DNA of 44,862 nt from Acidobacteriota bacterium (GTDB lineage: Bacteria; Acidobacteriota; Vicinamibacteria; Vicinamibacterales; UBA8438). Shown here piece after piece: positions 1 through 44,862 of this stretch (its first letter is position 1; the number at the start of each line of letters is the position of its first letter). The stretch covers positions 1 to 44,862 of the forward strand of contig JAPOYG010000102.1 of NCBI GenBank assembly GCA_026706755.1, in the 5' to 3' direction. Both the position numbers and the translations under genes were made by a program. Under the pieces are notes generated by a model that was not told the DNA's origin, ran no database searches, and was given only the letters and a program-made list of their open reading frames with translations.

Positions 1-1
1 G

Positions 2-1081
2 CTGACCGACGTCGAGACGCGGTATCGGCAGCGCTACCTCGATCTCATCGTCAACGACGACTCGCGCCGCGTCTTCGAGACCCGCGCCCGCGTGGTGGCC
101 CGGCTGCGGGCCTTCCTCGACGCCCGCGGCTACCTCGAGGTCGAGACCCCGATGATGCAGCCGGTGGCCGGGGGAGCGCTGGCGCGGCCGTTCGTCACGC
201 ACCACAACGCGCTCGACCTGCCGCTCTACCTGCGCGTGGCGCCGGAGCTGTACCTGAAGCGCCTGGTCGTGGGGGGACTGGAGCGCGTCTACGAGATCAA
301 CCGCAACTTCCGGAACGAGGGGATCTCGACGCGCCACAACCCCGAGTTCACGATGCTGGAGTTCTACGAGGCCTACAGCCATGCCGAGGCCTTGATGACC
401 CTGACGGAGGAGATGCTGTCGTCGGTCGCGCGGGAGGTTCTGGACGGCGAGGAGAGCGGTCCGTTCGGCGGCGAGCGCATCTCGTACGCGCGCCCGTTCC
501 GGCGGCTGCGGCTGCGGGACGCCGTGCGCGAGGCAGCCTCCGAGCGTCTGCGCAGGGAAGTGGCGGAGGGCGAGTTGCGGCGGCGCGACTCCGCCGCGGA
601 ACTGGCGGAGGGCCTCGGGGTCGCCGTTCCGCCCCACGCGGGGGCGGGCCGCATCGCGGCCGCGCTGTTCGAGGAGCTCTGCGAGGACGCGCTCGTGCAG
701 CCGACGTTCGTCCACGACTTCCCGACCGAGGTCTCGCCGCTCTCGAAGCAACGGCCGGACGATCCCGACACCGTGGAGCGGTTCGAGCTCTACGTCGCGC
801 GCATGGAGATCGCCAACGGCTTCACCGAGCTGAACGATCCGGCCGAGCAGCGGCGCCGCTTCGAGGCGCAGCTCGCGGCGCGGGCCGGGGGAGACGGGGA
901 GTCGCACGCGATGGACGAGGACTATCTGCGCGCCCTCGCCTACGGCCTGCCGCCGACCGGGGGCGAGGGCATCGGGATCGACCGGCTGGTGATGCTGCTC
1001 GCGAACCGTCCCTCGATTCGGGACGTGATCCTGTTCCCGTTGCTGCGGCCGGCGCGGACCGGGCCGCGCCAGGGGGAATGA
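2..1081 (+). CDS. lysS: Lysine--tRNA ligase (class II), 5'-truncated by window edge
   Basis: Frame is open from nt 2 (LTDVETRYRQRYLDLIVN). Motifs YLRVAPELYLKRL, FRNEGISTRHNPEF and GLPPTGGEGIGIDRL are present. Confidence 0.97.
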   Translation: MTDVETRYRQRYLDLIVNDDSRRVFETRARVVARLRAFLDARGYLEVETPMMQPVAGGALARPFVTHHNALDLPLYLRVAPELYLKRLVVGGLERVYEINRNFRNEGISTRHNPEFTMLEFYEAYSHAEALMTLTEEMLSSVAREVLDGEESGPFGGERISYARPFRRLRLRDAVREAASERLRREVAEGELRRRDSAAELAEGLGVAVPPHAGAGRIAAALFEELCEDALVQPTFVHDFPTEVSPLSKQRPDDPDTVERFELYVARMEIANGFTELNDPAEQRRRFEAQLAARAGGDGESHAMDEDYLRALAYGLPPTGGEGIGIDRLVMLLANRPSIRDVILFPLLRPARTGPRQGE

Positions 1082-2325
1082 CGATGCGCCGGCCTCCCTT
1101 CGAGCTGTACCTGGCGTTGCGCTACCTGACCGCCCGCCGCAAGCAGGCATCCATCGCGAGCACGTCGCTCATCTCGATCCTGGGCGTTCTGGTCGGGGTC
1201 ATGGCGCTCGTCATCGCCCTCGCCCTGATGACCGGACTGGCGCAGGAGATGCGCGACCGCATCGTCGGCGCCTCCGCGCACGTCTACGTCTGGAAGGCGG
1301 GCGGCTTCGACGACTACCGGGAGGAGGCGAAGGAGCTCGTGCGGGTGCCGGGGGTGGTCGCGGCGGCCCCGGCCCTGCCGGGCGAGGCGCTGGCGTTCAC
1401 CCGCCAGGCGCAGGCATTCGTCCGGATCAAGGGCATCGATCCGGACCTCGAGGCGGAGGCTACCGAGCTCGCGACCTCGCTGACCCACGGCCGGCTGCCC
1501 GACCTGGCCGTTCCGCTGCCGCCGGAGCGGCGGGCCGTCGGCGGCGTCGTCATCGGCGACCGCCTCGCGCAGAAGCTGGGCGCCTTCGTCGGGGACGAGC
1601 TCAGCGTCCTGACGACGGCCGGCACGCCCACTCCCCTGGGGGTCTGGCCGCGCCCGCGCCGGCTGGTGGTGGCCGGGATCTTCAGCCTGGGGCTCCTGGA
1701 GTACGACGAGGCCTTCGCCTTCGTCACGCTGGACACCGCCCGGCGGCTCTTCAACGCGGAAGGCGTGGGAATGATGGAGCTGCGGGTCGACGATCCGATG
1801 GCGTCGCGGGCGGTGGCGGAGGGGATACCCGAACGGCTGGGGCCGAACTACGTGACCGACGACTGGTCGCGGCTGAACGCACCCCTCTTCGGGGCCATGT
1901 GGCTGGAGAAGATGGGCATCTCGATCGCCGTCGGCCTCATCGTCGTCGTCGCGGCCCTGCACATCATCGCCTCGCTCGTCATGCTGGTGATGGAGCGGAG
2001 CCGGGACATCGCGATCCTCAAGACGATGGGCGCGTCGTCGCGCGTCATACGGCGCGTCTTCATGCTGCAGGGCCTGATCATCGGCGCCGTCGGCACGCTC
2101 GGAGGCGCCGCCGCCGGCTATCTCGTGTCGACGGTGATGGACCGCTACCGGCTCCTGCAGCTTCCGATGGAGATCTACCAGGTGTCGTACGTGCCGTTCA
2201 CCGTCCGTGCGGTCGACATCACGGTGGTGGTCGTCGTGGCTCTCGTCGTCTGCTTCGTCGCCACGGTGTACCCGTCGCGCCAGGCTTCGAGGCTGGATCC
2301 GGCGGAGGCGCTGCGCTACCAGTAG
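1078..2325 (+). CDS. lolC: Lipoprotein-releasing ABC transporter permease (LolC/E, LolF-like single subunit)
   Basis: N-terminal ALRYL..RR, four TM segments, DIAILKTMGAS, C-terminal YPSRQASRLDPAEALRY. ATGA overlap with lysS and adjacent to lolD. Confidence 0.9.
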   Translation: MTMRRPPFELYLALRYLTARRKQASIASTSLISILGVLVGVMALVIALALMTGLAQEMRDRIVGASAHVYVWKAGGFDDYREEAKELVRVPGVVAAAPALPGEALAFTRQAQAFVRIKGIDPDLEAEATELATSLTHGRLPDLAVPLPPERRAVGGVVIGDRLAQKLGAFVGDELSVLTTAGTPTPLGVWPRPRRLVVAGIFSLGLLEYDEAFAFVTLDTARRLFNAEGVGMMELRVDDPMASRAVAEGIPERLGPNYVTDDWSRLNAPLFGAMWLEKMGISIAVGLIVVVAALHIIASLVMLVMERSRDIAILKTMGASSRVIRRVFMLQGLIIGAVGTLGGAAAGYLVSTVMDRYRLLQLPMEIYQVSYVPFTVRAVDITVVVVVALVVCFVATVYPSRQASRLDPAEALRYQ

Positions 2326-2364
2326 CTCCGGCCCGCGCGGGAGGCCCGCCGAGGCGCGCGCCGC

Positions 2365-3039
2365 ATGGCCTACCTTGAGATAACGAGCCTTTCGAAGGCA
2401 TACCGCGGGAGCGGCCGGATGCTGCCGGTGCTCCGCGGGATCGAGCTGACCGTGGAGTCGGGACAGATGGTCGCCGTCGTCGGCGCCTCCGGCGTCGGCA
2501 AGAGCACGCTGCTCCACGTCCTCGGCGGTCTGGATCGCGCGGACGGCGGCACGGTGCGCGTCGGGGAGACCGAGGTGACCGGGCTGGACGATGCGGCGCT
2601 CGTGGCGTTCCGCAGCCGGAATATCGGCTTCGTCTTCCAGTTCCATCACCTGCTGCCGGAGTTCAGCGCGCTCGAGAACGCCGAGATGCCGCTGCGCATC
2701 GCGCGCCGGCCGGCCGCCGAGGCGCGGGAGCGGGCGGCGTCGCTGCTCTCGCAGGTCGGCTTGGGAGACCGGTTCGACCATCGACCCGGCATGCTCTCGG
2801 GGGGCGAGCAGCAGCGGGTGGCCGTGGCCCGCGCGCTCGTGATGCGTCCCGGGCTGCTGCTGGCCGACGAGCCGACCGGCAACGTCGACGAGACGACGGG
2901 CGAGGCCCTTCAGGGCCTGCTGCGGGAGATGCACGCCCGGCACGGCCTGACCTCGGTGATCGCGACCCACAACCCGCGGCTCGCGGGGGCCTGCGACCGC
3001 GTGCTCCACCTCGAGAACGGCCGCCTGCGCGAAGGGTGA
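2365..3039 (+). CDS. lolD: Lipoprotein-releasing ABC transporter ATP-binding protein
   Basis: Walker [10 protein letters not shown], LolD motif [18 protein letters not shown], signature LSGGEQQR, Walker [11 protein letters not shown]. Confidence 0.92.
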
Positions 3040-3102
3040 GCGACGACCCCCGGTCGTGGCCGGAGGCGGCGCGGGGCCGGTGGCGCCGGCATCCCGATGC
3101 CT

Positions 3103-3108
3103 TATAAT
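3103..3108 (+). promoter_or_regulatory. Putative sigma70 -10 element for clpC
   Basis: Perfect TATAAT in GC-rich intergenic DNA, 50 nt before the clpC ATG. No convincing -35. Confidence 0.55.
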
Positions 3109-3157
3109 CCTGGAGGGCCGTCGCGTTCTGTCGCGGGGGATGGACCGGTAGGGGCGC

Positions 3158-5593
<2,436 letters not shown>

Positions 5594-5849
5594 CGGGATC
5601 CGGGCGCGAGTACCGGCCGAAACCGGGAGTTCGCGCCGTAGCACGGCGCGGACTCCCGCAGGCCGGCTGGGCGGGAAGCGGAGCCGCAGGCGACGGTTGC
5701 CGGGCTAGATCGGCGCGTCCAAGATCTCGTACACTCGCGATCTGCGGGCTCCGAGCGGCCCCGCGAGCGGTCCGTGGTCCACACGGGCGGCGCGCGGCCC
5801 GCGAGCCGGGTGACTCGCGAGATCCTCGCGACTTTTACGGGGACTGACG

Positions 5850-8525
5850 ATGCAAGCAGCCAGATACACGGTTGGTCGCGTGATCGCGGCGACGGTCGCC
5901 GCGGCGCTCCTGCCGGTGTGGGCGGCAGCCGAGCCGGGGCAGCAGCGCCCGCAGCCGCCGTCCATCTTCGGCGCTCCGCAGCGGCCGGCGGAGCCCCGGC
6001 CTATCCTGCCGCCGCAGGGTTCGCCGCCGCTCCTGCGGAACCTGGAGTTGCGGTTTCCGGCCCAGGGCAACGTGGCCAGCGTCGAGTACGACACCTACCT
6101 CTACTACATGGAGCTGCCGGGCCACGTGAGCCTTCCCTCGCAGGGCCGCTGGACGCCGTACACCGAGGAGATCGAGCGCGTGGTGCTCGACGACTTCACC
6201 CGTCTCTGGGACACCGGGTTCCTTGACGACCTCTGGATTGAGGTCGTGGACGAACCCTGGCCCAACGGCGTGATCGGCAAGCGCGTGATCTTCAACATGG
6301 AGGAGCGGCAGCGGGTCAAGATCGTCAGCTACGAGGGCTCCGAGGAGCTCAAGCAGGAGGACATCGACCTCAACCTCGAGGACAACGGCGTCGTCCTGCG
6401 GATGGATTCCTTCCTCGACCCCGCCGTCATCCAGCGGGTCAAGGGCGTTCTGCAGGTGATGTTCCGGGCCAAGGGCTTCCTCTTCTCCGAGGTGAGCCAC
6501 TCGATCGAGGAGCTCCCGGGCGGCCCGAAGCTGGTGCGGCTCACGTTCCACCTGGACGAGGGCCCGAAGGTCATGATCCGGAACATCGACTTCGTCGGCA
6601 ACCGGGCGCTCAGCGACGGCGACCTCAAGGGGCAGATGAGCAAGGTCCGCGAGTCGTGGTGGCTGTCCTGGATGACGGGGCGCGGGACGTACAAGGAAGG
6701 CGAGTTCGAGGAGGATGCCGAGGCGATCGTCGCCCACTACCGCAACCGCGGCTACATCCGGGCAACGGTGGGGCAGCCGAACATCGAGTACCTGGAGCTG
6801 TCGGAGGACGGCGAGACGCGGAGCATCAACCTGCGCATCCCCGTCGACGAGGGCGAGCGCTACCGGCTGGGAGAGCTCGACTTCGCGGGGAACGAGATTC
6901 TCCTCGAAGAGGGGCTGCGGCGCATCTTCCAGGACATCGAGCCCGGCAACTACTACAGCGAGGGGGACATCCGGGAGGGCTTCGAGGACGCGCGAGAGCT
7001 GTACGGGTCGCTCGGGTACTACGAGATGACGCTCGTGCCGGAGCTCGCCCCGCGGGACGAGCCGCTCCCCGACGCCGCAAGCGCGAACGGGAACGGCAAC
7101 GGCAACGGCAACGGAGAGCACGAGGGCGAGGAAGCGGAGGAGCGGCCGACGCACATGGAAGGCGCTCCCGTGGTCGACGTCACGATTCGCGTGCAGGAAG
7201 GCGAGCAGTACTTCGTCAACCGGATCGAGTTCGCGGGCAACAAGACGACGCACGACGAGGTCATCCGTCGGGAGCTGCAGCTTGCGGAGAACGCGGTGTT
7301 CAACACCGAGGCCCTCAAGTACAGCGTGCGGCGCCTGAACCAGCTCGGCTTCTTCGAGCCGCTCGAGGAGGCGGGCGTCGGCATCGAGAAGACCGACTCG
7401 GAGGAGAACGAAGTCGACATCACGTTCAACCTCTCGGAGACGAACCTGAACCAGCTCACCTTCGGTGCCGGCGTCTCCGAGTTCGACGGATTCTTCGGCC
7501 AGGTGTCGTTCCAGACCACCAACTTCATGGGCCGCGGGGAGTCGCTCCAGGTATCGATGCTGAGCGGCTCGCGCGCCCGGAACTACCAGCTCTCCTTCAC
7601 GGAGCCGTTCATCTTCGGACGTCCCATCTCCCTCGGCAGCACGGTGTACTCGCGGCGCATCGAGTGGATCGGGAGCTTCACGGAGGACAGCCGCGGCGCG
7701 ACCGTGACCTTCGGCGTGCCGCTGGCGCTGTTCACGCGCATGTATGTCGGCTACAGCCTCGAGTCGTCCGAGGTCACCGACATCAGTTCGTACCTGACCG
7801 ACCGGCCGGAGCTGCTGGCGTTCAATCCGTTCTTCGCGGACGCGTTGCTGCAGAGCCACGGCGGACGCCGCATCATCAGCAAGGTCACCCCTTCGCTGGT
7901 GCTGAACACCGTCGACCATCCAATCTTTCCGACGAACGGCCACAGCCTGAGCGCATCGCTGGAGCTCGCGGGCCTCGGCGGTAACACGCAGTTCTGGAAG
8001 CCGACGCTGGAGGGCACCTGGTACGTCCGGCACACGTCGAAGACGATCATCGGCCTCCGCGGCCAGTACAGCTACATGGGAGCCGGCAATCCGAATCAGA
8101 TCCCGATCTTCGAGCGACTGTGGCTGGGTGGCGAGTACTCGGTGCGCGGGTTCGACATCCGGCGCATCGGGCCGCTGTTCTCGGACGTCGACCCGGACGT
8201 GAACGCGAACTCGTACGCCGGCCGGATGATCATCGGCGGCAACAAGAGCCTGCTGTTCAATGCGGAGTACCAGTTCCTGATCGGCGGCCCGGTGCGGCTC
8301 GTCTGGTTCTACGACGCCGGGCAGGTCCAGGACTTCGGCTCGCGATTCGCGATGCAGGACTTCAAGACTTCCACCGGCGTCGAGCTGCGATTCTTCATGC
8401 CGATGCTGAACGTGCCGTTCCGGTTGATCTACTACTGGAATCCGCAGAACGACGGGGTCTACAACGACCGGCTCTACGAGCAGGAGAGGAGCGGGTTCCG
8501 CTTCTCGATCGGCACGACGTTCTAG
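5850..8525 (+). CDS. bamA: Outer membrane protein assembly factor BamA
   Basis: Signal peptide, POTRA repeats (GNKTTHDEVIRREL, RLNQLGFF), VRGF motif, C-terminal FRFSIGTTF. Confidence 0.95.
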   Translation: MQAARYTVGRVIAATVAAALLPVWAAAEPGQQRPQPPSIFGAPQRPAEPRPILPPQGSPPLLRNLELRFPAQGNVASVEYDTYLYYMELPGHVSLPSQGRWTPYTEEIERVVLDDFTRLWDTGFLDDLWIEVVDEPWPNGVIGKRVIFNMEERQRVKIVSYEGSEELKQEDIDLNLEDNGVVLRMDSFLDPAVIQRVKGVLQVMFRAKGFLFSEVSHSIEELPGGPKLVRLTFHLDEGPKVMIRNIDFVGNRALSDGDLKGQMSKVRESWWLSWMTGRGTYKEGEFEEDAEAIVAHYRNRGYIRATVGQPNIEYLELSEDGETRSINLRIPVDEGERYRLGELDFAGNEILLEEGLRRIFQDIEPGNYYSEGDIREGFEDARELYGSLGYYEMTLVPELAPRDEPLPDAASANGNGNGNGNGEHEGEEAEERPTHMEGAPVVDVTIRVQEGEQYFVNRIEFAGNKTTHDEVIRRELQLAENAVFNTEALKYSVRRLNQLGFFEPLEEAGVGIEKTDSEENEVDITFNLSETNLNQLTFGAGVSEFDGFFGQVSFQTTNFMGRGESLQVSMLSGSRARNYQLSFTEPFIFGRPISLGSTVYSRRIEWIGSFTEDSRGATVTFGVPLALFTRMYVGYSLESSEVTDISSYLTDRPELLAFNPFFADALLQSHGGRRIISKVTPSLVLNTVDHPIFPTNGHSLSASLELAGLGGNTQFWKPTLEGTWYVRHTSKTIIGLRGQYSYMGAGNPNQIPIFERLWLGGEYSVRGFDIRRIGPLFSDVDPDVNANSYAGRMIIGGNKSLLFNAEYQFLIGGPVRLVWFYDAGQVQDFGSRFAMQDFKTSTGVELRFFMPMLNVPFRLIYYWNPQNDGVYNDRLYEQERSGFRFSIGTTF
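7086..7115 (+). repeat. (AACGGN)5 hexanucleotide repeat encoding NGNGNGNGNG in BamA
   Basis: aacgggaacggcaacggcaacggcaacgga read directly from the sequence. Confidence 0.85.
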
Positions 8526-8599
8526 AGTGGTTCGCGGCCGCAGCGCGACGGCGCGAAACTTATGAGCAGGACAACCGATCAGCCCGAGGTGATGCATCG

Positions 8600-9193
8600 A
8601 TGAGATTCGCGATCCGTGCCGCAACGGCGGTGAGTTTCGTCCTCGCGGCCGCCGGCGCCGCGACCGCGCAGGCGCCGCCGTTCCCTCCCGGTACCAAGTA
8701 CGGCTACATCAACCTGCAGCGGGTGCTCGCGGAGTCGAACGTGGGACGGACCGCGAGCACCAGGGTGCAGGAGTTGACGGATACGAAGCTCGCCGAGCTC
8801 CAGTCCCGACAGACGACCCTCCAGGGGCAGCTGACCAGCAGCGAGCAGCAGCTCGTCGAGTTGCAACAGAGGCTCGAGCAGGGACAGAACGTCATGAGTG
8901 CCCAGGCGCGGCTCAGCCTGCAGCGTGAGATCTCCCGGCTGCAACTCGAGTTCCAGCGCCAGACGCAGGACGCGCAGGCCGAGATGGAGCGTGTATCGCA
9001 GGACGCCGACGCCGAGGTGGCGGAGCTGCGGCAGGAGCTCCAGCTCGAGTTCGAGCAGCAACTGGCGCCGGCGCTCGATCAGGTCGCGACCGAGCGCCAG
9101 GTCGATCTGATCTTCAACGTCGAAGGTCTCATCTGGGGTCTGCCGGCCCTCGACCTGACGCAGGCGGTCGTCGATCGCCTCAACGGGCGCTGA
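8600..9193 (+). CDS. skp: Periplasmic chaperone Skp/OmpH
   Basis: ATG at 8600 after GAGGTG. Signal peptide, KYGYINLQRVLAES, coiled-coil arms, C-terminal DLTQAVVDRLN. Lies directly after bamA. Confidence 0.88.
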   Translation: MRFAIRAATAVSFVLAAAGAATAQAPPFPPGTKYGYINLQRVLAESNVGRTASTRVQELTDTKLAELQSRQTTLQGQLTSSEQQLVELQQRLEQGQNVMSAQARLSLQREISRLQLEFQRQTQDAQAEMERVSQDADAEVAELRQELQLEFEQQLAPALDQVATERQVDLIFNVEGLIWGLPALDLTQAVVDRLNGR

Positions 9194-9262
9194 GAGTCCG
9201 CGCCGCAGGACGGCGCAAACGGCGGGCCCGGAGTCCGCGGCCTGCGGCGCGGGTTTCCCCGG

Positions 9263-9291
9263 TGGACGGTGGGGGCCGGAGTGTGTACACT
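9263..9291 (+). promoter_or_regulatory. Putative sigma70 promoter for the fabZ-lpxA operon
   Basis: TGGACG-17 nt-TACACT. It argues that the true start lies downstream (GTG 9328), not at 9262. Confidence 0.5.
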
Positions 9292-9327
9292 CTGCCTGCC
9301 TCGCGCGTTGCCCGGGTCAGCCGTCCA

Positions 9328-10596
9328 GTGCCGCTCGACATCCCGGTCCTCCTCGACCGCCTCTGCTACCGCTACCCGTCGCTCCTGGTCGACAGCGTGG
9401 TCGAGCATCTGCCCGGCCGCCGGATCGTGGCCGTCAAGAACGTGACGGTCAACGAAGACTACTTCCAGGGGCACTTCCCCGGCACGCCCCTGATGCCGGG
9501 CGTGATGATGATCGAGACGCTGGTGCAGGTGGCGGCCCTGCTGCTGCTCGACGAAGGGGAGGCGCCGACCCGCCGCGCCGTCCTCCGCGGCGTGAACGAC
9601 GCGAAGTTCCGCCGGCAGGTGGTGCCCGGGGACCGGCTGCGGCTGGCCGTGACGCACGAAGGCGGAAAGCCGGGGTTGGCGGTGGCGCGCGGCGTGGCCA
9701 CGGTTGCCGACCGGACGGTCGCGGAGGCGGAGCTGCTCCTGGGAATCGAGTACGACGAGCCCGACGTTCATCCGACCGCGATCGTCCACCCGGGCGCGGC
9801 CATCGGAGCGGGTACGGTCGTGGGTCCGTACGCCGTGATCGGCCCGGGGGTGCGCCTCGGGCGCGGCAACCGGGTGGGCGCCTCGGCCGTGATCGACGGC
9901 GACACCGAGATCGGGGACGGCTGTCACGTCCTCTCGTTCGCGTCGGTCGGCCAGATTCCGCAGGACCTGAAGTTCCGCGGCGAGGCGACGGGCCTCAGGA
10001 TCGGCCACCGGAACGTCTTCCGCGAGTTCGTCACCATCCATCGGGGCACGCGCGGGGGCGGAGGCGTGACGCGCATCGGCGACGACAACGTGTTCATGGC
10101 GTACGCGCACGTCGCCCACGACTGCGTCATCGGAAGCAAGACGCTGTTCGGCAACGGCGCGACGCTGGGAGGGCACGTCGTCGTCGAGGACGGCGCCACG
10201 ATCAGCGCGGGATCGGGTGTCCATCAGTTCTGCCACGTGGGCCGCCAGGCGTTCATCGGCGGCTACACCGTCGTCACGAAGGATGCGCTGCCCTACGCCC
10301 GCACCGTCGGGAACCGCGCCCGGGTCTACGGTCTGAACCGCATCGGCCTCGAACGCCGCGGCGTGCCCCCGGAGACCATCGCCAAGCTGAAGCGGGCGTT
10401 CCGGTACCTGCTGCAATCCAAGCTCAACACCAGCCAGGCGCTGGAGCAGATCGACGGCGACCCGGGGCTCGACTGCCCCGAGGTCGCCTACCTCGTCGAG
10501 TTCATCCGGGAGTCGAGGCAGGGCTCGCGGCGAGGCGTCACGTTGCGTCGGCCCCTCGGCCGGGCCGAGCCGGCGGAGAGCGAGAACCGCGTCTGA
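9328..10596 (+). CDS. lpxA: Fused 3-hydroxyacyl-ACP dehydratase (FabZ) / UDP-GlcNAc O-acyltransferase (LpxA)
   Basis: The N-terminal ~140 aa are FabZ-like ([45 protein letters not shown]). From ~9760 there are hexapeptide repeats and the LpxA motifs PQDLKF, HVAHDC and VHQFC. One continuous ORF. Confidence 0.93.
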
Positions 10597-10624
10597 GCGT
10601 CTGATCCATGGCGCCGAGCAGGGC

Positions 10625-11458
10625 ATGCGCTTCGGCCTGATCGCCGGCAACGGCCGCTTCCCCTTTCTGGCCCTCGAGGCCATGAAGCGCCTCGGGCACG
10701 CGGTGACCGTGGTCGCGATTCGAGAGGAGACGTCCCCCGCGCTGGCCGCCGCGGCCGCCTCGGACCCTCCGGCGGCGCTCCACTGGGTTTCCCTCGGCGA
10801 GCTGGGGAGGTGCATCGCCACGCTCAGGGAGGCGGGCGTGACGCGGGCCCTGATGGCCGGGCAGGTCCAGCACCGGCGCCTCTTCACCGGCGTGATGCCC
10901 GACCGCGTCCTGCTGGGCGTCCTGCGGCGCCTGGCGACCCGCAACACCGACGCGCTCATTTCCGGGGTCGCCGACGTGCTCCGCGAGCACGGCATCGAGC
11001 TGGTCGACTCGACCGCCTTCCTGGAGCCGCTCCTGGCGCGGCCCGGATGCCTGACCGCGCGCGAGCCGACCGACGACGAGCGCGCCGATCTCGACTTCGG
11101 CTATCGCATGGCCGACGCGGTGGCCGCGCTGGACATCGGGCAGACCGTCGCGGTGAAGGAGCGGGCCGTGGTCGCGATCGAGGCAATGGAGGGTACCGAC
11201 GCCGTGATCGCCCGCGCGGGACGGCTCGCGGGCCCCGGCGTCTCCGTGATCAAGGTGGCGAAGCCGAACCAGGACATGCGCTTCGACGTCCCCGTCGTCG
11301 GCCTGCCGACCGTGGACGCACTCCGGAGCGCGGGGGCGCGGGTGCTGTCGATCGACGCCGGCCGAACCCTGGTGCTGGACGGGGAGCGCCTGCTCGAGGC
11401 GGCCGAGGAAGCCGGAATCACCGTCGTGGGTCGCGCCTTGCAGGACGCTGCCCGGTGA
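10625..11458 (+). CDS. lpxI: UDP-2,3-diacylglucosamine diphosphatase LpxI (DUF1009)
   Basis: [42 protein letters not shown]. Confidence 0.93.
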
Positions 11459-12408
11459 CGAAGCCGTTCTGCGCCGCGGTGGTGGGGGTCGGCCACCTGG
11501 GACGGCATCACGCTCGGCTCCTGGCTCGTCTGCCGGGTGTCGAGCTGGCCGCCGTCGTCGACGTCGACGCGCGCCGCGCCGCCACCGTCGCGTCCGAGCT
11601 CGGTACCCGGGCCGCTTCCGGGATCGAGGAGCTGCCCGCCGACCTCGACGGGGTCGCGGTCGCCGTACCCACGGCGGCGCACGCCGAGGTCGCGCTGCCG
11701 CTGCTGCGGGCCGGCACGCCGGTCCTGGTGGAGAAGCCGATCGCGGCGTCGGTGGCGGAGGCGGACGCGCTGGTCGCGGCCGCGGCGAAGTCGGGCGCGA
11801 CGCTGGCCGTGGGCCACACCGAGCGCCACAACCCGGCCGTGACGACGGCCCGGGGGCTGGTGGCCGCCCCCCGTTTCATCGAGGGGCATCGCCTGGCCGG
11901 ATTCGCCCGTCGCAGCCTCGACATCGACGTGGTGTTCGATCTGATGATCCACGATCTCGACATCGTGCTTGCCATGGTCGGGTCGGAGCCGGCGTCCATC
12001 GAGGCGGTCGGCGTCCCCGTGCTCACCGAGCGCGTCGACATCGCCAACGCCCGCCTCCGGTTCGGGAACGGGTGCCTGGTGAACCTGACGGCCAGCCGCA
12101 TCAGCCGGGACCGCGTGCGCAAGCTCCGCGTCTTCGAGGCGCACTCCTATGTATCGCTGGACTACGGCGCCCAGAAGGTCGAGGCGTGGCGCGTGACAGA
12201 GGGCGGCGGGGGAGAGCGGGCCATCGAGGGGGGGAGCGTTCCCGTGACGCGTGCGGAGCCGCTCGAGCGGGAGCTGTCCGATTTCGTAGCTGCCTGCCGC
12301 GCAGGCTCGCGCCCGCGCGTGACGGGGGAGGATGGGCGCCGGGCACTGGTCGTCGCCCAGCGCGTCGCGGAGGAGATCGCCCGGGGGACGGAGGTCGGCC
12401 TGTCGTGA
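11455..12408 (+). CDS. Gfo/Idh/MocA oxidoreductase, GnnA (UDP-GlcNAc 3-dehydrogenase)-like
   Basis: GTG start overlaps the lpxI stop (GTGA). [37 protein letters not shown]. Lipid A gene context. Confidence 0.8.
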
Positions 12409-12484
12409 GCGCCCGACGCGAGCCCGCCGCGCGACGTCGCGGGCCGGGGGGCGGAGCCGGAGCGTGAGCTCGGCGGAGCGGGGA

Positions 12485-13411
12485 ATGGCAGCGGATCGAC
12501 AGGCCGGATCGACGACGGCAGAGCTCGAGGCAATCGGGGAGAGACTGCGCGCGGGCGACGGCCTCGCGTCCGGCGACGCGGCCGTGCTGGCCGCAACTCC
12601 CGACCTCGTCGCGCTGGGCGCGCTCGCGGATGAGCGGCGGCGGGCGGTGCGCGGGGACCGGGTGACGTTCGTCCGGGTGCTCGAGGTCGAAGCGGCCGCC
12701 GCCGGGGCGGGACCGGACGGCGTGCCGCCGCGCGCCGGTGAGGTGCGCATCGTCGGGCGTCCGGCGAACATCGCCGCAGCGGTGGCCGCGGCCCGGCGGC
12801 TGCGCGAGGCGGCCGGCCGCACTCCCGTCACCGGATTCGCGCTCGACGATCTCGTGGACGTATGCGGTGCCGACGCCTCCGCCGTGCGCGAGGCGCTGGC
12901 CGGGCTCCGGGAGGCAGGTCTGGAGCGCGTTGCCGAGGCCAGGGTGGACGGCGTCGCCGACCCGGCGTGGATCGAGCTCGCGGCGGCGGAGGGGCTGCCC
13001 GTCACGCGGTTGACGGTGGCGTCGGCCGACGCGGACGCTCTCGAGACGGCCGGGACGGTCGCGGCCTGGGGGGCGGCGGCGGCCAGCGTTCGCGTCTTCG
13101 CGCCGTTGCCGACGAATGCCGGTCCCCGACCGTCGACGGGCTACGATGATCTCCGCCGGGTTGCGCTCGCGCGGCTGGTGGTTGACAATATCGACTCCAT
13201 ACAGGTCGATTGGCGCTTGTATGGGCCCAAGCTGGCACAAGTGGCGCTCACTTTCGGGGCCGACGACGTGGACGCCGTCTCACCGATCGACACGCTCGAG
13301 CACGGATGGCGCCGTGCGCCTCTCGAGGAGATCGCACGCAACGTGAGCGCCGCGGCGCGGGTCCCGATCGAGCGCAACGGCCGGTTCGAGACCGGCACGG
13401 CACGACCATGA
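12485..13411 (+). CDS. MqnE/CofH-family protein lacking the radical SAM CX3CX2C motif
   Basis: N-terminus DLVALGALADERRRAVRGDRVTFV and C-terminus STGYDDLRRVALARLVVDNI..IQVDW...PKLAQVALTFGADDVD...VPIERNGRF match MqnE by recollection. Only one Cys. The stop overlaps the mqnA ATG. Confidence 0.75.
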   Translation: MAADRQAGSTTAELEAIGERLRAGDGLASGDAAVLAATPDLVALGALADERRRAVRGDRVTFVRVLEVEAAAAGAGPDGVPPRAGEVRIVGRPANIAAAVAAARRLREAAGRTPVTGFALDDLVDVCGADASAVREALAGLREAGLERVAEARVDGVADPAWIELAAAEGLPVTRLTVASADADALETAGTVAAWGAAAASVRVFAPLPTNAGPRPSTGYDDLRRVALARLVVDNIDSIQVDWRLYGPKLAQVALTFGADDVDAVSPIDTLEHGWRRAPLEEIARNVSAAARVPIERNGRFETGTARP

Positions 13412-14205
13412 GCGTGGTGCGCGTCGGCTGCGTCGAGTATCTCAACGCCCGCCCGCTCGTCCACGGGCTGGATGGGCGGCCTGATCTGTTCTCGCTGCGC
13501 TTCGACGTTCCGGCCCGCTGCGCCTCCTGGCTGCACGAACGCGAGGTCGATCTGGCCCTCATCCCCACCATCGAGTACCAGCGCCGGCCCGACTACCGGA
13601 TCGTGCCGGACCTCGCGGTGGCGTCCAACGGCCCGGTAGCTTCCGTCGCCATCTTCACCAAGCGGCCGGCAACGGCCATCCGTTCCATCGCCATCGATTC
13701 CAGCTCCCGCACGGCGGTCGCGCTGTTGCGGATTCTGTGCGCCCAGTGGTTCGACATCGAGCCGACGTTCGTGACGATGCGTCCCGACCTGCCGGCGATG
13801 CTCAAGCGTTGCGACGCCGCCCTGCTCATCGGCGACGTGGCGCTGTTCACGGAGCACGAGACCACGGACCTCGACAAGATCGACCTCGGCGAGGAGTGGA
13901 CGGCGATGACGAACCTGCCCTTCGTGTGGGCGTTCTGGGCGGGGCGCCCGGGAGCGGTCGAGCCGGTCCACGTCGCCGCGCTCCGCGCGGCGCGCGTCTC
14001 CGGGGAGGCCGCGTTCGACGAGATCGCCGCCGCGCACGGGCCGGAGGACGAGGACGAGGCGGTGCTCGCCCGCGCCTACCTCGAGGCCAACGTGCAGTTC
14101 GCGCTGACCCCGGAGTGTCTGGCGGGCCTCAAGCGGTTCTTCGGCGCGGCGCTCGATCTCAACATCGTGCAGCAGGCGACGAGCGTCCGCTTCTACGAGT
14201 CGTGA
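13408..14205 (+). CDS. mqnA: Chorismate dehydratase MqnA (futalosine pathway)
   Basis: RVGCVEYLNARPL, SSRTAVALLRIL, ALLIGDVAL, DLGEEW...TNLPFVWAFW. Confidence 0.9.
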   Translation: MSVVRVGCVEYLNARPLVHGLDGRPDLFSLRFDVPARCASWLHEREVDLALIPTIEYQRRPDYRIVPDLAVASNGPVASVAIFTKRPATAIRSIAIDSSSRTAVALLRILCAQWFDIEPTFVTMRPDLPAMLKRCDAALLIGDVALFTEHETTDLDKIDLGEEWTAMTNLPFVWAFWAGRPGAVEPVHVAALRAARVSGEAAFDEIAAAHGPEDEDEAVLARAYLEANVQFALTPECLAGLKRFFGAALDLNIVQQATSVRFYES

Positions 14206-15416
14206 TGGGCTGCGGGCTCGACGAGATCGCCACCCGCCTGCGGGGCGGGGAGCGGCTGAGGGCGGGGGAGGCGCTCGACCTGTACCGCGCCGCTCCGACC
14301 CTCGAGCTCGGGCGCCTCGCGGATGCGGCGCGCGCGGCGAAGCACCCCGAGCGCATCGTCACCTACATCATCGACCGCAACGTCAACTACACGAACGTCT
14401 GCGTCGCCCGCTGCAACTTCTGCGCCTTCTACCGGCCGGTCGGCGCCGGAGACGGCTACGTGCTCGGTTTCGACGAGATCTTCGCCAAGATCGACGAGAC
14501 CCTCGAGGTCGGAGGGGTGCAGCTCCTCCTGCAGGGCGGACACAACCCCGACCTTCCACTGGGGTGGTACGAGGACCTCTTCCGGGCCGTCAAGGAACGG
14601 TACCCGACCTTCCGGCTGCACGCCCTGTCGCCGCCCGAGGTCATCCACCTGTCGCGGCTCTCGCAGCTTCCGGTGCCCGCGGTCGTCGAGCGGCTGGTCG
14701 CGGCCGGCCTCGACAGCATTCCCGGCGGCGGGGCCGAGATCCTCGTGGACCGTGTGCGCCGCCTCCTGAACTGCCACGGCAAGGCGACGGCGGAGGAGTG
14801 GCTCGACGTGATGCGCACCGCGCACCGGGCCGGCTTGCGCACCACGGCCACGATGATGTACGGCACCGTGGAGCGGCCCGAGGAGCGGATCGAGCACCTG
14901 CTCCGGCTGCGTGACCTGCAGGACGAGACCGGCGGGTTCACGGCGTTCATCGCCTGGAGCTACCAGCCTCCGAACACCGAGCTCGGCGGGATCGAGGCGA
15001 CGGGCGTCGAGTATCTGCGCACGCTGGCCCTGGCCCGGCTGGTGCTGGACAACTTCGACAACCTGCAGGCGTCGTGGGTGACGCAGGGCGGCAGGGTGGG
15101 GCAGCTCAGCCTCGCGTTCGGCGCCAACGACATGGGCAGCGTGATGATCGAGGAGAACGTCGTCCGCGCGGCCGGCGCCGCCTACTGCATGGACGAGGTC
15201 GAGATCGTCCGCAACATCGAGAACGCCGGCTTCGTGCCCAAGCGGCGCAACATGCACTACGAGCTGCTCGGCGACCCGATCTTTCGCGAGCGTGCCGTGC
15301 CCCGGATGCTCGAGCTGGCCGTCGCCCGGGCCGGCGAGGTCGGGGCGCCGCCGCCCGAGGTCGCGCGCTATCCGGCCCGCAGCCGTGCGGAGAAGGCCCG
15401 TCGCGCAGCGCGATGA
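14205..15416 (+). CDS. mqnC: Cyclic dehypoxanthine futalosine synthase MqnC (radical SAM)
   Basis: VTYIIDRNVNYTNVCVARCNFCAF (CX3CX2C), LLQGGHNP, SIPGGGAEIL, NLQASWVTQG, GANDMGSVMIEENVV. Confidence 0.92.
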   Translation: MGCGLDEIATRLRGGERLRAGEALDLYRAAPTLELGRLADAARAAKHPERIVTYIIDRNVNYTNVCVARCNFCAFYRPVGAGDGYVLGFDEIFAKIDETLEVGGVQLLLQGGHNPDLPLGWYEDLFRAVKERYPTFRLHALSPPEVIHLSRLSQLPVPAVVERLVAAGLDSIPGGGAEILVDRVRRLLNCHGKATAEEWLDVMRTAHRAGLRTTATMMYGTVERPEERIEHLLRLRDLQDETGGFTAFIAWSYQPPNTELGGIEATGVEYLRTLALARLVLDNFDNLQASWVTQGGRVGQLSLAFGANDMGSVMIEENVVRAAGAAYCMDEVEIVRNIENAGFVPKRRNMHYELLGDPIFRERAVPRMLELAVARAGEVGAPPPEVARYPARSRAEKARRAAR

Positions 15417-16660
15417 GGCCCTCGCGACCCACCCGCTACCACGCCGCCTGGGTGCTGCCCGTCGCGACCCCGCCGATCCGCGACGGGTGGGTCGAGGTCG
15501 CCGGCGGCGTCGTGACCGACGTGGGGGCGCCCGCCTCCCTCCCGCGGGACCGCCCCGCCCGGACCGTGCACCTGCCGGGGCACGCCGTGCTGCCGGGCCT
15601 CGTCAATGCGCACACCCATCTGGAGCTCTCCGGCCTGCGGGGGACCGTTCCCCGGACGCGCTCGATGCCGGAGTGGGCTCGCGCGGTCATGGCGGGCCGG
15701 GCGCGGCCGTCGGCCGGCCGCGCGGCGGCCGTCGGCTCCGCGGTGGACGAGATGCGGGGAGCGGGCACCGCCCTGGTCGGCGACGTTGCGAACACGCACG
15801 AATCGATGGCCGCTCTCCGCGACGGCCCGGTGGCCGCGGTCGTGTTCCGGGAGGCCCTGGGCTTCGACGCGGGCGACGCCGAGGCGGCCGCGATCGGGGC
15901 CGCGCTGTCCGCGGAGCGGGCGGCCGGGGCGGGTAACCACGTGCGGGTCGCCATCGCCGCGCACGCGCCGTACTCCGTGTCGCCCGCCCTGTTCCGGGCC
16001 CTGGCCGGCGCGGCCGGCGGCGGCCCGCGGTCGGTCCACGTCGCCGAGTCGGCGGAGGAGCTCGAGCTGCTGCGGGCGGGGACCGGCGTCTGGCGCGCGA
16101 TCCTCGAGGAGCGGGGCCGCTGGGGCTCGGACTGGGTGCCTCCCCGCTCGGGGCCCGTCGCGTACCTCGATGCGCTCGGGTGGATCGGCCCGCGCACCCT
16201 GATCGTGCACGGCGTACACCTCACGCCGACCGAGATCGATCGGATCGCGGCCGCGGGGGCGACGCTCGTGGCGTGCCCGCGCAGCAACGCCTGGACCGGC
16301 GCCGGCACGCCGCCGATCGCTCGCTTCTACGCGGCGGCGGGGCGGGTGGCAGTGGGCACCGACAGTCTGGCCAGCGCCCCGGATCTCAACGTGTTCGCCG
16401 AACTCTCCCTGATGCGGCGGCTGGCGCCGTCGGTGCCGGCCTCGGCGCTCCTCGCCAGCGCGACCGCGGTGGGAGCGTCCGCGCTCGGGGCCGGCGACCG
16501 CTTCGGCGTCATCGCGCCGTCGAGGCCGGCCTCGCTGATCGCGGTCGAGTTGCGGGGCGCGACCGACGATGTGGAAGAATACCTGCTCAGTGGCATCGAG
16601 CCCGATTGCGTCACCTGGCTCGCGGACCTGGAATCCGGACCGGGCGGCCCCGAGAGGTAG
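15413..16660 (+). CDS. Amidohydrolase-family deaminase, probable aminofutalosine deaminase
   Basis: NAHTHLEL, HAPYSVS, HVAES, VHGVH and GTDS metal ligands. ATGA-coupled to mqnC. The substrate is inferred from context. Confidence 0.75.
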   Translation: MRPSRPTRYHAAWVLPVATPPIRDGWVEVAGGVVTDVGAPASLPRDRPARTVHLPGHAVLPGLVNAHTHLELSGLRGTVPRTRSMPEWARAVMAGRARPSAGRAAAVGSAVDEMRGAGTALVGDVANTHESMAALRDGPVAAVVFREALGFDAGDAEAAAIGAALSAERAAGAGNHVRVAIAAHAPYSVSPALFRALAGAAGGGPRSVHVAESAEELELLRAGTGVWRAILEERGRWGSDWVPPRSGPVAYLDALGWIGPRTLIVHGVHLTPTEIDRIAAAGATLVACPRSNAWTGAGTPPIARFYAAAGRVAVGTDSLASAPDLNVFAELSLMRRLAPSVPASALLASATAVGASALGAGDRFGVIAPSRPASLIAVELRGATDDVEEYLLSGIEPDCVTWLADLESGPGGPER

Positions 16661-16666
16661 GCAGGA

Positions 16667-17557
16667 TTGAATCGCACCGGGGGGGGCCTGGCCGGGCCGC
16701 GAGAGGTCGCCGGCCGTCTCCGCACCTACGCCTCGCTGGTGCGGCTGAGCCACACCGTCTTCGCGCTCCCGTTCGCACTGACGGGCGCGATGCTCGCTGC
16801 CGTCGAGACCCCGCTGACGGCGGCGCGGCTCGCCTGGATCGTGGCCGCGATGGCGACCGCGCGCACCGCCGCGATGGGCTTCAACCGCCTGGTCGACGCG
16901 CGATCCGACGCCCTGAACCCTCGCACCCGCAGCCGCGAGCTGCCCCGCGGCCTGGTCTCGCGGCGGGAAGCGGCGGTGCTGGTCGGAGTGTCGTCCGCGG
17001 CATTCGTGGCCGTGACGTCGCGCATCAGCGCGCTCTGCCTGGCGCTGTCCCCGGTCGCCCTCGGCATCGTCTTCTGGTACTCGCTGGCCAAGCGCTACAC
17101 GACGTGGACGCAGGTCTATCTCGGCATTGCGCTCGCGGTTGCGCCGGTCGGAGGATGGATTGCGGCCGGCGGCGGAGCCGGTTGGGAGCCGTGGCTGCTC
17201 GCGATCGGCACCGGAACCTGGGTGGCGGGGTTCGACATCCTCTATGCGTGCCAGGACGTGGAGTTCGACCGGAGCCAGGGGCTGCGATCGATTCCGGCCC
17301 GCTTCGGCGTCGCGCGGGCGCTCACCATCGCGCGCGCGTTCCACGTGCTCACCGTGGCGGCCCTGGCCTCGCTGGCGTGGGTGGTGCCGCTCGGGCCCGT
17401 CTACCTGGCCGGGGTCGCGGGTGTCGCCGCGCTGCTCGCGTACGAGCAGTCGCTCGTGCGGCCGGGCAACCTGTCGCGGGTTGGACAGGCGTTCGATCTG
17501 AACGGCTACGTGGGCGTGCTCTACTGCGTCGCGACGGCGGTGGCGATCCATGCCTGA
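16667..17557 (+). CDS. ubiA: UbiA-family prenyltransferase (MqnP type)
   Basis: HTVFALPFAL, MGFNRLVDARSDALNPRT.SRELP, YSLAKRYT, GFDILYACQD. Confidence 0.9.
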   Translation: MNRTGGGLAGPREVAGRLRTYASLVRLSHTVFALPFALTGAMLAAVETPLTAARLAWIVAAMATARTAAMGFNRLVDARSDALNPRTRSRELPRGLVSRREAAVLVGVSSAAFVAVTSRISALCLALSPVALGIVFWYSLAKRYTTWTQVYLGIALAVAPVGGWIAAGGGAGWEPWLLAIGTGTWVAGFDILYACQDVEFDRSQGLRSIPARFGVARALTIARAFHVLTVAALASLAWVVPLGPVYLAGVAGVAALLAYEQSLVRPGNLSRVGQAFDLNGYVGVLYCVATAVAIHA

Positions 17558-18191
17558 GCCGCGGCGACTCACCGTGGGCGTCACGGGGGCCAGCGGCGCC
17601 CTGTACGCCGTGCGGACGGTCGCCGCGCTCCTGGCGGAGGGCGTTGCCGTCGAGCTCGTCGTTTCGGACTTCGGGCGACGGTTGTTGCGGGACGAGCTGG
17701 GACCGGAAGCGGCGCTCGAGCGCCTGGCCGAGTACCTCGCCCGCCGCTACGGCATCGCGCCGCCCGGGCGCGGCCTCGTCGTTCACAGCAACCGGGACGT
17801 CGGTGCCTCGATCGCCAGCGGTAGCCACCCGAGCGAGGCGATGGTGATCGTCCCGTGCTCGATGAAGACGCTGGCCGGAGTCGCGCACGGACTCTCGCGC
17901 AACCTGATCGAGCGCGCCGCCGACGTCGTGCTCAAGGAGGGGCGCCGCCTCGTCCTGGTGCCGCGGGAGACGCCCATGAGCCTGCCGCAGCTTCGCAATC
18001 TCGTCCTCTGCGCGGAGGCCGGCGCGCACGTGCTGCCCGCGATGCCGGCCTTCTACCAGCGCCCGCGCACGCTCGACGACCTGGCGGACTTCCTGGCCGG
18101 CAAGATCCTCGCCGCGCTCGGCTTCGAGCAGCGCCTCTTTCCGCCGTGGAACGGCACGCCGCCGGACGACGGATCGGACGCCGGCGGATGA
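17550..18191 (+). CDS. ubiX: Flavin prenyltransferase UbiX
   Basis: VGVTGASGA, IASGS, PCSMKTL, RAADVVLKEGR.LVLVPRETP, PAMPAFYQRP. Confidence 0.93.
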   Translation: MPEPRRLTVGVTGASGALYAVRTVAALLAEGVAVELVVSDFGRRLLRDELGPEAALERLAEYLARRYGIAPPGRGLVVHSNRDVGASIASGSHPSEAMVIVPCSMKTLAGVAHGLSRNLIERAADVVLKEGRRLVLVPRETPMSLPQLRNLVLCAEAGAHVLPAMPAFYQRPRTLDDLADFLAGKILAALGFEQRLFPPWNGTPPDDGSDAGG

Positions 18192-18958
18192 CCGCCGGGC
18201 GCGGAGGGGTGGGGGAGCGGCCGGCCGGTCGGGATGCGGGGGCGGCCGCGGGGGTAGACAAGGGGCCCGCCCGCATCGCGGCGATGTTCGACGCGATCGC
18301 GCGCCGCTACGACCTGCTGAACCGGGTCCTGAGCGCGGGGCTGGACCAGCGGTGGCGAGCGCGGGCCGTTCGGTCGCTCCGGCTGACGGGGCGGGAGACG
18401 GTGGCGGACTTCTGCACCGGCACCGCCGATCTGGCCATCGCGCTGGCCGGAAGGCGCGGAGGTGCGGCGCGCGTGGTGGGGATCGACTTCGCGGGGGAGA
18501 TGCTGCGGCACGGACTGGCCAAGCTGCGGCGGTCGGGGCTGGAGCGGCGGGTCGCCCTCGTGCGCGCCGACGCGACGCAGGCGCCGCTCGCCGACGGCGC
18601 CGTCGACGCGGCGACGGTCGCCTTCGGCATCCGGAACGTCGAGCAGCCGCAGCTCGCCCTCTCCGAGATGCACCGGCTCGTCCGCCCCGGGGGCCGGATC
18701 GCGATCCTGGAGTTCGGCATGCCCCGGCTCCCGGTGGTCGGCGCCGCCTACGGCTGGTACTTCCGTCGCGTCCTGCCGCGGCTGGGGAGCGTCGTGTCGG
18801 GGCACGGCAGCGCATACGCCTATCTTCCCGCGTCGGTGGGAGCGTTCCACGGGCCGGAGGCGTTCTGCCGGCTCCTCGGGGAGGCGGGCTTCCGCGACGC
18901 CCGCGCCGTTCCGCTGCAGATGGGCATCGTGTACCTCTACGAGGCGGCCCGCGCGTAG
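18188..18958 (+). CDS. menG: Demethylmenaquinone methyltransferase (UbiE/MenG)
   Basis: ATG at 18188 overlaps the ubiX stop. MFDAIARRYDLLNRVLSAGLDQRWR, DFCTGTAD, AFGIRNV, AYAYLPASV. Confidence 0.9.
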   Translation: MTAGRGGVGERPAGRDAGAAAGVDKGPARIAAMFDAIARRYDLLNRVLSAGLDQRWRARAVRSLRLTGRETVADFCTGTADLAIALAGRRGGAARVVGIDFAGEMLRHGLAKLRRSGLERRVALVRADATQAPLADGAVDAATVAFGIRNVEQPQLALSEMHRLVRPGGRIAILEFGMPRLPVVGAAYGWYFRRVLPRLGSVVSGHGSAYAYLPASVGAFHGPEAFCRLLGEAGFRDARAVPLQMGIVYLYEAARA

Positions 18959-19057
18959 CACCGAAGCTCCGTCCGCGGCGCGGCGTCCGCCCCCGGTGCC
19001 GCGAGCCCACGGCTCCGCGGCGTCGCGTGCCCCGCGGCAGGAAACACGCGGCGACGC

Positions 19058-19066
19058 TGCTATACT
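19058..19066 (+). promoter_or_regulatory. Extended -10 promoter upstream of the TonB-family gene
   Basis: TGCTATACT (TGnTATACT), 33 nt before the ATG. Confidence 0.55.
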
Positions 19067-19099
19067 GGCGGGGGATCCCGTAGTCCGACCCGACGTTCC

Positions 19100-20221
19100 A
19101 TGCTGTTCGACTTCGAGGACCGCTGTTTCGACACGCCGACCGTCGATTCGGCGATGTCGTGGCGCGAGCAGATCCTGCTGTCGGGGTTGATTCACCTGCT
19201 CGTCGTGCTGGCCGTCCTGTTCGTGCCGGAACTCTCGTTCGTGCGGGATGCGGAGGCGCGGCGCGCGGAGCGCCTGGCCCAGCAGGCCGAACTGCTCGCG
19301 CAGGCGCAGCCCGCGGCTCCCGACACGGGCCGGCCCTTCATCTTCGTCCAGCCGCGCGTCGATCTCGAGGCCCCGGACGCCCGGCCGGACGCCCCGCTGT
19401 CCGATCAGGACCGGCGGGCCCAGTCCCCGTTCGCGTCCCTGGATCCCCGCAACCGCCTGCCGAACGCTCGTGGCAACTCGATGGAGTTCGTCGAGGCGGA
19501 GGATCCGAGCCTGGTGCTCGACGACGGTCCGCGCATCGGAGTCCCGGCCGACGCCAGCTCGCCGGACCCGGCGGACGTCCCCGAGCCCGATCCCCGGGTA
19601 GACGATCTGCTCGCGGCCGCGGCGGACGTGCCCCCCTCCCAGAGTCCCGAGGAACAGGACGAGCAGGCACCGGACGCGGAGCCCGCGGAGGAGGCGGACC
19701 CGAGCGTCGAGGAGCTGCTGGCGGAGGGTGCGCTCACCGTTCCGCGGCCGAGCGGCCGCCGCCGGGACCCGGACCCGCCCGATCGCCGCGCGGACCTCTT
19801 CGCGGACGGCCTGCTCGGGGGCAACCTGGGCGACCTGGGCCGCTACGTGCGGCGCGAGAGCTTCGGCAACGTCTACGGCGATACCGGCAATTTCGCGCCC
19901 TGGATTCAGTTCGACACCAAGGGAGTCGAGTTCGGCCCGTGGCTGCGGCGCTTCATCGCGCAGATCCGCCGCAACTGGTTCATCCCCTACGCCGCGCTGA
20001 GCATGCACGGGAACGTCCAGCTCACGTTCTACGTGCACCGGGACGGCACGATGACGGGGCTCACCGTCCGCCGGCCGTCGGCGGTGGATGCGTTCACGAA
20101 CTCGGCCTTCAACGCGCTGAAGTCCTCCAACCCGACCCGGCCGCTCCCGGCGGAGTACCCGGACGACCAGGCCTTCTTCACGGTCACCTTCTACTTCAAC
20201 GAGTCGCCGCCGCGGGCCTGA
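19100..20221 (+). CDS. TonB/TolA-family energy transducer
   Basis: N-terminal TM helix with SxxxH (LSGLIH), an acidic Pro-rich linker, and a TonB_C-like C-terminus (WLRRFIAQIRRNW, LTFYVHRDG, RPLPAEYP, FTVTFYFN). Confidence 0.8.
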   Translation: MLFDFEDRCFDTPTVDSAMSWREQILLSGLIHLLVVLAVLFVPELSFVRDAEARRAERLAQQAELLAQAQPAAPDTGRPFIFVQPRVDLEAPDARPDAPLSDQDRRAQSPFASLDPRNRLPNARGNSMEFVEAEDPSLVLDDGPRIGVPADASSPDPADVPEPDPRVDDLLAAAADVPPSQSPEEQDEQAPDAEPAEEADPSVEELLAEGALTVPRPSGRRRDPDPPDRRADLFADGLLGGNLGDLGRYVRRESFGNVYGDTGNFAPWIQFDTKGVEFGPWLRRFIAQIRRNWFIPYAALSMHGNVQLTFYVHRDGTMTGLTVRRPSAVDAFTNSAFNALKSSNPTRPLPAEYPDDQAFFTVTFYFNESPPRA

Positions 20222-20306
20222 CGGACGCCGGCGTCTGCCGGGAAGCGGAGGCGCGGCCCGACGCCGGCAAGCGACGGGGGCCGGCGAACGGCCCCGACAG
20301 CACTCG

Positions 20307-20402
20307 ATGGCGCTTCCGAACCGGACGCAGCAGGTCGGCTGGCTCGTGCTGCTGACGCTGCTCCTGGCTCTGGTCGTCCTCCGGTGGCTGGGGCTCGCCT
20401 GA
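20307..20402 (+). CDS. Putative 31-aa single-pass membrane protein (not in ORF track)
   Basis: MALPNRTQQVGWLVLLTLLLALVVLRWLGLA*. GC-ending codons and one hydrophobic helix. Fills the tonB-miaA gap. Confidence 0.55.
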   Translation: MALPNRTQQVGWLVLLTLLLALVVLRWLGLA

Positions 20403-21361
20403 CCCGCGGGCCGCGGCGGGTCGTTGCGGTCGTGGGCCCGACCGCATCCGGGAAGAGCACGCTCGGGGTGGCGCTCGCCCGCCGGCTGGGAGGCGAGGTC
20501 GTCAGTTGCGATTCGACCGCCGTCTACCGTGGACTGGACATCGGGACGGACAAGCTGCCCGGCGACCGACGCCGGGGCGTGCCGCATCACCTGGTCGACG
20601 TGGTCGAGCCGACCGAGCGCTACTCCGCGGCGCGCTACGCGCAGGCGGCCGCGGCGGCCGTCCGCGACATCGCCCGTCGGGGGCGGCTGCCGATAGTCGT
20701 CGGCGGGAGCGGACTCTACTATCGGGCGCTCACCCGCGGCCTGTTCCCGGGTCCCGGCCGGGACGACGCCCTGCGCGCGCGCCTGACCCGGGTCGCCCGC
20801 CGGCGCGGTCCGGACTGCCTCCGGCGGGCGCTGGCGCGTGTCGATCCGGCGTCGGCGGAGCGGATTCAGCCGCGGGACGAGAAACGCCTGATTCGCGCCC
20901 TCGAGGTGTTCCGCCTCACCGGCCGGCCGCTCACCGAGCACTTCGCCCGGACGCGGTCGCCGCTCGCCGACTACGAGGTGTCGGGCTTCGCCATCCGGCT
21001 CCCGCCGGCCGACACGGCACGGCGCGTGGCGGACCGCGTGGACGCCCAGTTCGCGGCCGGGCTGCTCGACGAGGTGCGCACGGCCCTCGCGGCGGGGCTT
21101 CCCGAGGACGCGCACCCGCTGGGCGGTCTCGTCTACCGGCAGGTCGTCGAGCACCTGCGGGGGGAACGCGACGAGCCGGCGACCCGCGAGGAGATCGTGC
21201 GGGAGAACCTGCGCTACGCGCGGCGGCAGTTGATCTGGTTCCGCAAAGAACCTAATCTACGCTGGATCCGAGTGCCGGGCGAGCATCCGAGCGCGCTCCC
21301 CGCCGTGCTCGGCAGCCTCTTCGACATGGAGCCGACCGACGTCGATGTCGAGCCGCGGTGA
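20384..21361 (+). CDS. miaA: tRNA dimethylallyltransferase
   Basis: GPTASGKS, DSTAVYRGLDIGTDK, VPHHLVDV, VGGSGLY, RLIRALEV, YARRQLIWFR. The start is uncertain. Confidence 0.95.
   Translation: MAGARLTRGPRRVVAVVGPTASGKSTLGVALARRLGGEVVSCDSTAVYRGLDIGTDKLPGDRRRGVPHHLVDVVEPTERYSAARYAQAAAAAVRDIARRGRLPIVVGGSGLYYRALTRGLFPGPGRDDALRARLTRVARRRGPDCLRRALARVDPASAERIQPRDEKRLIRALEVFRLTGRPLTEHFARTRSPLADYEVSGFAIRLPPADTARRVADRVDAQFAAGLLDEVRTALAAGLPEDAHPLGGLVYRQVVEHLRGERDEPATREEIVRENLRYARRQLIWFRKEPNLRWIRVPGEHPSALPAVLGSLFDMEPTDVDVEPR
21230..21258 (+). promoter_or_regulatory. Internal sigma70 promoter in the miaA 3' end, probably for hfq
   Basis: TTGATC-17 nt-TAATCT, made by atypically AT-rich codons (AAA GAA CCT AAT CTA). 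Confidence 0.55.
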
Positions 21362-21590
21362 GGCCGCGTCCGTCTCGCACCTGCAGGAGACCTTCCTCAA
21401 CGGCGCCCGCCGTGAGCGGCTGCAGGTGGTGATCCGCCTCATGGACGGGACCGAGGTCGACGGCCGCATCAAGAGCTTCGACCGCTTCTCCGTTCTCGTG
21501 GAGCACAACGGGGCGGACCACATGCTCTTCAAGCACGCGATCGCGCTGATTCGCCCCTTCGCCACCAATCTGCCGGGCGGCGCTTCGTAG
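21345..21590 (+). CDS. hfq: RNA chaperone Hfq (divergent distal face)
   Basis: LQETFLN..RRER, G.IKSFDRF, FKHAI. Classic position after miaA. Confidence 0.92.
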   Translation: MSSRGEAASVSHLQETFLNGARRERLQVVIRLMDGTEVDGRIKSFDRFSVLVEHNGADHMLFKHAIALIRPFATNLPGGAS

Positions 21591-21605
21591 GCCCGGAGCC
21601 CCGGC

Positions 21606-22685
21606 ATGCTCGAGCCACCGGTTGGAGGCCCCCTGCGCGTGCGGCTCGAGGCGCGGGAGCGCGAGACCCTGGCGCCGTGGGCGGCGCGGGCCGGCGAGAG
21701 CCGGGGGCGCCTGCGGCCGGAGCCGGAGGATCCGATTCGGCCGGCCTTCCAGAGGGATCGCGACCGGATCGTGCACTCGAAGGCGTTCCGGCGGCTCAAG
21801 CACAAGACGCAGGTCTTCCTGGCCCCCACCGGCGACCATTACCGGACGCGGCTCACGCACACGCTCGAGGTGTCGCAGATTGCGCGGACCATCGCCAAGG
21901 TGCTCCGTCTCCACGAGGAGCTCACCGAGGCGATCGCCCTGGGACACGACCTGGGTCACACCCCGTTCGGACACGCCGGCGAGCGGGCGCTGCGCGGACT
22001 GGCGCCCGACGGCTTCAACCACTACGAGCAGAGCCTGCGCATCGTCGACGTGCTCGAGCGCGACGGACGCGGGCTGAACCTCTCCTGGGAGGTGCGCGAC
22101 GGGATCGCGAAGCACTCCAAGGGGAAGCGCGGAGCCCCGGTGGGTGCGTCCCCCGGACTGCGCGCGGCCACCCTCGAGGGTCAGGTGGCGCGCGTGGCCG
22201 ACATCATCGCGTACGTCAATCACGACATCGACGACGCGATCCGCGCCGGTATCCTGCAGGCGGCGGCCCTTCCCGCGGACGCGGTGGCGGTGCTCGGGCG
22301 CTCGTCGTCGCAACGGATCGGCCGCATGGTAACCGACGTCGTCGAGCAGAGCGTGCTGCGCCCGGAAGCACCGGAGATCGCCATGAGCGCCGAGGTACTG
22401 GAGGCGACGCTCTCGCTCCGGGAGTTCCTGTTCGCCGCCGTCTACGAGAACGACGCTGCGACGGGGGAGTTCGGCAAGGTCGCCGGCATCCTCGAGAGCC
22501 TCTGGAACCGGGTCCGGAGCGACCCGGCGCGCTTTCTCGACCGTGCCACCCTCGAGCGCGACGGCCTCGACGTCGCGTCGCGGGACTTCCTCGCGGGGAT
22601 GACGGATCGCTTCGCCATCGGACTCTTCGAGGAGCTGTTCGTCCCCCGCGGCTGGGGTGAGCGGGGCGGCTCGCGCGTGGTATAG
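21606..22685 (+). CDS. dgt: Deoxyguanosinetriphosphate triphosphohydrolase-like HD protein
   Basis: FQRDRDRIVHSKAFRRLKHKTQVF, RTRLTHTLEV, GHDLGHTPFGHAGE, DIIAYVNHDIDD, FLAGMTDRFA. Confidence 0.92.
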   Translation: MLEPPVGGPLRVRLEARERETLAPWAARAGESRGRLRPEPEDPIRPAFQRDRDRIVHSKAFRRLKHKTQVFLAPTGDHYRTRLTHTLEVSQIARTIAKVLRLHEELTEAIALGHDLGHTPFGHAGERALRGLAPDGFNHYEQSLRIVDVLERDGRGLNLSWEVRDGIAKHSKGKRGAPVGASPGLRAATLEGQVARVADIIAYVNHDIDDAIRAGILQAAALPADAVAVLGRSSSQRIGRMVTDVVEQSVLRPEAPEIAMSAEVLEATLSLREFLFAAVYENDAATGEFGKVAGILESLWNRVRSDPARFLDRATLERDGLDVASRDFLAGMTDRFAIGLFEELFVPRGWGERGGSRVV

Positions 22686-22686
22686 T
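22678..22686 (+). promoter_or_regulatory. Extended -10 promoter for the yceD-rpmF-fab operon
   Basis: TGGTATAGT overlapping the dgt stop codon, 26 nt before the yceD ATG. Confidence 0.55.
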
Positions 22687-22712
22687 GTCCGGTTCGCCCG
22701 CGGAGTCGAAGG

Positions 22713-23294
22713 ATGGCAGAGGAGGTTCGCTCCGGGGCAGGCGGGAAGCTGCTCCTCGATCTGAGCGCGCTGCGCCAGGGGGAGGCCAGGCTCGACCGCT
22801 CGTACGCGCCGGGCCTGTTTCCGCTTGGCCGGGGCGACGACCACTCGGTCGCCGCACCCGTGCGTCTGGCGCTCGCGATAGACCGCGACGGCGAGAGCTT
22901 CCGGTTGCGGGGGGGCCTCGGCACCGCGCTCGAGCTCGGCTGCTCGCGGTGCTTGGCGCGCTTCGAGATGACGGTCGACATCGACCTCGACGTACTGTAC
23001 CTGCCGCAGCGGGCCAACGCGGGCGAGGGAGAGCTCGAGATCGCCGACGACGACCTGAGCACGGCGTTCTATCGGGACGAGGAGCTCGACCTGGGGCATC
23101 TGATCCGGGAGCAACTGCAACTGGCGGTGCCGATGAAGCCGCTCTGCCGCGCGACGTGCCGCGGGCTGTGCGCCGTGTGCGGGATCGATCGGAACGTGGA
23201 ACGCTGCGACTGCGAGACGGTATGGCGCGATCCGCGCCTCGAGGCACTGCGCGCCCTGCGGCCCGCGGGACGCCCGGGCTCGGAGGGAAGCTGA
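22713..23294 (+). CDS. yceD: DUF177 / YceD family protein
   Basis: CSRCL, LDLGHLIREQL.LAVPMKPLC...CRGLCAVCG, DPRLEAL. Upstream of rpmF. Confidence 0.9.
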   Translation: MAEEVRSGAGGKLLLDLSALRQGEARLDRSYAPGLFPLGRGDDHSVAAPVRLALAIDRDGESFRLRGGLGTALELGCSRCLARFEMTVDIDLDVLYLPQRANAGEGELEIADDDLSTAFYRDEELDLGHLIREQLQLAVPMKPLCRATCRGLCAVCGIDRNVERCDCETVWRDPRLEALRALRPAGRPGSEGS

Positions 23295-23309
23295 GCAGGG
23301 ACGAAGAGG

Positions 23310-23492
23310 ATGGCGAATCCGAAGCGACGACATTCCAAGGCACGCACCGCGAAGCGTCGGGCGCATGACGCGCTGACGCCGGCCGGCCGAGGCGTATGCC
23401 CGCAGTGTCACGAGCCGAAGCTCCCGCACGTGGTCTGCCCGCACTGCGGCTACTACCGGGGCCGGCAGGTGCTTCCGGTCAAGGAAGAGTGA
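23310..23492 (+). CDS. rpmF: 50S ribosomal protein L32 (zinc-ribbon form)
   Basis: [23 protein letters not shown]...[14 protein letters not shown]. Confidence 0.97.
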
Positions 23493-23581
23493 TCCCCGCG
23501 GGTCGCCCGACTCCTCCGCCAGACCCCCCCGTGACGCTGCCTCGCCCGGCCGCCGGCGCGGTCGGGGCGATGGAGTGACCG

Positions 23582-24514
23582 ATGATTGCGTTCGTGTTTC
23601 CGGGCCAGGGCTCGCAGCGCGCCGGCATGGGGAAGGCGCTCGCGGCCGAATACCCCGTCTGCCGGGAAGCGTTCGAGCAGGCGGACGACGTGCTCGGCGA
23701 GCCGCTCGGTCGGCTGTGCTTCGAGGGGCCGGCGGAACGGCTCGCCCTCACGGAGAACACGCAACCGGCCGTGCTGGCGATGAGCATCGCCGTCCACCGC
23801 GTTCTCGCGGCCCGCGGACATGCCCCGGCCCTGGTGGCCGGCCACAGCCTCGGCGAGTACTCGGCTCACGTGGCGGCCGGGACGCTGGGGTACGCGGACG
23901 CGCTGCGCACCGTGCGCCGCCGCGGCGTCTACATGCAGGAGGCGGTACCGGTGGGGCAGGGAGCGATGGCCGCGGTCCTCGAACTGGAGACGGATCGGGT
24001 TCGTCAGGCGTGCGCGGATGCGGCCGGCGGCGACGTGGTGAGCGTGGCGAACGTGAACGCGCCCGGTCAGGTGGTCATCGCGGGGACGCGCGAGGCGGTC
24101 GCGCGCGCGGGGGAGCGGGCGCGGGAGCTCGGGGCGCGGCGCGTGCTGCCGCTCGACGTCAGCGCCCCGTTCCACTGCGCGCTGATGAAGCCTGCCGAGG
24201 AGCGGCTGGCGCGGGACCTCCGGGCGCTCGTCGTTGCCGATCCCGACGTGCCGGTCGTGGCCAACGTGGACGCCGAGCCGAAGCGAGGGGCGGCGGAGGC
24301 GGTCGACGCCCTCATCCGCCAGGTGAGCGCGCCGGTGCAGTGGGAGGCGGTGGTGCGCCGCATGGCCGAGGACGGGGTGACGACGTTCATCGAGGTCGGG
24401 CCCGGCAAGGTCCTGAGCCGCCTCGTTCGGCAGACGCTGCCCGCCGCGCGGGTGGCGCAGGTGAACGACGTGCGCAGCCTCGAGGCGGCGGGGGCGCTGC
24501 TGGCGGGACCATGA
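23582..24514 (+). CDS. fabD: Malonyl-CoA:ACP transacylase
   Basis: FPGQGSQ, TENTQPA, GHSLGEYS, VSAPFHC, EVGPGKVL. Confidence 0.96.
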   Translation: MIAFVFPGQGSQRAGMGKALAAEYPVCREAFEQADDVLGEPLGRLCFEGPAERLALTENTQPAVLAMSIAVHRVLAARGHAPALVAGHSLGEYSAHVAAGTLGYADALRTVRRRGVYMQEAVPVGQGAMAAVLELETDRVRQACADAAGGDVVSVANVNAPGQVVIAGTREAVARAGERARELGARRVLPLDVSAPFHCALMKPAEERLARDLRALVVADPDVPVVANVDAEPKRGAAEAVDALIRQVSAPVQWEAVVRRMAEDGVTTFIEVGPGKVLSRLVRQTLPAARVAQVNDVRSLEAAGALLAGP

Positions 24515-25278
24515 CGCCGCGATCGGTGGGAACGCCCATGGTCGACCTCACGGGCCGCGTGGCGCTGGTGACCGGCGCCTCCCGGGGAATCGGACGGGCG
24601 GTGGCGCTCCGACTGGCCGCGGCCGGCGCCTCCGTGGTCGCCGGGGCCCGCGCGGACCACGCGGAGGAAGTTGTGCGCGAGGCGGTCGCGGCTGGCGGCG
24701 CGGCGCTCTCCGTCGGTCTGGACGTGACCGACGCGGACAGCGTGCGGCGGGCGGTGCAGGCGGCGTTGGACGGCTTCGGCCGGGTCGACATCCTGGTCAA
24801 CAACGCCGGCATCGTGAGCGACCAGCTCACGGTGCGCATGAAGCCGGCGGCATGGAACGCCGTGCTGGCCACGAATCTGACGGGCGCGTTCACCTGTTGC
24901 CAGATGGTGCTGCGCCCGATGCTGAAGCAGCGGTCGGGGCGCATCATCAACGTCGGGTCCGTCGTCGGGCAGTCCGGCAACGCGGGGCAGGCGAACTACG
25001 CGGCGACGAAGGCGGGGCTGACCGGGTTCACGAAGTCGCTGGCGCAAGAGGTGGCCTCGCGGGGCATCACCGTCAACGTGGTGGCGCCGGGCATGATCGA
25101 CACGGACATGATAGGCGGGCTGGACGAACGCGCGCGCGAGGCGATGGAAGGTCGGATCCCGCAGGGTCGCCTGGGAAGACCGGACGACGTGGCGGCCGCG
25201 GTGTGCTTTCTCGCGTCCGACGATGCGTCGTATATTACGGGGCAGGTCCTCGGCGTCAATGGCGGGATGTACATGTAG
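24511..25278 (+). CDS. fabG: 3-oxoacyl-ACP reductase
   Basis: TGASRGIG, NNAG, GNAGQANYAATK, ITVNVVAPG, VNGGMYM. Start at 24511 (ATGA overlap) or 24538. Confidence 0.95.
   Translation: MTPRSVGTPMVDLTGRVALVTGASRGIGRAVALRLAAAGASVVAGARADHAEEVVREAVAAGGAALSVGLDVTDADSVRRAVQAALDGFGRVDILVNNAGIVSDQLTVRMKPAAWNAVLATNLTGAFTCCQMVLRPMLKQRSGRIINVGSVVGQSGNAGQANYAATKAGLTGFTKSLAQEVASRGITVNVVAPGMIDTDMIGGLDERAREAMEGRIPQGRLGRPDDVAAAVCFLASDDASYITGQVLGVNGGMYM
25208..25236 (+). promoter_or_regulatory. Possible internal promoter for acpP in the fabG 3' end
   Basis: TTCTCG-17 nt-TATATT, with AT-rich codons TAT ATT. acpP has a strong AGGAGG SD. Confidence 0.4.
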
Positions 25279-25290
25279 GAGGCTGGTTGC

Positions 25291-25593
25291 ATGGCGGTTG
25301 CTGACAAGGTCAAGGAGATCATCGTCGAGCATTTGGGCGTGGACGAGGACGAGGTGACGCCGGACGCGTCCTTTGTCGAGGACTTGGGCGCCGACTCGCT
25401 CGACACCGTCGAGCTGGTCATGCAGCTCGAAGAAGAGTTCAAGCTCGACATCCCCGACGAGGACGCCGAGAAGATCACTCGCGTCCGGGAGGCCATCGAG
25501 TACATCGAGTCGCACGCGGGCCGCAGCAGCAGCGGCAGCAGCGGCGACGCCGAGACCGGCAAGGTGGCGTCCGAATCGACCGACGAAGGCTAG
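25291..25593 (+). CDS. acpP: Acyl carrier protein with C-terminal extension
   Basis: [14 protein letters not shown] phosphopantetheine site, IPDEDAEKI, plus an extra Ser/Gly/acidic tail. Confidence 0.96.
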
Positions 25594-25598
25594 GACCT

Positions 25599-26843
25599 TT
25601 GCAGAGGCGCGTCGTCGTCACCGGAGTCGGGCTGGTGTCGTCGCTCGGTATCGGGACCGAGCCGACCTGGGAGTCGCTGTGCGCCGGTCGGAGCGGCATC
25701 GGCGAGATTACCCACTTCGATGCTTCCGCATTCGCATCCCGCATCGCCGGCGAGGTCAAGGATTTCGACCCTCTGCAGTTCGTCAACCGGAAAGACGTCA
25801 AGAAGATGGACGTCTTCATCCAGTACGCCATCGCCGCCTCGGAGTTCGCCCTCTGTGACGCCGGCCTGAAGGCAGCGCAGCCCCTCGGCCCCGAGGTGGG
25901 CGTGTTCATCGCCTCGGGAATCGGCGGCTTCAGCACGATCGAGCGCGAGCATCAGTCCCTGTTGCGGGGCGGGCCCCGCAAGATCTCGCCGTTCTTCATC
26001 CCGTCCGCAATCATCAACCTCGCCGCGGGGCAGGTTTCCATTCGCTTCGGCGCGCGGGGGCCCAACTCCGCCACCTGCACGGCCTGCTCGGCATCGGCGC
26101 ATGCGATCGGCGACGCCTTCGAGATCGTGCGGCGCGGTACGGCCGAGGCGATGATCGCGGGCGGCTCCGAAGCGGCCATCACGCCCCTCGGCGTGGGCGG
26201 CTTCGCGGCAATGCGAGCCCTCTCGACGCGCAACGACGAGCCGCAGCGGGCCAGCCGCCCGTTCGACCGGGACCGGGACGGCTTCATCATCGGCGAGGGC
26301 GCCGGCGTCGTGGTGCTCGAGGAGCTCGAGCGCGCCCGCCGGCGGGGCGCGTCGATCTATGCGGAGCTCGTGGGCTACGGGATGTCGGCTGATGCCTTCC
26401 ACGTGACGGCGCCAGCCGAGGACGGCGACGGCGCGGTCCGCGTGATGAGCGCGGCCCTCGAGCAGGCCGCGGTAGCCCCCGAGCAGGTCGACTACATCAA
26501 CGCCCACGGCACCTCGACTCCGTACAACGATCGCCTCGAGACGCTCGCCATCAAGCGCTGCCTGGGTGCCCGCGCCTCCACCGTCGCGATCTCGTCGACC
26601 AAGTCGATGACGGGACACCTGCTCGGGGCGGCCGGCGGGCTCGAAGCGGGCATCACCGCGCTCGCCGTCCGGGAGCAGATCGCTCCGCCGACCATCAACC
26701 TCGAGAACCCCGACCCGGCGTGCGACCTGGACTACGTGCCGAACGAATCCCGGCCGCTGTCGATCGGTTACGCCCTCTCGAACTCGTTCGGCTTCGGCGG
26801 CACGAACGCCAGCCTGCTCCTCAAGAGGTACGAAGACACGTGA
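25599..26843 (+). CDS. fabF: 3-oxoacyl-ACP synthase II
   Basis: TTG start. [39 protein letters not shown]. Confidence 0.96.
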
Positions 26844-27610
26844 AGATCGCCGTCTGCATCAAGCAGGTCGTCACCCGCGACTGGCCCTTGCGCATCGACG
26901 AATCGGCGGGTTGGGTCCGCGACGGAGACGCGAGCTTCGAGATGAACGAGCCGGACGCCTACGCCCTCGAGGAGGGACTGCGGCTCAAGGAGCGGCACGG
27001 GGGCGAGGTGGTCGTCTGCTCGGCCGGTCCCGCACGCGTCGCCCAGGTGATCCGGGAGGCGCTGGCCCGCGGTGCCGACCGGGCGATACACGTGGTGAGC
27101 GAGGATCTGCCCACCGCGGACGCGGGTGTCGTGGCGGAGGCTCTCGCCGCGGCGCTCCGCGACGAATCGTTCGACCTGGTGCTGACGGGCCTGCAGTCGG
27201 ACGATCAGGGATTCGGGGAGACCGGCGTGATCCTGGCGGATCGGCTCGGGCTGCCGCACGCCACCATCATCATGGAGATCGCGGCCGACGGCGACGGCGA
27301 GGGTCGTATCCGCGTGAAGCGGGAGCTCGAGGGCGGCTGGTTCCAGTGGCTCTCGATGCCGACCCCGGCCCTGCTGACGATCCAGAGCGGGATCAACCAG
27401 CTTCGCTATGCCACGCTGCGCGGCATCATGGCGGCCAAACGAAAGGAAGTTCGGACCGTGCCGTTCGCGTCTCCACCGCCATCCGCCTGGAACATCGTCG
27501 CCCTCCGCGTGCCGGTCAAGGACAAGCAGACACGGTTCGTCGACGGCCCGCCCGAGGCGGCGGCGGCCGAGCTCGTCCGGCTGCTGCGCGACGAGGCGCG
27601 CGCCCTCTGA
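26840..27610 (+). CDS. etfB: Electron transfer flavoprotein beta subunit
   Basis: GTG overlaps the fabF stop. [45 protein letters not shown]. Confidence 0.92.
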
Positions 27611-27655
27611 CGGCGATCCAGTCACGCCCCTCCCGCGGAAGGATGACAGTGAACG

Positions 27656-28639
27656 ATGCCGATGCCCTCGAGTGACCGCGCACCCGTCCTGGTCATCGCC
27701 GAGCAGCGGGCCGGCAACCTCAACCCCGTGACCTGGGAGACGGTGGCGGCAGCCCAGGCGCTCGGGGGGGCGGTCGCCGTGGCGGTGGCCGGCACCGGGA
27801 TCGCCGGGGCGGCGGCCGAGCTCGCGGCGGCGGACGTGGCCGAGGTGCTGGTCCTGGAGGACCCGGCGCTCGAGAGCTACACGCCCGACGGCCACATCGC
27901 CGCCCTCGCCTCCCTCGTCGAGCAGGAGCGGCCCGGCCTGGTGCTCTTCCCGCACACCTACCAGACGCGCGACTACGCGCCGGCGCTGGCGAACCGCCTC
28001 GGCGGCGTCCTCATTCCGGACTGCGTCGGGGCGGAGGTACGCGACGCCGGGCTCGTCCTGCTGCGGCCGATGTTCCAGGGCAAGTTCGTGGCGGAGGTGG
28101 CGCCGGCGGGACCGGGGCCCCATTGCATCAGCTTCCAGATCGGCGCCTGGCGAGCGGACGCCGCGGCGCGGGGTGGGGCGGCGGCGACGCGCACCGTTCC
28201 CGTGTCCGTCGACGGCTCGACCATCCGGCAGCGCCCGGAGGCGCCGTTCCAGGAAGCGAAGCAGGCCGTCGACCTGACGCAGGCGGAGCGGATCGTCGCC
28301 GTCGGCCGGGGCATCAAGGGGCAGGAGCACCTGCCGCTCGTGCAGGAGCTCGCTCGCGCGCTCGGCGCGGAGGTGGCCGCCTCGCGGCCGATCTGCGACT
28401 CCGGGTGGCTCCCGATGGACCGGCAGATCGGCAGCTCCGGCCAGACCGTGTCCCCCAAGCTCTACGTGGCGCTGGGCATCTCCGGCGCCATCCAGCACCT
28501 CGTGGGCATGAAGGGTTCCCGAACCATCGTGGCCGTCAACAAGGACGCCGACGCCCCGATCTTCGAGGTCGCCGACTACGGCATCGTCGGCGACCTGTTC
28601 GAGGTCGTGCCGGCCCTGGTGGCGGCGCTGGGGGAGTGA
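27656..28639 (+). CDS. etfA: Electron transfer flavoprotein alpha subunit
   Basis: [63 protein letters not shown]. Confidence 0.95.
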
Positions 28640-28640
28640 G

Positions 28641-30284
28641 CTGGACCGCGAGACGCTCGACGTCGACGTGCTGATCGTCGGTGGAGGCCCCGCCGGCCTC
28701 GCCGCGGCCTACCGCCTTGCCACGCGCCACCGGGGCCCGGGCGGCGACCCTCCGGTGGTCGCCGTGCTCGAGAAGTCCCGCGAAGCGGGCGCCCACATGC
28801 TGTCCGGGGCCGTGCTCGACCCGTCGGCGCTGACGGATCTGATGCCGGACTGGCGGTCGCGCGGGGCGCCGGTGGAGGTTCCGGTCACCGAGGACCGCAT
28901 CTACTTCCTGACCGAGCGCCGCCGGATTCCGTTTCCCGTCACGCCGCCCCCGCTCCGCAATCACGGTAATTACGTCATCTCGCTCAACCGCCTCGTGCGC
29001 TGGCTGGCCGGGCAGGTCGAGGCGGCCGGCGTCGACATCTTCGCGGGGTTCGCCGGTGCCGAGCTCCTGTACGAGGGGGACCGCGTGGTCGGGGTCCGCA
29101 CCGGGGACCGCGGCATCGACCGCGAAGGGAACCGCAAGGCGACGTTCGAGCCGGGGGTCGACATCCGCGCCCAGGTCACCGTGCTGGCCGACGGGGTGCG
29201 CGGCAACCTGACCAAGTCCCTCGTCGAACGCTTCCGGCTCGACGGGGGACGGCTGCCTCAGGTGTACGCGGTCGGGATCAAGGAGCTGTGGGACGTTCCT
29301 GCCGGTCGCCTGCCGGCCGGGGCCGTCATCCACACCCTGGGCTACCCGCTGCCGCACGAGCAGTTCGGGGGCGGGTTCCTCTACGCGCTCCCCGACGGCG
29401 CCCTGTCGGTCGGCTTCGTCGCCGGGCTCGACTACCGCGACCCCGGGTTCGACCCGCACTCCGCGTTCCAGCGCTTCAAGCGCCACCCTCTCGTGGCCGG
29501 CCTGCTGGCCGGCGGCGAGATGGTCCGCTACGGGGCGAAGGCCCTGCCGGAGGGAGGCTGGCACGCGATTCCGCGCTGTCACGTCGACGGCGCCCTGATC
29601 GTCGGCGATGCGGCCGGCTTCCTGAACTCGATGCGGCTCAAGGGCATTCACCTTGCAATGCAGAGCGGCATCGCCGCCGCGGATGCCGCCCTCGATGCTC
29701 TGGAGGCCTGGGACACGTCGGCCGAACGTCTCGCCCGCTACGCCGCGCTCGTCGAGTCGGGTCCGATCCGGCGCGAGCTCCATCCGGTGCGCAACGTGCA
29801 CCAGGCCTTCGCGGGCGGACTCCTGCCCGGGCTGCTCTACTCCGGCCTGTCGCTGGTGACCGGCGGCTGGTGGATCCGCGATCCGATGCCGGCGCACCCC
29901 GGGCACCAACGGATGCAGCACGTCCGGGGAGAGCGCTCTGCCGCGCCCGACGCCGTGCCGGTCGACCGCCGGCTGACGTTCGACAAGCTGACCAACGTCC
30001 ACTATTCCGGCACGCGGCACGACGAGGACCAGCCGTCGCACCTGCTGGTCCAGGATACGGACGTGTGCCGGACGCGCTGCCGCGAGGAGTACGGCAATCC
30101 GTGCACGCGCTTCTGCCCGGCGGCCGTCTACGAGATGGTGGACGCCCGTGGGGGCGGCAAGCGGTTGCAGATCAACGCCTCGAACTGCGTCCACTGCAAG
30201 ACGTGCGACATCATGGACCCGTATCAGATCATCGACTGGGTCCCGCCCGAGGGGGGCGGCGGCCCCCGCTACGAAGGCATGTGA
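28641..30284 (+). CDS. ETF:(mena)quinone oxidoreductase (FAD, 4Fe-4S)
   Basis: DVLIVGGGPAG, GAHMLSGA, GIKELW, RLKGIHLAM, RFCPAAVYE, NCVHCKTCDI, WVPPEGGGGP. Homology begins upstream of the first canonical start (GTG 28668), so CTG 28641 is proposed. Confidence 0.9.
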   Translation: MDRETLDVDVLIVGGGPAGLAAAYRLATRHRGPGGDPPVVAVLEKSREAGAHMLSGAVLDPSALTDLMPDWRSRGAPVEVPVTEDRIYFLTERRRIPFPVTPPPLRNHGNYVISLNRLVRWLAGQVEAAGVDIFAGFAGAELLYEGDRVVGVRTGDRGIDREGNRKATFEPGVDIRAQVTVLADGVRGNLTKSLVERFRLDGGRLPQVYAVGIKELWDVPAGRLPAGAVIHTLGYPLPHEQFGGGFLYALPDGALSVGFVAGLDYRDPGFDPHSAFQRFKRHPLVAGLLAGGEMVRYGAKALPEGGWHAIPRCHVDGALIVGDAAGFLNSMRLKGIHLAMQSGIAAADAALDALEAWDTSAERLARYAALVESGPIRRELHPVRNVHQAFAGGLLPGLLYSGLSLVTGGWWIRDPMPAHPGHQRMQHVRGERSAAPDAVPVDRRLTFDKLTNVHYSGTRHDEDQPSHLLVQDTDVCRTRCREEYGNPCTRFCPAAVYEMVDARGGGKRLQINASNCVHCKTCDIMDPYQIIDWVPPEGGGGPRYEGM

Positions 30285-30967
30285 GCCCGCCGGCCGGCAC
30301 GACGCGGCTGACGCGGAGCCAGCGAGCGCAGGCTGCGGCCATCGCGGCAGCCGGCTATCCGACCGTCGCCCTGCTGGGACGGTCGCTGCGCTGGACCGTC
30401 CGCGGCTACGAACACTACGAGGCCCTCGAACGAGCGGGCCAACCGCCGATTTTCGCGTTCTGGCACGGGCGCATTCTCGCGGCAACCTACTTCTGGCGGC
30501 GGCGCGGCATCGTCGTGATGACCAGCGCGAACTTCGACGGCGAGTGGATCGCGCGCATCATCGAGCGGTTCGGGTACGGGACGGCCCGGGGTTCCACCTC
30601 CCGCGACGGTCGCCGGGCCCTGGCCCAGCTCCGGCGCGACATGCAGGCGGGGCGCCCGGCCGCGTTCACCGTCGACGGCCCCCGCGGCCCCGCGCGGTCG
30701 GTCCAGCCGGGGGCCGTCTGGCTGGCGCGGCTGACGGGGCAGCCGATTCTGCCGTTCCACATCGAGGCGTCCCCGTGCTGGACCGTACGGAGCTGGGATC
30801 GGGCCCAGGTGCCGAAGCCGTTCGCCCGCGCCGCGATCGTCGTGGGGCAACCCATTCCCGCGCCGCCGGCGAGCGAGGAGCGGATCGAGACGACGAGGCT
30901 GGAGCTCGAGCGGGCGTTGCACGGCGCCGCGCGCCGCGCGCTGGCGTTGATGGGCCGGGACGCCTGA
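30281..30967 (+). CDS. DUF374 lysophospholipid acyltransferase-family protein (LpxJ-like)
   Basis: GTG overlaps the ETF:QO stop. FAFWHG, S.NFDGEWIA, RGSTSRDG, TVDGPRGP, SWDR..VPKPF. Confidence 0.85.
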   Translation: MSPPAGTTRLTRSQRAQAAAIAAAGYPTVALLGRSLRWTVRGYEHYEALERAGQPPIFAFWHGRILAATYFWRRRGIVVMTSANFDGEWIARIIERFGYGTARGSTSRDGRRALAQLRRDMQAGRPAAFTVDGPRGPARSVQPGAVWLARLTGQPILPFHIEASPCWTVRSWDRAQVPKPFARAAIVVGQPIPAPPASEERIETTRLELERALHGAARRALALMGRDA

Positions 30968-30982
30968 GACAAGGGGGCCGAA

Positions 30983-32017
30983 GTGGCGAGGGATGACGTG
31001 TTGGTGGTCGGGTCGGAGCGCTTCCGCGATCACGCGACGCCGGCCGGACATCCGGAGCGTCCGGATCGGGCGGAGGTGATGACGGCGGTCGTCTCGCGCT
31101 GGCGGACCGGCGGCGGCCGCACTGTCGAACCCGCACCTGCAACGGATGCCGCCCTCGAGCGCGTGCACGCGTCTCCCTACGTCCGATCGATCGGCGCGAC
31201 GGCCGGACGCAGGGTGCGACTCGACCCGGACACGTACGCCGCGCCGGAGTCGGAGGCGGTGGCCCGGCTCGCGGCCGGGGCGGCGCTCGCGGCGGTCGAT
31301 CACGCCCTCGACCGCGACGCGATTGGGCTGGCTCTGGTCCGGCCCCCCGGTCACCACGCGGAGCGCGAGCGGGCGATGGGCTTCTGCCTCTACAACAACG
31401 CGGCCGTCGCCGCGGCCCACGCGCTGGACCGAGGCCTCGAACGGGTCGCCGTCGTCGACTACGACGTGCATCACGGCAACGGCACGCAGTGGATCTTCTA
31501 CGACGATCCGCGGGTGCTCTACCTGTCCACGCACCAGTACCCGTTCTATCCCGGCACGGGGGCGGCGGACGACGTCGGGCGCGGGGACGGGGCGGGGTTC
31601 ACGGTCAACATCCCGCTCGCGGCGGGCGCCGGCGACGCGGACCTCGATCGCGTCTTTCGCGAAGTGGCGGTGCCGGTCCTGGCGGCCTACGAGCCCGAGC
31701 TGATCGTGCTGTCGGCGGGGTACGACGCGCACGCGGACGATCCACTGGGTGGGATGCGCGTGACCACCGGCGGGTTCGCGACGCTCGACCGCCGCCTGCG
31801 CGCGGTCGCGGAGCGGAGCTGCCGCGGGCGGATGGCCGTCGTCACGGAAGGGGGCTACGACCTGGCCGCCCTCGAAGCCTGCCTGGAAGGCACCCTGGAG
31901 GTGGCCGCGGGCGCGCCCCCCGGGGCAATCCCCGGCGTGGAGGGAGCCAGCCCCGCGGCGGAGGCGGCCCTGGCGGCCGTCCGGCCGGCGCTCCGGGCCT
32001 TTTGGCCTACACTATGA
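30983..32017 (+). CDS. Histone deacetylase-family Zn-dependent deacylase
   Basis: HPERPDR, RPPGHHA, MGFCLYNN, DYDVHHGNGTQ, SAGYDAH, EGGY. Confidence 0.92.
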   Translation: MARDDVLVVGSERFRDHATPAGHPERPDRAEVMTAVVSRWRTGGGRTVEPAPATDAALERVHASPYVRSIGATAGRRVRLDPDTYAAPESEAVARLAAGAALAAVDHALDRDAIGLALVRPPGHHAERERAMGFCLYNNAAVAAAHALDRGLERVAVVDYDVHHGNGTQWIFYDDPRVLYLSTHQYPFYPGTGAADDVGRGDGAGFTVNIPLAAGAGDADLDRVFREVAVPVLAAYEPELIVLSAGYDAHADDPLGGMRVTTGGFATLDRRLRAVAERSCRGRMAVVTEGGYDLAALEACLEGTLEVAAGAPPGAIPGVEGASPAAEAALAAVRPALRAFWPTL

Positions 32018-32171
32018 GTTGACGGCGGCACGCCGGCGCCGCTCCGGCGCCGCCGGGAGCTTGCGCCGCAGAACGCAACGGTCGTGAGCCCTGCGGCGCA
32101 AGCTCCTGGAACGGTGGGGGCTGGGGCCGAACACGGAGCCCGCGACGGGTTCGGCGGCGCCACCGACTCCA

Positions 32172-34778
32172 GTGCGCGACTACGACCCGCAGGCCATCGA
32201 ACGGAAGTGGCAGCGGCGGTGGTCCGAGGAGCGGGCGTTCGAGGTCAGCGAGGACCCGACCCGCCCCAAGTACTACTGCCTCGTGATGTTCGCCTATCCG
32301 TCCGGCCACGCGCACGTCGGTCACGTCCGCAACTACATGATCGGCGACGTGATCGCCCGCATGAAGCGGATGCGGGGCTGCAACGTGCTGCATCCGTTCG
32401 GCTGGGACGCGTTCGGCATGCCGGCCGAGAACGCGGCGATCAAGAACGAGTCGCATCCGGAACGCTGGACCCGCGCGAACATCGCGCACATGAAGAGCCA
32501 GCTCCAGCGCCTCGGCATCGGGTATGCGTGGGAGCGCGAGATCGCCACGTGCGACCGCGAGTACTACCGCTGGAACCAGTGGCTGTTCCTGAAGATGTAC
32601 GAGCGCGGTCTCGCCTATCGCAAGCGCTCGTCCGTCAACTGGTGCCCCGACTGCCGGACCGTGCTGGCCAACGAGCAGGTGGTGGACGAGGGGTGCTGGC
32701 GCTGCGGCGCCGGGGTGGAGGCGCGCGAACTCGAGCAGTGGTTCCTGCGCATAACGCACTACGCGGAAGAGTTGCTCGAACGCATCGGGAAGCTCGAGGC
32801 CTGGCCCCGCAAGGTGCTCACGATGCAGCAGAACTGGATCGGGCGATCGGAGGGGGCCCGGGTCCGGTTCGATCTTCTCGCCGTCGACGGATCGGACGGT
32901 TCCGCAAACGATGCGATCGAGGTCTTCACGACGCGGATCGACACCATCCACGGCGCCACGTTCGTGCTGCTTGCGCCGGAGCATCCGCTCGTCGAGCGGC
33001 TGGCGGCCGAAAGCTCCGACCGCGAGGGCTTTCGGGACCGCGTCGGACGGTTCCGAGCCCTCGATCGCATGGCCCGCCTGACCGGGCAGCTCGAGAAGGA
33101 GGGCTTCGATACCGGGCGGCGGGCACGCAACCCCTTCACCGGCGAGGCGGTTCCGATCTGGATCGCGAACTTCGTCCTGGCCGACTACGGGACCGGCGCG
33201 ATCATGGCCGTGCCGGCTCACGACCAGCGCGATTTCGAGTTCGCGCGCAAGTACGGACTGCCGGTGCGGGTGGTGATTCAGCCGGAGGAAGGACCGGAGC
33301 TGGCGGGGGAGACGCTCGAGGAAGCCTCGGCGGCGCCGGGGAGGGCGGTTGCCTCGGGCGAGTTCTCGGGGCTGTCGAGCGCGGAGGCCGTCCAGGCCAT
33401 GACGCGCGCGGCGGAGGCCCGGGACATCGGTCGTGGCGAGATCCAGTACCGCCTGAAGGACTGGGGAATCTCCCGGCAGCGCTACTGGGGCACGCCGATC
33501 CCGATCGTCTTCTGTGACGCGTGCGGAGTCTGCCCGGTGCCGTACGAGGATCTCCCGGTGGTGCTGCCCGATGTCGAGGTCTTCACGGGGCGCGGCGACT
33601 CGCCGCTCGGGCAGGTGCCGGAGTTCGTGTCGGCGCGGTGTCCGAGCTGCGGGGGGGAGGCGCGGCGAGAGACGGACACCATGGACACGTTCGTCGACTC
33701 CTCCTGGTACTTCTACCGCTTCTGCGACCCGCAGAACCACGGCGCGCCGTTCAGTCCGGAGTCCGTGCGGTACTGGGCCCCGGTGGACTTCTACATCGGG
33801 GGCGTCGAGCACGCCATTCTCCATCTCATCTATTCGCGCTTCGTGTGCAGCGTGATGCGGGACCTCGGTCTGGTGACCCACGACGAGCCGTTCACGCGGC
33901 TGCTGACCCAGGGCATGGTGCTGCGCAACGGTGCGGTCATGTCGAAGTCCAAGGGGAACGTCGTCGATCCGGACGAGATGATCGCGACCTACGGCGCGGA
34001 TGCCCTGCGGCTCTACGAGATGTTCGTGGCCCCCCCGGAGAAGGAGATCGAGTGGACGGACGCGGGGCTCGAGGGGAGCGCGCGCTTTCTCGGTCGCGTC
34101 TGGCGCCTGGTGATGCCGTTCGCGGCGGCGTTCTCATCCGGTGCCGGCAAGGCGGCGGAAGTCGGCGGCTCGGCATCCCCGCTGCAGCGCGGGGAGGCGG
34201 AACGGGCGCTGCGGCGCAAGACGCACGAGACGATCCGCCGGGTCTCGGACGATCTCGACCCGCGGGTGCACCTCAACACCGCTGTTTCCGCGCTCATGGA
34301 ACTGGTCAACGAAACCTACGCGTACTGCGAGCGGACGCGGCTCGGACCGTTCGCCGCCGCTCCGGACGAGACGGTGCCGCCCCCGGAGACGCCGGCGGGA
34401 GCCCTCGGCACGGTGCGCGAGGCGGTCGAGGCGCTGATTCTGATGCTGGCGCCGTTCACGCCGCATCTCGCCGAGGAGCTCTGGGAGTCGATCGGACAGG
34501 CGGGCGGCGTCACCGCGGCGGGCTGGCCGGCGTTCGATCCCGAGATCGCGCGCGCGGAAGAGGTAGAGCTTCCGGTGCAGGTCAACGGGAAGGTGCGCGC
34601 CCACCTGACCGTGCCGCTGGAGACGCCGGAGGCGGAGGTGCGGCGTCTGGCGCTCGCCGATCCCCACGTGGAAGCGCGAACGTCCGGCCAGCAGGTGGTC
34701 CGCGTCATCGTGGTGCCGCGCCGCCTCGTCAACGTCGTGACCCGACCGGCGCCCGCGGAGCGGGCGGGAGAGCACTGA
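32172..34778 (+). CDS. leuS: Leucine--tRNA ligase
   Basis: [16 protein letters not shown] (HIGH), [15 protein letters not shown] editing motif, [19 protein letters not shown] (KMSKS), VQVNGKVR. Confidence 0.97.
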
Positions 34779-35353
34779 TGCCAAAGACTACAAGGGCGCG
34801 GACCGGCCGGCGGGCTCCCGCGGCACCGAGCGCGGCGGTCGTCCTGCTGTTCGCGCTCGGTTGCACCTCGTGCGGCTACACGCTGGCGGGGCGCGGCTCG
34901 TTCCTTCCCGAGTACATCGAGACCATCGGCATTCCGACGTTCGAGAACCGGACTCCGGTCTTCGAGGTCGAGCGGCTGCTCACGCAGGAGGTCCGAACCG
35001 CGTTCATCGGGCGGGGCTCCTACCGCGTCCAGACGGACGAGTCGGGCGCCCAGGCGCGGCTGTCGGGGAGCATCAACAACATCACCATCCAGCCGGCGAG
35101 CTTCAGCGCCGAGCAGCAGGCGTCTCGCTACGTGCTGACCCTCACCGCCTCGATCGAGTTCGTCGATCTGACCACGAACGAGGTGATCTGGAGCAACACC
35201 AGCCTCATCTTCAGCGAAGAGTACGACGTGGCCTCGGGGGCCGGCGACGTTTCCAACGCTTCGGCGTTCTTCGGACAGCGGAGCAACGCGGTCGAGCGCA
35301 TGGCAACCGACTTCGCGACGACCGTCGTCAGCTCCATCCTGGAGGCGTTCTAG
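34778..35353 (+). CDS. lptE: LPS assembly lipoprotein LptE-like
   Basis: ATG overlaps the leuS stop. Lipobox-like TSCGYTL and IPTFENRT. Conserved leuS-lptE-holA order. Confidence 0.82.
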   Translation: MPKTTRARTGRRAPAAPSAAVVLLFALGCTSCGYTLAGRGSFLPEYIETIGIPTFENRTPVFEVERLLTQEVRTAFIGRGSYRVQTDESGAQARLSGSINNITIQPASFSAEQQASRYVLTLTASIEFVDLTTNEVIWSNTSLIFSEEYDVASGAGDVSNASAFFGQRSNAVERMATDFATTVVSSILEAF

Positions 35354-35356
35354 AGC

Positions 35357-36364
35357 TTGCGCCGCAGCACGCTCACTCCCCGCGCGCTCCGCGAGCGCCT
35401 CGCGTCCGGCGAGGCGGTGCCGATCTGCGTCCTGCTCGGCGACGACGAGCACGAGAAGACGGCGCTCGCGGCCGAGTTCGAGGCCACCGTCGACGCCGGC
35501 CTGCGCGCCTTCGACTGCGAACGCTTCCACGGGGGCGAGGGATCGCTTGCGGCGGTCCTGGACGCGGCGCGTACGCTGCCGATGATGGCGCCGCGGCGGG
35601 TGGTCGTGGCCCTGCACGCCGAGCGCTGGCTGCAGCCGAAACGGGAGACCCGCGCGGCGGTGGAAGACCTCGCGGCACTCGAAGCCTACGTCGCGGCCCC
35701 GGCTGCTCATACAGCGCTGGTCCTGGTCGCGGCCGGGCTCAACGAGCAGCGCCGCGCGAGCAAGCGGCTCCTGGCCGGGGCGACGGTCGTCCGCTGCGAA
35801 GGGGTGGGCACCGTGGCGGACGCGCAGCGCTGGATCCTGGCGCGGCTGCGCGAGAGCGGCAAGCAGGTCGAACCGGCGGCCGCGCGGGTCCTGGGGGCGA
35901 TGGTCGGACCCGACATCGGCCGCCTGCGGCGCGAGGTGGACCGACTCCTCCTCTATGCCGCCGCGCAACCGGCGGTGACCGTCGACGACGTCGCGGCCGT
36001 AGCCGGGCCGCCGGTGGCCCACGACGACTGGGCGGTGACCCGCGCCATCGAGCGAGGGGCGGCGGACGTGGCGCTGCGCGAGGTAGGGCTGGCCTTCGAA
36101 GCCGGTGCGGTGCCGCAGATGCTGCTCGGAAAGCTGGCCTGGGTGGCGCGGTCGAAGCTGCCCCCGGCCCGCGTGCCCGCGGCGATAGACGCCGTGTTCC
36201 GCACCGACAGCGACCTGAAGCGCTCCGCGGGCGAGCCGCGCCTGTTGATAGAGCGACTGATTGCCGAGCTCTGCGGAGCGGGCGGGGAACGGCCGCGCGG
36301 CGATGCGAGACGGAGCGGCGGACGGGGCAGCCGGTTCGAGCGCCGGCCCCAACGCCGAGGCTAG
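35357..36364 (+). CDS. holA: DNA polymerase III delta subunit
   Basis: TTG start. PICVLLGDDE, ARTLPMMAPRRVV, GPDIGRLRREVDRL, TDSDLK. Synteny with leuS-lptE. Confidence 0.88.
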   Translation: MRRSTLTPRALRERLASGEAVPICVLLGDDEHEKTALAAEFEATVDAGLRAFDCERFHGGEGSLAAVLDAARTLPMMAPRRVVVALHAERWLQPKRETRAAVEDLAALEAYVAAPAAHTALVLVAAGLNEQRRASKRLLAGATVVRCEGVGTVADAQRWILARLRESGKQVEPAAARVLGAMVGPDIGRLRREVDRLLLYAAAQPAVTVDDVAAVAGPPVAHDDWAVTRAIERGAADVALREVGLAFEAGAVPQMLLGKLAWVARSKLPPARVPAAIDAVFRTDSDLKRSAGEPRLLIERLIAELCGAGGERPRGDARRSGGRGSRFERRPQRRG

Positions 36365-36379
36365 AAGGCGGCGCCGTGA

Positions 36380-36661
36380 TCAGACGCCGGCGAGGCGCCG
36401 GTTGAGACGGGCCTTGTAGCGGGACGCCGTGTTGACGTGGATGATTCCCTTGCCCGCCAGCCGGTCGATCAGCGAGACGGTCGAGCGGAACTGATCGCGC
36501 AGCGCGTCCGTCGCGCCCCCGCCGTCCTCGGTTGCTGCAGCATCCATCGCCGCGCGCATCGACCTGAGGGCCCGGCGCATGCGGCTGCGGTACTGGCGGT
36601 TGCGGTCGCGGCGCTGGAGGCTGCGACGGTGGGCCTTGACTGCCGACTTGTGATTCGCCAT
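36380..36661 (-). CDS. rpsT: 30S ribosomal protein S20
   Basis: [10 protein letters not shown]....[28 protein letters not shown]. True ATG is at 36661. Confidence 0.96.
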
Positions 36662-36670
36662 CGAGCGCTG

Positions 36671-36700
36671 ACTATACTGAAAACCCGAGACCACGGGCAA
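36671..36700 (-). promoter_or_regulatory. Sigma70 promoter for rpsT, overlapping an opposite-strand -10
   Basis: Minus strand TTGCCC-18 nt-TATAGT, 9 nt from the ATG. Plus strand TATACT at 36673-36678. Confidence 0.6.
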
Positions 36701-36723
36701 ACTCTACGCAGGAGCGCGGCAGG

Positions 36724-38661
36724 ATGTCGGAGACGTCGGAACGCACCACGCACACCTTCCAGACCGAGGCCCGTCAGCTCCTCGATCTGATGATCCACTC
36801 CCTCTACTCGAACAAGGAGATCTTCCTGCGCGAGCTGGTCTCGAACGCTTCGGATGCGTGCGACAAGCTGCGCTTCGAGGCGCTCACGGAGCCGGCCCTC
36901 CTCGACGACGACCCGGACCTGGCGATCCACGTCGAGGTGGACGCGGACGCACGCACCATCACCGTCCGCGACAACGGGGTGGGCATGTCGCGCCAGGAGG
37001 TGATCGACGACATCGGCACGATCGCGAAGTCGGGGACGCGGGAGTTCGTCGAGCGGCTGACCGGCGACCGGGCGGCGGACGCCCGGCTCATCGGTCAGTT
37101 CGGCGTCGGGTTCTACTCCTCGTTCATCGTGGCGCAACGGGTCGTGCTGACGACGCGGCGGACGGGGCTCGCGGCCGGGGACGGGGTCCGGTGGGAGAGT
37201 GCGGGCCAGGGAGACTACACGATCGAGCCGGCGGTCCGCGAGGCGCGCGGGACGGAGGTGACGCTGCATCTCCGGGAGGGCGAGGACGAGCTCCTCGACG
37301 GCGCGCGGCTGCGCGCGGTGCTCCGGAAGTACTCGGATCACATCACCATCCCGATCCTGATGCGGAAGGAGGAGGTGGCCGGCCGGCAGGCGGATACCGG
37401 GGCCGTCGACACCACCGAGCGGGTGAACCAGGCTTCCGCACTGTGGGCACGGCCCAAGGCCGACATCACCGAGGCGCAGTACCACGAGTTCTACAAGCAC
37501 GTCGCGCACGACTTCGAGCCGCCCCTGGCGCACACCCACTCCCGGGTGGAGGGGAGGCAGGAGTTCACGCTCCTCCTCTTCGTCCCGCGGCGGGCTCCGT
37601 TCGACCTGTGGGACCGCGACGAGCGCCACGGCATCAAGCTCTACGTGCGCCGGGTGTTCATCATGGACGGCGCGACGGAATTGATGCCGCCCTGGCTCCG
37701 CTTCGTGCGGGGCATCATCGATTCGAACGACCTGCCGCTGAACGTGTCGCGCGAGATCCTGCAGGACTCCCGCGACGTCGAGGCGATCCGCGGCGCGGGC
37801 GTCAAGCGGGTGCTCGGGCTGCTCGAGGAGCTGGCCGCGGACCAGCCGGACCGCTACGCGGATTTCTGGCGCGAGTTCGGGCGCGTCCTGAAGGAAGGCG
37901 TCGGACAGGACCCGGGCAACCAGGAGCGCATCGCGAAGCTCCTGCGATTCGCGTCGACCCACACGGACCGGCCCGATCAGACGGTAGCGCTCGCCGACTA
38001 CCTCGCCCGTGCGAAGGAGGGGCAGGAGAAGATCTTCTACGTCACCGCGGAGAGCTTCTCGGCGGCCCGCAGCAGCCCGCACCTGGAGGTCTTCCGCAAG
38101 AACGGCATCGAGGTGCTGCTGCTGCACGACCGGGTCGACGAATGGGTCGTGACCCACCTCGGATCCTTCGAGGGCAAGCCGCTGCAGTCGGTTGCGCAGG
38201 GCGATCTCGACCTCGGGGCGCTGGCCGGGGACGAGGAAGGTGCCCGGCGCGCGCCCGTGGACGACTACCAGCCGGTCGTCGAGCGGATGCGAAAGGTGCT
38301 CGGCGAGAAGGCGAAGGAGGTGCGGATCTCGGACCGGCTCACCGAGTCGCCGGCCTGCCTGGTGACGGATCAGGACGGGATGAGCGCCAATCTGGGGCGC
38401 CTGCTCCGGGCGGCGGGGCAGGATGTGCCCAACCTGCCGCTGATCCTGGAGATCAACCCGGGCCACCCTATCGTGACCCGCCTGACCGCCGAGACCGACG
38501 ACGCGCAGTTCGCCGACTGGAGCCACATCCTCTTCGACCAGGCGATGCTCGCCGAAGGCGGGCAACTCGACGATCCGGCGGGATTCGTCAAGCGTCTGAA
38601 CAGCCTGATGCTGACCTTGGCGGGGGAGCCGACGTCGCGCATCTGGACGCCGGGAGGGTAG
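36724..38661 (+). CDS. htpG: Chaperone HtpG (Hsp90)
   Basis: [65 protein letters not shown]. Confidence 0.97.
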
Positions 38662-38710
38662 GTGGACTCTCTCGCGCAGACTCCCGGCGCGCGCACGAGG
38701 GCGCGCGGCG

Positions 38711-39025
38711 TCAGCCTCCGCCCTCGGCATCGCCGCCGCGGATGCGGGCGATTCTCCGGTCGCGCTCGGTCGCGTAGCGGGCGAGGTCCCGCCGGTGGTT
38801 GGCCTGGAGCTCCTCGCGTGCCTCGGGCTCGAACGTCGTGGCGAGGGCCGAGTTGAGCAGGATCTCGCACTCGGCGACCTGTGCGGCGTAGGTGCTGCGC
38901 GCCTCGGCGATGGCCGCCACCTGGTCGTCGGAGAGCGCTACGGCCTCCACGCCGGCGGCTTCGTCCTGTCGCCTGAGCTTCTCCATCGCCAGCTCGAAGG
39001 CGCTCTTCGGGGCTCCGTCTGACAC
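38711..39025 (-). CDS. Hypothetical helical protein (104 aa)
   Basis: GTG at 39025 after a GAGGAG SD. MSDGAPKSAFELAMEKLR..., coiled-coil-like, typical codon use. Confidence 0.7.
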   Translation of the reverse strand: MSDGAPKSAFELAMEKLRRQDEAAGVEAVALSDDQVAAIAEARSTYAAQVAECEILLNSALATTFEPEAREELQANHRRDLARYATERDRRIARIRGGDAEGGG

Positions 39026-39092
39026 GTCGGACTCCTCTGCGCAGCCGCGGGGTGCCGAAAAACCGCGGCTACTATGGCAGAGGGAGAAGCCG

Positions 39093-39293
39093 ATGACCAA
39101 GTTCCTGCTCTGGTGCATCCTGCTCGTCCTGTGCTGGCCGCTCGCCCTGCTGGCCATCGTCCTGTATCCCGTCGTCTGGCTGTTGCTGCTTCCGTTCCGG
39201 CTCCTCGGCATCGCCGTGGGCGGCGTGCTGGAGCTGGTCGGGGCCGTCGTGCGGTTCCCGGCGCGCGTGCTCCGGGGACCGGGCGCGGCGTGA
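39093..39293 (+). CDS. Small hydrophobic membrane protein (66 aa)
   Basis: ATG after AGGGAG with TACTAT upstream (39070-39075). MTKFLLWCILLVLCWPLALLAIVLYPVVWLLLLPFRLLG... Confidence 0.7.
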   Translation: MTKFLLWCILLVLCWPLALLAIVLYPVVWLLLLPFRLLGIAVGGVLELVGAVVRFPARVLRGPGAA

Positions 39294-39301
39294 GAAAGCC
39301 A

Positions 39302-39330
39302 TTGAGGTCCGCCGCCGCACCTGCTAGGAT
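39302..39330 (+). promoter_or_regulatory. Sigma70 promoter for the monooxygenase-like gene
   Basis: TTGAGG-17 nt-TAGGAT with an extended TG motif. Confidence 0.55.
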
Positions 39331-39381
39331 TCCACGGGTACGCGTGTGTTCCGTAGTCCCGGGAGCAGCGAGAGGGATGAC

Positions 39382-40905
39382 ATGACAACGACGCAGCACG
39401 ATCGGCGGCGGTCGACGGCGGCGCGGGCGGTCCTGGCCCTCGCGGCGGCTGTCGCGGTCATGGCGGCACTGCCCGCGGCGGGGCAGGTACTCGAGTCCGA
39501 CCGGGTCGCCCACGAGGTGACCTTCACGAAGGACATCGCGCCGATCCTGCAGCGGAGCTGCCAGAAGTGCCACCAGCCCGACGCTCTGGCGCCGATGTCG
39601 CTGATCGACTACGAAGAGGTGCGTCCCTGGGCGCGGGCGATGAAGTACCGCACCGGGCTGCGGGACAAGATGGGCGTGATGCCGCCCTGGTACATCGAGA
39701 AGGACATCGGCATTCAGGACTTCAAGAACGACCCGTCGCTGACGGAGGAGGAGATCGAGAAGATCGCCGCCTGGGCCGACAACGGAGCGCCGCTCGGCAA
39801 CCCGGCCGACATGCCGCCGCCCGTCGCGTTCATCGACGTCGACGAGTGGGAGATCGGCCAGCCCGACCTCATCGTGTCGTCTCCGAGCGTGGAGGTGCAG
39901 CCGGACGCGCCCGACTGGTGGGGCGCCGTTGCCGACGTCGAGACCGGCCTCCAGGAAGACCGCTACGTCTCCGCGATCGAGTTCAAGGAAATCACCGAGT
40001 CGCGCGTCGGGGAGGGCCGGCAGACGGTCGGCGGGCGCTTCGTCTTCCACCATGCGGTGATCCGCGTCGTCGGTCCCGACTTCGACGACGAGGACCCGCT
40101 GGCGGCCGCCGGGCTCTCGAGCTGGCCGGTCCACGAGGTGGGACGGAACGCCGACGTCTTCGATCCGAAGGCCGGCAAGGAGATGGTCGCCAACTCGAAG
40201 ATCACGTTCCCCTCGCTGCACCTCCACGCGAACGGCGCCGCCACCCGGGCGCACCTCGACATCGCCTTCAAGTTCCACCCCCGGGACTATGAGCCGGAGG
40301 TGGACCAGAGGCTGATCGCCTTCGGCAACGGCGTCGACCTCGACGTCGAGGCGGAGCATCCGAACCAGACGATGGAGTCGTACTTCGTGCTGCCGGACCA
40401 TGCGCGGATCGCGGTCTTCGAGCCGCACATGCACGCGCCCGGCGTGCGGATGTGCCTGGAGGCCATCTACGGCACGACGATCGAGACGCTCAACTGCTCG
40501 GGCTACGACCACAGCTGGGTCCGCGTCTACACCTACGAGGACCACGCGATGCCCTTGCTCCCGAAGGGCACCATCCTGCACATCACCGGCTGGTTCAACA
40601 ACTCGGCGTCGAACCCCAACGTTCCCGATCCGCGGAACTGGTCGGGCGGCGGCAACCGCTCCGTCGATCAGATGTTCATCAACATCATGCAGGGCAGCTA
40701 TCTCGATGATGACGAGTTCAAGGCGGCCCTGGCGGAGCGGGAACGCGTGCTCGACCTGACGCCGGGCGAGCGCGTGATCGGCTGTCCGCTCTGCGGCGTC
40801 GAGGACCCGCTCAACGAGGAAGCGGCGGCCGCGGAGGCGGCGGCCGAGGCGGAAGCCGAAGCGGCGGCGGCCGAGGCGGCTGAGGCGGCAGGCGCCGGCC
40901 AGTAG
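39382..40905 (+). CDS. Secreted cytochrome c / copper type II (PHM/DBH-like) monooxygenase fusion protein
   Basis: Signal peptide, CQKCH heme motif and MPPW. Candidate Cu ligands HH (40048), HLH (40219), HMH (40426) and DQM (40672). Ala/Glu tail. Confidence 0.75.
   Translation: MTTTQHDRRRSTAARAVLALAAAVAVMAALPAAGQVLESDRVAHEVTFTKDIAPILQRSCQKCHQPDALAPMSLIDYEEVRPWARAMKYRTGLRDKMGVMPPWYIEKDIGIQDFKNDPSLTEEEIEKIAAWADNGAPLGNPADMPPPVAFIDVDEWEIGQPDLIVSSPSVEVQPDAPDWWGAVADVETGLQEDRYVSAIEFKEITESRVGEGRQTVGGRFVFHHAVIRVVGPDFDDEDPLAAAGLSSWPVHEVGRNADVFDPKAGKEMVANSKITFPSLHLHANGAATRAHLDIAFKFHPRDYEPEVDQRLIAFGNGVDLDVEAEHPNQTMESYFVLPDHARIAVFEPHMHAPGVRMCLEAIYGTTIETLNCSGYDHSWVRVYTYEDHAMPLLPKGTILHITGWFNNSASNPNVPDPRNWSGGGNRSVDQMFINIMQGSYLDDDEFKAALAERERVLDLTPGERVIGCPLCGVEDPLNEEAAAAEAAAEAEAEAAAAEAAEAAGAGQ
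40816..40890 (+). repeat. Low-complexity Glu/Ala-coding repeat (GAG GCG GCG GCC-like)
   Basis: Encodes EEAAAAEAAAEAEAEAAAAEAAEAA at the C-terminus. Confidence 0.7.
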
Positions 40906-41015
40906 CCCGCGCAGCCGGCCGGGCGTTCCGGCGTTCCGAGAATCCCGATCGCGACGGGGCCGCGGCCAGGGCCGTGGCCCCGTCGCACGTTGTCGTACAC
41001 CATGGAGGGTCGGCC

Positions 41016-41948
41016 ATGAACGAACCGCGCACTCGCTGGCTGACGTCGCGGCTGGGCTGCGCGTTGCTCGTCGCGTCGGCGATCGTCGTCGGGACCGTTC
41101 TGGAGAGCGGCGCCCAGGAGCCCCGCAAGATGCGGGAGTCGTTCGCGACGGGCCAGGAGGTAGTGCCCGCGTACGAAGGTTGGGAGCCGAACCCCGACGG
41201 ATCCTTCAACCTCGTCTTCGGCTACTTCAACCGGAACTGGGAAGAGGAGATCGACATCCCGCCCGGTCCGAACAACCGGCTCGATCCGGGCGGCCCGGAT
41301 CTGGGGCAGCCGACGCGCTTCCTGCCCCGCCGCAACCGCTTCCTGTTCAAGGTGCACGTGCCGGCGGACTTCGGCGACGACGAGGTGGTATGGACGCTGA
41401 CGAGCCCCAACGGCGAGACGAAGCGGGCCTACGGCACGCTGCATCCCGACTACTTCATCGACAACAGCGTGCTCATGGCGAACAACGGCGGGGGCGCGTC
41501 CGGCGAAATCTACAAGAACCAGACGCCGGACCTCCTGCTCGTCGGGGAGACGAAGCGCAAGGTCGAGGCCGGGCAATGGGTGACCCTCTCCGCCTACGCG
41601 AGCGATGACGAGTTGCCGAGGCCGCGAGCGATGCGTCGCTTCGATCCGACGAAGCCGCCGGTCAACGTGACGCCGAACGCGGCTACCGGGCTCCGCCTGT
41701 CGTGGTTCGTCTACCGCGGCGGCCCCGGCGAGGTGCGCTTCAATCCGCCGCAGTACAAGGCGTGGGAAGACACGCGGAACAACGCCGACTCGCCGTTCTC
41801 TCCCGGATGGAAGACGCCCGAGGCGCCCCCGATGGGCAAGTGGGTGGTGCAGGCGCGGTTCAGCGAGCCGGGGACGTACATCCTGCGCTGCCTCGCCCAC
41901 GACGGCGGGCTGATGGCGCACGAGGACGTGACCTTCGTCGTCGAATAG
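41016..41948 (+). CDS. Secreted hypothetical protein with C-terminal PKD/Ig-like domain
   Basis: ATG after GGAGGG, signal peptide, YEGWEPNPDGSFNLVFGYFNRN, C-terminal FSEPGTYILRCLAHDG...VTFVVE. Confidence 0.8.
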   Translation: MNEPRTRWLTSRLGCALLVASAIVVGTVLESGAQEPRKMRESFATGQEVVPAYEGWEPNPDGSFNLVFGYFNRNWEEEIDIPPGPNNRLDPGGPDLGQPTRFLPRRNRFLFKVHVPADFGDDEVVWTLTSPNGETKRAYGTLHPDYFIDNSVLMANNGGGASGEIYKNQTPDLLLVGETKRKVEAGQWVTLSAYASDDELPRPRAMRRFDPTKPPVNVTPNAATGLRLSWFVYRGGPGEVRFNPPQYKAWEDTRNNADSPFSPGWKTPEAPPMGKWVVQARFSEPGTYILRCLAHDGGLMAHEDVTFVVE

Positions 41949-41973
41949 CCCCACCGGACCGGTCTCAATCTCC

Positions 41974-42015
41974 CGACCCCCGTTGCGCCGCGCGCGCAGC
42001 GGGGGTCGTGTTCTT
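41974..42015 (+). terminator. Intrinsic terminator after the monooxygenase-partner unit
   Basis: 15-bp stem CGACCCCCGTTGCGC / GCGCAGCGGGGGTCG (one G-U pair), 5-nt loop, followed by TGTTCTT. Lies between convergent genes. Confidence 0.7.
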
Positions 42016-42170
42016 CCGCGGTCCACCGCGCCCCCTGGCGAACGCCCGCGGGGCCTCGGCGGCAGCCTCTGGATCGGTCGCTGTCGACGGGGCCCGTGCC
42101 TTCAGGCCTTTGCAGGGCCGCTGCAGGGCCGGTTGCCCGCCGGCTCGACGACCGGCGAAGCCCCGCGAGG

Positions 42171-44096
42171 CTACACGTCCAGATCCAGCGCGTCGTCGGC
42201 CCGTTCCATGATGAAGCGGAAGCGGGCGGAGGCGTCCCGGCCCATGAGATCGGCGATGACCCGATCGGTCTTCAGCCCGTCCTCGATCGCGACGCGCAGC
42301 AGCCGTCGCGTGGCCGGGTTGAGCGTCGTTTCCCAGAGCACGCGCGGCATCATCTCCCCGAGTCCCTTGAAGCGGGTGATCTGAGGTCTGGCGCCACGCC
42401 CGTTCGCCGACCTCGCCTGCGCGAGCAGCCGGTCGCGGTGCGCGTCGTCGACCGCCCAGTGCGTCTCCTTGCCGATGTCGACCCGATAGAGCGGGGGCTG
42501 GGCGAGAAAGACCTTGCCGTTCGTCACGAGGGCCGGGAGGAAGCGGTAGAAGAACGTGAGCAGCAGGGTGGCGATGTGGTGGCCGTCCGAGTCGGCGTCC
42601 GCGAGGATGATGACACGGTCGTAGCGCAACCTGCCGAGATCGAACGACTTCCCGAAGCCGCAGCCGAGCGCGGTGACGACGTCGGAGAGCTCCTTGTTGG
42701 CGAGCACCTTGGACACCGGTGCGCTCTCGACGTTCAGCACCTTGCCGCGGAGCGGCAGGATCGCCTGCCGGGTGCGGTCGCGCCCCTGCTTGGCGGAGCC
42801 GCCCGCCGAGTCCCCCTCGACGATGAAGAGCTCCGTCTCCTCCCGCGCGCTCCCCGTGCAGTCGCTCAGCTTGCCGGGCAGGTTGAGGCGCCTCGACGCC
42901 GCGCTCTTGCGCGTGACGCTCTCCTGCGCGGCGCGGCTCGCGGCCCGGGCGCGGGCGGCGAGAACGATCCGGGCGACGATCGCCTCGGCGACGCTGGGAT
43001 TGTGGTTCAGCCAGTGCTCGAGCGCGGGGCGGACCGCGGCGTCGAGCGCCTGGGTCAGCTCGGGGTTGTTCAGCCGATCCTTGGTCTGGCCCTGGAACTG
43101 CGGCTCCGGCACGAAGATGCTGATGACGCCGGTCAGTCCCTCCCGGATGTCGTCGGCGGTCAGGGTCACGCCCTTCGGCGTCAGGCCGTGCGTGTCGATG
43201 AAGTTGCGCATCGCCTTGCCGAGGCCGGCCCGCACGCCGGCCTCGTGCGTGCCTCCCGAGCCCGTCGGGATCCCGTTGACGTAGCTCCGCACGTGCTCGT
43301 CGGTGGACTCCGTCCACTGCAGGACCACCCCGAAGCGCGACCCCGATTCCGCATGCTCCCGGGCCAGGAGGAACGCCGCGTCGTGGACCGGCGCGGCTTC
43401 CCGTTCCGCGACGATCCGGGCGAGGTAGTCGGTCAGTCCCTCGTCGTGCCGGAAGACCTCGCGAGCCCCCGCTGTCTCGTCCTCGAACACGAACTCGACG
43501 CCGCCGTGCACGTAGCTGGCGACCTCGAGCCGCTCGCGCACGAGGCCCGCGTCGAACGCGGTCCGGGGAAAGATGCGCGGATCGGGGTGGAAACGGATCG
43601 TGGTGCCCGAGCCGCGGGCCGGCCGCAGGCGCCGGAGCGGCGCGACGGGCTTGCCGCGCCGGAAGGTCTGCTGCCAGAGGAAGCCGTCCCGTCTGGAGAT
43701 CGCCACGAGCTCCTGCGACAACGCGTTGACGACGCTCGCGCCAACCCCGTGCAGGCCGCCCGCCGTCCGATAGGTCCGGTTCTCGAACTTGCCGCCGGCG
43801 TGCAGCGTCGTGAAGATGACCTCGAGGGCGCTCGCGCCGTTCGTCGGATGCCGGTCGACCGGCACGCCTCGCCCGTCGTCGCTGACGGTCACCGACGACC
43901 CGTCGGCGTGCAGCGTGACCCGCACGTGCGAAGCGTGGCCGTTCATCGCCTCGTCCACCGCGTTGTCGAGGATCTCCCAGACCAGGTGATGGAGCCCCGG
44001 CGACCCGACGCCCCCGATGTACATGCCGGGGCGCTTGCGCACGGGCTCGAGACCCTCGAGGACCGTGATGTCCTTCGCCGTGTAGGACTGCGCCAT
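42171..44096 (-). CDS. parE: Type IIA topoisomerase subunit B (ParE-like)
   Basis: YTAKDITVLEGLEPVRKRPGMYIG, EILDNAVDE, GGLHGVGASVVNALS, VEGDSAGGSAK, PLRGKVLN, DADSDG, RFKGLGEM. ParE versus GyrB cannot be settled without phylogeny. Confidence 0.8.
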   Translation of the reverse strand: MAQSYTAKDITVLEGLEPVRKRPGMYIGGVGSPGLHHLVWEILDNAVDEAMNGHASHVRVTLHADGSSVTVSDDGRGVPVDRHPTNGASALEVIFTTLHAGGKFENRTYRTAGGLHGVGASVVNALSQELVAISRRDGFLWQQTFRRGKPVAPLRRLRPARGSGTTIRFHPDPRIFPRTAFDAGLVRERLEVASYVHGGVEFVFEDETAGAREVFRHDEGLTDYLARIVAEREAAPVHDAAFLLAREHAESGSRFGVVLQWTESTDEHVRSYVNGIPTGSGGTHEAGVRAGLGKAMRNFIDTHGLTPKGVTLTADDIREGLTGVISIFVPEPQFQGQTKDRLNNPELTQALDAAVRPALEHWLNHNPSVAEAIVARIVLAARARAASRAAQESVTRKSAASRRLNLPGKLSDCTGSAREETELFIVEGDSAGGSAKQGRDRTRQAILPLRGKVLNVESAPVSKVLANKELSDVVTALGCGFGKSFDLGRLRYDRVIILADADSDGHHIATLLLTFFYRFLPALVTNGKVFLAQPPLYRVDIGKETHWAVDDAHRDRLLAQARSANGRGARPQITRFKGLGEMMPRVLWETTLNPATRRLLRVAIEDGLKTDRVIADLMGRDASARFRFIMERADDALDLDV

Positions 44097-44197
44097 GCCG
44101 TTCGTTCCGCGGCCTGGGCTGGGCTCCGAGGCCTTCACCGTCGCGGCTCCCCGCCTGGATGACAGGACCCGCGAGAACGCCTTGAGGATGGAACCTC

Positions 44198-44206
44198 AGT
44201 CTAGCA
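44198..44206 (-). promoter_or_regulatory. Extended -10 promoter upstream of the parE-like gene
   Basis: Minus strand TGCTAGACT, about 100 nt upstream of the ATG. Confidence 0.45.
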
Positions 44207-44265
44207 TGGCCGCCATCCGATCTGCTGCGGCGTCCCCCCGGATCGGCCGCGGAACGCGTCCGCGG

Positions 44266-44862
44266 TCACGGCTGGTAGCGCTGCAGTTCCTGACGGACGA
44301 GCGGCGCCATCAGGTACAGCCCCACCAGGTTCGGTATCGCGACCACGAAGACGAGCGCGTCGGAGAGGTCGACCACCGCGCCGAGGTCGACGCTGGCTCC
44401 GATGACGACGAAGACGCAGAAGAACAGCTTGAAGCCGAGGTCCTGTGCGCGGCCCTCGCCGACGAGGTAGGTGAAGGCCTTGAGCCCGTAGTAGGCCCAG
44501 GCGATCATCGTGGAGAAGGCGAACAGCATGGCGGCGACGCCGAGGGGAGCCGCCGACCACGACAGCGTGGAGGTGAACGCGCGCGTGGTCAGCTCGATGC
44601 CGTTCACCCCCGCCCCGGCGAGGGCCGGGTCGTACACCGTCGTGATGATGACGAGCGCGGTCATCGTGCAGATGACGACGGTGTCGAGGAACGGCTCGAT
44701 CAGGCCGACGTAGCCTTCGCTGACGGGCCGCGCGGTGCGCGCCGTGGCGTGCGCGATGGCCGCGCTCCCGAGGCCCGCCTCGTTCGAGAAGGCGGCGCGC
44801 CGGAAGCCGATCACCAGGGCGCCGAGCGCGCCGCCGGCGATGCCCTCGGGTGCGAACGCCCC
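44266..44862 (-). CDS. Alanine/glycine:cation symporter (AGCS family), 5' part outside window
   Basis: Frame is open to the window end. GFRRAAFSNEAGLGSAAIAHA, EPFLDTVVICTMTAL, LFAFSTMIAWAYYG, IPNLVGL. Confidence 0.93.
   Translation of the reverse strand, partial: GAFAPEGIAGGALGALVIGFRRAAFSNEAGLGSAAIAHATARTARPVSEGYVGLIEPFLDTVVICTMTALVIITTVYDPALAGAGVNGIELTTRAFTSTLSWSAAPLGVAAMLFAFSTMIAWAYYGLKAFTYLVGEGRAQDLGFKLFFCVFVVIGASVDLGAVVDLSDALVFVVAIPNLVGLYLMAPLVRQELQRYQP

Follow-up and report, generated by a model that had tools for sequence, protein, structure and literature searches.

The window analysed here is a stretch of 44,862 nucleotides from a genome of the order Vicinamibacterales (Acidobacteriota). 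It contains a group of futalosine pathway genes headed by an open reading frame of 308 codons with zero internal stops, which is designated X below (Table 1). The sequence-only reading had described X as an intact frame coupled to mqnA by an ATGA overlap, and this was confirmed: the TGA stop codon of X (13409–13411) shares two nucleotides with the ATG of mqnA (13408–13410). The mqnA stop codon and the mqnC start codon overlap as well, forming TGATG at 14203–14207. The order X-mqnA-mqnC was kept in all 80 loci compared, with a gap of no more than 30 nt in 64 of them. A scan of 11400–19200 revealed no promoter-like sites and two terminator-like sites, the latter not above the level of shuffled sequence.

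Table 1. Genes and sequence features of the X locus (positions in the window)
Feature	Position	Strand	Basis and remarks
Shine-Dalgarno-like GGAG	12475–12478	+	Read from sequence; 6 nt upstream of the X start codon
X, cluster-less MqnE paralog, 308 aa, CofH_C domain only	12485–13411	+	ORF, profile and structure searches
X residues 39–50, N-terminal helix, predicted MqnE contact	12599–12634	+	Interface list of the model
X residues 65–84, Ala/Gly/Pro-rich loop in place of the CX3CX2C loop after strand beta-1	12677–12736	+	Alignments with MqnC and MqnE
X residues 218–223 (TGYDDL), predicted contact; T218 and G219 invariant	13136–13153	+	Model and conservation
X residues 248–256 (PKLAQVALT), predicted contact helix; ancestral MqnE-like P and K kept	13226–13252	+	Model and comparison
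X residues 276–291, predicted contact; X-specific near-invariant R276, R277	13310–13357	+	Model and conservation
ATGA overlap of X stop codon and mqnA start codon	13408–13411	+	Read from sequence
mqnA, chorismate dehydratase family	13408–14205	+	PF02621, 179 bits
mqnC, true radical SAM enzyme	14205–15416	+	TIGR03699, 478.8 bits, over the cut-off of 428.1
Amidohydrolase resembling the aminofutalosine deaminase family	15410–16660 (start approximate)	+	NF006269, 122.8 bits, below the cut-off of 320
UbiA/MqnP-like prenyltransferase	16667–17557	+	Profile match
UbiX-family flavin prenyltransferase	17550–18191	+	Profile match

Parts of X are overlain by RNA-library contigs from relatives (two studies) that are 90–96% alike, namely 12304–12724, 12785–12943 and from 13205 onward, while no such contig was found over about 12944–13179. 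Three RNA-library contigs of 801–1055 nt span the junction of X and mqnA. Since DNA carry-over is possible, these contigs are at most a weak hint that X is expressed.

Lost motifs and retained fold of X

What defines a radical SAM enzyme is its cluster together with its SAM site. In X the CX3CX2C motif is absent: MqnC NYTNVCVARCNFCAF corresponds to VLEVEAAAAGAGPDGVPP in X (residues 65–82, about 12677–12730). The only Cys of the protein is C127, and PGGGAE has shrunk to AEA. These three observations (a single Cys, no CX3CX2C and a vanished PGGGAEI segment) had been made in the sequence-only reading, and all of them stand. The missing SAM-binding motifs are those that we take to be the Gly-rich motif after beta-2, the ribose motif PGGGAE and a beta-5 motif of the GxIxGxxE type. 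The consensus of the X family likewise has no cluster loop, PGGG, YGHIE or EE..AGA segment; its comparison revealed VGRP in X against V.GLhP, AEA against PGGGAE and TV against TmLYGHiE.

Profile searches gave a matching picture. In Pfam, X matched CofH_C (PF19288) alone, at residues 219–264 (28.5 bits, gathering cut-off 27), and no match to Radical_SAM (PF04055) was found at E≤1; the neighbouring MqnC matches both domains. Among the NCBIfam models, TIGR03700 (MqnE) gave 66.2 bits in two partial stretches (cut-off 434.55), TIGR03699 (MqnC) gave 57.4 bits (cut-off 428.1), and the CofH models matched weakly.

The AF2 model of X has a pLDDT of 94.6 and eight strands forming a full (beta/alpha)8 barrel of the radical SAM type, as in the BioB/HydE/MqnE class; the lowest block inside it, residues 71–80, has a pLDDT of 75. 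The best PDB match found with Foldseek was MqnE 6xig (E 3.5e-15, TMq 0.77). Further matches were BioB, PylB, HydE, HydG and ThiH, and all strong ones are radical SAM enzymes. Thus, the structure search places X near MqnE and not in an unrelated fold. The alignment with MqnE along the whole length, as proposed earlier, holds for the fold but not for the sequence profile, where it is confined to about 5–64 and 153–258.

X and MqnE (TIGR03700; 6xi9 and 6xig, from Pedobacter heparinus) share the same barrel, the N-terminal LGxLA..R..hG helix, PL in beta-6, TG..D...A.aRL..DN, W, AQ and FGaDD.D. X is about 60 residues shorter than MqnE and lacks CX3CX2C, the GG after beta-2, PGGG, YGHIE and TVxEExIxHxAGA; its specific conserved residues are R64, R88, D242, Y220, R276 and R277. 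With MqnC (TIGR03699), which is a complete radical SAM enzyme, X has the superfamily, the CofH_C domain and the operon in common. With both the cluster and the SAM motifs missing, radical-type aminofutalosine synthesis by X, that is, addition of the adenosyl radical to 3-enolpyruvyl-benzoate, is very unlikely.

Distribution, conservation and origin of the X family

Full-length X matches were found in 39 of 41 Vicinamibacterales genomes. In a sample of 301 Acidobacteriota genomes the X profile scored 262–398 bits in all 25 genomes of the order and at most 112 bits elsewhere, so that no family-level match was revealed outside Vicinamibacterales in this sample. The phylum tallies include the unpublished genomes G063 and G086 (X profile and MqnB) and G187 (X profile only), and none of the separate statements made here depends on these three. 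More than 512 X loci were counted at the species level. Judged by record titles and run labels, X carriers came from soil, groundwater, marine and sponge samples, so that the family bears on quinone biosynthesis across many environmental genomes; word shares were small (0.08–0.11) and uninformative on habitat. Database labels of X are 'hypothetical' or 'CofH/MqnC C-terminal domain protein', with one wrong label, aminodeoxyfutalosine synthase; the ESM Atlas gave unnamed or CofH_C clusters only, and X is unannotated in the sources searched.

CX3CX2C was found in none of 268 fetched X homologs, 29 of the 199 full-length homologs have no Cys at all, and PF19288 is the only domain in all 120 homologs listed. 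Identities among homologs reach down to about 36–45%, and 45 alignment columns are at least 90% conserved. The dN/dS of X was 0.16–0.38 in 13 of 14 pairs (0.04–0.14 for MqnC) and 0.76 in the remaining one, a near-identical pair with very few changes; values for X were higher than for MqnA and MqnC. In-frame stops were flagged in three of the 39 matches (G040, G021 and G025). The one in G040 lies in an overhang upstream of the start of an intact 300-aa X frame, and in G025 none was seen in the profile search. An order-wide conserved family that keeps the barrel without the cluster or the SAM site is unusual.

Homology to an enzyme, loss of the cofactor residues and purifying selection across lineages are thus combined in X, as in pseudoenzymes. 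Both proposals about the orthologs, that motif loss and mqnA adjacency are conserved and that dN/dS is below 1, agree with these data; close relatives with an intact motif and neutral evolution, which in combination had been named as evidence against a maintained role, were not seen. The proposed selective loss of cofactor motifs with a maintained non-catalytic role is supported by the universal loss, the conservation and the MqnE-like fold, non-catalysis itself being a prediction.

As to the origin of X, a true mqnE occupies exactly the position of X in the sister family (mqnE-mqnA-mqnC). In the tree X clusters with MqnE (UFBoot 99, SH-aLRT 82), while its grouping with MqnC was not rejected by the AU test (p 0.143); the branches of the X rows are long and their composition is odd, with about 2.9 changes per column on the stem branch. 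PL in beta-6 and P301 are common to X and MqnE, not MqnC. We infer that X derives from mqnE. The mqnE preceding mqnA-mqnC in the Vicinamibacterales ancestor would have lost the 4Fe-4S loop and the Gly-rich SAM and ribose motifs, along with YGHIE in a strand and the TVxEExIxHxAGA segment. The chemistry would be carried out by another mqnE with the complete equipment, located elsewhere in the genome.

MqnE and the other pathway enzymes in the order

The concern that the genome might contain no active MqnE does not apply: an MqnE with CX3CX2C and PGGGAE is encoded on another contig (C84) and scores 445.3 bits with TIGR03700 (cut-off 434.55) though clipped by the contig end. MqnE exceeded the curated cut-off in 38 of the 41 Vicinamibacterales genomes. 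In G028 (150 contigs, marker completeness 100%) X and MqnC are present and MqnE was undetected. The mqnE gene lies outside the X operon. Linkage of mqnD and mqnE was rejected as a general feature, the two genes being adjacent in only 4 of 30 loci (1.5-kb flanks). All five Acidobacteria in a table row of PMC3914697 have MqnA, MqnC and MqnD.

For MqnB/MTAN, no TIGR03664 match was found in the source genome at E≤0.01, and its sole PNP_UDP_1 protein is MTAP-like. MqnB was over the cut-off in 14 of the 41 genomes of the order, all 14 carrying X, and in 17 of the 301 Acidobacteriota, with 0 of 20 in another family (f38) and none in two sister-family genomes. As a candidate replacement of a missing futalosine hydrolase X was rejected: MqnB is retained in 14 X-bearing genomes and is equally patchy without X, so nothing ties X to the MqnB gap.

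Predicted X-MqnE complex and possible roles of X

In a three-chain model of MqnA, MqnE and X, the X-MqnE pair reached ipSAE values of 0.72, 0.73 and 0.70, and the best of three controls, which included a run with MqnE replaced and MqnA kept, gave 0.00. In calibration, 58 of 80 solved complexes and 2 of 110 mismatched pairs attained the ipSAE mark; the present run differed from the calibration in using custom alignments and three chains. Contacts agreed to at least 84%, partner pLDDT was at least 84, and the predicted interface is pseudo-symmetric. Among the roles listed in the sequence-only reading, that of a partner of a distant MqnE has in this way gained support from modelling, with binding as a prediction. 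Close cousins of a true partner can also pass such a test. The MqnE crystals 6xi9 and 6xig contain two chains each, and if these form the same dimer, the X-MqnE result may reflect the model's memory of the homodimer and not a binding that X has retained. Binding of X to MqnA was not supported by the control with MqnE replaced, which is not counter-evidence.

In the predicted interface of X, conservation reaches 90% or more at 14 of 29 residues, compared with 31 of 279 in the rest of the protein (Fisher p 4.5e-6), an enrichment that is not fully independent of the model because the model saw the same alignment. Eight of the 14 X-specific conserved residues fall within the interface (p 4.8e-6), and for six of the 14 conserved interface residues conservation extends to true MqnE or MqnC. 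Where X and MqnE correspond in the interface, the ancestral G, Y, P, K, L and V are retained in X, while MqnE of the order has A, S/A, V, E, V and T. At MqnE position 302, K/R is reversed to E/D in 18 of 20 sequences of the order and is K/R in 12 of 13 outside it. Co-evolution on the MqnE side was considered and rejected, as order-specific fixed changes were no more frequent at the interface (3/32) than elsewhere (31/334, p 0.59). A softer divergence score gave p 0.13 for MqnE and p 0.07 for MqnC, the latter with only five outside MqnC sequences. MqnE of P. heparinus differs again at these positions, and this region is therefore variable among MqnEs.

On the basis of this model we lean, tentatively, towards X being a non-catalytic partner subunit of MqnE. 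X keeps the whole (beta/alpha)8 barrel in its structure model, and it keeps a near-invariant surface to which the N-terminal helix, the loop TGY(D)D, the helix GPKLAQV and the X-specific RR pair contribute. This surface would pack on the equivalent surface of the active MqnE as a pseudo-two-fold heterodimer. Such a subunit could stabilise or tune MqnE, and its barrel may still hold a carboxylated pathway intermediate.

X might instead pair as a silent subunit with MqnC, the product of the second gene after X in the overlapping operon. MqnC has the same fold and a homologous interface helix in common with MqnE and carries K at the position of MqnE 302; the tolerance of the complex test for close cousins and the AU result are compatible with such a pair, as is G028, in which X is directly followed by mqnC and no MqnE was found. 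The translational overlaps and the invariable gene order point the same way at first sight, but X and mqnC are neighbours because the ancestral order mqnE-mqnA-mqnC was passed down, and their adjacency is hence not specific evidence for this partnership, and by the tree, the sister-family position and the shared residues X is nearer to MqnE. We regard partnership with MqnC as quite improbable. Decay is a further explanation to be weighed, with X a recent and functionless mqnE pseudogene. All catalytic motifs are lost and X evolves faster than its neighbours, as seen in its long stem branch and higher dN/dS; against this stand the frame intact in the window, the flagged stop of G040 that proved to lie upstream of an intact frame, the order-wide spread of divergent homologs, the low dN/dS, the 45 conserved columns and the confident fold, which make decay extremely improbable.

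A role independent of any partner is also conceivable, either as a stand-alone ligand binder or as a futalosine pathway enzyme of a new, cofactor-independent kind. The barrel, retained whole at high model confidence, would hold 3-enolpyruvyl-benzoate, aminofutalosine or futalosine, and X would act as a carrier, a sensor or a hydrolase for the MqnB step. The X-specific near-invariant residues R64, R88 and D242 are located in barrel strands, not in the interface, and may mark a ligand or catalytic site, and E86, Q240, D261 and D263 are also kept. However, more than half of the X-specific conserved residues (8/14) belong to the predicted protein interface and not to the barrel. The missing MqnB/MTAN match in the source genome and the scarcity of MqnB in the order would suit a hydrolase, yet the distribution of MqnB is no less patchy among Acidobacteriota that have no X, MqnB persists beside X in 14 genomes, and neither a hydrolase-like motif nor a hydrolase-like fold match was found for X, whose strong fold matches are all radical SAM enzymes. 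We consider a stand-alone role unlikely. Were X to have a new activity, a radical SAM barrel would have been put to another use that needs no radical chemistry.

Should X indeed pair with MqnE as its silent subunit, radical SAM biochemistry would gain a clear example of a pseudoenzyme partner, and the pair would illustrate a natural transition from homodimer to heterodimer. Pathway reconstruction would in that case call for caution, since automatic pipelines could count X as MqnE or overlook the need of MqnE for X. Pseudoenzyme partners of active paralogs, such as inactive methyltransferase subunits, form a general class, and X resembles them as a dead paralog that selection has maintained and that is predicted to bind its active paralog via the homologous dimer surface. 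In the two-subunit FO synthase CofG/CofH two homologous radical SAM barrels cooperate in one pathway step; both of its subunits are cluster-bearing and catalytic, unlike the cluster-less X. In the literature searched, with subscription journals outside the search, we found no described pseudoenzyme partner for a radical SAM enzyme of the MqnE/MqnC subfamily, no paper on a cluster-less MqnE/MqnC paralog and none on the oligomeric state of MqnE.

A bolder version of the MqnE partnership is possible, though on the unlikely side: the aminofutalosine synthase of the order would be an obligate heterodimer of MqnE and X that arose from a duplicated homodimer by asymmetric interface change. X would keep GPKLAQV and TGY, MqnE would have reversed the charge at 302 and gained W42 and W309, and a pocket for the MqnA product or for aminofutalosine may persist in X. 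A second cluster-less family, MqnC-like, would then mean that a half-dead radical SAM dimer arose more than once. This second family, which occurs in another taxonomic family of Acidobacteriota (f45; locus L098, 2971–3876), consists of CofH-family proteins of about 300 aa that have no CX3CX2C, like X, and accompany two full-size paralogs in the same genomes. Unlike X, they do not adjoin mqnA and branch inside the MqnC clade (UFBoot 100, SH-aLRT 97); the two families are of independent origin.

The cluster-less protein X and its fold

X, a 308-aa cluster-less MqnE paralog encoded directly before mqnA and mqnC, contains a single Cys. Pfam revealed only CofH_C in it (28.5 bits, cut-off 27) and no match to the Radical_SAM domain; the NCBIfam models of MqnE and MqnC gave 66.2 and 57.4 bits against cut-offs of 434.55 and 428.1, respectively. 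These searches and ORF reading confirmed the description in the sequence-only reading (intact ORF, ATGA coupling, one Cys). The AlphaFold2 model of X, based on a 69-sequence alignment, has eight barrel strands (pLDDT 94.6, pTM 0.92). X had been called an MqnE homolog, and the structure search agreed: the top Foldseek matches in the PDB were Pedobacter heparinus MqnE, 6xig and 6xi9 (E 3.5e-15, TMq 0.77), followed by BioB, PylB, HydE, HydG and ThiH. MqnE alone was matched in a profile search of PDB sequences with X (E 2.6e-16).

Comparison of family consensus sequences (69 X, 22 MqnE and 13 MqnC) revealed that: (i) X retains the N-terminal LG.lA..R..hG helix, T on beta-1, E on beta-2, aGl before beta-4, TG..D...A.aRL..DN, W, AQ and FGaDD.D; (ii) PL on beta-6 is common to X and MqnE and absent from MqnC, while (iii) the cluster loop, GL/GG after beta-2, PGGG of PGGGAE, YGHIE and TVxEExIxHxAGA are missing from X. 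With the cluster loop and SAM motifs lost, canonical SAM and cluster binding is, judging by the motifs, gone in X. The motif loss noticed earlier proved to be conserved: none of 268 fetched homologs contains CX3CX2C, and 29 of 199 full-length ones have no Cys whatever; therefore, a Cys-ligated cluster cannot be a trait of the family.

Because X falls outside the definitions of both the radical SAM superfamily and MqnE, it should be filed under neither; it is a putative pseudoenzyme, paralogous to a radical SAM enzyme. Database labels for members of its family are 'hypothetical protein', 'CofH/MqnC C-terminal region domain-containing protein' and, once, 'aminodeoxyfutalosine synthase', and no description of the family was found in a literature search covering few subscription journals.

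A second cluster-less set of CofH-family proteins (about 301–318 aa, without CX3CX2C) was revealed in another Acidobacteriota family, f45. They show ~35% identity to MqnC over 336 aa and are positioned inside the MqnC clade; two full-size paralogs and a short third one were present in each of five f45 genomes checked. At locus L098 the cluster-less gene does not adjoin mqn genes. Such a separate, MqnC-derived family suggests that the phenomenon recurs.

Operon structure, distribution and selection

The X start codon is preceded by GGAG at 6 nt, the X TGA and mqnA ATG overlap as ATGA, and the mqnA stop and mqnC ATG as TGATG. MqnC has the full make-up of a radical SAM enzyme (TIGR03699, 478.8 bits, over cut-off; Pfam Radical_SAM 76.1 and CofH_C 115.7 bits). 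In genome G040, X lies inside a longer row of menaquinone genes and does not head it. Contigs from RNA libraries give weak, indirect evidence that the X-mqnA operon is transcribed in relatives.

Features of the operon, of related loci and of the predicted X-MqnE interface
Feature	Location	Strand	Details
X ORF	window 12485-13411	+	308 codons, open frame
mqnA	next after X		same operon; PF02621, 179 bits
Amidohydrolase, aminofutalosine deaminase-like	3' of mqnC		122.8 bits, under cut-off of 320
UbiA/MqnP-like prenyltransferase, then UbiX	3' of amidohydrolase		
Lipid A genes	upstream of X	+	same strand as X
Apparent FabZ-LpxA fusion	window 9262-10596	+	one 444-aa frame; FabZ match residues 30-159, LpxA 167-423, both over cut-offs
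LpxI-like gene, Gfo/Idh/MocA oxidoreductase	after FabZ-LpxA frame, immediately 5' of X		
X/mqnA junction	window 13205-14263		bridged by 801-1055-nt metatranscriptome contigs, 95-96% alike (one marine study)
Region spanning X start	window 12304-12724		matched by contig of a sponge-metagenome RNA library, ~91% alike
ORF directly 5' of X in G040	L053 4540-5988		482 aa, UbiD-family decarboxylase-like (by eye)
X followed directly by mqnC (order)	G028:C85:13777-15754		~60 nt apart, no space for mqnA between
f45 cluster-less protein	L098 2971-3876		G289; also L099 (G319), L100 (G251)
mqnD-mqnE locus	L001 1030-1857	-	also L120, L130, L135, L138; window's genus and one other genome
Sole PNP_UDP_1 protein of window's genome	contig C3, L104 42-935		MTAP-like
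Predicted interface, MqnE side	residues 35-45, 266-276, 300-310, 344-349		complex model
Predicted interface, X side	residues 39-50, 218-223, 248-256, 276-291		complex model
Interface position	MqnE 272		X G; order's MqnE A; outside MqnEs G
Interface position	MqnE 273		X Y; order's MqnE S/A; outside MqnEs F/L/Y
Interface position	MqnE 301		X P; order's MqnE V; outside MqnEs P
Interface position	MqnE 302		X K (66/69); order's MqnE E/D (18/20); outside MqnEs K/R (12/13)
Interface position	MqnE 303		X L; order's MqnE V; outside MqnEs I/L
Interface position	MqnE 306		X V; order's MqnE T; outside MqnEs V/I

A word-indexed search scored 8000 proteins, of which at least 4671 reached E<=1e-3; the top 120 have 175–334 aa, PF19288 alone and identity from 100% down to ~51%. 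Among 1.84 billion cluster representatives, searched exhaustively, 114 homologs reached E<=1e-30. Of the 41 genomes of the order (Vicinamibacterales by record titles), 39 contain a full-length X match. The remaining two were G031, with no X and no MqnA- or MqnE-level matches, and G039, with an MqnC-level match only, whose mqnC begins 211 nt from the contig end. In the phylum sample the X profile scored 262–398 bits in all 25 genomes of the order; in 276 Acidobacteriota genomes outside it the best score was 112 bits (partial), and the best matches were true MqnE or MqnC in frames of ~370–400 aa. A scan of species-representative genomes revealed at least 512 X loci, with titles nearly all Vicinamibacterales, Vicinamibacteria or Acidobacteria.

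The adjacency to mqnA is also conserved: MqnA follows X in all 80 loci kept (gap <=30 nt in 64), and 77 of them also have a full-strength MqnC match further on, the other three loci being short or truncated. Pairwise dN/dS (NG86) of X was 0.16–0.38 in 13 of 14 pairs; the exceptional, nearly identical pair gave 0.76 for X and 0.44 for MqnA. The values for the neighbours were 0.10–0.28 (MqnA) and 0.04–0.14 (MqnC). Thus X is clearly under purifying selection, though it evolves faster than its neighbours.

Origin of X and the working MqnE

Two genomes of the same class outside the order (sister family) carry a true 368-aa MqnE with CX3CX2C and PGGGAE directly before mqnA-mqnC; X therefore occupies the mqnE position. 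Against X, outside-order MqnEs score 65–79 bits, the order's MqnE 45–57 and MqnC 47–54. In the ML tree of 56 rows X forms a single clade (100/100) with a long stem and clusters with MqnE (UFBoot 99, SH-aLRT 82; X rows are long-branched); a grouping of X with MqnC was compatible with the AU test (p 0.143). Derivation from mqnE is the better-supported origin, not a proven one.

Contig C84 of the window's genome encodes a true MqnE (445.3 bits despite a contig-end cut) with NVCVASCLFCAF and PGGGAE, and MqnE exceeds the cut-off in 38 of 41 genomes of the order. The unknown route to aminofutalosine considered in the sequence-only reading is thus unneeded, and the CX3CX2C-bearing mqnE for which it had proposed a search elsewhere in the genome exists. 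G036 has MqnE as a contig-end fragment, and G031 lacks the pathway; in the assembly of G028 (100% complete by markers, 150 contigs) X and MqnC are present and MqnE was not found. True mqnE has mqnD directly upstream in four of 30 loci with 1.5-kb flanks and not in the other 26.

A TIGR03664 search of the window's genome (E<=0.01) detected no MqnB/MTAN-type futalosine hydrolase. MqnB exceeds its cut-off in 14 of the order's 41 genomes and in 17 of 301 across the phylum; most of these genomes therefore lack an assigned enzyme for the nucleosidase step of the futalosine pathway. X as a stand-in for MqnB found no support in this distribution.

Predicted X-MqnE complex and possible role of X

The modelled complex comprised three chains, MqnA (from alignment A3), MqnE (A4, headed by the row of the same-genus genome G002) and X (A2), with X as the partner to be scored. 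X gave ipSAE of 0.72, 0.73 and 0.70, and the best of three controls 0.00. Of 80 solved complexes 58 attain the ipSAE mark, as do 2 of 110 mismatched pairs; these counts apply only roughly here, since our own alignments and the use of three chains depart from the calibration. The runs share at least 84% of their contacts, and partner pLDDT is 84 or higher. Replacing MqnE while keeping MqnA gave 0.00, which assigns the scored contact to MqnE. The model supports the predicted binding of X to MqnE, and the predicted assembly is a pseudo-two-fold dimer built from equivalent elements of the two proteins. Because each MqnE crystal holds two chains, the X-MqnE pass may echo a homodimer.

Residues of X conserved at >=90% make up 14 of 29 in the predicted interface vs 31 of 279 elsewhere (p 4.5e-6), and eight of 14 X-specific conserved residues (not in MqnE or MqnC) fall there (Y220, D222, P248, L250, V253, R276, R277, A289; p 4.8e-6), an enrichment not independent of the model's input. 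Most of the other six (R64, V65, R88, D242, A254, G274) sit on barrel strands. Where the two interfaces have homologous positions, X retains states found in outside MqnEs and changed in the order's MqnE, in which W42 and W309 are invariant (both variable in outside MqnEs). Order-specific changes at the MqnE interface were not enriched in formal tests (p 0.59 and p 0.13).

The best-supported mechanism, which we favour tentatively, is that X would be a silent former MqnE pairing with the active MqnE. That X is a stand-alone binder or a new enzyme reusing the old barrel seems rather unlikely; the whole barrel is kept, with conserved residues specific to X on its strands, but most such residues fall in the predicted interface. 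A partnership with MqnC is more doubtful still; mqnC lies in the same operon, but X is closer to MqnE by tree, gene position in the sister family and shared residues. The lost motifs and faster evolution of X would fit decay, but a decaying remnant has next to no probability for an open frame under purifying selection.
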